From Acidimicrobiia bacterium (GTDB lineage: Bacteria > Actinomycetota > Acidimicrobiia > Spongiisociales > ZC4RG35): DNA of 58,412 nt. The translations under genes were made by a program, and so were the position numbers. Numbering within the stretch: the stretch's first letter is position 1; every line of letters begins with the position of its first letter. The stretch spans positions 1 through 58,412 of the forward strand of contig JAICGW010000002.1 of NCBI GenBank assembly GCA_025922945.1. Reading direction: 5' to 3'. The notes beneath the pieces are model-generated. The model was not told where the DNA came from and searched no databases. It was given only the letters and a program-made list of their open reading frames with translations. This document shows positions 1-58,412 of the stretch, one piece after another.

Positions 1-417
1 CCGGGCGAGCTCGCGGGCTTGGGACCGGTGATTTCCGACATCGCCCGCCAGGTGGCCCGGGAGCAAAGCCATTGCCAGTGGACCTTTGCCGTGACCGACC
101 CCGAGACCGGGATCCCGGTCCATACCGGGGTGACCCGGAGAAGACCGCGCCGGGAGACGAGAAGATGGGTCGAGGCCCGTCACCCCAGCTGCATCTTCCC
201 CGGTTGTCGAATGCCTTCCCGAGACTGTGACTTGGACCATCGGATCCCCTGGTCGGAGCGGGGACCGACCTGTGATTGCAACCTGGTTCCCCTCTGTCGT
301 CGTCACCACCGTTGCCGGCATCGGCTCGGGTGGCGGCATTCATCCCTCCCTCGGGGTGATCATCTCTGGATCTCACCGCTCGGACACCGCTATACCACCA
401 GCGGGCGGCCGCCCTAG
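1..417 (+). CDS. HNH endonuclease, DUF222/REP13E12-like, 5'-truncated by window edge
   Basis: Frame 1 is open from nt 1. The C-terminal 'CIFPGCRMPSRDCDLDHRIPW...CDCNLVPLCRRHHRCRH' is an HNH motif with Cys-rich zinc site. Confidence 0.75.
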   Translation, partial: PGELAGLGPVISDIARQVAREQSHCQWTFAVTDPETGIPVHTGVTRRRPRRETRRWVEARHPSCIFPGCRMPSRDCDLDHRIPWSERGPTCDCNLVPLCRRHHRCRHRLGWRHSSLPRGDHLWISPLGHRYTTSGRPP

Positions 418-449
418 GTCGAGGTGTTACTTCCCCTACCCTCCCGTGC

Positions 450-1070
450 ATGTCGGTGACGGTCGTCGACCATCCGCTCGCCCAGCACTATCTCACCATC
501 CTGCGCGATCGTTCCACAGGCACTCCACTTTTCCGCGAGACCGCGCGGCGCCTGGCTTATCTGCTCGTCGCCGAAGCAACTTCCGATCTCGCTCTCCACG
601 AAAAACCAATCGAGACCCCGCTTGAGCCGACCATGGGAACGTCCCTCGGGAAACCGATCGTGGTGGTGGCCGTCTTTCGAGCGGGACTCGGACTGGTGGA
701 CGCCGCGATTGACCTGCTGCCGAATGCGCGGGTCGGCTACGCCGGCGTCCAGCGCAACGAGGAGACCGCCGAGCCGATGGAGTACTACACCAAGTTCCCG
801 CCGATGGCAGATGCTCGGGTGCTCATCCTCGAGCCAATGCTCGCCACCGGTGGATCCCTGGCTTGGGCATGCGAACAGGTGAAGTCAAAGGGCGCGGTAG
901 ACATAACCGCGGTTTGCGTGGTCTCGGCTCCGGACGGAATCAAGGTGATGGAGGAACGCCATCCCGAAGTCCGCATCGTGACCGCCGCCGTCGATCGCGG
1001 ATTGAACGAGCGCTTCTACATCGAACCCGGCCTCGGCGACATGGGTGATCGGTTGTTCGGGACGGCGTGA
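450..1070 (+). CDS. upp: uracil phosphoribosyltransferase
   Basis: 206 aa. 'VVDHPLAQHYLTILRDRST', PRPP-binding loop 'VLILEPMLATGGS' and C-terminal 'YIEPGLGDMGDRLFGT' are typical Upp. Confidence 0.93.
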   Translation: MSVTVVDHPLAQHYLTILRDRSTGTPLFRETARRLAYLLVAEATSDLALHEKPIETPLEPTMGTSLGKPIVVVAVFRAGLGLVDAAIDLLPNARVGYAGVQRNEETAEPMEYYTKFPPMADARVLILEPMLATGGSLAWACEQVKSKGAVDITAVCVVSAPDGIKVMEERHPEVRIVTAAVDRGLNERFYIEPGLGDMGDRLFGTA

Positions 1071-1318
1071 GTCAAACCGACTTTGAAAAGGCTGTCCTGG
1101 CGGTGCTGCGTTCGCTCAAGTCCGGGGAGGTCGTGACTTACGGAGAAGTCGCCGAGCTGGCGGGTTACCCGGGAAGGGCCCGCGGGGTTGGTCGGATCCT
1201 GGCCATCACCCCCGAGGACCTGCCTTGGTGGCGAGTGGTCGGGGCGGGAGGGAAGCTTCGCTCCCCCAATCCGGAGCTTCAGGAGCACCTGCTGGAGATG
1301 GAGAGCCAGGCGAACTAG
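1067..1318 (+). CDS. alkyltransferase-like (ATL) protein: MGMT DNA-binding domain with Trp replacing the active-site Cys
   Basis: 83 aa. HTH 'TYGEVAELAGYPGRARGVGRIL' is followed by 'LPWWRVVG' where transferases have PCHRV. The GTG start overlaps the upp stop (GTGA at 1067-1070). Confidence 0.75.
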   Translation: MSQTDFEKAVLAVLRSLKSGEVVTYGEVAELAGYPGRARGVGRILAITPEDLPWWRVVGAGGKLRSPNPELQEHLLEMESQAN

Positions 1319-1345
1319 ACGAACTCTGCTTGCCATACTCCGCCG

Positions 1346-2515
1346 GTGCAAAGAGCGGTAATCATCATGATGGATTCGTGTGGGGTGGGGGCAGCTCCCG
1401 ACGCCGCCGACTATGGGGACGAGGGCTCGGACACGATCGGACACACCGCCCAGGCAGTCAATGGCCTGTCGCTTCCCAACTTCGAAAAGGCCGGCCTCGG
1501 CAACCTCCACGGTGATCTGGTCGGTGTGCCCCCGACTTCCGAGGCGACCATGGCCTTCGGGCGAATGGCCGAGGCATCGGCCGGGAAAGACTCGACTACC
1601 GGACACTGGGAGATTGCCGGTCTCATCACCGACCAGCCCCAGGCCACCTTCACTGACACCGGCTTTCCCGATGACCTCGTGAAGCCGATCGAAACCGAGT
1701 CGGGGTATGAGTTCATCGGCAACTACGCCGCTTCGGGAACGACCATCATCGACGAGCTGGGAGCTGAGCACGTCCGCACCGGCAAGCCGATTCTTTATAC
1801 GTCGGCCGACTCTGTTTTCCAGATCGCCGCTCACACCGACGTCATCGCTCTGAGCGATCTCTACAAGCTCTGCGAAGTCGCCCGACGCCACTGCGATCGG
1901 TTTCGAATCGGGCGGGTGATCGCCCGTCCCTTCGTCGGTGAGCCCGGCAACTTCCGTCGCACCTACGACCGGCGGGATTTCGCCCTGGCCCCCGGAGGCC
2001 TCACGCTGCTCGACCATGCCAAGGACGCCGGACTGGCGGTATTAGGGATTGGCAAGATCGAAGACCTCTTCGCGGGTCAGGGACTGACCGAGGCAATTCA
2101 CACCGAGGGTGACCAAGACGGGCTCGATCGAACCGTCTCGGCGCTGGAGGAGCGGACCGGTCCCGGCATCATCTTCACCAATCTCGTCGACCTCGACATG
2201 CTCTATGGCCACCGTGAGAACCCGGAGGGCTATGCCGCCGGGTTGAAGTTGATCGATTCCTATCTGCCGGCACTCGTCGAGGGGCTCGGAATCGAAGACC
2301 TCCTGATCCTCTCCGCCGATCATGGCAATGACCCCACCGATGGCTCCACAGATCACACCCGAGAGTTCGTTCCCCTGCTCGTCGCCGGACTCAAATCGAC
2401 CGGGATCAACCTCGGAACCCGGGAGCAGTACTGCGATGTCGCCGCCACCATCGCCCAAGGGTTCGGTCTGCCGGCACCCTCCCGCGGCCGTTCGTTTCTC
2501 GACGAGATCAGCTGA
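1346..2515 (+). CDS. deoB: phosphopentomutase
   Basis: 389 aa. N-terminus '(V)QRAVIIMMDSCGVGAAPDA' parallels E. coli DeoB 'MKRAFIMVLDSFGIGA'. 'SADHGNDPT' metal site is near the C-terminus. Confidence 0.92.
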   Translation: MQRAVIIMMDSCGVGAAPDAADYGDEGSDTIGHTAQAVNGLSLPNFEKAGLGNLHGDLVGVPPTSEATMAFGRMAEASAGKDSTTGHWEIAGLITDQPQATFTDTGFPDDLVKPIETESGYEFIGNYAASGTTIIDELGAEHVRTGKPILYTSADSVFQIAAHTDVIALSDLYKLCEVARRHCDRFRIGRVIARPFVGEPGNFRRTYDRRDFALAPGGLTLLDHAKDAGLAVLGIGKIEDLFAGQGLTEAIHTEGDQDGLDRTVSALEERTGPGIIFTNLVDLDMLYGHRENPEGYAAGLKLIDSYLPALVEGLGIEDLLILSADHGNDPTDGSTDHTREFVPLLVAGLKSTGINLGTREQYCDVAATIAQGFGLPAPSRGRSFLDEIS

Positions 2516-2517
2516 GG

Positions 2518-3828
2518 ATGAACGCGGTCGAGCTGATCCAGCGCAAGCGCGACCGGCTGCTCCTGACGGAAGATGAAATCGCATGGCTAATTCGCTCCTA
2601 CACCGACGGCACCGTGACCGATTATCAGATGTCGGCGCTGGCAATGGCGGTGTTTCTCAATGGCCTCAGCCCGACCGAGCTAACCGCCTGGACCGGCGCG
2701 ATGCTCCATTCCGGAGAGGTGCTCGACTTCTCTGACATCCCCCACCCCAAGGTCGACAAACATTCGACCGGGGGCGTCGGCGACAAGGTCTCGATCCCGC
2801 TGGCACCGATGGTGGCGGCCTGCGGGGTGGCCATCCCCATGATGTCCGGACGGGGCCTTGGTCACACCGGAGGCACTCTCGACAAGCTGGAATCAATTCC
2901 GGGCTTTACCACCGCCCTCGATCCCGACCGCTTTCGAGAGGTGCTGTCCGAGTGCGGTCTGGTTCTTGCCGGACAATCCGAGACGCTCGTCCCCGCCGAT
3001 CGCAAGCTTTATGCGCTGCGCGATGCCACCGGCACGGTCGAGTCCATCCCGCTCATCGCCTCCTCAATCATGTCGAAGAAGCTGGCCGAGGATCTCGATG
3101 GATTGGTGCTCGACGTGAAGGTCGGAAAAGGGGCGTTCATGAAGCAAGCGGCCCAGGCCCGAGAGCTCGCCCGGACGATGGTCGCGATCGGCAACTCCTA
3201 TGACGTCGAGACCGTTGCGCTGCTGACGGCGATGGATCAGCCGCTGGGCAACGAAGTCGGCAACGCCAACGAGATCGCCGAGTCCATTTCTCTCCTGAGG
3301 GGAGAAGGTCCCTCCGACCTGCTCGAGGTCACAATGGCCCTGGGAGTGGAAATGCTGACCGTGGCCGGGCTCGAAACCGATCCGGAAAAGGCGCGGCTCC
3401 TCTTGCAGAAGGCGATCGACGATGGCGAGGCCTTGGAGGTGTTGGGCCGGGTCGTAGCCGCCCAGGGCGGGAATCGGAACGTGATCGACGATCCCACCGG
3501 AGTTCTCCCCCGGGCGCCGCATCAATCCGAGGTCAGGGCCGAACGGACGGGCTTTTTGACCGGCCTTGATGCCCGCCAGGTGGGGGTTGCCGCCATGCGC
3601 CTCGGCGCCGGTCGCGAACGCAAGGAGGACACGATCGATCCCTCGGTCGGGATCAGGATCCACCACAAGATCGGCGATGAGGTCGAGGAGGGACAACCCC
3701 TGCTGACTCTCTTCTATCGCCATCCCGCCCGACTCGACGAAGCGCTCTCGGTGCTCGACGGAGCGATCGAAATCGGGGACGCGAGGCCCGAAGCCTCTCG
3801 TTTGGTTCTGGAGCGGATCGAGAGTTAG
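2518..3828 (+). CDS. deoA: thymidine/pyrimidine-nucleoside phosphorylase
   Basis: 436 aa. 'VDKHSTGGVGDKVS', 'MSGRGLGHTGGTLDKLESIPG' and 'SIMSKKLA' are hallmark motifs. An RBS 'gagga' precedes the ATG. Confidence 0.93.
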   Translation: MNAVELIQRKRDRLLLTEDEIAWLIRSYTDGTVTDYQMSALAMAVFLNGLSPTELTAWTGAMLHSGEVLDFSDIPHPKVDKHSTGGVGDKVSIPLAPMVAACGVAIPMMSGRGLGHTGGTLDKLESIPGFTTALDPDRFREVLSECGLVLAGQSETLVPADRKLYALRDATGTVESIPLIASSIMSKKLAEDLDGLVLDVKVGKGAFMKQAAQARELARTMVAIGNSYDVETVALLTAMDQPLGNEVGNANEIAESISLLRGEGPSDLLEVTMALGVEMLTVAGLETDPEKARLLLQKAIDDGEALEVLGRVVAAQGGNRNVIDDPTGVLPRAPHQSEVRAERTGFLTGLDARQVGVAAMRLGAGRERKEDTIDPSVGIRIHHKIGDEVEEGQPLLTLFYRHPARLDEALSVLDGAIEIGDARPEASRLVLERIES

Positions 3829-4649
3829 CGCGCCAATAGGACTACGGCCGCCAAGGCCAAACCGAGTCCAACCCTCTGTCGGCCGGCGATGGGCTCTTTC
3901 AATATGAGGACGGCGAGCAGGACGGTGATGGCCGGGTACAGCGAGGCAAGCACCGCCACCAGGGTGAGGAGACCCGAGCGAAATGCCAGCAGCAGGAAAA
4001 CGTTGGCGGCGATATCGCCGATGCCCACCAGGCCCAACAACAACCTCGTCCCCGGCGGTGGGAGTGCGATCCGCCGCACCAGCAGCCAGATTGCCATGAG
4101 CGTCACAGAAGCGCCGCGGGCTCCTACCAGCGGCCACAAACCGGCCCCGTCTCCGGTCTGAGCAATGGCAACGAAGAAGAAACCGAAACCGAGCCCTGCC
4201 AGAATTCCGTAGCCGACCCCTCCGTTGGATTCGTCGCTTTCGCTCACGCCCGAGGCGACCAGCCAGACCGCCGGGAGCGCCAAGATGACTCCGAGCCACT
4301 CCAAAAGGATCGGGCGCTCACCCATTGCGAGACCGAACGCCAACGGGATCAGGGCCGAAAGCAAAGCCGCCAGCGGTGAGACCACGCTCATCCGGGCTTT
4401 GGCGAGCCCTTGATAAAGGGCGTAGATCCCGCCCGTGCCGACTATCCCGCCGATCGCCCCCCAAATCAGATCGGAGACCTGGAAGGAGGTGGCGGGAAAT
4501 AGGACCGACAACCCCATGCCCAATACGAGTCCAACTAGTTGGGTCCAGAACACAACGGCGCTCGCCGCCATACGGCGTCCGGCTACGCCTCCGTAGAAGT
4601 CGGCGGCGCCGTAGATCAGAGATGCGAGCAGCGCGAAGACGGCGGACAT
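3825..4649 (-). CDS. EamA/DMT-family transporter
   Basis: 274 aa with about 10 hydrophobic helices. Has the duplicated EamA-like architecture and N-terminus 'LLASLIYGAADFYGG'. Confidence 0.8.
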   Translation of the reverse strand: MSAVFALLASLIYGAADFYGGVAGRRMAASAVVFWTQLVGLVLGMGLSVLFPATSFQVSDLIWGAIGGIVGTGGIYALYQGLAKARMSVVSPLAALLSALIPLAFGLAMGERPILLEWLGVILALPAVWLVASGVSESDESNGGVGYGILAGLGFGFFFVAIAQTGDGAGLWPLVGARGASVTLMAIWLLVRRIALPPPGTRLLLGLVGIGDIAANVFLLLAFRSGLLTLVAVLASLYPAITVLLAVLILKEPIAGRQRVGLGLALAAVVLLAR

Positions 4650-4712
4650 GAGAGCGGCACACTCTCGTTACGATCGAACGTCGAGGACAAATCCGCTTGC
4701 CGAGGAGGCTCG

Positions 4713-5471
4713 ATGCGCATCGTCGTCTGCGCCAAACAGATCCCCGATCCCGCCACGCCGTACAAACTCGAAGCCGACACTCACTGGCTCGTGCGCCCCG
4801 CCGAGCAGGTACTCGACGACACCGACCGGTATGGCGTGGAGATGGGGCTACAGCTGGCGCAGAACTCCGATGGCGGGGTGACGATCGTCTCCATGGGTCC
4901 CGCAGGATCGATGCAGGGATTGCGGCAGGCTCTAGCGATGGGTGCCGAGAAGGCCGTGATCATCGACGATCCGACACTGCGGGGATCGGACGCGTTGGCC
5001 ACGGCCCGCGTGCTGGCGGCAGCTATTGCCAGAGAAGGATTCGACTTGGTGATCGCAGGCACGGAGTCAACTGACGGCTATTCAGGGGTGGTGCCGCAAA
5101 TGGTGGCCGAGATACTCGATGTGCCCGCCCTTACCTACGCCACGGAGGTCAAAGCGGCAGAGGGGAAAATCACCATTCACCGCCAAACCTCGACCGGGTA
5201 CGAGGTGGTGGAGGGGTCTCTTCCGGCATTGGTGACGGTTACCGCCGGGGTCGTCGAGCCTCGATACCCGACGTTCAAGGGAATTATGGAAGCCAAGAAG
5301 AAGCCGGTCGACAATCTCGCCCTGGCCGATCTGTCGGTTGAGGCAACCACCGATCAGAAAGTGACGTCGATCAGCGATGCTCCCGCTCGAAGCGGTGGGG
5401 CCAAGATCGAAGACGATGGCGCCGCCCACGAGAAGATCATCGAACTGCTCGCCCAGAAGAAGGTGATTTGA
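4713..5471 (+). CDS. etfB: electron transfer flavoprotein beta subunit
   Basis: 'MRIVVCAKQIPDP...' is the canonical EtfB N-terminus. ATG at 4713 is preceded by 'gaggagg' (4702-4708). The track start at 4539 overlaps the divergent EamA gene. Confidence 0.9.
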   Translation: MRIVVCAKQIPDPATPYKLEADTHWLVRPAEQVLDDTDRYGVEMGLQLAQNSDGGVTIVSMGPAGSMQGLRQALAMGAEKAVIIDDPTLRGSDALATARVLAAAIAREGFDLVIAGTESTDGYSGVVPQMVAEILDVPALTYATEVKAAEGKITIHRQTSTGYEVVEGSLPALVTVTAGVVEPRYPTFKGIMEAKKKPVDNLALADLSVEATTDQKVTSISDAPARSGGAKIEDDGAAHEKIIELLAQKKVI

Positions 5472-6412
5472 TGGCCGAGGTCTGGGTCTTCGTCCGGGAG
5501 TTCGATGGGGCTCCCACCCCGCTCGCCTTGGAATTGCTCACCAAGGCTCGTCAGGTGGGAGACACGACGGCGGTTTATGTGGGAACCGGATCCGAGGAAG
5601 CCTTCGCTCGCCTTGGTGAATATGGCGCCAAGAATGTCTTTCATCTCGATCCGAAAGACAGCCTGGTGGCCGCTCCGGTTGCCCGCGCCATGGCGGAACG
5701 GCTCGAGACCGACAAGCCTGACCTCATCCTCTTCGGGCAGGCCTACGACGATCGTGATGTGGCCGGACGGCTGGCAGCTCGTATCGGGCGTCCGATCCTC
5801 TCCAACGCCACCAATGTCACCCTCGAGGGTTCGACCAGCCACGAGATCTTCGGTGGCACTCAGATAGCCGAGGCCGAGATCACCTCGGCTGGACCAAAGC
5901 TCGTCCTGATACGTCCCAAGTCTTTTGCCGCCGAGCCCACGGGGGGCGCAGCACCGCAGGTGACCGTTCTCGACCTTCCCGACGTGGGGGGAGCGGGAGC
6001 GAAAGTCACCGGGACCCACGTCGAAGAGCGACAAGGTCCCAAGCTTGAAGACGCATCGGTCATCGTGTCTGGGGGCCGGGGCCTGGGCTCAGCCGAGAAC
6101 TACGAGCTGATCGAAAAACTGGGAAAGCTGCTCAGGGCTGCCACCGGCGCCACCCGCGCCATCGTCGACGCCGGTTGGGTGCCCTATGCCAAACAGGTGG
6201 GTCAAACCGGCAAGACGGTGAAGCCCGACGTCTACATCGCCTGCGGCATCTCGGGGGCTATGCAGCATCTGGTGGGTATGAAAGACTCGAAGGTGATCAT
6301 CGCCATCAACAAGGATGCCGACGCCCCCATTTTTGGCATCGCCGACCTCGGCGTCGTCGGAGACGTCCACAAGGTCCTGCCCAAACTGATCGAGGCGCTC
6401 GAGAAGCGTTAG
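5471..6412 (+). CDS. etfA: electron transfer flavoprotein alpha subunit
   Basis: C-terminal FAD-binding region 'GGRGLGS...RAIVDAGW...[29 protein letters not shown]'. ATG at 5471 overlaps the etfB TGA by 1 nt. Confidence 0.9.
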
Positions 6413-7419
6413 CCCAGGACGCCGGCAATGGCGCCGGCCCACGATTCAGCCGGCACCTCCCCGTCATTGACGGCCGCCGCCAAAGGAGATCGGGCCGGGT
6501 GCCCGCCGCTCACCAGAGCCAGCTGGGTGAGGGTGTGAGCGCCGCCATGAACTCCCTTCAAAATCGGGAGCTCGGAGGATCCGAAGTAGCGGCCCCGCTC
6601 GCACCAGGCAAGGACGTTGCCATCCGCCAGTTGTTCCCATCCCTCGACCCCTTCGACTCCATGGAGAACGCCTGGGTCGGACATGGGGCCGATCAGGGCG
6701 GCGCTCCCCTCATCGACCACGATTGTCTCCTCACCGAGGACCGATCGCAGGTCGATACCGGGGCGCTCGGCGGCGGTGTCCTGGACATGGTCGCTGACGA
6801 CGATGATCGCGGACTGGGGCCAATCGATCGCCTCTTCCAGTTGGCCGATCCGATCGTCGACTCTCCGATATGTGTCCGCGGCTTCGTCCGAGCCCGGGCC
6901 GTAGATATGCGAATAGGTGTCGATCGATCCGAAGTATCCGACCACCAGACGGGCCTCGGAGCCAAGGGCTTCTACCAGATGGGGCAGAACCGCCTCGTCA
7001 GCGGGATAAGCCAGCGGATCGAGGGCGATCTCGGGCGACAGCGCTCCATCTGGCGGCCAATGCGAGGCCGCCGTTCTTGCTCCCATCACCCCCACCAGGT
7101 GATGATCGCCAAAGGCGGTACTTGCTTCACCCCCGTAACTATCGAAGAGAGTTGGCGCCAGCGGACCCGCATCCCACGCCCCCAATACCTCGCCCTCACG
7201 GATGACATGATTCGTCCAGATCCCGTGCTCTGAAGGTCGAACACCCGTGACGAAGCTGGCGTGATTCGGATATGTGCAGGAAGCCATCACCGAGCGCCCA
7301 ATTCCAGTGGCAGCTCCGTCGGCGTTCGCCCACCGCCAGAGATTGGGGGTGAGGTGCGGGGACAACCGCACCGGATCGAAGGCGTCGAGAATCAGAAAGA
7401 AGACTCGGGGGACATTCAT
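6409..7419 (-). CDS. nucleotide pyrophosphatase/phosphodiesterase (alkaline-phosphatase superfamily)
   Basis: 336 aa. 'FFLILDAFD', 'SCTYPNHASFVTGVRPSEHGI' (catalytic Thr context), 'GSIDTYSHIYGP' and 'VVSDH' match the NPP family. Confidence 0.8.
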   Translation of the reverse strand: MNVPRVFFLILDAFDPVRLSPHLTPNLWRWANADGAATGIGRSVMASCTYPNHASFVTGVRPSEHGIWTNHVIREGEVLGAWDAGPLAPTLFDSYGGEASTAFGDHHLVGVMGARTAASHWPPDGALSPEIALDPLAYPADEAVLPHLVEALGSEARLVVGYFGSIDTYSHIYGPGSDEAADTYRRVDDRIGQLEEAIDWPQSAIIVVSDHVQDTAAERPGIDLRSVLGEETIVVDEGSAALIGPMSDPGVLHGVEGVEGWEQLADGNVLAWCERGRYFGSSELPILKGVHGGAHTLTQLALVSGGHPARSPLAAAVNDGEVPAESWAGAIAGVLG

Positions 7420-7425
7420 GCCCGG

Positions 7426-7818
7426 CTAGAGCTTGAACTGATGGGGCAAGAGCTCTTCGAGGCTGTGCTCTCTCGTATCTGAATCGGCGGTGGTCACCAG
7501 GACCCTCTGCGTGCCGAACTCACTCAGGATCTGACGACAGCGACCACAGGGATAGGCGGCGTCAAGCGAGGGGGCATCGATACATGCCACCGCGATCTTC
7601 TCCACCTGGCGCACTCCGGCCGAAACGGCGGTGCCGACAGCCGTGGCTTCGGCGCAATTGGATGCGGGATAAGCAGCGTTCTCGATGTTGGCCCCGGTGA
7701 AGATGCGGCCGTCGGCACCGAGCACCGCGGCCCCCACCCGGAAGTTCGAGTAAGGGGCGTAGGCCCCGAGGGCTGCCTCCCGCGCCATGGCCGCCAGCGT
7801 CTCGTCGTCGGTGGTCAT
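7426..7818 (-). CDS. cdd: cytidine deaminase
   Basis: 130 aa. 'YAPYSNFRVGAAV', 'CAEATAV' and 'PCGRCRQ' zinc-site motifs. Confidence 0.92.
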   Translation of the reverse strand: MTTDDETLAAMAREAALGAYAPYSNFRVGAAVLGADGRIFTGANIENAAYPASNCAEATAVGTAVSAGVRQVEKIAVACIDAPSLDAAYPCGRCRQILSEFGTQRVLVTTADSDTREHSLEELLPHQFKL

Positions 7819-8816
7819 GCGTCGGCCAGCAATTCGTCGACAAAGGCATCCGGCTCGAATGGCATCAGATCCTCAACCTGCTCCCCCACCCCGATGAATT
7901 TGACGGGCACGCCCAATTCGTTCTCGACCGCGACCACTATCCCTCCCCGGGCGGTCCCGTCGAGCTTGGTCAGGATTATGCCGGTGAGCCCGATCGCTTG
8001 CCCGAACTCTCGCACCTGGGCGATTCCATTCTGGCCCCCGGTGGCATCGAGAACGAGAAGAGATTCGGTGATGCGACCACCCTCCCGTTCCAGGACCCGT
8101 CGGATCTTGCGCAGCTCTTCCATCAGGTTCTGCTTGGAATGCAGGCGACCGGCCGTATCGACAATGACGACGTCCTTGCCCCGTGCCCTGGCGGCGCTCA
8201 ATCCATCGAACGCCACCGCCGCCGGATCGGAACCTTCCCGACCGCCCACCACCGGTACCCCGACCCGATCGGCCCAGGTTCGGAGTTGGGTATCGGCGGC
8301 TGCCCGAAAGGTGTCGGCAGCGGCCAGTAGCGGCTGGTGGCCGTCGGCCAGCATGCGACCGGCCAGTTTTGCGATCGAAGTGGTCTTGCCAGAGCCATTG
8401 ACTCCGACCACCAAGACCACCGCCGGATCTCCCTCGAGATCGACGCTGCGATCGGCGCTGTCGAAGACCGAACGCAACTCGGTGTCGAGCAAGGAACGCG
8501 CTCCTGCTGGGTCTTCCGGTTTCTGCCGGCGAACGCGCTCGACGATCCCGGTTGATGCGGCCAGGCCGACGTCGGCTGCGATCAGCGCCTCCTCCATCGA
8601 CTGCCAGAACTCGTCGTCCAGGGCTCCCCGGCCGAAGAGATTGCGCAGGGATTGGCCGAGGGCGGCACGCGATTTGGAGATTCGCCCTTCGATGGTCCTG
8701 GGACCGACTTTGACGGCAGCTGTTTGACGATCCCCATCCGGCCGCTGACGGTAGAAGAGGAATCCTGCCACCAGCAACACAACCACCGCGATAACGACTA
8801 GGAGGACCGGCTCCAT
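7815..8816 (-). CDS. ftsY: signal recognition particle receptor FtsY
   Basis: N-terminal TM helix 'MEPVLLVVIAVVVLLVAGF', then an NG domain with 'GVNGSGKTTSIAKLA', 'DTAGRLH' and 'TKLDGTARGG'. I chose ATG 8816 rather than the track start 9038, whose extension is Cys/Arg-rich and overlaps the divergent gene. Confidence 0.9.
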   Translation of the reverse strand: MEPVLLVVIAVVVLLVAGFLFYRQRPDGDRQTAAVKVGPRTIEGRISKSRAALGQSLRNLFGRGALDDEFWQSMEEALIAADVGLAASTGIVERVRRQKPEDPAGARSLLDTELRSVFDSADRSVDLEGDPAVVLVVGVNGSGKTTSIAKLAGRMLADGHQPLLAAADTFRAAADTQLRTWADRVGVPVVGGREGSDPAAVAFDGLSAARARGKDVVIVDTAGRLHSKQNLMEELRKIRRVLEREGGRITESLLVLDATGGQNGIAQVREFGQAIGLTGIILTKLDGTARGGIVVAVENELGVPVKFIGVGEQVEDLMPFEPDAFVDELLADA

Positions 8817-8952
8817 CCCGCTGAGCGTACCCCAGGTATCACGGTCTCCTCTCATGCATTCGGGTGGAGGAAGACAGCCCCTCGCAACGAATCTTGAGAA
8901 TTTCTCAAGGTGCTTTTCGTACGTTTGCGTCCCACCAACGAAGGAACATGCC

Positions 8953-9615
8953 GTGCAGACCGTGGCTGGACAATCGCATCGATCGACCCCTAACGGCCAG
9001 AGCAAGTGGCGACTGGCTCTCCTGGCCGGCGCCGTCATCGCACTGGCCGGTGCCTACGTCATCCTCAGTTCGGGCGATCTTTTCCGTGGGCAGCTCAGCC
9101 CGCAGGAGATCGCCGAACGCTATCTCGAGGCTCGGAACGAATACGACGCCAAGGCTGCCCGTGCCCTCATCGCACCAGACGCTCTGCTCAACGACGTACC
9201 ACTGATCGGGTTCCACGAGCTCGATGCTGGTTTCGAGGCGCTCTCGATTTTTGAGATCTCCCAAGACCCATTCGAGTGCATGGTGGGTGACAGGGAAACC
9301 TGGGTGAGTTGTAGTTATCAGCTGGACTCGGCCCTGAACGATCCGGTGGGCTATCCGCCGGTCGCCGGGAAGATCAACTTCCGGATCGCCGATGGGAAGA
9401 TCGTTGAGCTCCAGCACAATTTCCCCTTCGGTTTGTACTCCCCGTTTGTTTGGCGGCCATTCGTCGATTGGTTAATGGCCGAGCATGGCGAGGCGTCGTT
9501 CGATCGGATCTACCGCATTTTGCCCAGCGGGACCGCGACTCCGCGCCTGGACTCAGAAGCCCTTAGTTACGCCCGGACGGCGGTCGCCGACTACCGCGCG
9601 TCGGTCAGGCCTTGA
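8953..9615 (+). CDS. hypothetical membrane-anchored protein (possible NTF2/SnoaL-like fold)
   Basis: One TM helix 'WRLALLAGAVIALAGAYVIL' followed by a soluble domain. GTG 8953 is preceded by 'aagga'. No family recognised with certainty. Confidence 0.55.
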   Translation: MQTVAGQSHRSTPNGQSKWRLALLAGAVIALAGAYVILSSGDLFRGQLSPQEIAERYLEARNEYDAKAARALIAPDALLNDVPLIGFHELDAGFEALSIFEISQDPFECMVGDRETWVSCSYQLDSALNDPVGYPPVAGKINFRIADGKIVELQHNFPFGLYSPFVWRPFVDWLMAEHGEASFDRIYRILPSGTATPRLDSEALSYARTAVADYRASVRP

Positions 9616-9622
9616 AGGGAAA

Positions 9623-12600
9623 CTAGATGCCGAGAACCGAGAAGTCGCGGGAGATCACCTGCGAGGAGCCACCCGCTTCCATCGTCACCCCGTAGAGGAC
9701 GTCGGCCGCCTCCATCGTCTGTTGCTGGTGGGTGATCAGGATGAGCTGGCTCTCACCCCGGAATGCTTCGAGCAATCTGAGGAAGCGGCGGAGGTTGGCG
9801 TCGTCGAGAGCCGCCTCCACCTCGTCAAGGATGTAGAAGGGTGAGGGCCGCGCCGAGAAGACTGCAAACAGGAAGGCCAACGCCGCCAGCGATCGCTCCC
9901 CACCGGACAGCAGACTGAGCTTGGCGATCTTCTTGCCATGAGGCTGTGCTTCGATCTCGACACCCGACGTGAGAGGCTGATCGGGCTCGGTGAGCCGCAT
10001 CTTTCCCTGACCGCCGGGGAAGAGGACGGTGAAGTATTCCGCGTAGTTGGCGGCGACTTCTTCGAAGGCAGACACAAATCGGCTCTCTATCTCCTCGTCG
10101 AGGGCTCTCATCACCTTGCGGAGCTCGGTTCGCGACCTCTCGAGGTCTTCGAGCTGACTGCTCATGAACTCGTGCCGTTCGGATAGCTCCCGATACTCCT
10201 CGGCAGCGAGGGGATTTACGGGTCCCATTCGTCGCAACTGGGCGGCGCGTGTCGCCAGGAGCCCGGGCAGATCCTCGGTATCGGTTTCGGGCCGGTTTGC
10301 CGCCAGTGCCTCTTCCGGCGACGCATCCGCTTCGCGGGCCAACGATTCGACAACCGCCTCCCGGCGCACTCGGGATTCAGTAGCGGCGAGGGCCAACTCA
10401 CCCAGAGCCGACTTGTTGATGTCGAGCGATGCCTCCAGGTCAGCGAGCCGCCGTTGGCGCTCGCTGAGGTCGAGATTGACCGTCCGGTTCTCGGCGCGCT
10501 CTGCTCCGAGTCGGTCACGCAGCTCGGTAATCCGCCCGTTCACTACGTCGATAGCCCTCCGGGCCAGCGTCTCCACCCTGGCGAGACGGGAAAGAGTTTC
10601 GACCGTCACGATGCGGCCTGGTTGACTGCCTCCCGAAAGCTCGGCGTTGACCGACTGCTGACGAGCCTCGAGCATCGACCTCCGCTCCGCTGCCGTCGAT
10701 GAGGCCATTGCCGCCTGCTTCCAAAGCTCCCTGGTCTGCTCCTGCTCCTTGGCCAGTTGCCGCCGACGATCGTCGAGTTCGGCTAACAAAGCCTGCCGCC
10801 GGCCCTCATCGCCCTCGAGGGCTTCCATCGATGCAACGAGCTGTCGGAGCGCGGCTCCCCGTTCGGCAATGGTCGTCTCCAAGAGAGACTCGCGGGAATG
10901 GAGTCTCCCGAGCTCGGCTGCCAGCTCGGCGCTGTGACGCCGTGATCGACCCAGCAGCTCGGTGGCACCGGCCAGCTTGATCTCCAAAGCCTCAAGCGTC
11001 TCGAGGGCGGCCCGCTCCGCATTTCGACTTCCTTCGAACTGACGGTGGGCGGTGTTGACCCGGCTCGTGGCCCGGGCGAGCTCCAGCTCGGCCTCATCCT
11101 GCTCGGCTTCGGCCTCGAGTAGTGATCGATTCTCGGGATGAGCCGTGCGGATCCCCTCGATGGTGATCAGGTCCCCTTCGGGAGTGACCACGCGCAGACC
11201 GGGGTGATGCTGCACCGCCGCCCAAGCGGTTGCCCATCCTTCGGCCACGGCAACATCGCCGAGCAGGGCGCGGGCCAGGGTGGACTCGCCGCTGACGCCG
11301 ATCAAGTCGATCAACGCCTCAAGACCTATCTGAGGAGCGACGGCGGAAGCGTCGTACCCCGAGCCTTTCCAGTCCCCCACCAGGGAGACCCCACCACCCC
11401 CTTGCGCTTTCACTTGCCGCACTGCATCTTCCAAGTCCGCCCCTGACTCGAAGGCGATTGCCTGCGACCACGACCCAAGAGCAGCTTCGGTGGCCGCAAG
11501 CCATTCCGCCGGCACCGACAGCAGATCGGTGATCAACCCGCGGGCACCCTGCGCCTGGGCGACGAGGCGCTGGGATTCGATGTCTCCGGTGAGGCTGATC
11601 GCTTCCCTGCGCGCCCTGGCCGCGGCCGCGGCGAAACGCGCCTCCTGCTGGTCCAACTGGGCCTGCTCCCAGATTGTCTGTTCCTGCCGGCTCCTGGCGG
11701 CTGCGTCCTCGTACGACTTGCTGGCGAACCCCACTTGGCTATCGAGAGCTCGGGTCTCGTTGAGATGCCGCTCGGCAGCCTCGTTTTCGGCTCCAATCTG
11801 CTCGGTCAGCACCATGAGCCGCTTGCGTACCTCGTCGAGCTCGTGCCGGTCGCGTTCATCGGCGGCCACCATCGAGCGATGCTCACCCTGCGAAACGGCC
11901 AGCGCCCCTTCCGCCGACAGCCCCATCTGATCGGCCAGCGATCGCTCGTGGGCTTCGATCAATCGCAAAGTCGCTTCGCATTGCCCCACCTGTTGGCGGG
12001 CGGCCTCCTCTGCGGAGATGAGCTCGGATAATTCGGTATCGATGTCGGCTAGCTCGGCTTCCAGATCACGTCGCCGCTCATCGACATCCTCACGCCGGGA
12101 GAGCCCGCTGCGATGTCGTTCGTGCGCGACCTGAGCAATCCGGCGGAGGCTCTCAAGTGTCGTCTCGAGACGGGCTGCGGCGAGGCTGTCGGCTTCGGTG
12201 GAGGCTGCCAGCGACTGCGACCGCCGAGCGAGGTTCGCCGCCTCGGGCGCGAGCACTCCGATCTCGGTTTGGGCCGCGTGTATGGCTTTATCGAGTGCCT
12301 CTTTTTCGGTGGCGGATCGTCTGATGACTTCGTCGAGACGGCGAAGCTCCTCGCCTCCCAGGAAAAGAGTGAGGGCCCGAACTTCGGCCGCCGCTTCTTC
12401 CTGGCGATGAGCGGCCTCGGCCTGCCGCTTGAGGGGCCGCATCTGGCGGGCGACTTCGGACAGGATGTCGGTTAGGCGTTGACAGTCCTCACCGGTTCTC
12501 TCGAGCCTTCTCATGGCCCGCTCCTTGCGGAGCTTGTGCTTGAGAATGCCGGCAGCCTCTTCGATGATCGCCCGGTGCTCGGAAGCATCGGCGGCGAGGA

Positions 12601-13045
12601 CCGAGTCCACCTGTCCCTGGTTGACGATGATGTGCTGGTGCCGGCCAACTCCGGAGTCGCTCAGTAGCTCGGTGACATCGAGCAAACGGCACTCGATGCC
12701 ATTGATCTCGTATTCCGAGGACCCGTCGCGAAAGAGCCGACGGGTGATTGCCACCTCGTCGAGATCGAGATCGAGGTCGCGCCCGGTGTTGTCGAGCACA
12801 ACTGTCACCTCGGCCCGATTGAGCGCCGGACGGGTGACCGTCCCCGCAAAGATGACATCTTCCATCTTCGAAGTGCGCAACGAGCGGGGAGCCTGGGTTC
12901 CCAGGACCCAATGCACGGCGTCCACCAGGTTTGATTTACCCGACCCGTTAGGCCCCACTACCACCGAGATCCCAGGTCGATATTCGAGCCGCGTGCGGTC
13001 GGCAAACGACTTGAAACCAACCAGTTTGAGGGTCTTCAAATACAA
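9623..13045 (-). CDS. smc: chromosome segregation protein SMC
   Basis: 1140 aa. N-terminus '(M)YLKTLKLVGFKSFADRT...GPNGSGKSN', long coiled coils, hinge, C-terminal 'LSGGERSLAALAFLFA...PFYILDEVEAALD'. TTG start with 'aggtg' RBS. Confidence 0.95.
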   Translation of the reverse strand: MYLKTLKLVGFKSFADRTRLEYRPGISVVVGPNGSGKSNLVDAVHWVLGTQAPRSLRTSKMEDVIFAGTVTRPALNRAEVTVVLDNTGRDLDLDLDEVAITRRLFRDGSSEYEINGIECRLLDVTELLSDSGVGRHQHIIVNQGQVDSVLAADASEHRAIIEEAAGILKHKLRKERAMRRLERTGEDCQRLTDILSEVARQMRPLKRQAEAAHRQEEAAAEVRALTLFLGGEELRRLDEVIRRSATEKEALDKAIHAAQTEIGVLAPEAANLARRSQSLAASTEADSLAAARLETTLESLRRIAQVAHERHRSGLSRREDVDERRRDLEAELADIDTELSELISAEEAARQQVGQCEATLRLIEAHERSLADQMGLSAEGALAVSQGEHRSMVAADERDRHELDEVRKRLMVLTEQIGAENEAAERHLNETRALDSQVGFASKSYEDAAARSRQEQTIWEQAQLDQQEARFAAAAARARREAISLTGDIESQRLVAQAQGARGLITDLLSVPAEWLAATEAALGSWSQAIAFESGADLEDAVRQVKAQGGGGVSLVGDWKGSGYDASAVAPQIGLEALIDLIGVSGESTLARALLGDVAVAEGWATAWAAVQHHPGLRVVTPEGDLITIEGIRTAHPENRSLLEAEAEQDEAELELARATSRVNTAHRQFEGSRNAERAALETLEALEIKLAGATELLGRSRRHSAELAAELGRLHSRESLLETTIAERGAALRQLVASMEALEGDEGRRQALLAELDDRRRQLAKEQEQTRELWKQAAMASSTAAERRSMLEARQQSVNAELSGGSQPGRIVTVETLSRLARVETLARRAIDVVNGRITELRDRLGAERAENRTVNLDLSERQRRLADLEASLDINKSALGELALAATESRVRREAVVESLAREADASPEEALAANRPETDTEDLPGLLATRAAQLRRMGPVNPLAAEEYRELSERHEFMSSQLEDLERSRTELRKVMRALDEEIESRFVSAFEEVAANYAEYFTVLFPGGQGKMRLTEPDQPLTSGVEIEAQPHGKKIAKLSLLSGGERSLAALAFLFAVFSARPSPFYILDEVEAALDDANLRRFLRLLEAFRGESQLILITHQQQTMEAADVLYGVTMEAGGSSQVISRDFSVLGI

Positions 13046-13095
13046 GAGTTACACCTGTGTTATTCGGGATTTTGAGGCTAGCCCCCAGCTCGCCA

Positions 13096-13371
13096 CTATT
13101 GGCGGATAACGAAGTCCTGGATCAGGCGATCGGGAGCGACGGTTTCGGATTCGATTCCGCTCACTATGGCACCCCTGGGCCCGTGCCAGAGCCAGTCGAC
13201 CATCCGATTCACAGCCTCGTCGTCGCCCTGGAGCCACACCTCGACCGTCCCATCTCGGTACTCGTTGCGAACCCATCCGAGGAGGCCGTGACCCCGCGCC
13301 TCGCTACGAGTGGCCTGTCGGAATCCGACTCCCTGCACGCTCCCCCTAACGACGGCTTTGACGGCTTTCAC
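13096..13371 (-). CDS. acyP: acylphosphatase
   Basis: 'VRGSVQGVGFRQATRSEARGHGLLGWVRNEYRDGTVEV' is the acylphosphatase signature. GTG 13371 overlaps the mutM TGA (GTGA). Confidence 0.85.
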   Translation of the reverse strand: MKAVKAVVRGSVQGVGFRQATRSEARGHGLLGWVRNEYRDGTVEVWLQGDDEAVNRMVDWLWHGPRGAIVSGIESETVAPDRLIQDFVIRQ

Positions 13372-14192
13372 TTTTGGCAATTCGGGCAGTAATACGAGGA
13401 ACGGCCTCCGATCACGATGCGCTCGATAGGCGTCCCGCAACGCCGGCAGGGCTCGTGCTCGCGCCCGTAGGCGAAAAGGCGTTCCCGAAAGCCCCCCGCC
13501 TGGCCATCAGGAAGCAGGTAAGCCAGATCACTCAAGGAAGTGCCCCCGGCTTCGATGCCCTCTCTGAGAACCGCCACGATGGCCGCCCGCAACTTTTTCA
13601 GCTCGTCTGTGGTGAGTTCCCCGCCGGGACGGGTCGGTCGAACTCGCGCCCGAAAGAGCACCTCGTCGGCATAGATGTTCCCGAGGCCGGAAACGATGCG
13701 CTGATCGAGCAATAGGGACTTGATCGGCGCCCGCCGACCCGAGAGTCGCGCTGCCAGTTGCGGCGAGCGCGGCAAATCGGCCAGAGCATCGCGCCCAAGC
13801 TTGAGTTCTTTTTTCAGCTCCTCTGGGGTGAAAACCGCCACGAAGCCGAAGGTGCGGGGATCGATGAAGCGTATTTCGGTCCCCAAATCAGTTCTGGCCC
13901 AGAAATGGGTATGAGCGATTTCGGGATCGTCGGGACTGGCGATGAGGACCCTGCCCGACATACCGAGATGAGTCACCCAGGTGAGACCCGACCCCAGCCG
14001 ACCGAGGATGAACTTGCCGTGACGCTCCAGGCGATCGACGCGCTGGCCTTGGAGCCGGTCGACGATGTCCGCCGGGTTCTCGTGGCGCCGGCCGGTTCGA
14101 GGATGCCTCAACTCGACCGCGACGATCCGCCGTCCCTCCACGTGGGGCACCATGAACCGACGAGTCGTCTCCACTTCGGGAAGCTCTGGCAC
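13368..14192 (-). CDS. mutM: formamidopyrimidine-DNA glycosylase
   Basis: 274 aa. 'MPELPEVETTRR' N-terminus, H2TH region, C-terminal zinc finger 'CRRCGTPIERIVIGGRSSYYCPNCQ'. Confidence 0.95.
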   Translation of the reverse strand: MPELPEVETTRRFMVPHVEGRRIVAVELRHPRTGRRHENPADIVDRLQGQRVDRLERHGKFILGRLGSGLTWVTHLGMSGRVLIASPDDPEIAHTHFWARTDLGTEIRFIDPRTFGFVAVFTPEELKKELKLGRDALADLPRSPQLAARLSGRRAPIKSLLLDQRIVSGLGNIYADEVLFRARVRPTRPGGELTTDELKKLRAAIVAVLREGIEAGGTSLSDLAYLLPDGQAGGFRERLFAYGREHEPCRRCGTPIERIVIGGRSSYYCPNCQK

Positions 14193-14216
14193 GGAGCCAA
14201 CCTAGAAGCGGCGCCG

Positions 14217-15221
14217 CTAGAGCGGGAAAACCACCGCCTCGTCTACTTTGACCGATACTCGCTCACCAGCCTGAAAGTCGGGTGCGGGCCCAAGCCGGGC
14301 CCGCAACCTTTCGCCGCCAGCCAGGGCGATCGAGACCAGTTGATCATGACCGAAGAACTGGCGGGAGATGACGTGGCCGGGCCCTTCGGCGTCGGCGAAG
14401 AGCAACACGTTTTCGGGGCGGATCATGAGCTGGCAGGCGCCCTGGAGAGAGGTGGGGAAGCTTCCCAGGGATGACAGGGCCGTTCCCCCTTCGGCGTGGG
14501 CCCTTACGAAGTCGGCCTCCCCGAGGAAGGATGCCACCCACGGGCTCTCGGGTTGGCGATACAGGTCGGCGGGTCGATCCGTTTGCACGATCCTTCCCTC
14601 GGCCATCACCGAGACGCGGTCTGAGAGCGAGAGTGCCTCTTCCTGATCGTGGGTGACGAAGAGCGCCGTCGTTCCCGCTTCTAACAGGATCTCTTTCACC
14701 TCGTCCCGGACGTGGCTCCGCAGCGCGGCATCGAGGTTGGAGAAGGGCTCGTCGAGGAGGACGACCCGGGGCTCCGGCGCCAACGCCCGGGCCAACGCCA
14801 CCCGTTGCTGCTGGCCTCCCGAAAGCTGGTGAGGCATACGTCGCTCCAGCCCGGAGAGACCGACGAGCTCGAGAAGCCTCGCCACCTGGCCGGGCCGGAT
14901 GTTGCGCGCATAGGAGACATTGGCTTCGACATCGAGGTGCGGGAAGAGCGCGAAGTCCTGAAAGACCATGCCCACTCTGCGCCTTTCGGAGGGCACCATC
15001 AAGGAAGGTCCGGCTACCAGCTGGGATCCCACCCGCACGGTGCCGGATTCGGGTTGGTCGAATCCGGCAATGATTCGAAGCGCGGTGGTCTTTCCGCAAC
15101 CGGAGGGTCCCAGGATCGTGTGGAAGTCACCCTCGTCGACATCGAGGTGGAAATCATCCAGAGCGATCGTGGGCCCAAAGCGCTTGCCGATTCCGATGCA
15201 GGTAATGGCCGTATCAGGCAT
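14217..15221 (-). CDS. Fe(III)/polyamine-type ABC importer ATP-binding protein
   Basis: 334 aa. Walker A 'GPSGCGKTT', signature 'LSGGQQQRVALARAL', Walker B 'VVLLDEPFS', C-terminal TOBE-like domain. Confidence 0.88.
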   Translation of the reverse strand: MPDTAITCIGIGKRFGPTIALDDFHLDVDEGDFHTILGPSGCGKTTALRIIAGFDQPESGTVRVGSQLVAGPSLMVPSERRRVGMVFQDFALFPHLDVEANVSYARNIRPGQVARLLELVGLSGLERRMPHQLSGGQQQRVALARALAPEPRVVLLDEPFSNLDAALRSHVRDEVKEILLEAGTTALFVTHDQEEALSLSDRVSVMAEGRIVQTDRPADLYRQPESPWVASFLGEADFVRAHAEGGTALSSLGSFPTSLQGACQLMIRPENVLLFADAEGPGHVISRQFFGHDQLVSIALAGGERLRARLGPAPDFQAGERVSVKVDEAVVFPL

Positions 15222-16812
15222 GGCGGAGATCGCGGCTGACGAGGAAGTGCATGGGCACGGCGGAGATCATTATCAGCACCAGCGAGGCGAATGCCGCCCG
15301 CGTGTAGAAGCCCTCCGATGTCGTCGACCAAATCCTCACCGCCAAGGTCTCGAATTCGGTGGGTCGCAGGAGGAGGGTGGCCGGAAGCTCCTTCATGGTC
15401 GTCAGGAAGACCAGCCCCGCCCCGGTCAACACCCCCTTTCCGATCAAAGGCATGGTGATGCGACGGAACGTCTGCAGCGGCGACTGACCGAGCGAGCGGC
15501 TGACCTCTTCGAGGTTGGGTGACACCTCCCGAAGGGCCGCCTCGGTGGGTCCCAGGGCCTGGGGCAAGAACATGGTGACATACGCGACGAATAGCAATGG
15601 GAGCGTCTGATACAGCGGCAGAAGAAGGGTGACTCCCACGAGAAGCAAGGCCAAGCCGACAGTCAGATGAGGCAAGGCGCTCACCGTCCAAGCCGAAGCC
15701 TCCAGGACGGCGCCGAGACGGCTCCGGTAGCGCGTAACCAACACGGCGATCGGAATGGCGATGGCAGCCACCGCCAGCGCGGCTCCGATCGACACCGAAA
15801 TCGATCGGCCCACCTCTGACCAGACCGCCACCGTCTCTCGTCCGGCGGCTGTCCCCCTTACCCACCAGGCCGCGAGGACTGCCACCGGCACTCCCACCGA
15901 GGTCGCCACCAGCAGAGTTAGAAAGGTCACCGCCGCGAAGCGCCGCCCATTCGATAATCGATGCAGGCTCCCTGGCCGGACTACTCGACCCTTGCGTTCG
16001 CTGCGGGGCGGACGGGTGGATCGCTCGAGCCCGATTACGGCGAGGGCTATCAGTACGAGCACTGCGGCGAGCAAAGTGGCCGGCCGCCGATCGATGCGGC
16101 CCGCGTACTGCAAGAAGATCGCTCTCGTGAAAGTGTCGTAACCGAGGAGCGAAACCGCCCCGAAGTCAGCCAGGGAGTAGAGGCCAACGAGAAGCGCACT
16201 CGACCGCAAGGCAGGACCCACTTGGGCAAGCAAAACAGTGCGCAATCTCTTCAGCCGACCGGCACCGAGTGCGCGGGCGATCTCATCGAGAGCGGGGTCG
16301 ACCCTCCGCAGGGCCGGCACCAGGCTGAGATGAACGTACGGAAAGGTTGAAACCACAAGAGCCAGCACCGCGCCGAGGAGCCCGCGCGGGATCGGCAGGG
16401 GATCCCCTCCCAACGCCACCACCATTCCGCTGAGGATCCCTTGGCGACCGGTCCCGGTAAGCAGGACGAGGGCGAGCACATAGGAGGGAATCACCAAGGG
16501 CAGGGCCACCACCGTCGACCACATACGAGCTCCCCCTAGATCAGTGCGGGTCGTGAGCCAGGCGGTCCCAAACCCGATCACGACGGCGCCGATTACCACC
16601 AGCCCGGTGAGGAGAAGCGTGTTGAGGGCCAGTTCCGCTAGTCGTCCGGCCGGCAGCACGCCCTGCCATCCCCCCGCCAGCGCCTGCCAAAGCAGGTACC
16701 CGAACGGGAAAAGCAGCGGGACCACGGTCAAGGTGGCGAGCCCGAGCAACCGTACGGGCGCCCTCCGCCCGCGGGCCGAGAGCACGCCCGCGTCGACGAC
16801 GGCCGTGCTCAC
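15214..16812 (-). CDS. iron ABC importer permease (two fused MetI-like domains)
   Basis: 532 aa, duplicated 6-TM permease with two EAA-type loops ('DEIARALGAGRLKRLRTV' and 'EEVSRSLGQSPLQTFRRI'), as in FbpB/AfuB. Confidence 0.85.
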   Translation of the reverse strand: MSTAVVDAGVLSARGRRAPVRLLGLATLTVVPLLFPFGYLLWQALAGGWQGVLPAGRLAELALNTLLLTGLVVIGAVVIGFGTAWLTTRTDLGGARMWSTVVALPLVIPSYVLALVLLTGTGRQGILSGMVVALGGDPLPIPRGLLGAVLALVVSTFPYVHLSLVPALRRVDPALDEIARALGAGRLKRLRTVLLAQVGPALRSSALLVGLYSLADFGAVSLLGYDTFTRAIFLQYAGRIDRRPATLLAAVLVLIALAVIGLERSTRPPRSERKGRVVRPGSLHRLSNGRRFAAVTFLTLLVATSVGVPVAVLAAWWVRGTAAGRETVAVWSEVGRSISVSIGAALAVAAIAIPIAVLVTRYRSRLGAVLEASAWTVSALPHLTVGLALLLVGVTLLLPLYQTLPLLFVAYVTMFLPQALGPTEAALREVSPNLEEVSRSLGQSPLQTFRRITMPLIGKGVLTGAGLVFLTTMKELPATLLLRPTEFETLAVRIWSTTSEGFYTRAAFASLVLIMISAVPMHFLVSRDLRHA

Positions 16813-16819
16813 ACTTACC

Positions 16820-17848
16820 TCAGGCGAGGCCCGCAGCGGCGATCAGGTCGGTGGCCTGATCGAGCACACCTGCCAATTCGGCACTGGAAAGGACGGGGCT
16901 GACCAGCGTGTCGATGGCCGGCAATCCCCCGGGGGCAGGAGCGTCCGGGGACACCGGGTACTCAAAATTGGTCTCGGCGAAGTAGGCCTGTGATTCTGCG
17001 GAGAGGAGGAATTCGATCAGGTCTTCCGCCACGGGATTGGAGGAGGTGCTGAGGATCCCGATTCCCGAGGGCATAACCAGCGAGCCGGCGTCGGGCTCGG
17101 TGAAGAAGTGATTTTGGGCGGTTATGGAGCCCTGTTCGGCCGCTAGTTCTCGCAGGTAGTAGTGATTGATGAGGCCGAGCTCGAGGTCACCCGCATCCAC
17201 TGCGGCGGCGATCGGAGAGTTGCCGTCGAAGGTGACCGGATCGTTGGCGGCGATGCCTTCCAGCCACTCGCCCGTGGCCTCTTCGCCCTCGAGCAAAATC
17301 ATCGCCGAAACGAAGGTGACAAACGAACCGTTGGTCGGAGCGATGCCGAAGCGACCGCTCCACTGCGGGTCGACGAGTTCCCGGTAGGTAGCCGGGAGGT
17401 CGGCTTCGGCCACAAGCTCAGGGTTGAAGGCCAGTACCCGCGAGCGAGCGGTGATCCCCACCCAGCGACCATCGGGATCCGAAAAGCGCTCCGGGGCCAG
17501 GCTCAGGATCGATTCGGGCAGCGGCTCCATGAGGTCCGCCACTGAACCGAGGGAGGCCGGGTCCTGGGAGTAAAAGAGGTCGGCGGGCGAGTCGGTTCCC
17601 TCGGTCAAAATCGTCGCCGCCATCTCCGGCGAGCTCCCATAGCGGACGTCCACATCGATCCCGGCTTCTTCCTCGAAACGGGTCAGCAAGGGGCCGACCA
17701 GCTCTTCGGTCCGACCGGAATAGAGCACTACCGTTCCCTCGTCGGCGACAGAGGTGGGGGTCGTGGTGGTGGCGGCGTTGCCCCCGCAGGCCAGGAGGAG
17801 TACGACGACGAGCAAGATGGTTGGATTCGACTTCATCGGTTCAACCAT
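16820..17848 (-). CDS. iron ABC importer substrate-binding lipoprotein
   Basis: Lipobox 'LLLACGG', then an FbpA/AfuA-like fold ('VVLYSGRTEELVGPLLTRFEE..GIDVDVRYGSS'). ATG 17848 has 'aggga' upstream. ATG 17836 and TTG 17872 are alternatives. Confidence 0.82.
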   Translation of the reverse strand: MVEPMKSNPTILLVVVLLLACGGNAATTTTPTSVADEGTVVLYSGRTEELVGPLLTRFEEEAGIDVDVRYGSSPEMAATILTEGTDSPADLFYSQDPASLGSVADLMEPLPESILSLAPERFSDPDGRWVGITARSRVLAFNPELVAEADLPATYRELVDPQWSGRFGIAPTNGSFVTFVSAMILLEGEEATGEWLEGIAANDPVTFDGNSPIAAAVDAGDLELGLINHYYLRELAAEQGSITAQNHFFTEPDAGSLVMPSGIGILSTSSNPVAEDLIEFLLSAESQAYFAETNFEYPVSPDAPAPGGLPAIDTLVSPVLSSAELAGVLDQATDLIAAAGLA

Positions 17849-17876
17849 ATTTTCCCTGTCCCGATCGTGCAAACAA

Positions 17877-17895
17877 GCCTGACGGCGAGGGTTAG
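17877..17895. promoter_or_regulatory. DtxR/IdeR iron box in the divergent promoter region
   Basis: GAGGGTTAGGCTCACCTAA matches the IdeR consensus TTAGGTTAGGCTAACCTAA at 15/19 positions. The core TTAGGCTCACCTAA matches 13/14 and its TTAGG/CCTAA arms are inverted repeats. It lies between the binding-protein gene and the repressor gene. Confidence 0.7.
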
Positions 17896-17920
17896 GCTCA
17901 CCTAACAGTAAGGAACTGGC

Positions 17921-18586
17921 ATGGCTGAAGACCCCTACACCGCCACCTACCGGGAGTACGTGGCGGCTATCTACGAGTTGAGCGAGGAGGGACTGGCTCC
18001 GATCCGGGCCCGGATCGCCGACTGGCTCGGGGTCAGTCGCGCCTCAGTTTCGGAGATGACCCGAAAAATGGAAGCCGATGGGCTGGTGGAGAAGGGGACC
18101 GAGATCGCCCTAACCCCCAAGGGCCGCCACTTGGCAGAGGTGGTGGTCCGCCGGCACCGCCTCGCTGAGCGCTTCCTCGCCGAGGTGCTCGGCCTGCCCT
18201 GGGTCAAGGTCCACGCTGAAGCCGAGGTCTGGGAGCTCGCCATCTCCGACGACGTCGAAGCGGCGATGCTCGCAAAGCTTGGCCAGCCAACGACCTGTCC
18301 CCATGGCAACCCCATCCCCGGCGCCGGCTACCGCCAGCCCCAGCTGCAGCAGATGTCGGAGATGGGTTCGGAGCCTCGTTTTCTTCATCGAGTCTCCGAG
18401 GAGCTGGAGCTCGACAACGGGATCATGGGCTTTCTCGATGAATCGGGGTTGCGCCCCGGGGCGAGGGTGGAGCTCGTGGCACGGACCCCGGACGGAACGC
18501 TCACGGTCTCGGTACACGATGGCGACCGGGTCGGAGTCAGCCCGTTCATCGCCGAGCGTCTCTTCCTAGCCGACAGCCCCGTCTGA
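17921..18586 (+). CDS. ideR: DtxR/IdeR-family metal-dependent repressor
   Basis: 221 aa. N-terminal wHTH 'IADWLGVSRASVSEMTRKMEADGLV', metal/dimerisation domain 'RRHRLAERFL...HAEAEVWELAIS', C-terminal SH3-like domain. Confidence 0.88.
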   Translation: MAEDPYTATYREYVAAIYELSEEGLAPIRARIADWLGVSRASVSEMTRKMEADGLVEKGTEIALTPKGRHLAEVVVRRHRLAERFLAEVLGLPWVKVHAEAEVWELAISDDVEAAMLAKLGQPTTCPHGNPIPGAGYRQPQLQQMSEMGSEPRFLHRVSEELELDNGIMGFLDESGLRPGARVELVARTPDGTLTVSVHDGDRVGVSPFIAERLFLADSPV

Positions 18587-19288
18587 GTCCGAGAGCCGTT
18601 CTGCGGTAAGGACGGAAAGTGCGGCGCGGGCAGCCTCCTGTTCGGCTTCGCGCTTGGAACCGCCACTCCCCTGCCCCCGCAAGCTTCCTCCCACGATCAC
18701 GTCGGCGTGAAATACCTTGCGATGATCGGGTCCGCTGGCCTCGACCCGGTACACCGGGTGAAGGCCTGTCGCCGCCAGCACCTCTTGCAGACGGGTCTTG
18801 TGGTCGGCTCCTCCCGGGCGCCGGGCACGGTTGCGAACCGCTTTTTCCCAGAGCCGGGCGACGCAAGCCGATGCGGCTTCGTATCCACCGTCGAGATAGG
18901 CGGCGCCAATTACCGCCTCCAGCGTGTCGGCGAGGATCGAAGCTTTGGTCCTTCCCCCGGTCACCTCTTCTCCCCGGCCGAGGCGGACATGAGAGGCCAG
19001 CCCGATGCCTATCGCGATCTCGGCCAGGTCGTCGCGACTGACAGCCGCCGCCCTCACCTTGGCCATCTGTCCCTCACTCATCGTCGGATACTCCTCATAT
19101 ATGAAAGCGGTGATAGCGAGGCCGAGAACGGCATCACCGAGAAACTCGAAGCGCTCATTGTCGGCGACGTCGGGGTGTTCGGCCTGGTACGAGCGGTGGA
19201 CCAGGGCCGCCTCGAGAATCTCGGGGTCGCGAAAGCGATAGCCGAGGGCGTCCTCGAGATCGCTAAGGACTGGCTGGCCGCTCATCAA
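18566..19288 (-). CDS. rnc: ribonuclease III
   Basis: 240 aa. Signature 'NERFEFLGDAVLG', C-terminal dsRBD 'GGSKREAEQEAARAAL'. Confidence 0.94.
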   Translation of the reverse strand: MMSGQPVLSDLEDALGYRFRDPEILEAALVHRSYQAEHPDVADNERFEFLGDAVLGLAITAFIYEEYPTMSEGQMAKVRAAAVSRDDLAEIAIGIGLASHVRLGRGEEVTGGRTKASILADTLEAVIGAAYLDGGYEAASACVARLWEKAVRNRARRPGGADHKTRLQEVLAATGLHPVYRVEASGPDHRKVFHADVIVGGSLRGQGSGGSKREAEQEAARAALSVLTAERLSDSDGAVG

Positions 19289-20276
19289 CCAGTTGCCGTT
19301 CGGTGGCGGAGGCCTGCGCCAGACGCCTCTTCATCTCGCCGACCAGGTCGCGGGCCAATCCATCCCGGGCCATGCGCAGGGCGTTGGCGATGGCGATGCG
19401 ACCCGAGGAGCCGTGGGCGATGACGACCACTCCGTTTACGCCCAGGAGATAGGCGCCGCCCGTGTTCTCGTAATCCAGCCGTTCGCCCACCGGCGAAAAC
19501 GCATCCAATAGATGCTGGCGAACGGCTGGGGGGAGCAAGCTCGCAGCATCAGCTACGAGCCTCGTGACCATCTGGGCTATGCCTTCCGTGGTTTTCAGGG
19601 CAACGTTTCCCACGAAGCCATCGGTGACGATGACGTCGGCCTTTCCTCCGCCGAGATCGCGGCCTTCGACGTTGCCGATGAAGTTGATGGGCGCATCAGC
19701 CATCAACTGAAACGCCTCCTTCTCCAATGCCCTGCCCTTGCCCGGTTCCTCGCCGATATTGAGCAGGCCGACCCGGGGCGCATCCATCCCGAAAAAGATC
19801 TCGGCGGCCACCGACCCCATAACCCCGAACTGAATTAGGTGCTCGGCTTTCACCTCGGTGTTAGCTCCGCAGTCGAGGATCAGGGTTGGGGTCTCCGGGG
19901 TGGGAATCACCGAGGCCAGGGCGGGACGGAGAACCCCACGTGCCCGGCCGACGATGATCGCTGCTGCTGCCATGGCTGCCCCGGTTGAGCCCGCCGAGAC
20001 AAAGGCGCCCGCCGCACGGTCCCGCACCAGGCGGGCAGCGACATTTATCGAGGCGTCGGGTTTCTCGCGGAGGGCTCGAGTCGGATCCTCCCCCATCCCG
20101 ATCGCCTCGGAGGCATCCACGATCGTCAACTCGGCCCTGCCCAGCTCTGGTTGCAGTACCGATTTGGCTCCGACCAGCAATAGCTCGACTCCGTCTTCGG
20201 CGGCGAGCTTGGCCCCGGCCACGATTTCGGCGGGAGCGCGGTCCCCTCCCATGGCGTCGAGGGCGATGGCGGTCAT
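19263..20276 (-). CDS. plsX: phosphate acyltransferase PlsX
   Basis: 337 aa. 'IALDAMGGDRAP', 'DCGANTEVKAEHLIQFG' and 'GFVGNVALKTTEG' are typical of PlsX. Confidence 0.93.
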   Translation of the reverse strand: MTAIALDAMGGDRAPAEIVAGAKLAAEDGVELLLVGAKSVLQPELGRAELTIVDASEAIGMGEDPTRALREKPDASINVAARLVRDRAAGAFVSAGSTGAAMAAAAIIVGRARGVLRPALASVIPTPETPTLILDCGANTEVKAEHLIQFGVMGSVAAEIFFGMDAPRVGLLNIGEEPGKGRALEKEAFQLMADAPINFIGNVEGRDLGGGKADVIVTDGFVGNVALKTTEGIAQMVTRLVADAASLLPPAVRQHLLDAFSPVGERLDYENTGGAYLLGVNGVVVIAHGSSGRIAIANALRMARDGLARDLVGEMKRRLAQASATERQLVDERPASP

Positions 20277-20332
20277 TCGCCCTTATTCAAGTCCGCACCT
20301 CGATCTCAACCAGTCATCGAGGGCGACGCCGG

Positions 20333-20509
20333 TCATTCGGTCTCGAGAACCTCGCGACCCCGGTAGGTGCCACAGTTGGGACATGCCCGGTGCGGCAACT
20401 TGACCGTGTTACAACGCGGACATAGCGAGGTCGACGGCCGGGCAATCTTCCAGGCTGACCGGCGCGAACGCGTCCGCATGCGCGACATTTTCTTCTTTGG
20501 CACCGCCAT
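20333..20509 (-). CDS. rpmF: 50S ribosomal protein L32 (below the ORF-track length cut-off)
   Basis: Manual minus-strand translation gives MAVPKKKMSRMRTRSRRSAWKIARPSTSLCPRCNTVKLPHRACPNCGTYRGREVLETE (58 aa), the canonical L32 N-terminus plus a CxxC...CxxC zinc ribbon. It sits in the conserved plsX-rpmF-yceD position. Confidence 0.93.
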   Translation of the reverse strand: MAVPKKKMSRMRTRSRRSAWKIARPSTSLCPRCNTVKLPHRACPNCGTYRGREVLETE

Positions 20510-20521
20510 GGTGTCTTCCTT

Positions 20522-21013
20522 TTAGGATCCGAACAGTTGCTTGAGAGCCGCAAAGGGTCCCTCGGAGAGGTCTCCGTGACCTTCGCAGGGAGCATCATTC
20601 AAGTCGGCTCCACATTCTGGGCAAATTCCGGCGCAATGCGGACGACAAAGCGGATCCGCGGGAAGGGCCAGGGAGAGCTCGTCATGGACCACCCCCTCGA
20701 GGTCGATGACCCCGTCGGACGCGATCGCATTCTGATCCCCGTCGGGATGGCGAACGAACAACTCCGACCACTGGGTCTCCACCGGTCCCTCCCACTCGCG
20801 CAGGCAGCGAACGCAGACGTGATCGGCCATGATCCCCGACCAACCCTCGGCCAGGATCCCTTCCCCGACGGCGGTGAGGTGGGCGAAAGTGGCCGAGCTC
20901 GAACGCGTGGTGGTTTCCCCGACCTTGAGGAAGAGCTTCACCTCCCCGTGGACATCGCGGTGCGAGCCGGGATGGCCGAGGAGGTCGGAGACCTGGAATC
21001 TGAGGTCGCCCAT
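20522..21013 (-). CDS. yceD: YceD/DUF177 family protein
   Basis: 163 aa. C-terminal 'CRPHCAGICPECGADLNDAPCEGH' Cys cluster and position upstream of rpmF are typical of DUF177. Confidence 0.85.
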   Translation of the reverse strand: MGDLRFQVSDLLGHPGSHRDVHGEVKLFLKVGETTTRSSSATFAHLTAVGEGILAEGWSGIMADHVCVRCLREWEGPVETQWSELFVRHPDGDQNAIASDGVIDLEGVVHDELSLALPADPLCRPHCAGICPECGADLNDAPCEGHGDLSEGPFAALKQLFGS

Positions 21014-21522
21014 CAGTCAAGCGGTGGTGGTGGTGACTTGGGCCGGGCCTTGTGGAACTCGTCGCGGGCGAAATGCACCCGGCCCAGCAGCTCCGTCAGA
21101 AGCGTCTCGATTCTCGAGAGATGCCCATCGATCTCGTCCTCGGATTCGAGCCGAAGACGGCGGGCGTCACCCTCGGCCCTCCTGACCAAGATGTTCGCCT
21201 CCTCGACTGCCTCCGAAAGAATGTGATTCTCCGAGACCATCCGGCGAGATTCCGACTGAGCCCGGTCCATGATTTCTTTGGCTCTCTCGTTCGTCCGGGC
21301 AATGAAGGCTTCTCGTTCCCGCACCATCCAGCGAGCAGCCCGCAGCTCGTTGGGCAGATCTGCCTGCAGCTTCTGGAGCCGTTCGGTGATCCAATCACGG
21401 TCGATGAGGATGTTGCCGGAGAGCGGGACCGACTTCGCCTCCTGAACCTCGGCGATGAGCGTCTCGATCAGCTCGAAGACATCGATGCTCTCGGTCTCGC
21501 GCAGGTCGGTCTCGTCGGTCAC
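21013..21522 (-). CDS. DivIVA-like coiled-coil protein, SepIVA (Rv2927c)-like
   Basis: 'VFELIETLIAEVQEAKSVPLSGNILIDRDWITERLQKLQADLPNELRAARWMV' resembles the SepIVA N-terminus as I recall it, and synteny matches. GTG 21522 overlaps the coaD TGA (GTGA). The track start 21627 would overlap coaD by about 100 nt. Confidence 0.7.
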   Translation of the reverse strand: MTDETDLRETESIDVFELIETLIAEVQEAKSVPLSGNILIDRDWITERLQKLQADLPNELRAARWMVREREAFIARTNERAKEIMDRAQSESRRMVSENHILSEAVEEANILVRRAEGDARRLRLESEDEIDGHLSRIETLLTELLGRVHFARDEFHKARPKSPPPPLD

Positions 21523-21983
21523 AACCGCTCCTTCAGAATCCTGACGACGGCCTCTGGAACCAGCGTGCCCACCTCTCCCCCCAGCCGAGCAACCTCGCGC
21601 ACCAGCGAGCTCGATAGATAGCTCCATTGCGGATTGGTGGGAATGAAGTAAGTCTCGACTCCGGCCAGGGTCCGGTTCATCTGCGCCATCTGCAACTCGT
21701 AATCGAAGTCGCTCACCGCCCGCAAGCCTTTGACCACGAGATCCACCCCCTTCTCACGGGCAAAATCGACCAACAGTCCTTCAAATGCTTCGACTTCGGC
21801 CCGCCCTTCGAGAAGCTCGTTGAGCAAATCGACGCGATCGGTAGCCGGTAGGAAGGGTTGCTTGGATGGGTTCTCGACCACACCAACCACGACCCGGTCG
21901 AAGGTGTCGATGGCGCGATTGATCACATCGAGGTGGCCGTTAGTCGGTGGGTCAAAGCTGCCGGGGCAAAGCGCGGTCGTCAA
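21519..21983 (-). CDS. coaD: phosphopantetheine adenylyltransferase
   Basis: 154 aa. 'CPGSFDPPTNGHLDVI' (T/HxGH) and 'ISSSLVRE' motifs. The TTG start overlaps the rsmD stop. Confidence 0.93.
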   Translation of the reverse strand: MTTALCPGSFDPPTNGHLDVINRAIDTFDRVVVGVVENPSKQPFLPATDRVDLLNELLEGRAEVEAFEGLLVDFAREKGVDLVVKGLRAVSDFDYELQMAQMNRTLAGVETYFIPTNPQWSYLSSSLVREVARLGGEVGTLVPEAVVRILKERL

Positions 21984-22540
21984 GGTCGCTCCGTTTCGTC
22001 CCCATATTGTTGCGCATAGCGCAGGAGAAGGCTGTCACCGTACCGGTAGGTAGCCCGAAGCTGCCAACCAACGGGAGCCGGAGGCACCGCGCTCGCCCGT
22101 CGACGATGGACCACCAGCTCGCCGATGCCCAAAGCCGCCGCCGCCCTGATCTCTCTTGTGACCTCTTCGTCGGCACGCGACCACGGAGGATCGATGAACA
22201 CCAGGTCGAATGATCCGTCTGCCGCGGCGAGGAAACTCGCTACTCGTCTGTCGCTCACCACTGCTCGATTGGCGAACCCAAGCGTGGCCAGGTTTTGGCG
22301 GAGAGCCACGAGAGCCTTGCGGCCATTCTCGACGAACGTACAGCGTCTTGCACCGCGCGAGAGAGCCTCGATGCCGATCGAGCCAGAGCCGGCGTAGAGG
22401 TCGAGAACCTCGGAATCCACCACGCCCTGGCCGAGGGCCGAAAAGATCCCCTCCTTGGCCCGGTCGGTCAACGGCCGCGTATCGCGGGTATCGGGGGCGA
22501 TCAACGAACGTCCCTTGGCCGATCCGGCGATTACCCGCAT
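21980..22540 (-). CDS. rsmD: 16S rRNA (guanine966-N2)-methyltransferase
   Basis: 186 aa. 'MRVIAGSAKGRSL..P....RP', SAM motif 'VLDLYAGSGSIGIEALSRGA' and 'DPPW' motif ('FDLVFIDPPW'). Confidence 0.9.
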   Translation of the reverse strand: MRVIAGSAKGRSLIAPDTRDTRPLTDRAKEGIFSALGQGVVDSEVLDLYAGSGSIGIEALSRGARRCTFVENGRKALVALRQNLATLGFANRAVVSDRRVASFLAAADGSFDLVFIDPPWSRADEEVTREIRAAAALGIGELVVHRRRASAVPPAPVGWQLRATYRYGDSLLLRYAQQYGDETERP

Positions 22541-22547
22541 TTTTTCG

Positions 22548-24716
22548 CTAGGACTTGAGGAGCCATTCCACTTTCTCGCCGAGGAGGGCGCGGATCTCCT
22601 CTTTCATCTCCTCGTGGTGGGAGAGATCGGGATCGCGGTCGACGAGGGCGAAGGCCTCCCGACGAGCGACGAAAAGCTCGCGGTAATCGCGAATGATGTC
22701 GGCCAACTTGAGATCGACCATCCCGGATTGGCGCGCCCCGAAAACCGTCCCCTGCCCTCTGAGGGTGAGATCGATCTCGGCGAGCCGAAATCCGTCGTTG
22801 GTGTCCGCCATCGCCGCGATCCTCGCCTTGCCCTCGGGCGTGCTGGGGTCGGAGATCAATATGCACCGACCGGGATGCTCGCCCCGGCCGACCCGCCCGC
22901 GCAATTGATGAAGCTGGGAGAGGCCAAACCGGTCGGCATCCTCGATCACCATCACGGTGGCGTTGGGAACGTCGATCCCCACCTCGATCACGGTCGTCGA
23001 CACCAGCACATCAATCTCACCCCGTCTGAACGCAGACATGATCGCTTCCTTGTCGGGCGAGGCGAGCTGGCCGTGGATTAGCCCTACCCGGAGGTCGGAG
23101 AAGACCTTCGAAAGACGACTGAACTCGGCAGTGGCGGACGCCAGTTCCATCTTCTCGCTTTCCTCGACCAGGGGACAGACGACGAATGCCTGCCGGCCCG
23201 CCGCCACTTCCTCGCGCACGACCTGCCAGGCCTCGGCTTGACGGGTCTTGGGAAAAACGCTGGTGGCGACGGGCGATCGACCAGGCGGCATCTCATCGAG
23301 ATGAGAGACGTCGAGGTCGCCGTAGAGGGTGATCGAGAGGGTCCGCGGGATCGGCGTCGCGGTCATGATGAGCAGATCCGGGTCGGCCTCGGTGGCCTTG
23401 TCCTTCAGGAGTACCCGTTGCCCCACCCCGAATCGGTGCTGCTCGTCCACCACGGCCACGGCCAGATCCCCGAATGCAACGCCTTCTTGAATCAGGGCAT
23501 GGGTCCCGATAACCAAGTCGACCTTGCCGGAAGCAATGGCATCCAGAACCTCAGATCTCGTGGCCCCGGGGTCGTAATTCGTCCGCACCTGGGCCGAGGT
23601 CAACAGTGCGATTCGCACCGGCAGGTCCGAGGACGGCTCTGCAAAAAGGCTCTCCATCCCCAAACGTGTCTCGGATTCTTCACCGGGTGAGAGGCCGGCG
23701 CGCTCGAGGAGGCTGCGGATGCCAAGGAAGTGCTGTCCGGCCAGAACCTCGGTGGGAGCCATGACCGCGGCTTGCGATCCACCGGAGACGGCTTCCAGCA
23801 TGGCTGCCACCGCCACCACCGTCTTTCCCGACCCCACTTCCCCCTGCAGCAGGCGGTGCATGGCATGCGGGGCTCGGAGGTCGGAGCGGATTTCCCCCAG
23901 TACCCGCCATTGCGCCTCGGTGAGGGCATAAGGCAAGCCAGCCAGAAAGCGCTCGGCCAGCTCCCCACCGACGGCGTGGGCGCGTCCGCGCGATTCGGCA
24001 ATCTGGCGGCGCTTCTGCAAGGCGAGGGCCAACTCCAGTCGGAAGAGCTCGTCGAAGATCAACCGTCGGCGGGCGTTGTCAACGTCAGTCGGTTCCGAAG
24101 GAAAGTGGATCTGGTTGTAGGCGGTCTCACGGTCGACAAGCTCGAGCTCCGAGCGGATCGGTTCCGGAATCGGATCGCTCATCGGAGAAGACCGGCGCAG
24201 TGAGTTGTGAATCCATCGCCGGATGTAGCCCGGTTTGACTCCCTTGACGCCGGGATAGATCGGAACCAGGCGACCGGTGGCGAGCCCTTCGACGGGCCGG
24301 TCGAGAACGTCCACAGTCGGGCTCGACATCCGCAGCTTTCCCTTGAAGCGCTGAATCTTTCCCGAGGCGGCGATCTCGGCCCCTTCGCTCAGCTGGCGAT
24401 AGCGAAAGTCCTGGTTGAAAAAGACCAGCGACACCGAGCCCGTCCCATCGGTGATGGTCGACTCGACTATCACCAGCCCGCGGCGGGGGCGGCGAATGCT
24501 GGTCTTCTGGACCTTGCCCACCGCAGTGACCTCCTCGTCCAGCGGTAGCAGGGCAAGTTCGGGGTTACGGGTGCGATCGATATAGCGGCGCGGGAACCAG
24601 CCGACCAGGTCGGCCACGGTCTTGATTCCCGAGCGGCGCAGAGAGCTCCCGCGGCCATTGCCCACTCCACTTACCTCTTCAATCTTGATGCCCGCCAGCC
24701 GTGCCAACGACGCCAC
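22548..24716 (-). CDS. recG: ATP-dependent DNA helicase RecG
   Basis: 722 aa. Wedge/OB N-terminus, 'LQGEVGSGKTVVA', 'VVDEQHRFGV', 'LHQLRGRVGRG', C-terminal TRG-like region. Confidence 0.94.
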   Translation of the reverse strand: MASLARLAGIKIEEVSGVGNGRGSSLRRSGIKTVADLVGWFPRRYIDRTRNPELALLPLDEEVTAVGKVQKTSIRRPRRGLVIVESTITDGTGSVSLVFFNQDFRYRQLSEGAEIAASGKIQRFKGKLRMSSPTVDVLDRPVEGLATGRLVPIYPGVKGVKPGYIRRWIHNSLRRSSPMSDPIPEPIRSELELVDRETAYNQIHFPSEPTDVDNARRRLIFDELFRLELALALQKRRQIAESRGRAHAVGGELAERFLAGLPYALTEAQWRVLGEIRSDLRAPHAMHRLLQGEVGSGKTVVAVAAMLEAVSGGSQAAVMAPTEVLAGQHFLGIRSLLERAGLSPGEESETRLGMESLFAEPSSDLPVRIALLTSAQVRTNYDPGATRSEVLDAIASGKVDLVIGTHALIQEGVAFGDLAVAVVDEQHRFGVGQRVLLKDKATEADPDLLIMTATPIPRTLSITLYGDLDVSHLDEMPPGRSPVATSVFPKTRQAEAWQVVREEVAAGRQAFVVCPLVEESEKMELASATAEFSRLSKVFSDLRVGLIHGQLASPDKEAIMSAFRRGEIDVLVSTTVIEVGIDVPNATVMVIEDADRFGLSQLHQLRGRVGRGEHPGRCILISDPSTPEGKARIAAMADTNDGFRLAEIDLTLRGQGTVFGARQSGMVDLKLADIIRDYRELFVARREAFALVDRDPDLSHHEEMKEEIRALLGEKVEWLLKS

Positions 24717-24792
24717 CCCGTCAAGGTAGACCGATCCCGGGACAGCGACCGATTACTGATGGAAGGCCCGCCCGGCTAATCTTTGGTGCTCT

Positions 24793-24981
24793 ATGTCCTA
24801 CCGCTGTGAAGTGTGCGGTAAGGAGCCAAGCTACGGACGCACCGTCAGCTTCTCGCACAAGCGCAATAACCGGCGCTGGCTCCCGAACATCCAGTTGATC
24901 CGCGTCAAGCACGGGTCCAACACCCGCCGCGCCCGAATCTGCACCTCCTGCATCCGGGCCGGGAAGGTGGAGAAGGTTTAG
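24793..24981 (+). CDS. rpmB: 50S ribosomal protein L28
   Basis: 62 aa. 'CEVCGKEPSYGRTVSFSHKRNNRRWLPNIQ' is canonical L28 (Cys-containing form). Confidence 0.93.
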   Translation: MSYRCEVCGKEPSYGRTVSFSHKRNNRRWLPNIQLIRVKHGSNTRRARICTSCIRAGKVEKV

Positions 24982-24984
24982 TTC

Positions 24985-25197
24985 GTGCAGGGAGTCGTCA
25001 AGGTGTACGACCCCGTAACCGGAGCCGGAGTCATCGTTCGCGACGACGATCGTTCCGAGGTCTATCTCCAGCCAGGAGCCCTGGATGGTTCGATCTTCCG
25101 GTCCCTGCGCCAGGGCCAACGGATCGTCTTCGAAATCGAGGAACAGGATGGGCGGCCGTTTGCCAAGTCGGTCCGGATCGGCTCCGACGGCTATTGA
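24985..25197 (+). CDS. divergent cold-shock-domain-like (OB-fold) protein
   Basis: 70 aa. '(M)QGVVKVYDPVTGAGVIVRDD...VYLQPGAL......LRQGQRIVFEI' has CSD-like spacing but lacks a classic KGFGFI RNP1. GTG start lies 3 nt after the rpmB stop. Confidence 0.6.
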   Translation: MQGVVKVYDPVTGAGVIVRDDDRSEVYLQPGALDGSIFRSLRQGQRIVFEIEEQDGRPFAKSVRIGSDGY

Positions 25198-25272
25198 GCT
25201 CCCGCCCGGGCGCGCCCGCCCCCCTGTCGGTATAGTCGCCTACCAACACAGCCCCAACCGTTAGGAGCATTC

Positions 25273-25506
25273 GTGATCCAGGCATTCGTGCTCATCCAGA
25301 CCGAGGTGGGCAAGGCCGCTCATGTCGCCGAGCAGGTGCGCGCCATCCAGGGCGTCGAATCCGCCGATGATGTGACGGGCCCCTACGACGTCATCGTCAA
25401 GGCTTCTGCTCCCGACGTCGACGCACTCGGCAAACTGGTCGTGGCCCGGATCCAATCGATCGAAGGAATCACCCGGACTCTCACCAGCCCGGTGGTCCAT
25501 CTCTAG
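25273..25506 (+). CDS. stand-alone Lrp/AsnC ligand-binding (RAM) domain protein
   Basis: 77 aa. 'IQAFVLIQTEVGKAAHVAEQVRAIQGVESADDVTGPYDVIVKA' fits the AsnC_trans_reg domain pattern with no HTH. A GGAG RBS lies 5 nt before the GTG. Confidence 0.7.
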   Translation: MIQAFVLIQTEVGKAAHVAEQVRAIQGVESADDVTGPYDVIVKASAPDVDALGKLVVARIQSIEGITRTLTSPVVHL

Positions 25507-26669
25507 TCCTGCCTGATCCAAACCGAGGCTGAGGCCGGCTGGACCGTTCGGGTCACTACGCCGGTCAATCCACCAGTGAGCGATCCCAGCTCTACTTGAT
25601 TCCGCAGGCGGGCGGCAAAAGACGCCACCACTTGCTCGGCGTCATATCGGCCCCGGTTGAAACGACGGTCCACCGTGTCCTGTAGACGGCGACGCGCGGG
25701 ATTGAACATCGCCGCTACCGCCAGGGTCGAGCCTGCCACTGCCAGATCACTCTCTCCGGGGAGCACCGCGCGGAGCAAGAACACCGCTCCCACGTAGACC
25801 GCCACCGACAGTCCAATCACCAGTCCATAACTCACCGTCCGCGAGACGAGACGATCGATCGCGTAGAGGCGGTAGCGAAGGATGGCCACACCGATGGCGA
25901 CAGGAATGAACAAGATGAAGAGGCTCACGAGCCAGGTCGCCGACTGGTAGAAGCGGGGCACCAACAGGCGAAATATCACCTCAACGACAACTATGACCAA
26001 GCCGTTGAGAGCGCTGGCGTACACCACCCACTTCAGCTGCAAACGCCTATCACCGGTGGCCTGACGGAAGCGGATGATGATCGAGATCACTACCAACAAT
26101 GCAGAAATCTGGAGAAACAAATAGCTGGCGAACTGGAGAGCGGTGGTTAGCGAATCGAGGCTTCTCACTTCGAGCGGATTCGAAAAGCCAGGCACATCGG
26201 AAGGGCCGAAAAAGAAGCCCAGAAACGCAAGCACAGCTCCGGTCCAAAGCCCGATAACCGCGAGCCGCCAGCGCCGCGAGAGGAGTTGTCCGTCGGGAAA
26301 GATGGCGAGCGCATGAAACAGCGCCGCGATGGGAATCATCCACATCCACGAAGGGCCTAAGGCGCCGATCGCGCCCAAAGGCGACGCTGACGTCCCACTC
26401 AGCATGACTCCCACCCGGTAAAACACTTCGAGGGCCGCAGACCCGATCCCTGCCACCTGGAGCAGCCGTCCGATCGGGTTGTCAGGACGCGAGCGATCGA
26501 CTACGTAGCCGATGATGGCGAAAGCAGCTCCCCAGGCCAATGGCGCCCCCGGGGCACCCCAGGCACCCGGGGCCGAACTGCTTGCGAACAATAGAACTGC
26601 CGCCGGGACGGCGATAACCGCCGTCAGCAGGATCAATACCAACCGGATCACCGGCCGCCGTGCCGTCAC
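25503..26669 (-). CDS. polytopic membrane protein, sensor-input-like, no output domain
   Basis: 388 aa, roughly 9-10 hydrophobic helices. The C-terminal 'FNPARRRLQDTVDRRFNRGRYDAEQVV' segment usually links TM sensor modules to kinase domains in actinobacteria. Here the protein ends about 50 aa later. Confidence 0.6.
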   Translation of the reverse strand: MTARRPVIRLVLILLTAVIAVPAAVLLFASSSAPGAWGAPGAPLAWGAAFAIIGYVVDRSRPDNPIGRLLQVAGIGSAALEVFYRVGVMLSGTSASPLGAIGALGPSWMWMIPIAALFHALAIFPDGQLLSRRWRLAVIGLWTGAVLAFLGFFFGPSDVPGFSNPLEVRSLDSLTTALQFASYLFLQISALLVVISIIIRFRQATGDRRLQLKWVVYASALNGLVIVVVEVIFRLLVPRFYQSATWLVSLFILFIPVAIGVAILRYRLYAIDRLVSRTVSYGLVIGLSVAVYVGAVFLLRAVLPGESDLAVAGSTLAVAAMFNPARRRLQDTVDRRFNRGRYDAEQVVASFAARLRNQVELGSLTGGLTGVVTRTVQPASASVWIRQD

Positions 26670-26705
26670 GAAGACTCATGGTGGCACGTCATCGTCACGG
26701 TGGCG

Positions 26706-29600
26706 TTACGGCAATCGGTCTGCCGTCTCGGCGACGGTCATGGTGCCGAGTCGCTCCGCCAACGTCGCCAGCATCGCCATTGCTACTTGCGGTCGTTCCT
26801 CAAGAATTCCCTGTAGTTCGGACGCTCCCAGGGCTAGACCCTGCACCCCGTCGTCGCCGGCCACCACATCCGCCGAGCGCGACGCTCGTCGGAGAAAGGC
26901 GAGCTCACCGACGATCTCGCCCGCTCCATAAGTTCGAATCTCGTCCCGACCGTGTCGGATCTCCACCTCGCCCATCACGATCACAAGCACTTCGTCGCCG
27001 ACATCACCCTGGTGATAGATGACTTCGTTCGCCTCGTAGCGGCGCTCGACCGTTACCTGTGCAATCTTCTCTAGGTCTTCGGGGTCGACCTCGGAAAACA
27101 TCGCTACCCGTTGCAAGGCAAGTACCCGCTCGAGGGGAGTAAGAAGATGGCTGTCGCGCACGGTCCATCTTGACACTCGCGTTGGTAGGTCACCTGCGCT
27201 CGCCTCCTGCAGAACACGTCTCGCCAGAGCTCGAATCCATTCGTCGAAGTCGTTGGCGAGTTCCCGCAGGCTCGCCATAGGATGGGCGACGTCTGGGGCC
27301 GCGGTGTCCTCGAGCAACGCGATCAATCCGCGTACGGCGACGTTGCCATGGAATGAATCCAACGCCTCCAGGGAGTAGGCGCGCGTGTCGGGGTCCGAGG
27401 ACCAGACCCCGCGGCGGACCCAGGGCATCTCAAGAAGCCGCGGATCCCGGAACGCGAGAAGCGCCCAACGCTCCAGGCGACGCTGACGCAAGAGCAGGAG
27501 CCGGCGGAGGTAATCGAGGACCGGACCGGCAGTGAGGCCGGCAAGCGCTAGCTGGTGACGACGCAGAAATCGCGCCCGTTCTACTTCGCCGGCTATCCAG
27601 TCTTCGAGCCGCTCCGTCCCTAGGCCGGCATCGGTCATCGCCACCAGCGCCGCTTCTGATGCTCTAACCGACCCGCGCGCCAAAACGTCGATCAGTTTCT
27701 CAGGGGAACTCGACGCCAGGCTTGCGGCCGCCGCGGCCCGCACCTTGATCGATGAATCGTCGAGCAGTTGCTCGAGGATGCCGATGCTCGCCGATCTCGT
27801 TGCCATGGCTTGAGCGGCCGCCGCCCGCACCCGCCGGTCGGGATGGGCCGCGAATTGCTCGGGTGGGATAGCGGAAAGCGAAGGCTCTTTCGCCAGCGCC
27901 AGCAAGGCAGCAATCAGGGCTGATGGATCGCCCGACGCCAGCATCTCGTCGACAACTCTTCGACCTCGCTCACCTTTCACCATCTTCGCTGCTTTCGCTC
28001 GAACAAGGGGGTCGGCATCGCCGAGGACCGTGTCCGCGCTTTCCCCGAGCCTTTCTTGGTGTTGATCAAGCACAGCCAGAGCTGACAAGCGGACGCGGCT
28101 CGACGGGTCGAACAGCATTGACCGAGCGATGTCGACTGAGGCGAGGCTCTCCAGCGCGGCCGCCCGCACCGCCGGGTCCGGGTCGACCAATCGGGGTGAC
28201 AGCTGGCTGCGAGCCGACTCGCCTTGGAGGCGACTCAAGGTTCGGAGAGCCAAGAGCCTGGCCCCTGGCTCGCGATCGCCGAGAGTTTTGACCAGAGCGG
28301 CGAGGCCCTCGGCGTCGAGAGTCGGCTTCTGCGCGCTAGGTAGCGGGGCTGCGAACACATCGACCATCCCCTGCTTCACCGCCGTTGCCAACGCGTTCGT
28401 GTACGCGGGTCGCATTCTTACTACCAGCACCAATGTCACCAGGGCCAGTGACAAGCCGATGGCGCTGCTGGCATCGGGCGACAGCCTGCTGGCGAGCATC
28501 AACAGCCCACCGGACGCCATGGTTCCAAGCTGGGTTGGGACGCCGTTGATGAATGCCATGACCTGGCTACGTCGGCGCCCCGGTATCACGTTGAAGAGTG
28601 CGCTCCATGCGGTGCCGCCGATGGCGTTGACTGCCACCCACTGCCCCGCCCGAACGATGCTTGCTGACAGGAGTCCAAAGGAAATCAGCCAAGACCCAAA
28701 TCCCGAGACATAGACGAGCGGAACGATCAGGAGCGTGGCGACAACTCCGATGTGAGCGAACAGGCGATTGACCAAGAAAAAGGAGGCCAAGAATGTCAAG
28801 GCGGTGGCCGTGGCTGAGAAGAGTCCGAGAAAGCCGGCCACTTCGGCCTCGCTCGCAAACGAATCGGTGACGACGACGCTGAATGGAAAGGAAACGAGAA
28901 AGAAGAGCACGGAGAAGGCTCCGGCCGTCCAAGACATGAGCCTCAAAAGAGAAGTCGTACGGGCCAAGGCCAAGCCTGCTCGCAGGTCATCCAGAAGTCC
29001 GGTTGGGGTCGCCGAGTCCGAGCGCCAGAAGAAGCGGGTTACACGAGTAGTCGTAACGAGGGCGCTGGCCATCAGCAAACCGGCATGGACGAAAAGCAGG
29101 TTCTCGGTGCCGATGGCGCTGGCGAGCGGGCCAGTGACGAGATTGCCGACGACCCCGCCACCAATACCCGCGGTGGCGAACAAAGGGAAGAGCCGCTTGG
29201 CTTGACGCGTCGTACAGACCTCGCCCGCGGCACTCCACATGACTGTGTACGAGAGCAGAATTGCGATCTGAGCTCCGAGCCAAACGGCGACGTAAACCCC
29301 TGACCAGCCGGTAGCAACTCCGAGGCGCTCGAGCAGCACCATCCCCGAAAGAGCAGCCAGCAGGGGAGCAAGCCAGCGAGCAGCCCCTCGGCGTCCGAGG
29401 CCGACGGTATAACCCAACGTCGCCAGCATCAGCACCGGGCCCGAGGTGAGGATCATCAGCGGGAGGTACTCGACTCCGAAGCGAAGAAAGAAGAGCGTGT
29501 CGGCGGCATTCGAGCCCAGCCCGTGCCCAGCCTGGGTGACGGCGAAGAGACCGGCCATCCAAGCGACCATGCGACCTTCGCCCGCCCGGATGTCGACCAT
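26706..29600 (-). CDS. fusion protein: MFS/nucleotide-translocase-like transporter + HEAT repeats + cyclic-nucleotide-binding domain
   Basis: 964 aa. Residues 1-420 are polytopic. Residues 430-720 carry repeated 'D.D..VR.AA...L' HEAT/PBS-lyase-type units. Residues 823-952 form a cNMP domain with 'GEIVGELAFL....RSADVVA'. Confidence 0.7.
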   Translation of the reverse strand: MVDIRAGEGRMVAWMAGLFAVTQAGHGLGSNAADTLFFLRFGVEYLPLMILTSGPVLMLATLGYTVGLGRRGAARWLAPLLAALSGMVLLERLGVATGWSGVYVAVWLGAQIAILLSYTVMWSAAGEVCTTRQAKRLFPLFATAGIGGGVVGNLVTGPLASAIGTENLLFVHAGLLMASALVTTTRVTRFFWRSDSATPTGLLDDLRAGLALARTTSLLRLMSWTAGAFSVLFFLVSFPFSVVVTDSFASEAEVAGFLGLFSATATALTFLASFFLVNRLFAHIGVVATLLIVPLVYVSGFGSWLISFGLLSASIVRAGQWVAVNAIGGTAWSALFNVIPGRRRSQVMAFINGVPTQLGTMASGGLLMLASRLSPDASSAIGLSLALVTLVLVVRMRPAYTNALATAVKQGMVDVFAAPLPSAQKPTLDAEGLAALVKTLGDREPGARLLALRTLSRLQGESARSQLSPRLVDPDPAVRAAALESLASVDIARSMLFDPSSRVRLSALAVLDQHQERLGESADTVLGDADPLVRAKAAKMVKGERGRRVVDEMLASGDPSALIAALLALAKEPSLSAIPPEQFAAHPDRRVRAAAAQAMATRSASIGILEQLLDDSSIKVRAAAAASLASSSPEKLIDVLARGSVRASEAALVAMTDAGLGTERLEDWIAGEVERARFLRRHQLALAGLTAGPVLDYLRRLLLLRQRRLERWALLAFRDPRLLEMPWVRRGVWSSDPDTRAYSLEALDSFHGNVAVRGLIALLEDTAAPDVAHPMASLRELANDFDEWIRALARRVLQEASAGDLPTRVSRWTVRDSHLLTPLERVLALQRVAMFSEVDPEDLEKIAQVTVERRYEANEVIYHQGDVGDEVLVIVMGEVEIRHGRDEIRTYGAGEIVGELAFLRRASRSADVVAGDDGVQGLALGASELQGILEERPQVAMAMLATLAERLGTMTVAETADRLP

Positions 29601-29646
29601 GCGGCGAGACTACGACCCTGCGCCGGCCGAATTGCAGTGGACCTGC

Positions 29647-30867
29647 CTACCGATCCGTGTCGGTCGGGCCGGGGTCCGGCAAGAGCGGAAACTCCCAACT
29701 GTCGTCGGACTTGAGCAACACAGCTCTGGTGACAGCCTTGTTGCCAAAGCGCGTGCGCAAATCATCGATGGCCAGATCGAGTTCCGTTCGGTGATGCTTA
29801 TCAAATGGCAACGCCAGCTGAACCGCGCAATCGTCATCGAGGTTGGCGATCGCCACTCCCACAAGGGTTATCCCTCGTTCCTCGATCAGTGGCATCACAT
29901 CGGACAGCAATTCTCGAGCCGTCTGCAGGATGGTTTCGGTGTTGGCGGTGGCGGTGGTGAGAGTTTGCGATCGGGTGGCTCTCGAAAAGTCGTCGAAACG
30001 CAGACGCAACACCACAGTTCTTCCCACTCGATGACCGCCGCGCAGACGACGGCTGATGCGATCCACCAGGCCGACCACGATTGCTTCCAAGTCCTGTGCC
30101 GTCTTCGGAACCCGGCCAAAAGCGCGCTGAGATCCGATGCTTCGCCGCCGACGACCAACGTGCACCGGCCTCGGGTCCCGGTTGTGGGCAAGAGCGTGCA
30201 GATGGTGACCGGCGGCGGGTCCGAGCAGAGATGCGAGCCATTTCGACGGCAGTGCCGCCACTTCGCCAACTGAGAAGACGCCGGCGTTGTGGAGTTTGGC
30301 CGCCGTGATCGGCCCTACTCCCCACAGTCGCTCCACCGGCAGCGGATGGAGGAAGGCGATCTCCTCCTCAGGAGGTACCACCAGCAAGCCGTCGGGTTTG
30401 GCGACTGCGCTTGCCACCTTGGCCAGGAATTTGGTCCGGGCGACCCCGACGGTGATGGGAAGGCCGACTTCCTTTCGGACCTGATCGCGCAGTCGGACGG
30501 CTATCTCAGTCGGCGTTCCCGAAACACGGCGAAGCCCGCCGACATCGAGAAACGCCTCGTCGATCGACAAGCCCTCGACCATCGGCGTGGTGTGTTCGAA
30601 AACTTCAAATACGGCCTTGCTCGCCTCGACGTAGGCCGAGAAGCGAGGCTCGACCACTATCGCCTGGGGGCAGACTTTTCTGGCTTGCCGACCGCTCATG
30701 GGGGTATAGACCCCATAGGCCTTGGCTTCGTAGCTGGCAGCAAGAACCACACCTCCACCGACGATTACCGGGCGCCCGCGCAGAGCCGGGTTGTCTCTCT
30801 GCTCGACCGAGGCGAAGAACGAGTCGAGATCGGCGTGGAGGATGTGCGCCTGGTCCTTCTCGAACAT
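29647..30867 (-). CDS. dinB: DNA polymerase IV
   Basis: 406 aa. 'ILHADLDSFFASVEQRDNPALRGRPVIVGG' and 'LSIDEAFLDV' are Y-family polymerase motifs. Confidence 0.93.
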   Translation of the reverse strand: MFEKDQAHILHADLDSFFASVEQRDNPALRGRPVIVGGGVVLAASYEAKAYGVYTPMSGRQARKVCPQAIVVEPRFSAYVEASKAVFEVFEHTTPMVEGLSIDEAFLDVGGLRRVSGTPTEIAVRLRDQVRKEVGLPITVGVARTKFLAKVASAVAKPDGLLVVPPEEEIAFLHPLPVERLWGVGPITAAKLHNAGVFSVGEVAALPSKWLASLLGPAAGHHLHALAHNRDPRPVHVGRRRRSIGSQRAFGRVPKTAQDLEAIVVGLVDRISRRLRGGHRVGRTVVLRLRFDDFSRATRSQTLTTATANTETILQTARELLSDVMPLIEERGITLVGVAIANLDDDCAVQLALPFDKHHRTELDLAIDDLRTRFGNKAVTRAVLLKSDDSWEFPLLPDPGPTDTDR

Positions 30868-30901
30868 TTGTTCGAAGCATAGACCCCGGTGGGACGAGAA
30901 T

Positions 30902-31873
30902 CTATGGGAACCGGTTGAACCAGAAAGCCGAAAGCGCGGCGCCGGCCAGCATCAGTACCCCCGCCCCGGCCGCGAAGAGATGGCTGATCTCGCGGACTTC
31001 GGTCACGAAACCTACCTGCGATCCGATCTCGCGATAAACCTCGGTGAGATCCTCAGCCGTCGGTGCATCGAAATACCGCCCTCCAGTTTGCTCGGCGATG
31101 AGATGGAGTGTTTCACGGTCGGGCGGAACCGGGACCGTCTGGACATTGCCCATCAAATCGACGTTGAGCACGGTCCCGGCATCTGTGCCAAGGGCCACGG
31201 CGTAAATCGGAATCCCGAATTCGCTGGCGATCGCAGCAGCCTCGAGGGGTTCATAGGTCCCATCCGTATTGGCGCCGTCGGAGAGCAGCAGGATCGACAA
31301 GGGCGGCTTCTGACCTTCGGGAGCCGAGTCGACCGCGCTCAGCCCGGTTTCCACTGAGAAAGCGATCGCATCACCCAGAGCGGTGCGCCCGTCGGCTCGT
31401 AGGGTTCCAATTGCCTGTCGTAGGAGCTCGCGATCGGTCGTCGCCGGCGAGAGAACTCGCGCCTCGGTGGAGAACTGAACCAGGGCCACCTGGATCTCAT
31501 CCGGCAACTGGTCGATCAGGAGAAGTGCGGACTTCTGGGCGGCGAATAGTCGCGACGGATGCACGTCGAATGCCCCCATCGACCCCGAGGTGTCGGTGGC
31601 CAGAACGACGGTGGCTTGATTGCGAGCGGTGGTCACCGTCGCCTCCGGACGAGCCAGGGCAACGATCGTCGCGGCCAGAGCCAAAAGGGTGAGGGCCGGA
31701 GGAATATGCCGTCTCCACCCCGGAGATGCCTCCACCAAATTGGCCAGCAGATCGAGGTTTGTGAAGCGCACGGCATAACGATGTCGACGGCGTTGCAACA
31801 CGTAGTAGCCGAGGAGCAGGAGCGGAAGCAACGCCAAGCCGAAAAGCGCAGCCGGCCACTGGAAACTCACCAT
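30902..31873 (-). CDS. VWA domain-containing membrane protein (BatA-like)
   Basis: N-terminal TM helix, MIDAS 'VLATDTSGSM', C-terminal TM helix. ATG 31873 (or GTG 31870) overlaps the DUF58 stop. Confidence 0.82.
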   Translation of the reverse strand: MVSFQWPAALFGLALLPLLLLGYYVLQRRRHRYAVRFTNLDLLANLVEASPGWRRHIPPALTLLALAATIVALARPEATVTTARNQATVVLATDTSGSMGAFDVHPSRLFAAQKSALLLIDQLPDEIQVALVQFSTEARVLSPATTDRELLRQAIGTLRADGRTALGDAIAFSVETGLSAVDSAPEGQKPPLSILLLSDGANTDGTYEPLEAAAIASEFGIPIYAVALGTDAGTVLNVDLMGNVQTVPVPPDRETLHLIAEQTGGRYFDAPTAEDLTEVYREIGSQVGFVTEVREISHLFAAGAGVLMLAGAALSAFWFNRFP

Positions 31874-32796
31874 CCCCTCCGATGCCGTCGCAAGAAGATG
31901 ACCAGGGTTCGCAACCAATCTCCGGAAGTTGACAGCACGAGGTGGCGAACCTCGATGGAAGCCAATGCGTTGGCCACCGACTCACGCTCTTTCTGAGCGG
32001 CGCTGGCAAAGCGGCGTCGCATCAGTTCGGAAGTGGTGTCGACTCGCAGCTGCCGGCCGGTTTCGGGATCGGTCAACACCACCTGGCCGACATTGGGAAG
32101 CTCGGTCTCCCGCGGATCGGAGATTTCGATCGCCATCACGTCGTGCTTGAACGCCAGCCTGGCGAGCGGCTGCCGCCAATCGCCCCGCCCCCGGAAATCG
32201 CCCACGACGACCACCAGACCGCGTTCGCGGGCCATCGGACCGAGGCGGGCCAAAGCCGAGCCGAGCGAAGTCGCTCCAGCTGGCTCGGGCTTCAGTTCGC
32301 TCTGAGTGGCGGCGAGGACGCTTCGCAGTCCAGACCGTCCCGACCGAGGGGGGATCGTTATGGGGTCCGCCGATCCGTATGTCACGACGGCGAGACGTCC
32401 TCCCCGGCGTGAGGCGAGGTGACCCATGGCCAGAGCGACCCCTTCGGCGACGTCCCATTTCCGGCGTTCGCCGGTTCCGAATCCCATCGATGGGGACGTA
32501 TCGAGGACGAGCCAGGTGTGAAGGCTCTTCTCGGCAATGTCGACTCTGACATGGGGTTGATTGGTGCGAGCTGTCACCTTCCACTCGATGCGGCGGACGT
32601 CATCGCCGGGCTGGTAGGGACGAACGACCGTCAACTCGGTACCGATGCCGTGAGAATTCGATCTCTGCTCGCCGGGGAGGAGACCCTCGATCTTTCGAGC
32701 CACTTTGATCTCGAGGGCTCGCAAGACCGCCTCTGGAACCGGACCGGGGCCCGGACGATCGCGAGTCCGGTGGCGCCCGAAGGCGACGAGGGTCAC
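31867..32796 (-). CDS. DUF58 domain-containing protein
   Basis: 309 aa. 'VRPYQPGDDVRRIEWKVTART' and 'LVLDTSPSMGFG' are typical of DUF58 partners of MoxR. GTGA overlap with the moxR stop. Confidence 0.85.
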   Translation of the reverse strand: MTLVAFGRHRTRDRPGPGPVPEAVLRALEIKVARKIEGLLPGEQRSNSHGIGTELTVVRPYQPGDDVRRIEWKVTARTNQPHVRVDIAEKSLHTWLVLDTSPSMGFGTGERRKWDVAEGVALAMGHLASRRGGRLAVVTYGSADPITIPPRSGRSGLRSVLAATQSELKPEPAGATSLGSALARLGPMARERGLVVVVGDFRGRGDWRQPLARLAFKHDVMAIEISDPRETELPNVGQVVLTDPETGRQLRVDTTSELMRRRFASAAQKERESVANALASIEVRHLVLSTSGDWLRTLVIFLRRHRRGW

Positions 32797-33809
32797 GCCG
32801 TGTCTCGGGCCAGCTCTATGTCAGGCGCGGGTACCGCCGCAACGACGGCGTCGATGATCGAGTCGGGGGTTATCTCTTCTGCCATTGCCTGATAGGTCAG
32901 GACCAGGCGATGGCGCAAAACGTCTCTCGCCAGGTCTTTGACGTCCTGGGGAAGGGCGTAGCTCCGTCCTCTCAAGAGGGCGAGGGCGCGGGCGGCGTGG
33001 ACCAGATTGATCGGCCCCCGGGGACTCGACCCGTAGGCAACATACGGAGCCAGTCGATCCAGGCCAAGAGCTGCAAGGTCTCGAGTTCCAGTCGCCAGGT
33101 CGACCGTGAATCGAGCTATCGCCGGGTCGACGTAAACCTCGGCGGTGAGCTGCTGCAGCTCGAAGAGCTCGGCAGGGGTGAGGATCTGCCGAACTTCAGG
33201 CTCGGGCCGGAGCGAACGCTCGACGACCGTGACCTCTTCGCCGATCTGCGGATAACCGACGATCACCTTCAGCATGAAACGATCGACTTGTGCTTCCGGA
33301 AGCGGATAGGTCCCATCGGACTCGATGGGATTCTGGGTTGCCATCACGAGGAACGGAGCCGGAACCACGTGGGTCTCCTCCCCGATGGTCACCTGTCGCT
33401 CCTGCATGACCTCCAGGAGCGCCGACTGCACCTTGGCGGGCGCCCGGTTGATCTCGTCGGCCAGCAGGAAGTTGCAGAACACGGGGCCCAGCTCGGTGTC
33501 GAATCTCTCCGCTCCCGGCTTGTAGATACGCGTACCGATCAGATCAGAGGGAACGAGATCGGGAGTGAACTGGATCCGGCGAAAGGTGCCGCCCAGGACA
33601 CGAGCGACCGTCTTGATGGTCAAGGTCTTGGCCAGGCCGGGCACACCTTCAATCAACAGGTGGCCGCCGGCTAGCAGTGAAACGAGGACCCGCTCCAACA
33701 TCGCATCCTGACCGGCGATGACCCGCTTGATCTCGTAGAGGGCGAGCTCCATCCGGTTTCTCACCTCTGACTCCAAGAAAGCCGAACGGTTCTCCACTCC
33801 AGAGGGCAT
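32793..33809 (-). CDS. moxR: MoxR-family AAA+ ATPase
   Basis: 'GGHLLIEGVPGLAKT' Walker A, 'FLLADEINRA' Walker B, 'LEVMQERQVT'. An alternative ATG at 33752 has a stronger RBS (aggtga). Confidence 0.9.
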   Translation of the reverse strand: MPSGVENRSAFLESEVRNRMELALYEIKRVIAGQDAMLERVLVSLLAGGHLLIEGVPGLAKTLTIKTVARVLGGTFRRIQFTPDLVPSDLIGTRIYKPGAERFDTELGPVFCNFLLADEINRAPAKVQSALLEVMQERQVTIGEETHVVPAPFLVMATQNPIESDGTYPLPEAQVDRFMLKVIVGYPQIGEEVTVVERSLRPEPEVRQILTPAELFELQQLTAEVYVDPAIARFTVDLATGTRDLAALGLDRLAPYVAYGSSPRGPINLVHAARALALLRGRSYALPQDVKDLARDVLRHRLVLTYQAMAEEITPDSIIDAVVAAVPAPDIELARDTA

Positions 33810-33913
33810 TCTGACCGGAAAAGAGGTCTACCTGCGCAGAAATTCCTGCGACCCGTTCAAAGGAGATCGAAAGCGCTAGCTACTTGGGGAAGGGAGGAGG
33901 AAGCCTGAGTGGG

Positions 33914-34981
33914 TTAAGACAGCTTGCTCTGAATAGTCCCGGCATTTCGTAATGCCGTGCCATCGGCTCCGGAGACGGAAAAGCTTCGCACCGGTCCAGA
34001 GAGAGCCTCATCGAGCATGCCCGTGAAGAGCTCGCGGCGCGAGAGCGGACGGTCGATCCAGAGATAAGCCGCCATCGAGCCGGGGATCGTGTTGACCTCG
34101 TTGACCCACAGCTCCCCATCGCGCTCGAGAAAATCGATCCGGCAGACCCCGCGCAAACCGGCCGCCACCGTCACCCTCCGGGCCAGTTCAACGATCTCCG
34201 ATCTCAGCTCGTCGGAAATGCGGGCTGGTAGCTCGCGACCCGAACCGACGTCGCCCCCCCACGCCAGGTACTTCTGGCTGTAGCTATAGATGCCCGAGCC
34301 GCTCCGGGTGGGGGCCTCGATCGCAGATAGCTCTACCTGGGGCCAGGTTCGCACCGCCACCTGCAGGTCGCGACTTTCGGCGAGAAACGGCTCCGCCACT
34401 CCCCCGCTCCCATAGAAGGGCGAGGTTGCCACTAGAGCCAGAGCCGAAGCCCAATCCTCCACCACTTCGATTCCGATCGACGACCCGCCAAAACGCGGCT
34501 TGACGATGTACGGGCCCTCGAAGCGAACACCACTCGCGTCGATCACCAACGAGCGATCGAGGGTGGGCAAGCCCGACGCGGCCATCGCGGACCCGAAGGC
34601 GAGCTTGTCCATTCCCAGGGCCGATGCCGCCTGGCCCGGACCCGTGTATCGCAGACCGGCTAGGTCGAAGATGCCCTGCAGGGTCCCGTCCTCGCCCGGT
34701 CCCCCGTGACAGCAGTTGAGCACCGCCGAGATCTGTATCGGACGGCGGGAAACGAAGCCCTGCCCCAGGGACGGAATCAGCTGCACCGCCCGTGACTTGC
34801 GGGGTGGACCGGCGGCGAAATCGATCGCCTCGGCGTCGGGGGACACCTGAAACCACTCGCCGCTCTTGCCCCAATAAAAGGCGTGCACGTCGGAAAGGGC
34901 ATGACAGGCCTGAAGTCCGGTCAGGATCGAGATGTCGTGTTCGTCGGAGGGTCCTCCGAAGACCACCGCAGGTCGGCTCAT
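33914..34981 (-). CDS. ddl: D-alanine--D-alanine ligase (ATP-grasp)
   Basis: 355 aa. 'VVFGGPSDEHDISILTG', 'HGGPGEDGTLQG', 'MDKLAF', 'YSYSQKY' and 'RIDFLERDGELWVNEVNTIPG'. Confidence 0.85.
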   Translation of the reverse strand: MSRPAVVFGGPSDEHDISILTGLQACHALSDVHAFYWGKSGEWFQVSPDAEAIDFAAGPPRKSRAVQLIPSLGQGFVSRRPIQISAVLNCCHGGPGEDGTLQGIFDLAGLRYTGPGQAASALGMDKLAFGSAMAASGLPTLDRSLVIDASGVRFEGPYIVKPRFGGSSIGIEVVEDWASALALVATSPFYGSGGVAEPFLAESRDLQVAVRTWPQVELSAIEAPTRSGSGIYSYSQKYLAWGGDVGSGRELPARISDELRSEIVELARRVTVAAGLRGVCRIDFLERDGELWVNEVNTIPGSMAAYLWIDRPLSRRELFTGMLDEALSGPVRSFSVSGADGTALRNAGTIQSKLS

Positions 34982-34984
34982 TGG

Positions 34985-36472
34985 TTATGGGTAATGATCG
35001 GGTAGGTCGTTCTCGTATAAGACCGCGTCGCCTGCATCGAGGTTCGCTCGCACCCACTCGACGGCTTCCGGTAGTGAATCGACCACGGTAACGAGGGCGC
35101 GCCGCCCGCCCGCTCCTTCTGTCAGCGCTCGGCGATTGGTGTGACCGACAACCACGAGATCGGTCGCCTGCTCGGCCGCCGACTGAGCCCACTCCCGATT
35201 CGCCCGCTCTTGCTCGGTGCCCAACTCAACCATCCCCGGTGTCACCACCACCCGCCTGCCGCCCCCATCGAGGTCGACCAGCGTGTCGAGGGCGGCCCGC
35301 GCTCCGGCGGGGTTGGAGTTATAGGTGTCGTCGATGACGGTCACGCCGCGATCGCTGTGAGAGATCTCCCTTCGATGTTGGGCAACCGGAAGGTCGCCCA
35401 GGCGCCCGGAAAGCGACCGCGGTTCGATACCCAGGCCAATTGCCGCCGCCACCGCCGATGCCACGTTGCCAGGGAAGACTCTCTCACCCACCTCACCGAT
35501 CACCTCGCCCGCGACCCAAACGAGTCCATCGACCACCGCCACGTTGGCGCCGCGATCAATCGTCGATGTCGTCACCACCCGCCCTGCCTGCTTCCGGGCA
35601 AGTTCCGCCAGACGAGGATGATCCTGATTGAGGACCGCCACCGAAGCGGCTTCCAGTATTTCGGCTTTCGCCGCGACGATCGCCTCCTCTGACCCGAATC
35701 GCTCGAGATGGACCGGGCCGATGGCCGTGATCACCGCCACATCAGGGGGAACGAAGTCGCAGAGCTCGCGGATCTCGCCTGGTCCGTAGGTGCCCATCTC
35801 GGCGATGAAGATCGAGGTGCCTGGGGTGAGTTGCTCGTTGATGGCCCGGGCGAGCCCCATGCGATTGTTGAACGATGCGGGGCTCGCCACCACCGAATGC
35901 GTGCCGCCGATCAGGTGAGCCAGATAGTTCTTGGTGGTGGTCTTCCCATAACTCCCCGTGATCGCCACCACCCGCGCACCCGATCCGGCTAGCCGCCCCC
36001 GAGCCCGCTCTACCCACTGATCGCCGGCTCGGCGCTCGGAGCGATTGAGAGTCGCCGCCGCCGCGTCCACCAGACGAGGCACGACAATGATTGCCGCCGC
36101 CGCCGGGCCCGGGTGCGCGACGATCAGCGACCAGGCTCCAAACGCGAGCACGAGGACCCCGGTCGCCAATGCCAGCCTCCGCAGCCGTGGAGTCCAATCG
36201 AGCGGTGAGGTCCTTCCCCGCAGCCCCAGACCCACCGGCCCGACCGCACCGGCCAGACCCAACCAACCGAGCGAGGGCTCGATGAAGAACGAACCAACCA
36301 CACCCGCCACGGCTGCCAGCCCCAACACTCGGTTTACTAGCGACGTGTTCCACCACCGCCAGGCGAAGCGGGTCGCCGCCGGCGGCAGATAGTGCTCCCG
36401 CTGGGACACGCGCAGCCAACGCAGAGCGGCGATCCCGGCTCCGATCATCGAAGCCGCCACCAGAGGCCACAT
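34985..36472 (-). CDS. MurF-like Mur ligase with N-terminal membrane domain
   Basis: 495 aa. Residues 1-130 contain about 4 hydrophobic helices. Then come the Mur central domain 'ITGSYGKTTTKN', 'DTYNSNPAGARAAL' and 'TPGMVELG' (MurF-type). The gene ends 3 nt before the ddl start. Confidence 0.75.
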   Translation of the reverse strand: MWPLVAASMIGAGIAALRWLRVSQREHYLPPAATRFAWRWWNTSLVNRVLGLAAVAGVVGSFFIEPSLGWLGLAGAVGPVGLGLRGRTSPLDWTPRLRRLALATGVLVLAFGAWSLIVAHPGPAAAAIIVVPRLVDAAAATLNRSERRAGDQWVERARGRLAGSGARVVAITGSYGKTTTKNYLAHLIGGTHSVVASPASFNNRMGLARAINEQLTPGTSIFIAEMGTYGPGEIRELCDFVPPDVAVITAIGPVHLERFGSEEAIVAAKAEILEAASVAVLNQDHPRLAELARKQAGRVVTTSTIDRGANVAVVDGLVWVAGEVIGEVGERVFPGNVASAVAAAIGLGIEPRSLSGRLGDLPVAQHRREISHSDRGVTVIDDTYNSNPAGARAALDTLVDLDGGGRRVVVTPGMVELGTEQERANREWAQSAAEQATDLVVVGHTNRRALTEGAGGRRALVTVVDSLPEAVEWVRANLDAGDAVLYENDLPDHYP

Positions 36473-36473
36473 C

Positions 36474-37205
36474 TCAGGGAGTCAACATCTTTTCGACTGC
36501 GTCTCGCAGCGCCAGCGGCGCCTCCAGCGGCACCGCGTGACCAACTCCGTCAAGAATCTGGAGTTCGGCGCCAGCAATCAACTCCGCGAGGCGCTCGGCA
36601 ATCGCCAAGGGCGCCTCGTGGTCCTCCGCCCCCCAAAGCAGAAGAACCGGAAGGTCGAGGGTGGCAAGTTCGTCCTGATACGTCTCGTTGAGAATTCGTA
36701 CCAGGGTCTCTCGCATCACGCCCGTCGCGGCCCGATAGTCCCCCGACCCGTACCGCTGCCGGATCTGCTCCATCCTGGCTTGGGAGATGAGCCCGAGTCG
36801 TGCGGCCCAACGGCTCACCCGGAATAGCAGAGCTGGTTTGCCGGGGGGCGTCAGCCGGAAGAGCGGCGCCCCAGTCAGGACCAAGCCGGTGAACCGATCG
36901 GGATGCATGCTCACCAGGTGCAACGCCACCCTTCCCCCGAAGGAGTGCCCCACCAGAACCGGCCTCTCGCCCAGCTCCTCGAGCAGAGGAGCAAGGATGG
37001 CGGCGTAATCCCGGGAGCCGATGGCCTCCGCCGGAGGCGGTGAGGCCCCGAAACCGGGAAGATCGGGAGCGAGATAGGAGAGTCCCCCCAGAGCGGATCG
37101 GAAGTCGGAGGAACGGCGCCCCCAGCCGTGGAGCGCCAGGACTCTCGGGGCCGAACCGCTCGACTCGGCGAAAACAGCTCCGCCGGCATAGGCCCTTAGC
37201 GCCAT
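36474..37205 (-). CDS. alpha/beta-fold hydrolase
   Basis: 'LALHGWGRRSSDF', nucleophile elbow 'GHSFGG', C-terminal 'GVGHAVPLE'. ATG 37205 was chosen over the track start 37289. Confidence 0.8.
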   Translation of the reverse strand: MALRAYAGGAVFAESSGSAPRVLALHGWGRRSSDFRSALGGLSYLAPDLPGFGASPPPAEAIGSRDYAAILAPLLEELGERPVLVGHSFGGRVALHLVSMHPDRFTGLVLTGAPLFRLTPPGKPALLFRVSRWAARLGLISQARMEQIRQRYGSGDYRAATGVMRETLVRILNETYQDELATLDLPVLLLWGAEDHEAPLAIAERLAELIAGAELQILDGVGHAVPLEAPLALRDAVEKMLTP

Positions 37206-37279
37206 GCGGAGATACTCAATGCCGGGCGCACAGCAGTCGAGAATAATTGTGATCACTTCCTCAACCCCTGGATGGCCTG

Positions 37280-39088
37280 GTGCCAACACTGACAGCTGAC
37301 ATTGCGCCGCTGTGGCGTTTTCGTGCTGCCGCCATGCGCCGGGCAGTGGCGCTGACCTGGGTTGTGCTGGCCATCCTCGCTGCTCAGGCGGTCAGACAGT
37401 GGGAAGAGAACTTCGACGAGCTCGGGTTCGCCATCGCGGTGGTGGTCATGGCCCTGGTGCTTCTGGCTTCCTCCCTGATCGACTGGTACCGGGTCATGCC
37501 CACCCATCGCGGCCCCTGGGCCACCCTCGGCTGGACCGCCAGCATCAGCCTCTGTCTGGTGGTCGTCGGCACTCAGCCCGGCATGGAAACGCTCACCCCT
37601 CCGATGTTCTTCGGGGTCGTGGCCCTGTCTGGTCTGGTCCTCGATCGTTTCAAACACGTTCTCATCACGATCCTCGCGGTGGCCTCCCTGGCATTTCTGG
37701 CCTTCACGTCGAACCAGCCGCTCAACCTCGCCTCGCTCCTGGTCCAGACCTTCTCTGTCATCGTCGTTGCTACCGCCACCGCCCTGATGGGCTATGAGTT
37801 CGAACAAGAGTCGACTCGGAGCGCCCGCCGTCTCACCGATCTCCAACGCCAACGGGCCGACTTCGAACGTCTTTACGCCGTGTCGGCGACCCTGGCCGGA
37901 GCGGAATCGCTCTCCGAGGTATTGCCCGAGCTGGTGGGACGAATCTGCACCTATCTCAATGCGCAGGTGGGAGTGGTCATGCTCTACGTCCCCGACTCCC
38001 ACGAGCTCAAGCTCATGGATCCCATCTGGGTCACGGGCTACCCGCTCGAAGCTGGCGACGTCTCCGTCTCGGTAAGCGCCGGTGGTGTCCTCTCCCAGGT
38101 GTTCAAATCAGGAAAGCCCGTGCTCTTGGATCAGATCGCCGAGCGCTCCGATAGCTATGGGATCCTCGGTGATCTGGGGTTGAAGGAGGCAATGGTCGCT
38201 CCCCTGCGGGTGGAGCAGTTCAAAGTGGGAGTCATCGCCGTGGGTGATCCGGTGGACGGTTCCTTTGGACGGGATCAACTTGAAGCCCTTTCCTCGCTCG
38301 GCGCTCCGGCCGCCCTCGTGCTCTCCCAGCTTGGTCGCTATGAGGCCGTCGCCGAGATGACCAGGCGGCTTGAAGAAGTCGCCCAGATGAAGACCGACTT
38401 CGTGTCTGTCGTCAGTCACGAACTTCGAACGCCGCTCACCTCGATCATCGGCTCACTTGACACCGTTGCCCGCCCCGAGCTCGCGCCCCAGGCGGAAACC
38501 GCCCGCAACCTCCTCAATACCGCCCGCCGTCAGGCAGGTCGCCTGCAGCGTTTGATCGAGGATCTCTTGATTGTCAGCCGCCTGGAGAGAAACGCCGTTC
38601 CCATCCAGCTGGAGAAGGTCGTCCTTGAGAAGTTCCTTTCCGAGCTGGCCGCCACGCTGCAGATTCCCGACCTCAGTATCGAAGTGATGCCGGCCGATCT
38701 CACCGTCCTCTCCGATCCCGATCACCTCAACCGCATCTTTTTGAACCTGTTGGAGAACGCCATCAAGTACGCCCCCAGCAGCCCGGTGGAGGTGCGGGCG
38801 GCCGCCAGGGGAAATCGGGTGGAAGTGGCGGTGAGCGATCACGGAGCGGGGATTCCGTCCGACATGCGGGAAAGGATCTTCCACCGCTTTACCCAGCTCG
38901 AGGGCTCGGCGACCCGCACGCGCGGCGGGACCGGCCTCGGGCTCAACATCGTGAAGGGACTGGCCGAGGCGATGCACGGAAGCGTGGAACTCATCGACAC
39001 GCCGGGAGGGGGAGCCACCTTCGTCGTCAGTCTTCCGCTCTCGGAGCCCGCACCCGCCCTGGCGTACCCTCGCTACTCGGTGGGCTGA
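37280..39088 (+). CDS. membrane GAF-domain sensor histidine kinase (no adjacent response regulator)
   Basis: About 5 TM helices, a GAF-like region, H-box 'SHELRTPLTSIIG', N-box 'LLENAIKYAP', G-boxes 'DHGAGIP' and 'GGTGLGLNIVKG'. ATG 37334 is an alternative start. Confidence 0.88.
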   Translation: MPTLTADIAPLWRFRAAAMRRAVALTWVVLAILAAQAVRQWEENFDELGFAIAVVVMALVLLASSLIDWYRVMPTHRGPWATLGWTASISLCLVVVGTQPGMETLTPPMFFGVVALSGLVLDRFKHVLITILAVASLAFLAFTSNQPLNLASLLVQTFSVIVVATATALMGYEFEQESTRSARRLTDLQRQRADFERLYAVSATLAGAESLSEVLPELVGRICTYLNAQVGVVMLYVPDSHELKLMDPIWVTGYPLEAGDVSVSVSAGGVLSQVFKSGKPVLLDQIAERSDSYGILGDLGLKEAMVAPLRVEQFKVGVIAVGDPVDGSFGRDQLEALSSLGAPAALVLSQLGRYEAVAEMTRRLEEVAQMKTDFVSVVSHELRTPLTSIIGSLDTVARPELAPQAETARNLLNTARRQAGRLQRLIEDLLIVSRLERNAVPIQLEKVVLEKFLSELAATLQIPDLSIEVMPADLTVLSDPDHLNRIFLNLLENAIKYAPSSPVEVRAAARGNRVEVAVSDHGAGIPSDMRERIFHRFTQLEGSATRTRGGTGLGLNIVKGLAEAMHGSVELIDTPGGGATFVVSLPLSEPAPALAYPRYSVG

Positions 39089-39873
39089 GGCTCCTCCTCG
39101 GCGGGAGCCGAGATGGCATGGAATCCGCCATCGACATGGATCACCTCGCCGGTGGTGAGGGGCGCCCAATCCGATAGCAGGACGCAAATCATCTTGGCGA
39201 CTGCGAGGGGGTTGGTTGAGTCCCAACGCAGCGGTGCTCGCTCTGACCAGGTGTCATGCAGGTGGTCGAAGCCCGGGATCGATCGAGCCGCCACGGTCCG
39301 TAGCGGTCCGGCTGAGACCAGGTTGACCCGGATCTGGTATCGGCCCAGATCCCGGGCCAGATAGCGGCTGACCGATTGCAACGCCGATTTGGCGACGCCC
39401 ATCCAGTCGTAAGCCGGCCAGGCGGTGGTGTTGTCGAAGTCGAGACCGACGACCGATCCCCCGCCGGCCTTCTGCATTAGCGGCAGGGCCCCCACCGCCA
39501 AGGTCTTGAGCGAGAAAGCCGAGGTGACAAAGGCTGTCGCCGCCGACTCCTGAGGAGTATTGAGGAAGTTGCCACCGAGGGCATCGCTCGGTGCAAAGGC
39601 GATCGCATGCAGTGCGCCATCGAGTTTCCCCCAACGGCTGTCGAGATCAGCCATGACGGCGGCGACGTGATCGTCGTTGGTGATGTCCATCTCCAGCACC
39701 GGCGGGAGGCTGGGGAGCCTTTGCACGGCTCGTTCCGTCAATCGCAGCGCCCGACCGAAATTGGTGACCACGATCTCGGCACCCTGTTCCTGGGCCACCT
39801 TGGCCGCTGAGAAGGCAATCGAATCATCAGTGGTGATCCCGGTGATGAGAAGTCTCTTGCCCTCTAACAGCAT
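39073..39873 (-). CDS. fabI: enoyl-ACP reductase, InhA/FabI type
   Basis: 266 aa. Similar along its length to my recollection of M. tuberculosis InhA ('GKRLLITGITTDDSIAF..AKVAQEQGAEIV', 'AYDWMGVAKSALQSV', 'LLSDW'). Confidence 0.92.
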   Translation of the reverse strand: MLLEGKRLLITGITTDDSIAFSAAKVAQEQGAEIVVTNFGRALRLTERAVQRLPSLPPVLEMDITNDDHVAAVMADLDSRWGKLDGALHAIAFAPSDALGGNFLNTPQESAATAFVTSAFSLKTLAVGALPLMQKAGGGSVVGLDFDNTTAWPAYDWMGVAKSALQSVSRYLARDLGRYQIRVNLVSAGPLRTVAARSIPGFDHLHDTWSERAPLRWDSTNPLAVAKMICVLLSDWAPLTTGEVIHVDGGFHAISAPAEEEPQPTE

Positions 39874-39886
39874 TGCGATCTCCCGA

Positions 39887-40252
39887 TTAGAAGTTGCCGC
39901 CGAATGCCATGATGCCTCGCAAACCGAGCCCCATGAGGAAAAGCATCAGCAAGCCGTAGTAGAGGGCGGGTTTCTTGCGGAACTGCGATCGATAGATATA
40001 GGCGAAGGCCAGCGTGAACGAAATCACCACTCCATAAAAAACGTGCTGGTTCCCCGGGTCGATGCCTTCGAAGTTCATCGCCATCAGCCCGAGGATCACT
40101 TGCACCGCCATCACGCCAATTCCCAATGCGACAACTAACCAGAACGGACGACCCACCTGCCGCCGGGCGAGATGCCATCCGATGCTCCCAAGACCGATCA
40201 GTCCGGTGAACGCCACTGCCACCCATCCCCAAATCGAATGAAAGCTGCCCAA
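39887..40252 (-). CDS. hypothetical 4-TM membrane protein
   Basis: 121 aa with four hydrophobic segments. Same strand and tight spacing with fabI and fadD. No family recognised. Confidence 0.5.
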   Translation of the reverse strand: MGSFHSIWGWVAVAFTGLIGLGSIGWHLARRQVGRPFWLVVALGIGVMAVQVILGLMAMNFEGIDPGNQHVFYGVVISFTLAFAYIYRSQFRKKPALYYGLLMLFLMGLGLRGIMAFGGNF

Positions 40253-40278
40253 TATGCTTGCGGCCGTCTAGCGGATCT

Positions 40279-41895
40279 CTACTGATCCAGCAAGAGATCT
40301 GCGTATTGGTCGCGGACCACTTTCTTGTCGAACTTGCCGGTGCCCGTCTTGGGTATGGCGTCGACGAAGACGACGGTGTCGGGGAGCCACCACTTCGCCA
40401 CCTTGTCGCTCAAGAACTCGAGCAATTCAGCTTCGGTGGCGCTGGCGTTGGGCCGCAGCACGACGAATGCCGCGGGTCGCTCTTGCCACTTCTGGTGCTT
40501 CAGCCCTACCACTGTCGCCTCAGCCACGGCGGGGTGAGCCATCAAGGTGTTTTCGAGATCGAGTGAGGAGATCCATTCCCCACCCGATTTGATGACATCC
40601 TTCGCCCGGTCAGTGATCTTGATATATCCCTCGGGAGTGATCTTGCAGACGTCGCCGGTCCGCATCCAGCCGTCCTGGAAGGTTTGGGACGAACGCGAAT
40701 CCTTGTAGTACTCAGCCGCGATCCAGGGGCCTCGGATCAGAAGCTCGCCGAATGCGTCCCCATCCTGAGGAAGTTCGTTGCCTTCTTCATCGACGATCTT
40801 CACCTGGAGCCCCGGCGACGGCAACCCCGCGGTCTCGAGTACGTCGAGTTGTCGCTCGAAGTCCCACTTGGCCATTCCCGGTTTGAGCAGCGCAATCGAG
40901 GCGACCGGGTTGGTCTCGGTCATGCCCCATCCCTGTTTGATGAGGATGCCGCGCTCCTTCCAGAACCAATCGATCATCGAGCGGGGCACGGCGGAGCCGC
41001 CGCAGAGAAAACCCTTCATCGAGCTCATGTCCGCCTCGGGGTGCTCGGCCAGGTATTGCATGATTCCGAGCCAAACGGTGGGGACGCCGGCGGAAAAGGT
41101 CACCCGCTCCTGTTCGAAGAGCTTCACCAACCCCGCCGGACTGAGATCGGGACCGGGGTAGGTCAGCTTGGCGCCAACCGCGGTGGCCATGAACGGATAG
41201 CCCCAGGCGGAGGCATGAAACATCGGGACCACCGGCAGGATGTTGTCCTCCGGAGTGAGGGAAACCGCAGCCAGGTTGGAGATGGCATGGATGTACGTCG
41301 AGCGTTGCGTGTATGCGACGCCTTTCGGGTTACCCGTGGTCCCCGAGGTGTAGCACAGCATCATCGGCGATCTCTCATCGAGGACCGGCCACTCCCCCCA
41401 TTCGGTCACTCCCTCGATCAGTTCTTCGTAAGCAATCGCGTTGGGGAGGTTTACTCCGTCGGCGCTCTCGCCCATGACCACGTACGTCTTCACCGTCCCG
41501 AGGTTTGGCGCCACCTTCTCGATCAGGGGCACCAGATCGGGATCAACGAAGAGTGCCCTGTCCTCGGCATGGTTGATGATGTAGGTGATCTGTTCGGGGA
41601 ACAGCCGGAGGTTGACCGTGTGACATATGCGACCCGAATTGGCTGTCGCCCAATAAAGCTCGTGGTGACGGCGGTTGTTCCAAGCGAAGGTGGCGATCGC
41701 CTCCCCCTGGTCGATTCCCAATCGATCGCGGAGGGCCGTCGCCAGGCGTCGAACCCGGTGGTCCACCTCTCCGTAGTTGGTGCGGACCAGGCTCCGATCA
41801 GATTCCACCGAGACGATCTCCTGGTTCGGAAAGATGCGAACCGTCCGGTCGTAGAGGGTCGAAAGCAGAAGCGGGAAGTCCATCGAGTGAGGCAT
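40279..41895 (-). CDS. fadD: long-chain fatty-acid--CoA ligase
   Basis: 538 aa. AMP-binding motifs '[12 protein letters not shown]', 'GWGMTET', 'TGDV' and 'GKFDKK'. Confidence 0.9.
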
Positions 41896-41900
41896 GGTGT

Positions 41901-42512
41901 TTATCCTCCGGCGCCGCCGAGCAGGGCCTGCTTCTCCCGGTTGTACTCGTCGTCGGAGAGCTTGCCCTCATCATGGAGGCGGGAGAGGATCTGGAGCTGC
42001 TCGGCTTTCGACACTCCCGTCCCACCTCGTTCGAGGCTGAACATGCGGTCCTCACGGGCTCTGTAAATGAGGTTCTTCATGTCCTCCGCCCGCGGAATAT
42101 CTCGGTAGATGGTTTGTCCTTGTTCACCGGCCGATTCGATCATCACATCGCCGCTGCTAACCATCCGCTCGAAGGCAGTTTGATGGAAGGAAACGGTGTT
42201 GATCATCTCCAGCGGTATCTCTTTGCCGGATTTGGAGATGAATCCCGACCGATGAATCACGCGCTCGTTGGTGATGACATGTTCGGTCGTCCACCAATTG
42301 ATCACGCCGCGGATGGTGAAGATAACCCAGAGGACGCCTACCACCAACGGGCCCCATGTCGCTAACGCTCCACTGGTGAAGAAGGCGAGGAAGACAATTA
42401 TCACCAAGGCCAAGAGCGAGATGCCGAGCGGTCCGATGATCGCGGTCCAGTGGGGTTTGAACTCGGCGACGACTTCCTCGCCAGGACTGAGAAGTTTCTT
42501 GGGATAGGCCAC
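41901..42512 (-). CDS. bacterial PH (YdbS/T-like) membrane protein with C-terminal SHOCT domain
   Basis: 203 aa. 'LSPGEEVVAEFKPHW', two TM helices, a PH-like region, C-terminal 'LSRLHDEGKLSDDEYNREKQALL' (SHOCT pattern). GTG start. Confidence 0.72.
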   Translation of the reverse strand: MAYPKKLLSPGEEVVAEFKPHWTAIIGPLGISLLALVIIVFLAFFTSGALATWGPLVVGVLWVIFTIRGVINWWTTEHVITNERVIHRSGFISKSGKEIPLEMINTVSFHQTAFERMVSSGDVMIESAGEQGQTIYRDIPRAEDMKNLIYRAREDRMFSLERGGTGVSKAEQLQILSRLHDEGKLSDDEYNREKQALLGGAGG

Positions 42513-42550
42513 GAACCGGGAGGCTAGCTCCGGGTCCTGTTCGGTTGCCT

Positions 42551-42626
42551 CGCGAAAACAAAGCAGTCATCGCGAAAACGAACCAGGGGGTTGGTCTTGA
42601 CGCATCGACTTGGGCTGCATTATGTT
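42551..42626 (+). promoter_or_regulatory. module A: two CGCGAAAA boxes + putative -35/-10 promoter
   Basis: CGCGAAAA at 42551-42558 and 42571-42578 (20-nt spacing). TTGACG 42597-42602, 18-nt spacer, TATGTT 42621-42626. Confidence 0.4.
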
Positions 42627-42632
42627 GCCGCC

Positions 42633-42797
42633 GTCCGATAGACAGTTTTCTGTAGATCGGATGTGCGAGAGCCTTCGGGCTGTCGCAGAAGTCCTTCCTG
42701 GACAGGGGACCTTCGGGTCGTCGAGTCCACAAGGAAAGACCAGAAGGGCCCCGAGAGGGTGGAGATTCGTCGAAGCTCCCTCGGGGCTTCTTCTTTG
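42633..42797 (+). ncRNA. candidate structured small RNA A (unclassified)
   Basis: Lies between putative promoter A and terminator A. Contains two hairpins with cUUCGg loops (gagCC-UUCG-GGcug and gACC-UUCG-GGUc) and a ccgat/acag hairpin. No credible ORF. Confidence 0.3.
42748..42797 (+). terminator. hairpin + T-rich tail (module A)
   Basis: GCCCCGAG (42748-42755) pairs with CTCGGGGC (42780-42787), followed by TTCTTCTTTG. Confidence 0.45.
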
Positions 42798-42809
42798 CTC
42801 AGGCTGCTT

Positions 42810-42884
42810 CGCGAAAAGCAATCAGGAACCGCGAAAAATAAGGCAGCTCTGAATTTGACTCGCGGCTGGTCCGTCGAATACGTT
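42810..42884 (+). promoter_or_regulatory. module B: two CGCGAAAA boxes + putative -35/-10 promoter
   Basis: CGCGAAAA at 42810-42817 and 42830-42837 (20-nt spacing). TTGACT 42855-42860, 18-nt spacer, TACGTT 42879-42884. Same geometry as module A, offset about 259 bp. Confidence 0.4.
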
Positions 42885-42890
42885 GCCCCC

Positions 42891-43046
42891 CGTCAGGCAG
42901 GAGGTGACTCCAGCCGGACCCCGAGAAGCCGAGAGGCTTGGAGGGAAGCGAAAGAGGGAACGAATTTCGGTTCGGAGCCTCGATCGCAGAGGACCCCGAG
43001 AGGGTACGAGCTCGTCTCGCAGCTCTCTCGGGGTTTTCTCATTGTT
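42891..43046 (+). ncRNA. candidate structured small RNA or 5' leader B (unclassified)
   Basis: Lies between putative promoter B and terminator B. GNRA hairpin AAGCC-GAGA-GGCUU (42926-42939). GGACCCCGAGA occurs at 42916 and again in the terminator arm at 42991. Confidence 0.3.
42993..43046 (+). terminator. Rho-independent terminator (module B)
   Basis: Perfect 10-bp stem ACCCCGAGAG (42993-43002) / CTCTCGGGGT (43025-43034), followed by TTTCTCATTGTT. No upstream + strand CDS to terminate. Confidence 0.6.
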
Positions 43047-43112
43047 CGAGGTTTCCGATATCTGAAATCTGACGTCTGATGGACAAATCTCATTCGTGTC
43101 ATTCCCTTCTCG

Positions 43113-43118
43113 TATAGT
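43113..43118 (+). promoter_or_regulatory. -10 hexamer positioned for a leaderless transcript of the nuclease gene
   Basis: TATAGT lies 7 nt upstream of ATG 43126. There is no Shine-Dalgarno in between. Confidence 0.35.
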
Positions 43119-43125
43119 CGGGGCC

Positions 43126-43905
43126 ATGACGTTGGAGACGCTGTCGCCCAGTCGAGCTGGAGACTTCAAGGCCTGTCCCCAGCTATTCCGTTTCCGGGCG
43201 ATCGATCACCTTCCGGAACCGACTTCACCCCAGCAGGCCCGCGGTACCACCGCCCATCTGGCCCTGCAACGGTTCTACGAACTGGCTCGCACCGAGCGCT
43301 CACCCGAGCGTCTCTTCGACCTGTTTCGCGAGGCCTGGGGCGAGCTGCGAAACGAAGAGGAGTTCGCCGGGCTTTTTGCATCGCTCGACGAAGAACGAGC
43401 CTGGGGCGTCGACTCGATGACCCTTCTGGCCAACTATTTCCAGCTCGAGAACCCCGAAACCTTCGATCCCCTGGAGAGGGAACTCGACCTGTTGGAGCCG
43501 GTGGGCGAGGGCATGATGATCCGCGGCATCCTCGACCGGGTTGATCGACGTCCTGACGGTCGTATCGTCATCACCGACTACAAGACAGGCTCCGCTCCTC
43601 CGGAGACCTATTCCATCCCGGCCTTCTTCGCCCTCAAGATCTATGCCTTGTTGATCCGCCGGCATTTGGCCGAGACCCCCGCCGAGGTGAGGCTCCTTTA
43701 CCTCAACGGCCCGACGATGTATCGGTTCCCGGTCGACGATCGGCAGCTCGATGCGATGGAGAAACAACTTGCCGCCCTCTGGCTCGCCATCAACAGGGCG
43801 ATCGAACGCAACCACTTTCCACCGCGGACGGGCCCCCTTTGTAATTGGTGCTCCTTCCGCTCCATCTGCCCGGCCTGGGAGAATCTGGAACAACTGGCCG
43901 GCTAG
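43126..43905 (+). CDS. RecB-family PD-(D/E)XK exonuclease with Cas4/AddB-type 4-Cys cluster
   Basis: 'LSPSRAGDFKACPQLFRFRAIDHL', 'GILDRVD....IVITDYKTG', C-terminal 'CNWCSFRSICPAW'. ATG 43126 preferred over GTG 43096. Confidence 0.82.
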   Translation: MTLETLSPSRAGDFKACPQLFRFRAIDHLPEPTSPQQARGTTAHLALQRFYELARTERSPERLFDLFREAWGELRNEEEFAGLFASLDEERAWGVDSMTLLANYFQLENPETFDPLERELDLLEPVGEGMMIRGILDRVDRRPDGRIVITDYKTGSAPPETYSIPAFFALKIYALLIRRHLAETPAEVRLLYLNGPTMYRFPVDDRQLDAMEKQLAALWLAINRAIERNHFPPRTGPLCNWCSFRSICPAWENLEQLAG

Positions 43906-43980
43906 GTCTAAAGACCCTAAAGCCCCCCGACTCGAGGCCGATACCTGCTCCTGGCAAAGGGATGATCCAGCGCTGGCTGG

Positions 43981-44847
43981 GTGAACCGGGGAGCAAAATT
44001 GAGGCGAGCAATTTTCTTGGGAACGGCCACCGTCTTGTGGGTCGTAGCCCTGCAGTTCATCAGCGGCGCCATCGAGCCACCCCGAGAGGTTGACCTCACC
44101 GATCTCAACCTCACCGCGGAGCCCAAACCCCTCCCCACCAATCTGGTGTTTGCCCTCGACAGCAACATCGGTGTCGGGTTCCCGACCCTCGATCAGTTCT
44201 TCCGGCGGACGGGCAAATCACCCGCCTCGACCTTCAGCTCCTTTGGAGTCCCGGTGACGACGGCCGCCAGTTCCACCACGACCACCACGACCAGCACCAG
44301 CACGACGACCACCACCCAACCCGCTCCCGCTACCACCGCCCGCCCGGTCGCAACCACCGCGCCGCCCCCCACTACCGCGCCCCCAGCGACCACCGCCCCT
44401 CCCGCTACCACGGCTCCCCCCACGACGGCGCCACCCGCCACTACCCCACCCAACACTGCTCCTCCCACCACCGCCGCCCCGGCGGGGAGTTTCAACGCCG
44501 CCGCAGAGTCGGACTTCGCCTCCCGCATCAATGGACTACGAGCTTCGGTCGGGAAACCGGCCCTGGCTGGAAACGGCGAACTTCAGAACTACGCCCGCTG
44601 GTGGGCGAAGTACATGGCCGAGCACAACAGCTTCGCCCATTCCGACATCGGAACCCTTCTCAACCCCTGGACCATCGTGGGTGAGAACATCGGCGCCGGC
44701 GGCAACGTCGCCGGAATCTTCGGAGCATTGGTGAACAGCCCCGGGCACTACAACAACATGGTCGAGGCTCGATTCACGGCTGTTGGCGTCGGCGTCTACA
44801 TCGACGCCTCGGGCAAGTTATGGACTGCCCACGTGTTCGCCGGCTAG
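43981..44847 (+). CDS. membrane-anchored CAP/SCP (YkwD-like) domain protein with Thr/Pro-rich linker
   Basis: N-terminal TM helix, about 75 aa of T/P/A repeats, C-terminal CAP domain 'NYARWWAKYMAEHNSFAHS...GENIG....SPGHYNNMV'. Confidence 0.8.
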   Translation: MNRGAKLRRAIFLGTATVLWVVALQFISGAIEPPREVDLTDLNLTAEPKPLPTNLVFALDSNIGVGFPTLDQFFRRTGKSPASTFSSFGVPVTTAASSTTTTTTSTSTTTTTQPAPATTARPVATTAPPPTTAPPATTAPPATTAPPTTAPPATTPPNTAPPTTAAPAGSFNAAAESDFASRINGLRASVGKPALAGNGELQNYARWWAKYMAEHNSFAHSDIGTLLNPWTIVGENIGAGGNVAGIFGALVNSPGHYNNMVEARFTAVGVGVYIDASGKLWTAHVFAG

Positions 44848-44889
44848 TCCCCCGGAGTATCTGTCACTCAAGCGTTGTACTTTGAGTGA

Positions 44890-47877
44890 GTGACCTTGGA
44901 GAAGCCGGACCGGCGCATCGGGCCCTCCGATTGGGAGGAAGCCCTAGCCGCCACGGAAGGCCCACAGATAATCGTCGCCGGTCCCGGAACCGGAAAAACC
45001 GAGTTCCTCGTGCGTCGAGCGCGGTTCCTGATCGAGGAAGGGCTCGCCGACCCGGCTGAGGTCCTCGTCCTCACCTTCTCCCGTCGAACCGCCGCCGACA
45101 TCTCCTCCCGCTCATCTCGAGGACCTGTTCCGATCCCAGGAGTTGCCACTTACCACGCCTTTGCCCGGCGCCTCCTCGAGACGTACACCCCCACGAGCGG
45201 ACTGCCCGGGACAATCCCCACGCTGCTCACCACTCCCGAGCAGACGGCCTTGGTGCGTGAGCTGTTGGCCAAGGAAGATCCCACCGATTGGCCTGTCCCC
45301 CTCAGCGCGTTGCTCACATCTGCCACGCTCGCCACCGAGATCGCCGACTTCTTGCTGCGGTGTCAGGAGCGAATTGTCAGTCCCGAGGCGCTCGCCGGGC
45401 TCGCAGCCGGCTGGGATCGATGGCGAGCGTTGCCGCGATTCATGGAGCGGTACCTCGCCGAGCTGAAGGCCCGAAACCGCCTCGACTACGGCAGCATCCT
45501 CGCCCAGGCAATGAGCCTCCTCGAATCAGACGGCGTCAGGCGGGATGTCAGCCAGCAGTTTCGGTATCTCCTGGTTGACGAATATCAGGACACCTCCGCC
45601 GCCCAGGCGCGCTTGCTCGAGTTGCTCTCGGCCGAACACCGCAACATCACCGTCACCGGTGATCCCTATCAATCGATTTACTCCTTCCGCGGCGCCGACC
45701 TCGAAAACGTGGCCCTGTTCCCCGACCGATTCCGCTCCGCGGATGGGAGCCCGGCCCAGCGATTGATCCTCACCACCAGCTTCCGGGTTCCGGCTCAGAT
45801 CCTCGACAGCGCCTTGCGCATCGTTTCCGGCGGCGACCTCCCGGGAGGGGCGGGAAAAGTCACCCCGGCTCCCCATCTGGGCCGGGTCGAGGCCTATGTC
45901 TTCGATCAGGCGAGCGGCGAAGCCGATTGGATCGCCGGAAAGCTCGAGCGACTTCATCTCGAGGGCCGGATCCCGTATTCCCGGATGGCGGTGTTGGTCC
46001 GATCCAGTCGCCACTTGTTGCCCGAGCTCTCGCGCGCCCTCGAACGCCGCCAGATCGGCCACCTGCGTCCCGATCGTCGTTTGAACGACCATCCCGCGGT
46101 GCGGATCATCTTCGATCTCGCCATCGCCGCGTTCGCCCAGTCCCAAGAGACCGGTCCGGGCTGGGCGGAGGAAGCCGATCAGGCGATGCGACGCCTCCTG
46201 CTGGGGCCGCTGCTCTCCATATCGCTCGGTCGCGAGAGGGAATTGCTCCGAGAACGACGCCGGACCCGAAGGTCGTGGAGCGACATACTGGCGGCCAGCG
46301 GGGTTGGTTCGCCCGAGCTTCGCCAGCTTCTCGCCGATCCCCAATGGTGTCGGGGAAGCTCCGCCGCCAATGGGTTCTGGCAGGTGTGGAGGACTCTTCC
46401 CGAACTCGTCACTCTGGTCGAAGATCCCGAGTGCGGGGACTTTCGACGAGCGTGGACCGAGCTCTCCCAGGCTCTCGATCAGCAACGTGAGCGCGACGCG
46501 TCGGTCGATCTGATCGAGTATGAGCGCCTCTCGAGTCAGGATGACTTCGAGGCGGTTCCGCTGCTTTCGATCGAACCGGGTCAAGGCGACCAACTAACTC
46601 TGACGACATTGCATCAGGCCAAGGGTCTTGAATTCGACGTCGTCATCATCGCTGACGCCGCTGAAGGCGTCTTCCCCAGTCTCCAGCGGCGTAACGCCCT
46701 CCTCCGGCCCGATCGGCTCAACCCGGGGGCCAGCGCGGAAGAGGCGGTCCGCTTTCGACTTCAGGAGGAAATGAGGTTGGCCTACACGGCCATGACCCGC
46801 GCCCGCAGCCAGGTCATCTGGACGGCCACCGCCGCCGCTATCGATGAGGGAGAACGGAGACCGTCGCGATTTCTCCTGGCCGCCAGCGGCGCGGCCTCAT
46901 TCGACGATCTCGGCCCCCCGGGCGCCGACCCCATCCCAGTGACGGCGGCTGAATTGCAAGCTCTACTCCGTCTCACGGTTTCAGATCCCACCGCCCCTCA
47001 GCCCGAACGGCTGGCGGCGCTTTCGGTGCTCGCCGCCCCCGGTCAGACACTGTGGGACGCCCGCCGATTTGCGGGAACCGCCGAAAAGGGGCCAGACACC
47101 GGCGTTATCACACTGCCTCTGCGGATGGCTCCGACGAGTGCTCAGAGCTATGAGGACTGCCCGCGCCGCTACGTCTTCGAGCGACATCTCGAGGCCACCG
47201 ACGTTGCCAGCCCCTACGCCCACTACGGAAGCCTGATCCATCTCGTGCTCGAACGGGCCGAGAGCGCAGCCATCGATTCGGGGCGGCCGCGCGCTCGGGT
47301 CGACGAGGCGCTCGACGAATTGGAACGAGTGTGGTCAGAACTGGCCGACTTTGGATCCCCGATCCTCAACGACGCCTGGAAGGCCAAGGGCAGAAAACTC
47401 ATCACGAATCTCTATGAGAACTGGCCCGGTAACGGCGCCATCGGGATCAGAACCGAGAAGAAAGTGACTGCCGACATCGGCAACGTGGTGTGGCGGGGAA
47501 GGATCGACCGCATCGAGCAGCCTGCCCCTGGACAGCTCCGCATCGTCGACTACAAGACCGGCACTCAGCAGCCGTCGATCTCCGAAGCCGCCTCGTCGCT
47601 CCAACTCGGCTTCTACCTGCTGGCGGTCAAGACCGACCCCGAGCTTTCCGCCCTTGGTGACGCCACCGAGGCCGAGCTCTGGTATCCCGAATGCCAGCAG
47701 CCGCGCCGCAAGTTCGATTACGCCAATCTGAAATCGGTCATCGATCGGCTCGGGGCCCTGACCGGAGGAATCCTCAACGAGCAATGGGATCCCAAGCCAG
47801 GCAAGCAGTGTGAGCGATGCGGGGTGCGCCTGGTTTGTCCCGCCTGGCCCGAAGGTCGGGAGGGATTCCGCCTGTGA
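44890..47877 (+). CDS. adnA: helicase-nuclease subunit AdnA (UvrD-like motor + RecB nuclease)
   Basis: 995 aa. 'VAGPGTGKT', 'LLVDEYQDTS', C-terminal 'GRIDRIE....LRIVDYKTG' and 'CERCGVRLVCPAW'. First gene of the pair, as in mycobacteria. Confidence 0.85.
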   Translation: MTLEKPDRRIGPSDWEEALAATEGPQIIVAGPGTGKTEFLVRRARFLIEEGLADPAEVLVLTFSRRTAADISSRSSRGPVPIPGVATYHAFARRLLETYTPTSGLPGTIPTLLTTPEQTALVRELLAKEDPTDWPVPLSALLTSATLATEIADFLLRCQERIVSPEALAGLAAGWDRWRALPRFMERYLAELKARNRLDYGSILAQAMSLLESDGVRRDVSQQFRYLLVDEYQDTSAAQARLLELLSAEHRNITVTGDPYQSIYSFRGADLENVALFPDRFRSADGSPAQRLILTTSFRVPAQILDSALRIVSGGDLPGGAGKVTPAPHLGRVEAYVFDQASGEADWIAGKLERLHLEGRIPYSRMAVLVRSSRHLLPELSRALERRQIGHLRPDRRLNDHPAVRIIFDLAIAAFAQSQETGPGWAEEADQAMRRLLLGPLLSISLGRERELLRERRRTRRSWSDILAASGVGSPELRQLLADPQWCRGSSAANGFWQVWRTLPELVTLVEDPECGDFRRAWTELSQALDQQRERDASVDLIEYERLSSQDDFEAVPLLSIEPGQGDQLTLTTLHQAKGLEFDVVIIADAAEGVFPSLQRRNALLRPDRLNPGASAEEAVRFRLQEEMRLAYTAMTRARSQVIWTATAAAIDEGERRPSRFLLAASGAASFDDLGPPGADPIPVTAAELQALLRLTVSDPTAPQPERLAALSVLAAPGQTLWDARRFAGTAEKGPDTGVITLPLRMAPTSAQSYEDCPRRYVFERHLEATDVASPYAHYGSLIHLVLERAESAAIDSGRPRARVDEALDELERVWSELADFGSPILNDAWKAKGRKLITNLYENWPGNGAIGIRTEKKVTADIGNVVWRGRIDRIEQPAPGQLRIVDYKTGTQQPSISEAASSLQLGFYLLAVKTDPELSALGDATEAELWYPECQQPRRKFDYANLKSVIDRLGALTGGILNEQWDPKPGKQCERCGVRLVCPAWPEGREGFRL

Positions 47878-50800
47878 TCGTCCCTACCGCTGAACAGCTG
47901 ACTGTCGTTGAGCATCCACTCGAGCCGCTCCGGGTCGAAGCCGGTGCCGGGACCGGCAAGACGGCCACTATTGCCATGCGGGTAGTTCACCTCGTTAACA
48001 AGGTTGGCCTCGAGCCCGAGTCGATTTTGGGGATCACCTTCACCAACAAGGCCGCGGCCGAACTGGCCGACCGCATCAGGGCCGCCCTGGGGACGACCTC
48101 GAACCTCGATCCTGGTCGGGAAGTCGAAGTCCACACCTACCACGGCTTTGCCCACCAGCTCCTGCGTGAGTACGGGGCGCTGGTGGAAGTGGAGCGAAGC
48201 ACCGAGGTCATCACTCCCACCTTCTCCCGCCAACTCATCGAGGTGGTAATGGCCAACGTCGAGCTCCCGGCCCTGAACCCGGCCAACCGGGGGAATGTGG
48301 ACGACATTCGCCGCCTCGGCTCCGCACTCGGCGACAATCTGCTGGAACCGCATCAGATCGACATTCCATCCACCCTTGATCAGGCCTGGTCGACGCGGGC
48401 CTCCCTCCTCAAAGGCCTCGGGGCGTACCAGCAGGAGAAGCGCCGCCGGGGAGTGGTCGACTACTCCGACCTCATCCTCCGTGCTCAGCAGCTGGTGAGC
48501 AAGTATCCCGAAGTCGCCAACGAATTCCGCTCTCGCTATCGCGCGGTGATGCTCGACGAATATCAGGACACGAACCCCGCCCAGCGCGAGCTTCTTCGTC
48601 TGCTCTTCGGTGATGGCTTCCCGGTGATGGCCGTGGGCGACATCGATCAGACTATCTATGAGTGGCGCGGGGCCTCCCCCCACAACTTCGCCCAGTTTCC
48701 AACCCACTTTCCCCGGTCCGATGGCCAGCCGGCCCCAACCCGCTCTTTGACCCTCAACCGTCGTTCCCTGCCGGCGATTCTTTCGGTAGCCAATGCCGTC
48801 CGGGAGAAGACCGGGTCCGGGCAAAAACTCCTGCGCCCCCTCGACGGCTCAATCGGTGGCGAGGTTGCGGCTTCGTGGCATGACGATGCGGTGGCCGAAG
48901 CCGAAGACATCGCCCGCCGAATCCAGGAGCTCTCCTCAGCCTACGAATGGCGCGACATGGCGGTGCTGTTCCGGAAGAACAAAGACATGACCTTGGTCCA
49001 CGATGCCTTGCGGGCGGCCGAGATCCCCGTCGAGGTCGCCAACCTCGGTGGCCTTCTGGCCGTACCCGAAGTCACAGACGTCCATGCCTGGTTGCGCCTC
49101 TTGCAGGTTCCCGAGGACTCGCCGGCGTTGTACCGGATCTTGCTCGGGTCGCGTTTCCGCTTGGGACTCGGTGATCTGGCTCATCTCTCCAACTGGGCCC
49201 GAGGTCTCAACTGGGACGCTGACGAGGAAGCGACCGTCCCCCAGCACACGTTGCTCGAGGCGATCGACCACCTGGACGATCTCGATGGCTTGCGACCGGC
49301 GGCGCGTGTCGCGCTCGAGAGATTTCGTGAGGAGTACCGATCACTGCTCGCCACCGCTCAGGGCGTTTCGCTCGTCGAGCTTTGTCGCCAGATCCTCGAC
49401 CGCACCGGCGCCTGGAACGATCTCGCCGCCATGCCGGCCAGCACCCAACTCTCCGCCCGTCTCAACCTCTACCGGTTCCTCGACCTCACCGAGGACTGGA
49501 GCCCCCTCGAGGGCGCCCCTTCGCTGGGAGCCTTCCTGCGCCATCTCGAGGCGATGGCCGAGGAACGGTCTGAGGAGCTCGACACCGCCCGGCTCTCGGG
49601 CGAGAACGCAGTGACCCTGGTCACGGTCCACCGGGCCAAGGGCCTCGAATGGGATGTGGTTTTCCTTCCCGCTTGCTACCAGGGCAACTTCCCCACCCGA
49701 TCACAAGGCTTCGACAACCCGCTCACCAACGGTCGCTATCTCCCCTACGAATACCGCCTCGACCAACAGTGGCTGCCACCTATCGGCCGCGAGCGCACCG
49801 ATGCCGAGAACAAGGATCTCCTCAGGGCCGCGCACGAACAGCAGGAGTGGCGGATCGCCTACGTCGCCACCACTAGGCCCCGCCAGCGGCTTTTTGTCAG
49901 CGGCGCCTACTGGTACGGCGCCTCCGAAACCAACGCCAGAGCCGTAGGGCCCAGCGAGGTGTGGACTCTCATTGCCGCCCAACCCGGGACCCGGGTCGAC
50001 TCACGTCCCCTCAAGGCTCCACCGCAGCCCTCCCTGCTGCGTTTTGAGCCGGACGCGGCGGCTCCCGACCCTCTCTTTCTCGATGGCTGGGAACAAGCGC
50101 TGCGCAACGAGCTGACGACGCCGGGCTGGGCCCGAGCTCTCGCCGGCGATGAAACCTCAGTCGACCGGAAGCGGACTGAATTCGAGCAGATGATCCTCGA
50201 TCTCCCGGTTCCGCTGGCCGAACCTTCCGAGCACTCGGTGTCCACGTCCGTCACCGGTCTCGTCACGTATGCGTCTTGTCCGCGGCGATTCTTCTGGTCG
50301 GAAATCGAACGGCTACCCCGGATGTCCAGCCAGCAGGCTCGCGCCGGCACCATGGTCCATCGAGCGATCGAGCTCCACAACCGTGGCCACATCCCGCTCG
50401 AGGATGTCGACTGGAACTCTGTCGATCCCTTCGAAGTCAGCGGTGAGCGTCCCGAATCCAGCTGGTCGCGCTTCCAGCGCAGTCGCTTCGCCCAGGTCCC
50501 TCCGATCATGATCGAGCATCAGTTCGTGATGAGGGTGGGGGCAATCGAAGTCAAAGGGCGAATCGATGCCGTCTACGACGGAGGAGGGTGGGAGATCGTG
50601 GACTTCAAGACCGGGTCTCCGGCACCAGACGAAGCCACCAATGAGGCGCGCATCGTTCAGCTCCAGGCTTATGCCAGCGCGGCTCGCGGCGGTCACCTGG
50701 GAAGACGAGCGCCGGAATCACTTCAGGTCACATTCGCCTATTTCGGGTCGCGCCCCGCCGAGAGCACTTATGCCGTGGACGCTCAATGGGAGAAAACCGC

Positions 50801-50933
50801 CGCCGAGCGACTGCAATCTCTGGCGGGCGGCATCGAGGCGAAGGAGTGGACGCCGACGCCGTCGATGGGGTGTTACTCCTGTGACTTCGTCCGCTTTTGT
50901 CCCGCCGGCCGCGCCTTTACCCAGCGCGTTTGA
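47874..50933 (+). CDS. adnB: helicase-nuclease subunit AdnB
   Basis: 'AGAGTGKT', 'VMLDEYQDTN', 'VTVHRAKGLEWD', nuclease 'GRIDAVY...WEIVDFKTG', 'CYSCDFVRFCPAG'. GTG 47874 overlaps the adnA TGA (GTGA). Confidence 0.87.
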   Translation: MIVPTAEQLTVVEHPLEPLRVEAGAGTGKTATIAMRVVHLVNKVGLEPESILGITFTNKAAAELADRIRAALGTTSNLDPGREVEVHTYHGFAHQLLREYGALVEVERSTEVITPTFSRQLIEVVMANVELPALNPANRGNVDDIRRLGSALGDNLLEPHQIDIPSTLDQAWSTRASLLKGLGAYQQEKRRRGVVDYSDLILRAQQLVSKYPEVANEFRSRYRAVMLDEYQDTNPAQRELLRLLFGDGFPVMAVGDIDQTIYEWRGASPHNFAQFPTHFPRSDGQPAPTRSLTLNRRSLPAILSVANAVREKTGSGQKLLRPLDGSIGGEVAASWHDDAVAEAEDIARRIQELSSAYEWRDMAVLFRKNKDMTLVHDALRAAEIPVEVANLGGLLAVPEVTDVHAWLRLLQVPEDSPALYRILLGSRFRLGLGDLAHLSNWARGLNWDADEEATVPQHTLLEAIDHLDDLDGLRPAARVALERFREEYRSLLATAQGVSLVELCRQILDRTGAWNDLAAMPASTQLSARLNLYRFLDLTEDWSPLEGAPSLGAFLRHLEAMAEERSEELDTARLSGENAVTLVTVHRAKGLEWDVVFLPACYQGNFPTRSQGFDNPLTNGRYLPYEYRLDQQWLPPIGRERTDAENKDLLRAAHEQQEWRIAYVATTRPRQRLFVSGAYWYGASETNARAVGPSEVWTLIAAQPGTRVDSRPLKAPPQPSLLRFEPDAAAPDPLFLDGWEQALRNELTTPGWARALAGDETSVDRKRTEFEQMILDLPVPLAEPSEHSVSTSVTGLVTYASCPRRFFWSEIERLPRMSSQQARAGTMVHRAIELHNRGHIPLEDVDWNSVDPFEVSGERPESSWSRFQRSRFAQVPPIMIEHQFVMRVGAIEVKGRIDAVYDGGGWEIVDFKTGSPAPDEATNEARIVQLQAYASAARGGHLGRRAPESLQVTFAYFGSRPAESTYAVDAQWEKTAAERLQSLAGGIEAKEWTPTPSMGCYSCDFVRFCPAGRAFTQRV

Positions 50934-50939
50934 GCCCGG

Positions 50940-51398
50940 TCACAGCACCCGGCCGTCAAGCGTCTCGACCAGAATCGTCACCGGTCCCTCGTTGACCAAC
51001 TCGACCTCCATCTTGGCTCCGAAGCTGCCGCGAGCCACCGGGAGCCTGCGCTCCTCGAGGGAGCTGGCGACGAGTTCGATCAATGGCTGAGCCTGATCTG
51101 GTCGGGCGGCGCCGGTGAATGATGGACGGCGCCCCCGGGACACATCCCCGTAGAGGGTGAACTGACTTATCACCAGGACTTCGCCAGAAACATCGGTGAC
51201 CGAGCGGTTCATGTGGTCGTCTTCATCACCGAAGATCCGAAGGCCGGCCACTTTCTCGGCTATCGCTCGGGCGTCCTTCTCGGTGTCGTCGTGAGATGCC
51301 GCCACCAGCACCAACAACCCCTGGCCGATGGATCCGACGACCGCTCCTGCCACCAAGACCCGGGCACGCTTGACCCGCTGAACCACCGCCCGCACCAT
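50940..51398 (-). CDS. dtd: D-aminoacyl-tRNA deacylase
   Basis: 'MVRAVVQRV..A.V', 'GLLVLV', 'SQFTLYGD' and 'GAKMEVELVNEGPVTI' match Dtd. ATG 51398 chosen. Confidence 0.9.
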   Translation of the reverse strand: MVRAVVQRVKRARVLVAGAVVGSIGQGLLVLVAASHDDTEKDARAIAEKVAGLRIFGDEDDHMNRSVTDVSGEVLVISQFTLYGDVSRGRRPSFTGAARPDQAQPLIELVASSLEERRLPVARGSFGAKMEVELVNEGPVTILVETLDGRVL

Positions 51399-51432
51399 CG
51401 CAGTTTGACACCGAGGCCATAACATCGAAGGG

Positions 51433-53697
51433 GTGTGGCCACAGGACGCCCCCACGAAAGGCTCGGTGGTGGTGCTGGCCGACGCCGCGAGCCAGGTCGA
51501 AATGAGGCTGATCGAGGAGTGGTTGGGTGCTAATCAACCGCCCGAGATCACAACGGAAGTAATCCGGCTCGCTCCTTCCCGTCGCCGCAAGCCCGGCCAG
51601 CGCACGGAAGCCCGGCTCGTCGAGTTGTTGCCAGGAGACGATTTCCTCCTTCCCCTGCGGGTGGTTTGGTCGCCGGCGGCGAGGGCGGGCGAACGGAAGG
51701 TCTCCTGGTGGGACGTCCTCAAGCTGGGCGATCCCCGCGATCCCGACGCACTCCGTCAGCGGGTGATCCTGGCCCGCTGGCCGGACCGGGTGACGGTCGT
51801 GGCCGGCAAGGGGTCCAGGGCCGCTGCCCTGCCGGCCGAGCACGAGGGGAGCGATCTTTCCCTGGTGGAGTGGACGACCCGACGGGCGTGGCGGGCTCTG
51901 GACATTTCCGAGCGGGCGCTGCGCGGCGACCGTTACAAGGTCCCGCGCTTTTTGCACGAGGAGATCACCTCCCAGCCGGCGTTTCGCCGGGAATCGGTCG
52001 CACTTGGAGCCCGGCGCAAGCTCCCGGAAGCGATCGCCGTCGCCCGGGCGAAGTATTACCTGACGGAGATTGCGGCCTCCCCCAGTGCTTTCGTGATCGA
52101 CCTCTCCGCGAACGTAATCAGCTGGGTCATCCGTCAGGGATATGGCGAGATGGCATACGACAGGGTCCAGGTGGAGGACATCAACTCTCTGGGACGGGAA
52201 TGGCCGCTGGCATTCCTCCCTTCGCACCGATCGAATCTCGATCGCCTGGTCCTCCAGTTGGTGAAATGGGAGAACGACCTCCCGCCCAATCACACGGCCG
52301 GCGGCATCAACATGAATTTCTTCCCGGTCGGCCCCTGGGTCCGGCGGACCGGGGTCTTCTTCATCCGGCGCAGCTTCCGCAACAACGACCTCTACAAGTT
52401 CGTCCTCCGCACCTACCTCGACTATCTGGTGGAAAACCGGTTTCCGCTCGAGTGGTACATGGAGGGTGGACGTTCCCGGACCGGCAAGCTCTTACCGCCC
52501 CGCTACGGGCTTCTCGCCTATGTCGTCGATTCCTGGCGCCGGGGAAAGAGCGAAGACGTAATGCTGGTGCCGGTGTCCATTGTCTATGACCAAATCCAGG
52601 ATCTGGGCTCTTACACCACCGAAGCCCAGGGCGGAGCGAAAGAAGCCGAGTCGATGGGTTGGGCACTGCGCTACGTGCGCTCGCTCCGACGTCGCTACGG
52701 CAACATCTACCTTCGATTCGGTGAGCCGATCTCGGTAGCGAAAGCCATGACAGGAGCCGAGATTGAAGAGGGCTCGACCGCCCTTGCCAAGCTGGCTCTC
52801 GAGGTCATGCACCGAATTGGTGCCGTGACTCCCATCACCCCGGCTTCCGTGCTTGCAATCGCCCTGCTGGCCGCCGGGGGCGAAGCGCGCACCCAGTCTG
52901 AGCTTGCTTCATTCTGCGAGGGGCTCGACGAGCTGGTCGAACAGCTCGGCCTCCCCACGACCGAGCCCCTGAGGCTCGAGGACGAGGCTGAGGTCGGCAA
53001 GGTGCTGCGGCTTCTCGCCGAGCACCACAACGTCAGTGCCTTCGAGGGAACAGAGTTGGTCTACTACCTCAATCCGCAACAGTCGCTGAGGGCCTCCTAC
53101 TACCGAAACTTGATGGCCCATCATTTCCTCGGCCGCGCCGTCTTGGAGCTTGCTCTCCAGGGCCTCGATCCCACCCGGCCCGTCAACGAGGCCGAGCTGT
53201 TGGCGAGCGTCGCCGCCTTGCGGGATTTGCTCAAGTTCGAGTACTTCTTCCCGGAGAAGGAAGCGTTCGTGGATTCGATCACCGCCGACCTTCGGAGGAG
53301 CGCACCGAGGTGGCAGGGATCGAAGCCCGCCACTGTGCTCGCCAAACTCCACCCTCCGACCCTCGGCTGGGTGATCCGGCCCTCCCTGCAGTCGTATCTG
53401 GTTGTCGCCGACGAGCTCCTCGCTCGCCCGGACGCCATCGGCGACGAGAAGGCATTCATCACCGCCTGTCTCAAACGCGGCGAGCAATACCGATTGCAAG
53501 GCATTATCGGAGCCGACGGGGTTTCAGCGGTTGTCTTCAAGCAGGCGCTGGCATTGGCCCGCAACCGGGAGCTCGTCGAATCTCCGGCGGGAAGGGCCGA
53601 TTTCGCCGCCGAAATTCGTTCGGCCCTAGGGGCGAGTGATCGCCCGCCGAAGGCGCCACGAGGCGGCCAGAAGGAGCACCAGGGCGTAGGCGGCTAA
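51433..53697 (+). CDS. plsB: glycerol-3-phosphate acyltransferase PlsB-like
   Basis: 754 aa. Acyltransferase HX4D block 'PSHRSNLDRLVL', 'FFIRRSF', 'YMEGGRSRTGKLL' and 'VPVSIVYD'. Confidence 0.88.
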   Translation: MWPQDAPTKGSVVVLADAASQVEMRLIEEWLGANQPPEITTEVIRLAPSRRRKPGQRTEARLVELLPGDDFLLPLRVVWSPAARAGERKVSWWDVLKLGDPRDPDALRQRVILARWPDRVTVVAGKGSRAAALPAEHEGSDLSLVEWTTRRAWRALDISERALRGDRYKVPRFLHEEITSQPAFRRESVALGARRKLPEAIAVARAKYYLTEIAASPSAFVIDLSANVISWVIRQGYGEMAYDRVQVEDINSLGREWPLAFLPSHRSNLDRLVLQLVKWENDLPPNHTAGGINMNFFPVGPWVRRTGVFFIRRSFRNNDLYKFVLRTYLDYLVENRFPLEWYMEGGRSRTGKLLPPRYGLLAYVVDSWRRGKSEDVMLVPVSIVYDQIQDLGSYTTEAQGGAKEAESMGWALRYVRSLRRRYGNIYLRFGEPISVAKAMTGAEIEEGSTALAKLALEVMHRIGAVTPITPASVLAIALLAAGGEARTQSELASFCEGLDELVEQLGLPTTEPLRLEDEAEVGKVLRLLAEHHNVSAFEGTELVYYLNPQQSLRASYYRNLMAHHFLGRAVLELALQGLDPTRPVNEAELLASVAALRDLLKFEYFFPEKEAFVDSITADLRRSAPRWQGSKPATVLAKLHPPTLGWVIRPSLQSYLVVADELLARPDAIGDEKAFITACLKRGEQYRLQGIIGADGVSAVVFKQALALARNRELVESPAGRADFAAEIRSALGASDRPPKAPRGGQKEHQGVGG

Positions 53698-54786
53698 GGC
53701 CCCCAGTTCCAGACCGATGTCTCCGATTCCGCCTTCAGCGCGGATCTTGGCAAATGCATCGAGCGCCCAGGCATGCGGCGTCAAATGAGCTATCCGCTGC
53801 AGCGTTGGGGAGAAAAGTTGGATCGGAAGCATCGCCCCTCCCAGGGCCGCCATGCCAAGGCCGACTATCACGCCGACTCCGCCGGCCTGTTCGGCGTTGC
53901 GGAAAAGCGTCCCCAGCAGCATCGCCGCCCCGGCTCCGACTGCAGAGAAGACGACGACGATCGCCAGGGCAGAGAGAGGGTCGCCCCAGTCGACCCCGAA
54001 GATCAGAAGTGCTCCGGCCATGATGTAGAGGCCCTGTACGGCCACCACCAGGAATCGACCACCGGCCTCACCAGTGATGATCGTTCGCACCGACGTGGGC
54101 GTGGCCAGCATTCGTCGCGACAGCCCGAGCTCGCGGGTCTGAATCAAGACTGCGGCTCCCGAGAGCGCGGTGATGAACATGAACAGGACCAGCTGACTGG
54201 AGGCGCCGATGTCGAAGCGTCCCAGGCTGGCGGGAAACAAGGCTTCACCAACGGTGGTTACCTGCACCTCCGATGCCGGCAGTTGCGATTCGATGGTCCG
54301 CGCCGTGACCAGCGCCTCCTCGAACGTCGCCAGGTCCTGAGCGGCTACGAAACTGGCCGCGTTGGCGGCCAGCACGCTCCGCTGGACCACCTCGGCGACC
54401 ACCGGTTGCAGGGCTGCCCCCACCCCTCCGGGTCGAGCGATGAAGCCCACCTCGCTCACCTCACCAGCCGCCACCCTTTCGTCGAAGTCCGCTGGCAGCG
54501 AGAGGGCGGCACTGAGCGAACCGCGCTCGACCCCTTCCTTCAATCCCGTCTCGTCACTCAACGCCACCACCTCGACCCCATCAGCCGATTCGAGGTTCTC
54601 GATGATCTCAGCGCCGACTGTGCCGGGAGAGGGCGCCAGGACGCCCAGGCGAGGGGCGAAGGTTCCTCCGAATTGGAGCCCGATCAGGAGAATCAGCGCC
54701 AGGGGAAAAATGAACACGAAAAAAATGGCCGATCGATCCCGAAAGAGGCGAACGAGGTTGTTCCGCGCAATTGCGAGCACCTTCAT
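53626..54786 (-). CDS. ABC-2 type exporter permease
   Basis: 'MKVLAIARNNLVRLFRDRSAIFF', a large extracytoplasmic loop, then 5 C-terminal TM helices. ATG 54786 overlaps the upstream stop (ATGA). Confidence 0.82.
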   Translation of the reverse strand: MKVLAIARNNLVRLFRDRSAIFFVFIFPLALILLIGLQFGGTFAPRLGVLAPSPGTVGAEIIENLESADGVEVVALSDETGLKEGVERGSLSAALSLPADFDERVAAGEVSEVGFIARPGGVGAALQPVVAEVVQRSVLAANAASFVAAQDLATFEEALVTARTIESQLPASEVQVTTVGEALFPASLGRFDIGASSQLVLFMFITALSGAAVLIQTRELGLSRRMLATPTSVRTIITGEAGGRFLVVAVQGLYIMAGALLIFGVDWGDPLSALAIVVVFSAVGAGAAMLLGTLFRNAEQAGGVGVIVGLGMAALGGAMLPIQLFSPTLQRIAHLTPHAWALDAFAKIRAEGGIGDIGLELGALAAYALVLLLAASWRLRRAITRP

Positions 54787-55946
54787 GGCGCGACCTGCTT
54801 TCTGGTGAGAACGGCTGCGATTACAGAAGTCACGCTCGCGATCACGAGCAGCCAGCCCACGGCTCCGAACGCAGCCGAAGCCGGCTGCCCGCCGGCCAGG
54901 TCGGCCAGGCCCCGGCTGAACCAATAATGCGGAGTCAGGGCGGTGACCTGGGCCAGGATCCCTCCGTCCTGACCTATCGGGAAGAAGGCTCCTCCGAGCA
55001 GACCGAGGACGGTGGCGACGATGCCCTGAATATTTCCCGCTTGCTCGGGCGTCTTGGCCATCCCGGTCGTCACCGCCGAGATGCCAACGGCGGCCAGCAC
55101 GCCGCCGACAACGAGCAGAGCGACTCCCAGCGGATTGCCCCAATTGGCATCCATGAGCACGATCCCGGCCAGGATCAAAACCACCAACGAGAACACGCCC
55201 AGGACGATCGAAACGATCGATTTGGCGGCCAGTACCGACGCCGGACGGGTGGGAGTGGAGAGGATCCGCTGCAGGGTTCCGTCCCGTCGTTCCTCGAGCA
55301 GGCTGAGGAGCCCGGTCTGAGCGGTGAACAAGAGGAAGAACATCGCCATCCCGGCAACAGTCGACGTATTGGTATCCAGCTGGCGAACGTCGGCCTTGAC
55401 CTCGCCGAGGGAGATCAGTGACCGATCAGTGGCATCGATCGCAGCCGGAATGATGTCGGCGGGATCACCGCCGGCGCTGATAGCCGAGGCGATCGCCACC
55501 TGCGTGGTCTGAAGCGAGTTGGTGTAGCTACGAGCGATTCCGGCGGCGATCTGCGTCGACGTGACGGCATCGATCGCTCCCAGTACCTCGATTTTGCCGA
55601 TCTGACCCCCGGCGAGCTCGTCGTCGAAGGTGTCCGGAACGACGAACACCGCCCCGACATCGCCTTCATCGAGGGCGATGCGGGCAGCAGATGGGTCGGC
55701 GAAGGATTGCCACGTTCCGCCGAGCTGTGAGGAGATCTCTTCGAGGGTCGACTTCGTCTGGTCAGCGTCGGTCTCGACGATTCCGAGATCGGGAGCAAAA
55801 GACCCGTCGTCGCCAAAGGCGCCGCCGAACACGGTGTTGAAAATGAAGGCCAACGCCAGAGGGGCGATCAACCCGATGATGAATACTGACTTGTCGCGAA
55901 TCCTCAGCCTCAGGTCTTTGGCGGCGATGTGGATGATGTTTCTCAT
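54783..55946 (-). CDS. ABC-2 type exporter permease (paralog)
   Basis: 387 aa. 'MRNIIHIAAKDLRLRIRDKSVFI' and the same architecture as the downstream permease. Confidence 0.82.
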   Translation of the reverse strand: MRNIIHIAAKDLRLRIRDKSVFIIGLIAPLALAFIFNTVFGGAFGDDGSFAPDLGIVETDADQTKSTLEEISSQLGGTWQSFADPSAARIALDEGDVGAVFVVPDTFDDELAGGQIGKIEVLGAIDAVTSTQIAAGIARSYTNSLQTTQVAIASAISAGGDPADIIPAAIDATDRSLISLGEVKADVRQLDTNTSTVAGMAMFFLLFTAQTGLLSLLEERRDGTLQRILSTPTRPASVLAAKSIVSIVLGVFSLVVLILAGIVLMDANWGNPLGVALLVVGGVLAAVGISAVTTGMAKTPEQAGNIQGIVATVLGLLGGAFFPIGQDGGILAQVTALTPHYWFSRGLADLAGGQPASAAFGAVGWLLVIASVTSVIAAVLTRKQVAP

Positions 55947-56884
55947 ACGTCTCGCAAGGCCTTGCCCGTGAGGTGGAGGAATACGGCTTCGAGATCGGGT
56001 TGTTCGATCTCGACGGCAGAGACAGCCATGCCCGCCTGGGCCGCGGTGGACAGGATGGCGGCCAGATGGGAGCTCGAGTCCTCGACGAGGAGGGTCACAC
56101 CCGATTCGCTCTCGCCCGCTTCCGCGACCCCCACCGTTGATGAAAGCTGTCGCACCACTTCGGCCAGTGGACCGGTGCCGCTGATGGAGACTCGATCCTT
56201 CTCCCCCACCATCTCCACCAACTCCCGGCGGGTGCCTTCGGCGATGATCTTTCCCTGATCGATGATTCCGACCCGATCACACAGGCGCTCGGCCTCTTCC
56301 ATGTAATGGGTGGTGTAGAGGACCGCGATACCGGCGCGGGAAAGCTCTTCTACAGCTTCGAGTATGGCGTTGCGGGATTGGGGGTCGACTCCCACAGTCG
56401 GTTCGTCGAGGATGAGCAATTCAGGATTGTGGAGCAGGCCGATGCCGATGTTGAGCCGACGCTTCATCCCCCCGGAAAACTCTTTGGTCAGGTCCTTCTG
56501 TCGCTCGTGTAGACCGACTACGTCGAGAACTCGATCGGCCCGGTCGGCGAGCTCGCTTCCGCCCATTCCGTACAGTCGCCCAAAGAACTCGAGGTTCTCG
56601 CGAGCCGTGAGATCGGGGTAGATGGCCAATTCCTGAGGCACGAGACCCATGCGGCGCTTGGGCGTCACGGCTCGCGGGTTGATCAGATCCCCACCCACTC
56701 GTACCTCGCCCTCGTCGGCCTCGAGCAGCCCGGCGATCATCGAGATGGTGGTGGTCTTACCAGCCCCATTTGGGCCTAGTAGCCCGTAGGTCTCGCCCTG
56801 GTTGATGCTGAAGCCGACGCCGTCGACCGCCACCAGGTCACCGAAACTCTTGGCCAGGCCCTTTGCCACCATGACAGCGGTCAT
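55943..56884 (-). CDS. ABC transporter ATP-binding protein (DrrA-like)
   Basis: 313 aa. 'GPNGAGKTT', 'FSGGMKRRLNIGIGL' and 'LLILDEPTVGVD'. Confidence 0.9.
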   Translation of the reverse strand: MTAVMVAKGLAKSFGDLVAVDGVGFSINQGETYGLLGPNGAGKTTTISMIAGLLEADEGEVRVGGDLINPRAVTPKRRMGLVPQELAIYPDLTARENLEFFGRLYGMGGSELADRADRVLDVVGLHERQKDLTKEFSGGMKRRLNIGIGLLHNPELLILDEPTVGVDPQSRNAILEAVEELSRAGIAVLYTTHYMEEAERLCDRVGIIDQGKIIAEGTRRELVEMVGEKDRVSISGTGPLAEVVRQLSSTVGVAEAGESESGVTLLVEDSSSHLAAILSTAAQAGMAVSAVEIEQPDLEAVFLHLTGKALRDV

Positions 56885-57198
56885 TGCGATCTCTCCTTCT
56901 GTCCGACTCGATCGATCAGTTGTTGCATTGCTCGCAGGTGTTCTCCCAGTGCCTTGCGGCCGCGGCGGGTGGCCTTGACCACGGTTCTGGTTTTCCGTCC
57001 CTCGAAGCCTTTTTGGATGGAAACCAATCCCGACTCCTCGAGCACCTGAAGATGACGGCTGAGGTTGCCGTCGGTGAGCTCCAGCACTTCTTTCAAGTAG
57101 TTGAAGTCGGCGAAGTCCGCCTCCGCCAGGACCGCCAGTATCCCCAACCGATTTTTCTGGTGGATGACTTCATCGAGAGCCCGGGCCGGGTGGCTCAA
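56881..57198 (-). CDS. winged-helix transcriptional regulator
   Basis: 'IHQKNRLGILAVLAEADFADFNYLKEVLELTDGNLSRHLQVLEESGLVSIQKGFEGRKTRT' is a wHTH pattern. TTG 57198 overlaps the upstream TGA (TTGA). The longer track ORF overlaps the membrane gene out of frame. Confidence 0.7.
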   Translation of the reverse strand: MSHPARALDEVIHQKNRLGILAVLAEADFADFNYLKEVLELTDGNLSRHLQVLEESGLVSIQKGFEGRKTRTVVKATRRGRKALGEHLRAMQQLIDRVGQKERSQ

Positions 57199-57755
57199 AG
57201 CCGCCGTGCCCAGAGCCAGAGTCCCACTGCCGCGCCGGCGCTGGCGAACGTGAAAGTCAACGCCAATACCGGGTAGAGCTCGAATGTGTCCTCGGAAGTG
57301 ATCCCGAGAACGAGGGCCAGAGCGGAAAGGGCGGCGAACAAGGAAGCTGCCAGAGGCTGGCGATCGATCCAAGACAGCACCGCGAAGCCGGCGCCCATGA
57401 CCACCCACACCACCACCACGATCGCTTCCTCGGACAACACGAAGGAGGCGATCCCGTTGACAACGCCGATCCCTACTCCCGTCACTGCGTACGGCCAGGA
57501 CTTGGCGCGAACCCCGGTTTCCTTCACATTGCGATAGGCGAGGAACATCCCCAAATAGCCCAGCGGGACACCCACGATCCAGTACCACCCGGCCACTCTC
57601 GAGTTGAAGCTGGAGATAAAGGCTCCGAGAAACACACCGGCCCACACCGCCAGATAGCGCCAGGACTCGCTGCGAACCTCGAGGCGGGTCTGGCGCCGCA
57701 GGCGCCGCAGCTCCTCGAGCATTTCTTGCGTGGGAGTGTGAGTATCGGGTTCCAT
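57195..57755 (-). CDS. hypothetical 5-TM membrane protein, first gene of the exporter operon
   Basis: 'MEPDTHTPTQEMLEELRRLRR' cytoplasmic head followed by hydrophobic helices. ATG 57755 preferred over TTG 57761. Confidence 0.6.
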   Translation of the reverse strand: MEPDTHTPTQEMLEELRRLRRQTRLEVRSESWRYLAVWAGVFLGAFISSFNSRVAGWYWIVGVPLGYLGMFLAYRNVKETGVRAKSWPYAVTGVGIGVVNGIASFVLSEEAIVVVVWVVMGAGFAVLSWIDRQPLAASLFAALSALALVLGITSEDTFELYPVLALTFTFASAGAAVGLWLWARRL

Positions 57756-57757
57756 TG

Positions 57758-57788
57758 GCAAAGCACTTTATAATACAAAGTGCTTTGC
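57758..57788. promoter_or_regulatory. perfect 12-7-12 inverted repeat (operator and/or terminator hairpin)
   Basis: GCAAAGCACTTT (57758-57769), ATAATAC, AAAGTGCTTTGC (57777-57788). AT-rich centre in a GC-rich genome. Lies 2 nt upstream of ATG 57755 and 2 nt downstream of the radical SAM stop. Confidence 0.6.
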
Positions 57789-57790
57789 GG

Positions 57791-58412
57791 TCAAGCGAAC
57801 GATCCGCTGATAGTCAGCAGCTGAGACCTCGTCGGCTCAGCACAACAAAACCATGACTCGGTGAGGTGGGGCCGACCTCGATCAATAACGGCGGGCATGG
57901 GCTCGGAGAACACAAATTCCCACATGCGGGCAAGGGTCTCGAGAGGTGGCCGGCCTGCTCCCGACTCCGCAATCGCGGCCAGGCCCTGCTGCTGGGCTTC
58001 GACGACTTCCGAAGCTGACCAGACATGAGTCAAGGAAGCGCCGTCGTACTCCCCCATTTCGGGACGGTCGGCCAGAAGGCTTCCCCGCGGAACCAACAGA
58101 CGAATGGAAAGCTGTACCGGATCGACGGTGTCCACCAAATTGTGACGGTGAAGGAACCCGAGAATCGAACCAACATCGGAGACCTCGGTCCAGGGTGTGA
58201 ATGGCAACCACGAAGGGCGAATATCGATGCCGGCCTTCCTCATGATTAACACCGCCTCGTCCATGTCACGAGCGGTATGACCCTTGTCGAGGGTCTGGAG
58301 AACCCGCTCGTTGGTTGTCTCGAATGCCGAAACCACGAACACCACGCCCCGCTCTGCGACCTCCGGCCATACCTTCTCGTGTTGGAGAATGTGTGAAACC
58401 TTGACCGTCAGA
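57791..58412 (-). CDS. CUAEP/CCAEP-tail radical SAM protein, C-terminal part (5' end outside window)
   Basis: The frame is open to the window edge ('LTVKVSHILQHEKVWPEVAERGVVFVVSAFETTNERVLQTLDKGHT...'). C-terminal tail 'ESWFCCAEPTRSQLL'. Confidence 0.7.
   Translation of the reverse strand, partial: LTVKVSHILQHEKVWPEVAERGVVFVVSAFETTNERVLQTLDKGHTARDMDEAVLIMRKAGIDIRPSWLPFTPWTEVSDVGSILGFLHRHNLVDTVDPVQLSIRLLVPRGSLLADRPEMGEYDGASLTHVWSASEVVEAQQQGLAAIAESGAGRPPLETLARMWEFVFSEPMPAVIDRGRPHLTESWFCCAEPTRSQLLTISGSFA

Follow-up and report, generated by a model that had tools for sequence, protein, structure and literature searches.

Predicted structured RNA genes with paired upstream boxes form a family beside the nuclease/AdnAB locus of Acidimicrobiia

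Small RNAs encoded by several paralogous genes, each with its own promoter, its own terminator and a regulator-binding site at a fixed distance upstream, include the streptococcal csRNAs, which carry the CiaR direct repeat, the Vibrio Qrr RNAs, which depend on LuxO, and the Pseudomonas RsmX, RsmY and RsmZ RNAs, with their GacA upstream site. The locus described here, part of a 58,412-base stretch of DNA from an Acidimicrobiia bacterium (hereafter the window), shares this anatomy, and its copy number likewise varies, from 1 to 5. It nonetheless differs from the described systems in several respects: (i) its boxes, CGCGAAAW at a spacing of 20–21 bp, match neither CiaR, LuxO nor GacA sites; (ii) the conserved single-stranded seed of the Qrr RNAs and csRNAs is missing from the family-wide consensus; (iii) GGA, which Rsm/Csr RNAs display in hairpin loops, as expected of a sponge, is confined here to stems and internal loops; and (iv) the most conserved part is the terminator stem, and the host class is Acidimicrobiia, both unlike csRNA, Qrr and Rsm. 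While the family is new, the kind of gene, a regulated small RNA gene, is a familiar one. Our preferred reading, to which we assign a probability of roughly 0.6, is that the window carries two autonomous, regulated structured-RNA genes of one Acidimicrobiia-wide family, which would be controlled by an activator and act in trans through a protein or a compact fold.

Closer in lineage is the actinobacterial 6C RNA, also a small, GC-rich, multi-hairpin RNA that has its own terminator and is conserved across an actinobacterial group. It is defined by C-rich loops, whereas the loops here are GNRA and UUCG tetraloops, and Rfam, including the 6C model, gave no hit. When the window and 16 homologous loci were compared with Rfam 15, no match reached the gathering threshold, as had been anticipated from the sequence, and relaxing the E-value to as much as 5–10 yielded only chance-level hits, for example to miRNA and snoRNA models. 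A literature search on structured RNAs or RNA biology in Acidimicrobiia returned nothing relevant.

6S RNA and Ms1, the latter known from Actinobacteria (PMC9130861, PMC4191392), are also stand-alone, very stable structured RNAs found in the actinobacterial lineage, and we considered whether the present RNAs could be their RNA-polymerase-binding counterpart in Acidimicrobiia. Such a function would agree with the strength of the promoters, which are close to consensus, and with the high stability of the folds; a long form of the family (310–460 nt) falls into the Ms1 size class, and Acidimicrobiia are not mentioned in a survey of Ms1 in Actinobacteria (PMC9130861). However, 6S is a rod with paired ends and a central bubble, whereas the RNAs described here are predicted, in their individual folds as in the consensus structure, to be strings of at least four consecutive, independent hairpins with unpaired 5' and 3' ends and no such bubble. 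The Ms1 family is moreover defined by its neighbourhood, a HAD-IB hydrolase and an oxidoreductase gene (PMC9130861), the place of which is taken here by bPH_2/SHOCT, AMP-binding and nuclease/AdnAB genes, and Rfam offered no match even at the relaxed E-values. We therefore regard an RNA-polymerase-binding role as quite improbable.

Two predicted RNA genes in one intergenic region

The RNAs occupy a 613-bp gap between a bPH_2/SHOCT gene and a gene for a PD-(D/E)XK nuclease (Table 1). The original prediction took this gap for the largest non-coding stretch of the window, the others measuring about 140 bp or less, and its GC content as visibly below that of its flanks. The first of these statements is plausible, as other apparent gaps contain small genes where checked, but the stretch 9039–9622 carries just a weakly supported ORF; the greedy ORF tiling meant to address the point was too crude, choosing a spurious ORF inside the gap itself. 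The dip in GC content exists but is only marginal (0.56–0.59 versus about 0.60–0.63). The gap holds no credible ORF, as had been stated: the ORFs at 42610–42852 and 42663–43079 cross terminators and both units.

A small protein-coding gene was considered as an explanation of the region and rejected, as the units are rearranged in relatives and the alignments are rich in 1–2 nt indels and paired substitutions. In at least one public assembly, a spurious 119-aa gene is annotated across these RNAs.

Table 1. Features of the RNA locus and its surroundings (positions in the window; RNA ends are predicted)
Feature	Position	Strand	Remarks
bPH_2 + SHOCT protein gene	41901-42512	-	flanks the RNA gap
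-10 of the bPH_2/SHOCT gene	42521..42526	-	TAGCCT; own element, 8 nt before GTG at 42512
Box A1	42551..42558	+	CGCGAAAA; distal element upstream of RNA A; exact match, box pairs kept in relatives
Box A2	42571..42578	+	CGCGAAAA; proximal; starts 20 nt after A1, ends 18 nt before -35
RNA A promoter	42597-42626	+	TTGACG, 18-nt spacer, TATGTT; promoter scan; same layout in 58 homologous units
RNA A	42633..42797	+	~165 nt, four hairpins and U-rich tail; fold, covariance-model match, long-form alignment
RNA A, P1	42632-42663	+
RNA A, P2	42664-42687	+	cUUCGg
RNA A, P3	42691-42740	+	cUUCGg
RNA A, P4	42742-42794	+
P4 core of RNA A	42749..42786	+	CCCCGAGAGGG ... CUCCCUCGGGG
Box B1	42810..42817	+	CGCGAAAA; upstream of RNA B
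Box B2	42830..42837	+	CGCGAAAA; ends 17 nt before -35 hexamer
RNA B promoter	42855-42884	+	TTGACT, 18-nt spacer, TACGTT; sequence reading, regular-expression scan, kept in relatives
RNA B	42891..43046	+	~155 nt, four hairpins and U-rich tail; fold, covariance-model match, covariation
RNA B, P1	42892-42919	+	GUGA
RNA B, P2	42920-42945	+	GAGA
RNA B, P3	42948-42987	+	UUCG
RNA B, P4	42988-43039	+
P4 core of RNA B	42994..43033	+	CCCCGAGAGGG ... CUCUCUCGGGG
Nuclease gene promoter	43097..43118	+	TGTCATTC-N8-TATAGT; own promoter, ends 7 nt before ATG 43126
PD-(D/E)XK nuclease gene	43126-43905	+	flanks the RNA gap; ATG at 43126
CAP-domain protein gene	43981-44847	+	beyond the nuclease gene
Two UvrD-helicase/nuclease proteins, AdnAB type	44890-50933	+

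Each of the two modules consists of a box pair, a promoter, a run of hairpins and a 3' hairpin, at the coordinates and in the geometry originally described. Aligned with each other, they are 75% identical, the conserved blocks being the boxes, the promoter elements (TTGAC, and TAYGTT with the GCC after it) and the terminal hairpin, with a divergent middle. The two cUUCGg hairpins of A, the GAGA hairpin of B and the shared terminal hairpin had all been pointed out before, and each is present and folds as claimed; the loops of all four hairpins in both RNAs are only 3–5 nt long. Both RNAs are far more stable than expected from their composition, with minimum free energies of -85.8 (A) and -83 kcal/mol (B), corresponding to z-scores of -5.3 and -5.4, and none of 200 shuffled sequences was equally stable. 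In each, the last stem is followed by a U-rich tail, CUUCUUCUUUG in A and UUUUCUCAUUG in B, as in an intrinsic terminator. The terminator scan reported A only, and the tails of both are imperfect; imperfect U-tails are common in high-GC actinobacteria. It is very likely that these are stand-alone structured RNA genes, with transcription and ends predicted from sequence; each would begin at a sigma-A-type promoter and stop at a hairpin trailed by a U-rich stretch.

Conservation of the fold and the two length forms

To the extent that relatives of the nuclease gene were found, they belong to metagenome-assembled genomes of Acidimicrobiia. One scan of species-representative genomes, with labels nearly all Acidimicrobiia, provided 80 loci (L001–L080), with nuclease identities of 65–98%. 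The neighbours of the RNA locus are the bPH_2/SHOCT gene, an AMP-binding gene, and the PD-(D/E)XK nuclease gene followed by AdnAB-like genes. BLASTN located the terminal hairpin in most of these loci, often in several copies and often on the opposite strand. A strict, oriented hairpin pattern gave 139 matches in 73 of the 80 loci, usually two per locus and between 1 and 5. Built on 31 aligned short-form sequences (relatives of module B), a covariance model scores RNA B at 131 bits and RNA A at 51.5 bits (E = 2.7e-13), and gave no further convincing match in the 58-kb window. Among the relatives, it recognises members at 79 of the 80 loci, in front of the same nuclease/AdnAB genes; an additional member locus, L340, lies on a 3.48-Mb contig (ERZ25072999:ctg321998).

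In the consensus of the 31 sequences, P1 is capped by a GNRA loop, P2 by GAGA or UUCG, P3 by UUCG and P4 mostly by UUCG. In this alignment 93% of the base-pair cells are paired and compensatory changes affect 23 of 41 pairs, whereas slid partners pair only 30–57% of cells and none of 500 shuffles reaches the observed values; the covariation score is 0.42 versus 0.07–0.13 for slid partners. Extension to 65 distinct sequences raised these values to 94.7% of cells and 30 of 41 pairs (slid-partner controls over both alignments, 30–62%). The lower P4 stem is invariant: none of the 65 sequences departs from its CCCC/GGGG, its A-U and G-C pairs or its G·U wobble. Outside P4, its purine-rich 5' flank and the U-rich tail, conservation is limited to the GNRA loop of P1, the pairs that close this loop and a few isolated G residues. 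The type of the P1 loop is associated with one position in P4, GYGA occurring with U and GYAA with C, an association that may be purely phylogenetic.

UUCG and GNRA loops are exchanged among relatives, and these swaps, together with the compensatory changes, indicate selection on the RNA fold. The original prediction was that conservation in relatives would distinguish genuine RNA genes from generic repeats, and box–promoter geometry and RNA structure are indeed kept in about 80 genomes of the class, where compensatory changes are plentiful. Comparative evidence thus backs the proposal of two paralogous, independent short-transcript genes with putative regulator sites, their ends being predicted.

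As P4 is palindromic, conservation of its stem could also act at the DNA level. The elements might accordingly be REP- or MITE-like palindromic repeats, bidirectional terminators or operator palindromes, and it is true that the reverse complement of P4 fits a loose hairpin pattern and that units have repeatedly been inverted. Dispersed repeats, however, should recur elsewhere, and within the DNA searched the copies are found at the RNA locus only. The terminal hairpin has no copy elsewhere in the 58-kb window, and in the homologous loci all hits of at least 35.6 bits, a cut-off set by the weakest best hit accepted for a locus, fall inside the RNA block adjoining the nuclease gene. Three true members from a metagenome scan blind to genomic context (L107, L184 and L200) share this same locus, and none were found in viral contigs (19 matches to the P4 pattern, 0 recognised by the covariance model). 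Compensatory changes, tetraloop swaps and a conserved strand-specific promoter also speak against an explanation at the DNA level, which we consider very improbable.

The distances between box pair and hairpin fall into two classes, about 150–170 nt (short form) and about 310–460 nt (long form). The predicted folds of long forms, at -180 to -245 kcal/mol, are again successions of hairpins capped by tetraloops. Short and long forms share both ends. RNA B is the universal short form. In loci L005–L014, the RNA that ends in an A-type P4 (GGUGGAGAUUCGUCGAAGCUCC) is about 310–345 nt long and has its own box pair, and it has the 21-mer GGGGACCUUCGGGUCGUCGAG in common with RNA A of the window. The length of the A-type RNA is intermediate in L003 and L004 and shortest in the window, L001 and L002. 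Judging from these alignments, RNA A is an internally shortened derivative of the 310–460 nt long form; the view that A and B are paralogous twins holds insofar as the two are related, but not as to A being a simple twin of B.

Promoters, boxes and flanking genes

The octamer CGCGAAAA has exactly four copies in the 58,412 bases of the window, always on the forward strand and always in this gap (Table 1). Four copies within 290 bp, at fixed phasing, had been taken to exclude chance. The number of copies in the whole window is ordinary (shuffle mean 2.5, with 21 of 100 shuffles reaching at least 4); what is unusual is their clustering into two pairs with 20-nt spacing, 259 nt apart. An arithmetic estimate from the shuffle frequency gives about 5e-5 expected box pairs per window.

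The arrangement recurs in the relatives. A promoter of the form TTGACN-N17/18-TAnnnT lies about 140 nt before the hairpin in 58 units, with box pairs near -185 and -165; in these units the paired CGCGAAA(A/T) boxes are 20–21 nt apart and lie another 17 nt upstream of the promoter. In 664 kb of DNA searched, 144 box pairs were detected, of which 120 are followed by a hairpin on the same strand and most of the remaining 24 by promoter-like sequence. A regulator-type site at a fixed distance precedes each copy in 139 distinct units. Box 2 is separated from the -10 element by about 40–41 nt in short and long forms alike, and the pair ends 17–18 nt before -35 in the window and 17 nt before it in the family consensus. 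Throughout the class CGCG does not vary and the A-tract hardly does, with no conserved sequence between the paired boxes. A regular-expression scan showed that the TTGAC -35 is mostly absent from long-form promoters, which have a weaker TTG(C/T)-type -35 instead; weak or missing -35 elements fit control by activation.

We think it probable that the boxes are a protein-binding regulatory site. A single dedicated DNA-binding protein would touch both boxes, which lie two helical turns apart and are centred near -57 and -77, from the same face of the helix, contacting CGCG through the major groove and the A-tract through the minor groove, and would activate transcription. A GC core beside an A-tract is a site suited to a winged-helix protein; the comparison, with proteins of the BldC and PhoB types, is an analogy rather than an identification. 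Like BldC and response-regulator winged-helix sites, the boxes form a direct repeat rather than a palindrome, each with a GC part and an A/T tract, but BldC repeats are contiguous 9-bp units (AATTNNNN(C)), whereas here two 8-bp boxes stand 20–21 bp apart (PMC5859096).

Neither a box-binding candidate nor an adjacent regulator gene was found among the neighbours in the window and in the homologous loci; genes inserted beside the RNAs in some loci resemble, in sequence, multi-pass membrane transporters. To our knowledge, a box spacing of 20–21 bp fits no regulator family that could be named, and CGCGAAAA has only unrelated uses in the full-text literature. Scanning metagenome contigs for box pairs gave at least 120 stretches among the matches listed, mostly due to chance and at every GC content; the only true family members among those listed were the three mentioned above. 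The matches listed for viral contigs resemble chance. A GAF-HisKA kinase gene about 4 kb away is shared with L340, a weak lead only. Box A1 also lies about 25–35 nt upstream of the -10 of the divergent bPH_2/SHOCT gene.

In the window RNA B stops 80 nt short of the nuclease gene, and module B had been proposed as a possible leader of the RecB-like nuclease and AdnAB genes, with its terminator as the control element. Similarly, in many genomes a bPH_2/SHOCT or AMP-binding gene follows the long form in the same direction, 50–110 nt after its end, and the long form might then be a cis-acting leader or attenuator of the bPH_2/SHOCT and acyl-CoA-ligase genes. The other genomes speak against both versions. 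In most loci the RNA genes and the nuclease gene are on opposite strands, and orientation varies unit by unit: A is forward and B reverse in L002, A reverse and B forward in L008 and L009, the units are head to head in L340, and both are forward in the clade of the window. By this comparison, single units have been inverted independently in different lineages, so that orientation to both neighbours differs between lineages, which is not how riboswitches and leaders are arranged. Furthermore, the P4 stem is invariant, unlike the expression platform of a riboswitch.

The flanking genes have promoters of their own. In 71 of 81 loci, a promoter of the form TGTC(A/G)NNN-N8-TAnnnT ends 6–7 nt before the start codon of the nuclease gene, and in the window its position 7 nt before the ATG implies a leaderless mRNA. 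For bPH_2/SHOCT, most loci have a TAnnnT element 6–9 nt ahead of the start codon, independent of RNA orientation. Both genes are thus apparently leaderless and expressed from their own predicted promoters. Own promoters for both neighbours, together with the varying orientation, point to four separate transcription units at the locus; the proposal of a nuclease leader is abandoned, and cis-acting leaders of either kind are extremely doubtful.

The shape of the nuclease promoter is reportedly that of the actinobacterial RecA-independent DNA-damage promoter of Gamulin et al. 2004. A RecA-independent damage-promoter motif does exist, PafBC acts through that motif, and adnA is PafBC-dependent in mycobacteria; the papers that establish this do not print the sequence of the motif.

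Possible modes of action

Read as autonomous genes, the RNAs would act in trans through protein binding or a compact fold rather than through pairing of a seed with mRNA. This is suggested by the lack of a conserved unpaired stretch and by the fact that nearly all nucleotides lie in helices capped by GNRA or UUCG loops. The conserved features, a GNRA loop and a helix containing an unvarying G·U pair, are of a type commonly found where tetraloops dock or proteins recognise RNA. We rate the chance of a protein-binding or tertiary-fold mode, as opposed to base pairing, as about even.

The main rival has the same gene anatomy: the RNAs may be classical trans-acting small RNAs that pair with mRNAs through a short complementary seed. 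Multi-copy small RNA genes with a regulator site and a terminator, such as those for Qrr and csRNA, are typically of this kind, the copy number found here would suit them, and in one large subgroup P3 contains an invariant 10-nt segment, GGCCCGCUUU, a possible loop or pairing seed. Across the family, however, no unpaired stretch is conserved, conservation being concentrated in the P4 helix and in the GNRA loop together with the pairs closing it; the hairpin loops of both window RNAs are all of 3–5 nt, and no target could be proposed. We regard base pairing as possible but less likely.

Within the preferred reading of RNAs that act through a protein or a compact fold, one further idea is speculative and, in our view, unlikely to be correct as a whole: the RNAs, short and long forms together, might be a new class of compactly folded RNA in which the GNRA loop of P1 docks on the invariant, G·U-containing helix of P4, or in which P4 binds a dedicated protein. 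If that protein also read the CGCGAAAW boxes, the RNA would titrate its own activator, and a tie to the DNA-damage locus, with its nuclease/AdnAB genes and PafBC-type promoter, would be conceivable.

Unusual features of the family are its invariant terminator helix, its all-tetraloop architecture, the occurrence of short and long forms with both ends in common, and a genomic position that stays the same although units invert freely.

Acidimicrobiia abound in soil, freshwater and marine communities. The analysis adds to what is known of them (i) a new RNA family, class-wide in Acidimicrobiia, with short and long forms and absent from Rfam; and (ii) a new cis-regulatory motif, which implies a dedicated regulator. 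It also makes an annotation correction possible wherever the RNA locus has been miscalled as the 119-aa protein gene. For RNA and DNA pull-downs, the helix with the invariant G·U and the paired boxes offer direct handles.

Long and amplified forms of the RNA

A long-form RNA, 310–460 nt in length as against the short form (the RNA B type), is carried by lineages other than that of the window, in L005–L014, L027, L066 and further loci. Its upstream boxes, P1-type 5' hairpin and P4 are identical in kind to those of the short form, and it is assembled from many hairpins with GNRA or UUCG caps; it is large and structured, and it has no match in Rfam. In L043, L044, L049, L055 and L068, the short form itself is present in four to five tandem copies. 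As some of these are nearly identical, and several copies within L043, L049 and L055 score equally, the sequences indicate that the copies in the amplified loci would have arisen by recent local duplication.

Reading columns 15–19 of alignment A4 against column 223, we observed that P1 loops of the type GYGA occur together with U, and those of the type GYAA with C, at the internal P4 position that faces the bulged A. This association could represent a tertiary contact, or could reflect shared ancestry alone.

Coordinates of the features discussed in this part
Feature	Location	Strand	Remark
Long-form RNA	L012 3243-3640		
Long-form RNA	L027 1408-1830		
119-aa public gene call	L340 4591-4950		spans RNA genes
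GAF-HisKA kinase gene	window 37280-39088		counterpart retained at L340
Covariance-model match	window 28200-28322	+	14.4 bits, rough E = 0.008
Stretch with a single ORF	window 9039-9622		between FtsY-like gene and 1140-aa gene
GC-rich segment	window 44200-44500		within CAP-domain gene
bPH_2/SHOCT gene -10, TAGCCT, with the start of the gene	window 42510-42526	-	8 nt before GTG
Nuclease promoter motif, TGTCATTC-N8-TATAGT, with the ATG	window 43097-43128		7 nt between motif end and ATG

Gene calls and other regions of the window

At L340, a locus on a 3.48-Mb contig that retains the whole neighbourhood, the 119-aa gene call has no Pfam match and is probably a spurious ORF. The weak covariance-model match in the window falls within a long minus-strand ORF and is probably spurious as well. 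The single ORF between the FtsY-like gene and the 1140-aa gene gave only a sub-threshold match to SnoaL_2 (E = 0.004); this stretch may be a second sizeable region that is non-coding or poorly annotated. The GC-rich segment (GC up to 0.72–0.77, with a strong negative GC skew of -0.4 to -0.5) probably codes for a low-complexity, proline-rich linker.

Promoters of the flanking genes

The mRNA of the bPH_2/SHOCT gene looks leaderless, judging from its TAGCCT element, the type of which is kept before the gene start in most loci. Because box A1 lies only about 25–35 nt upstream of this -10 in the window, the putative box-binding protein could also influence the divergent bPH_2/SHOCT promoter.

The position of TATAGT so close to the nuclease ATG would imply that the nuclease mRNA is also leaderless. 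The shape of this promoter matches that of the RecA-independent (PafBC-type) DNA-damage promoter of Actinobacteria. Since the motif is kept in 71 of 81 homologous loci, its conservation suggests that the nuclease, CAP and AdnAB genes may be damage-inducible in Acidimicrobiia too.
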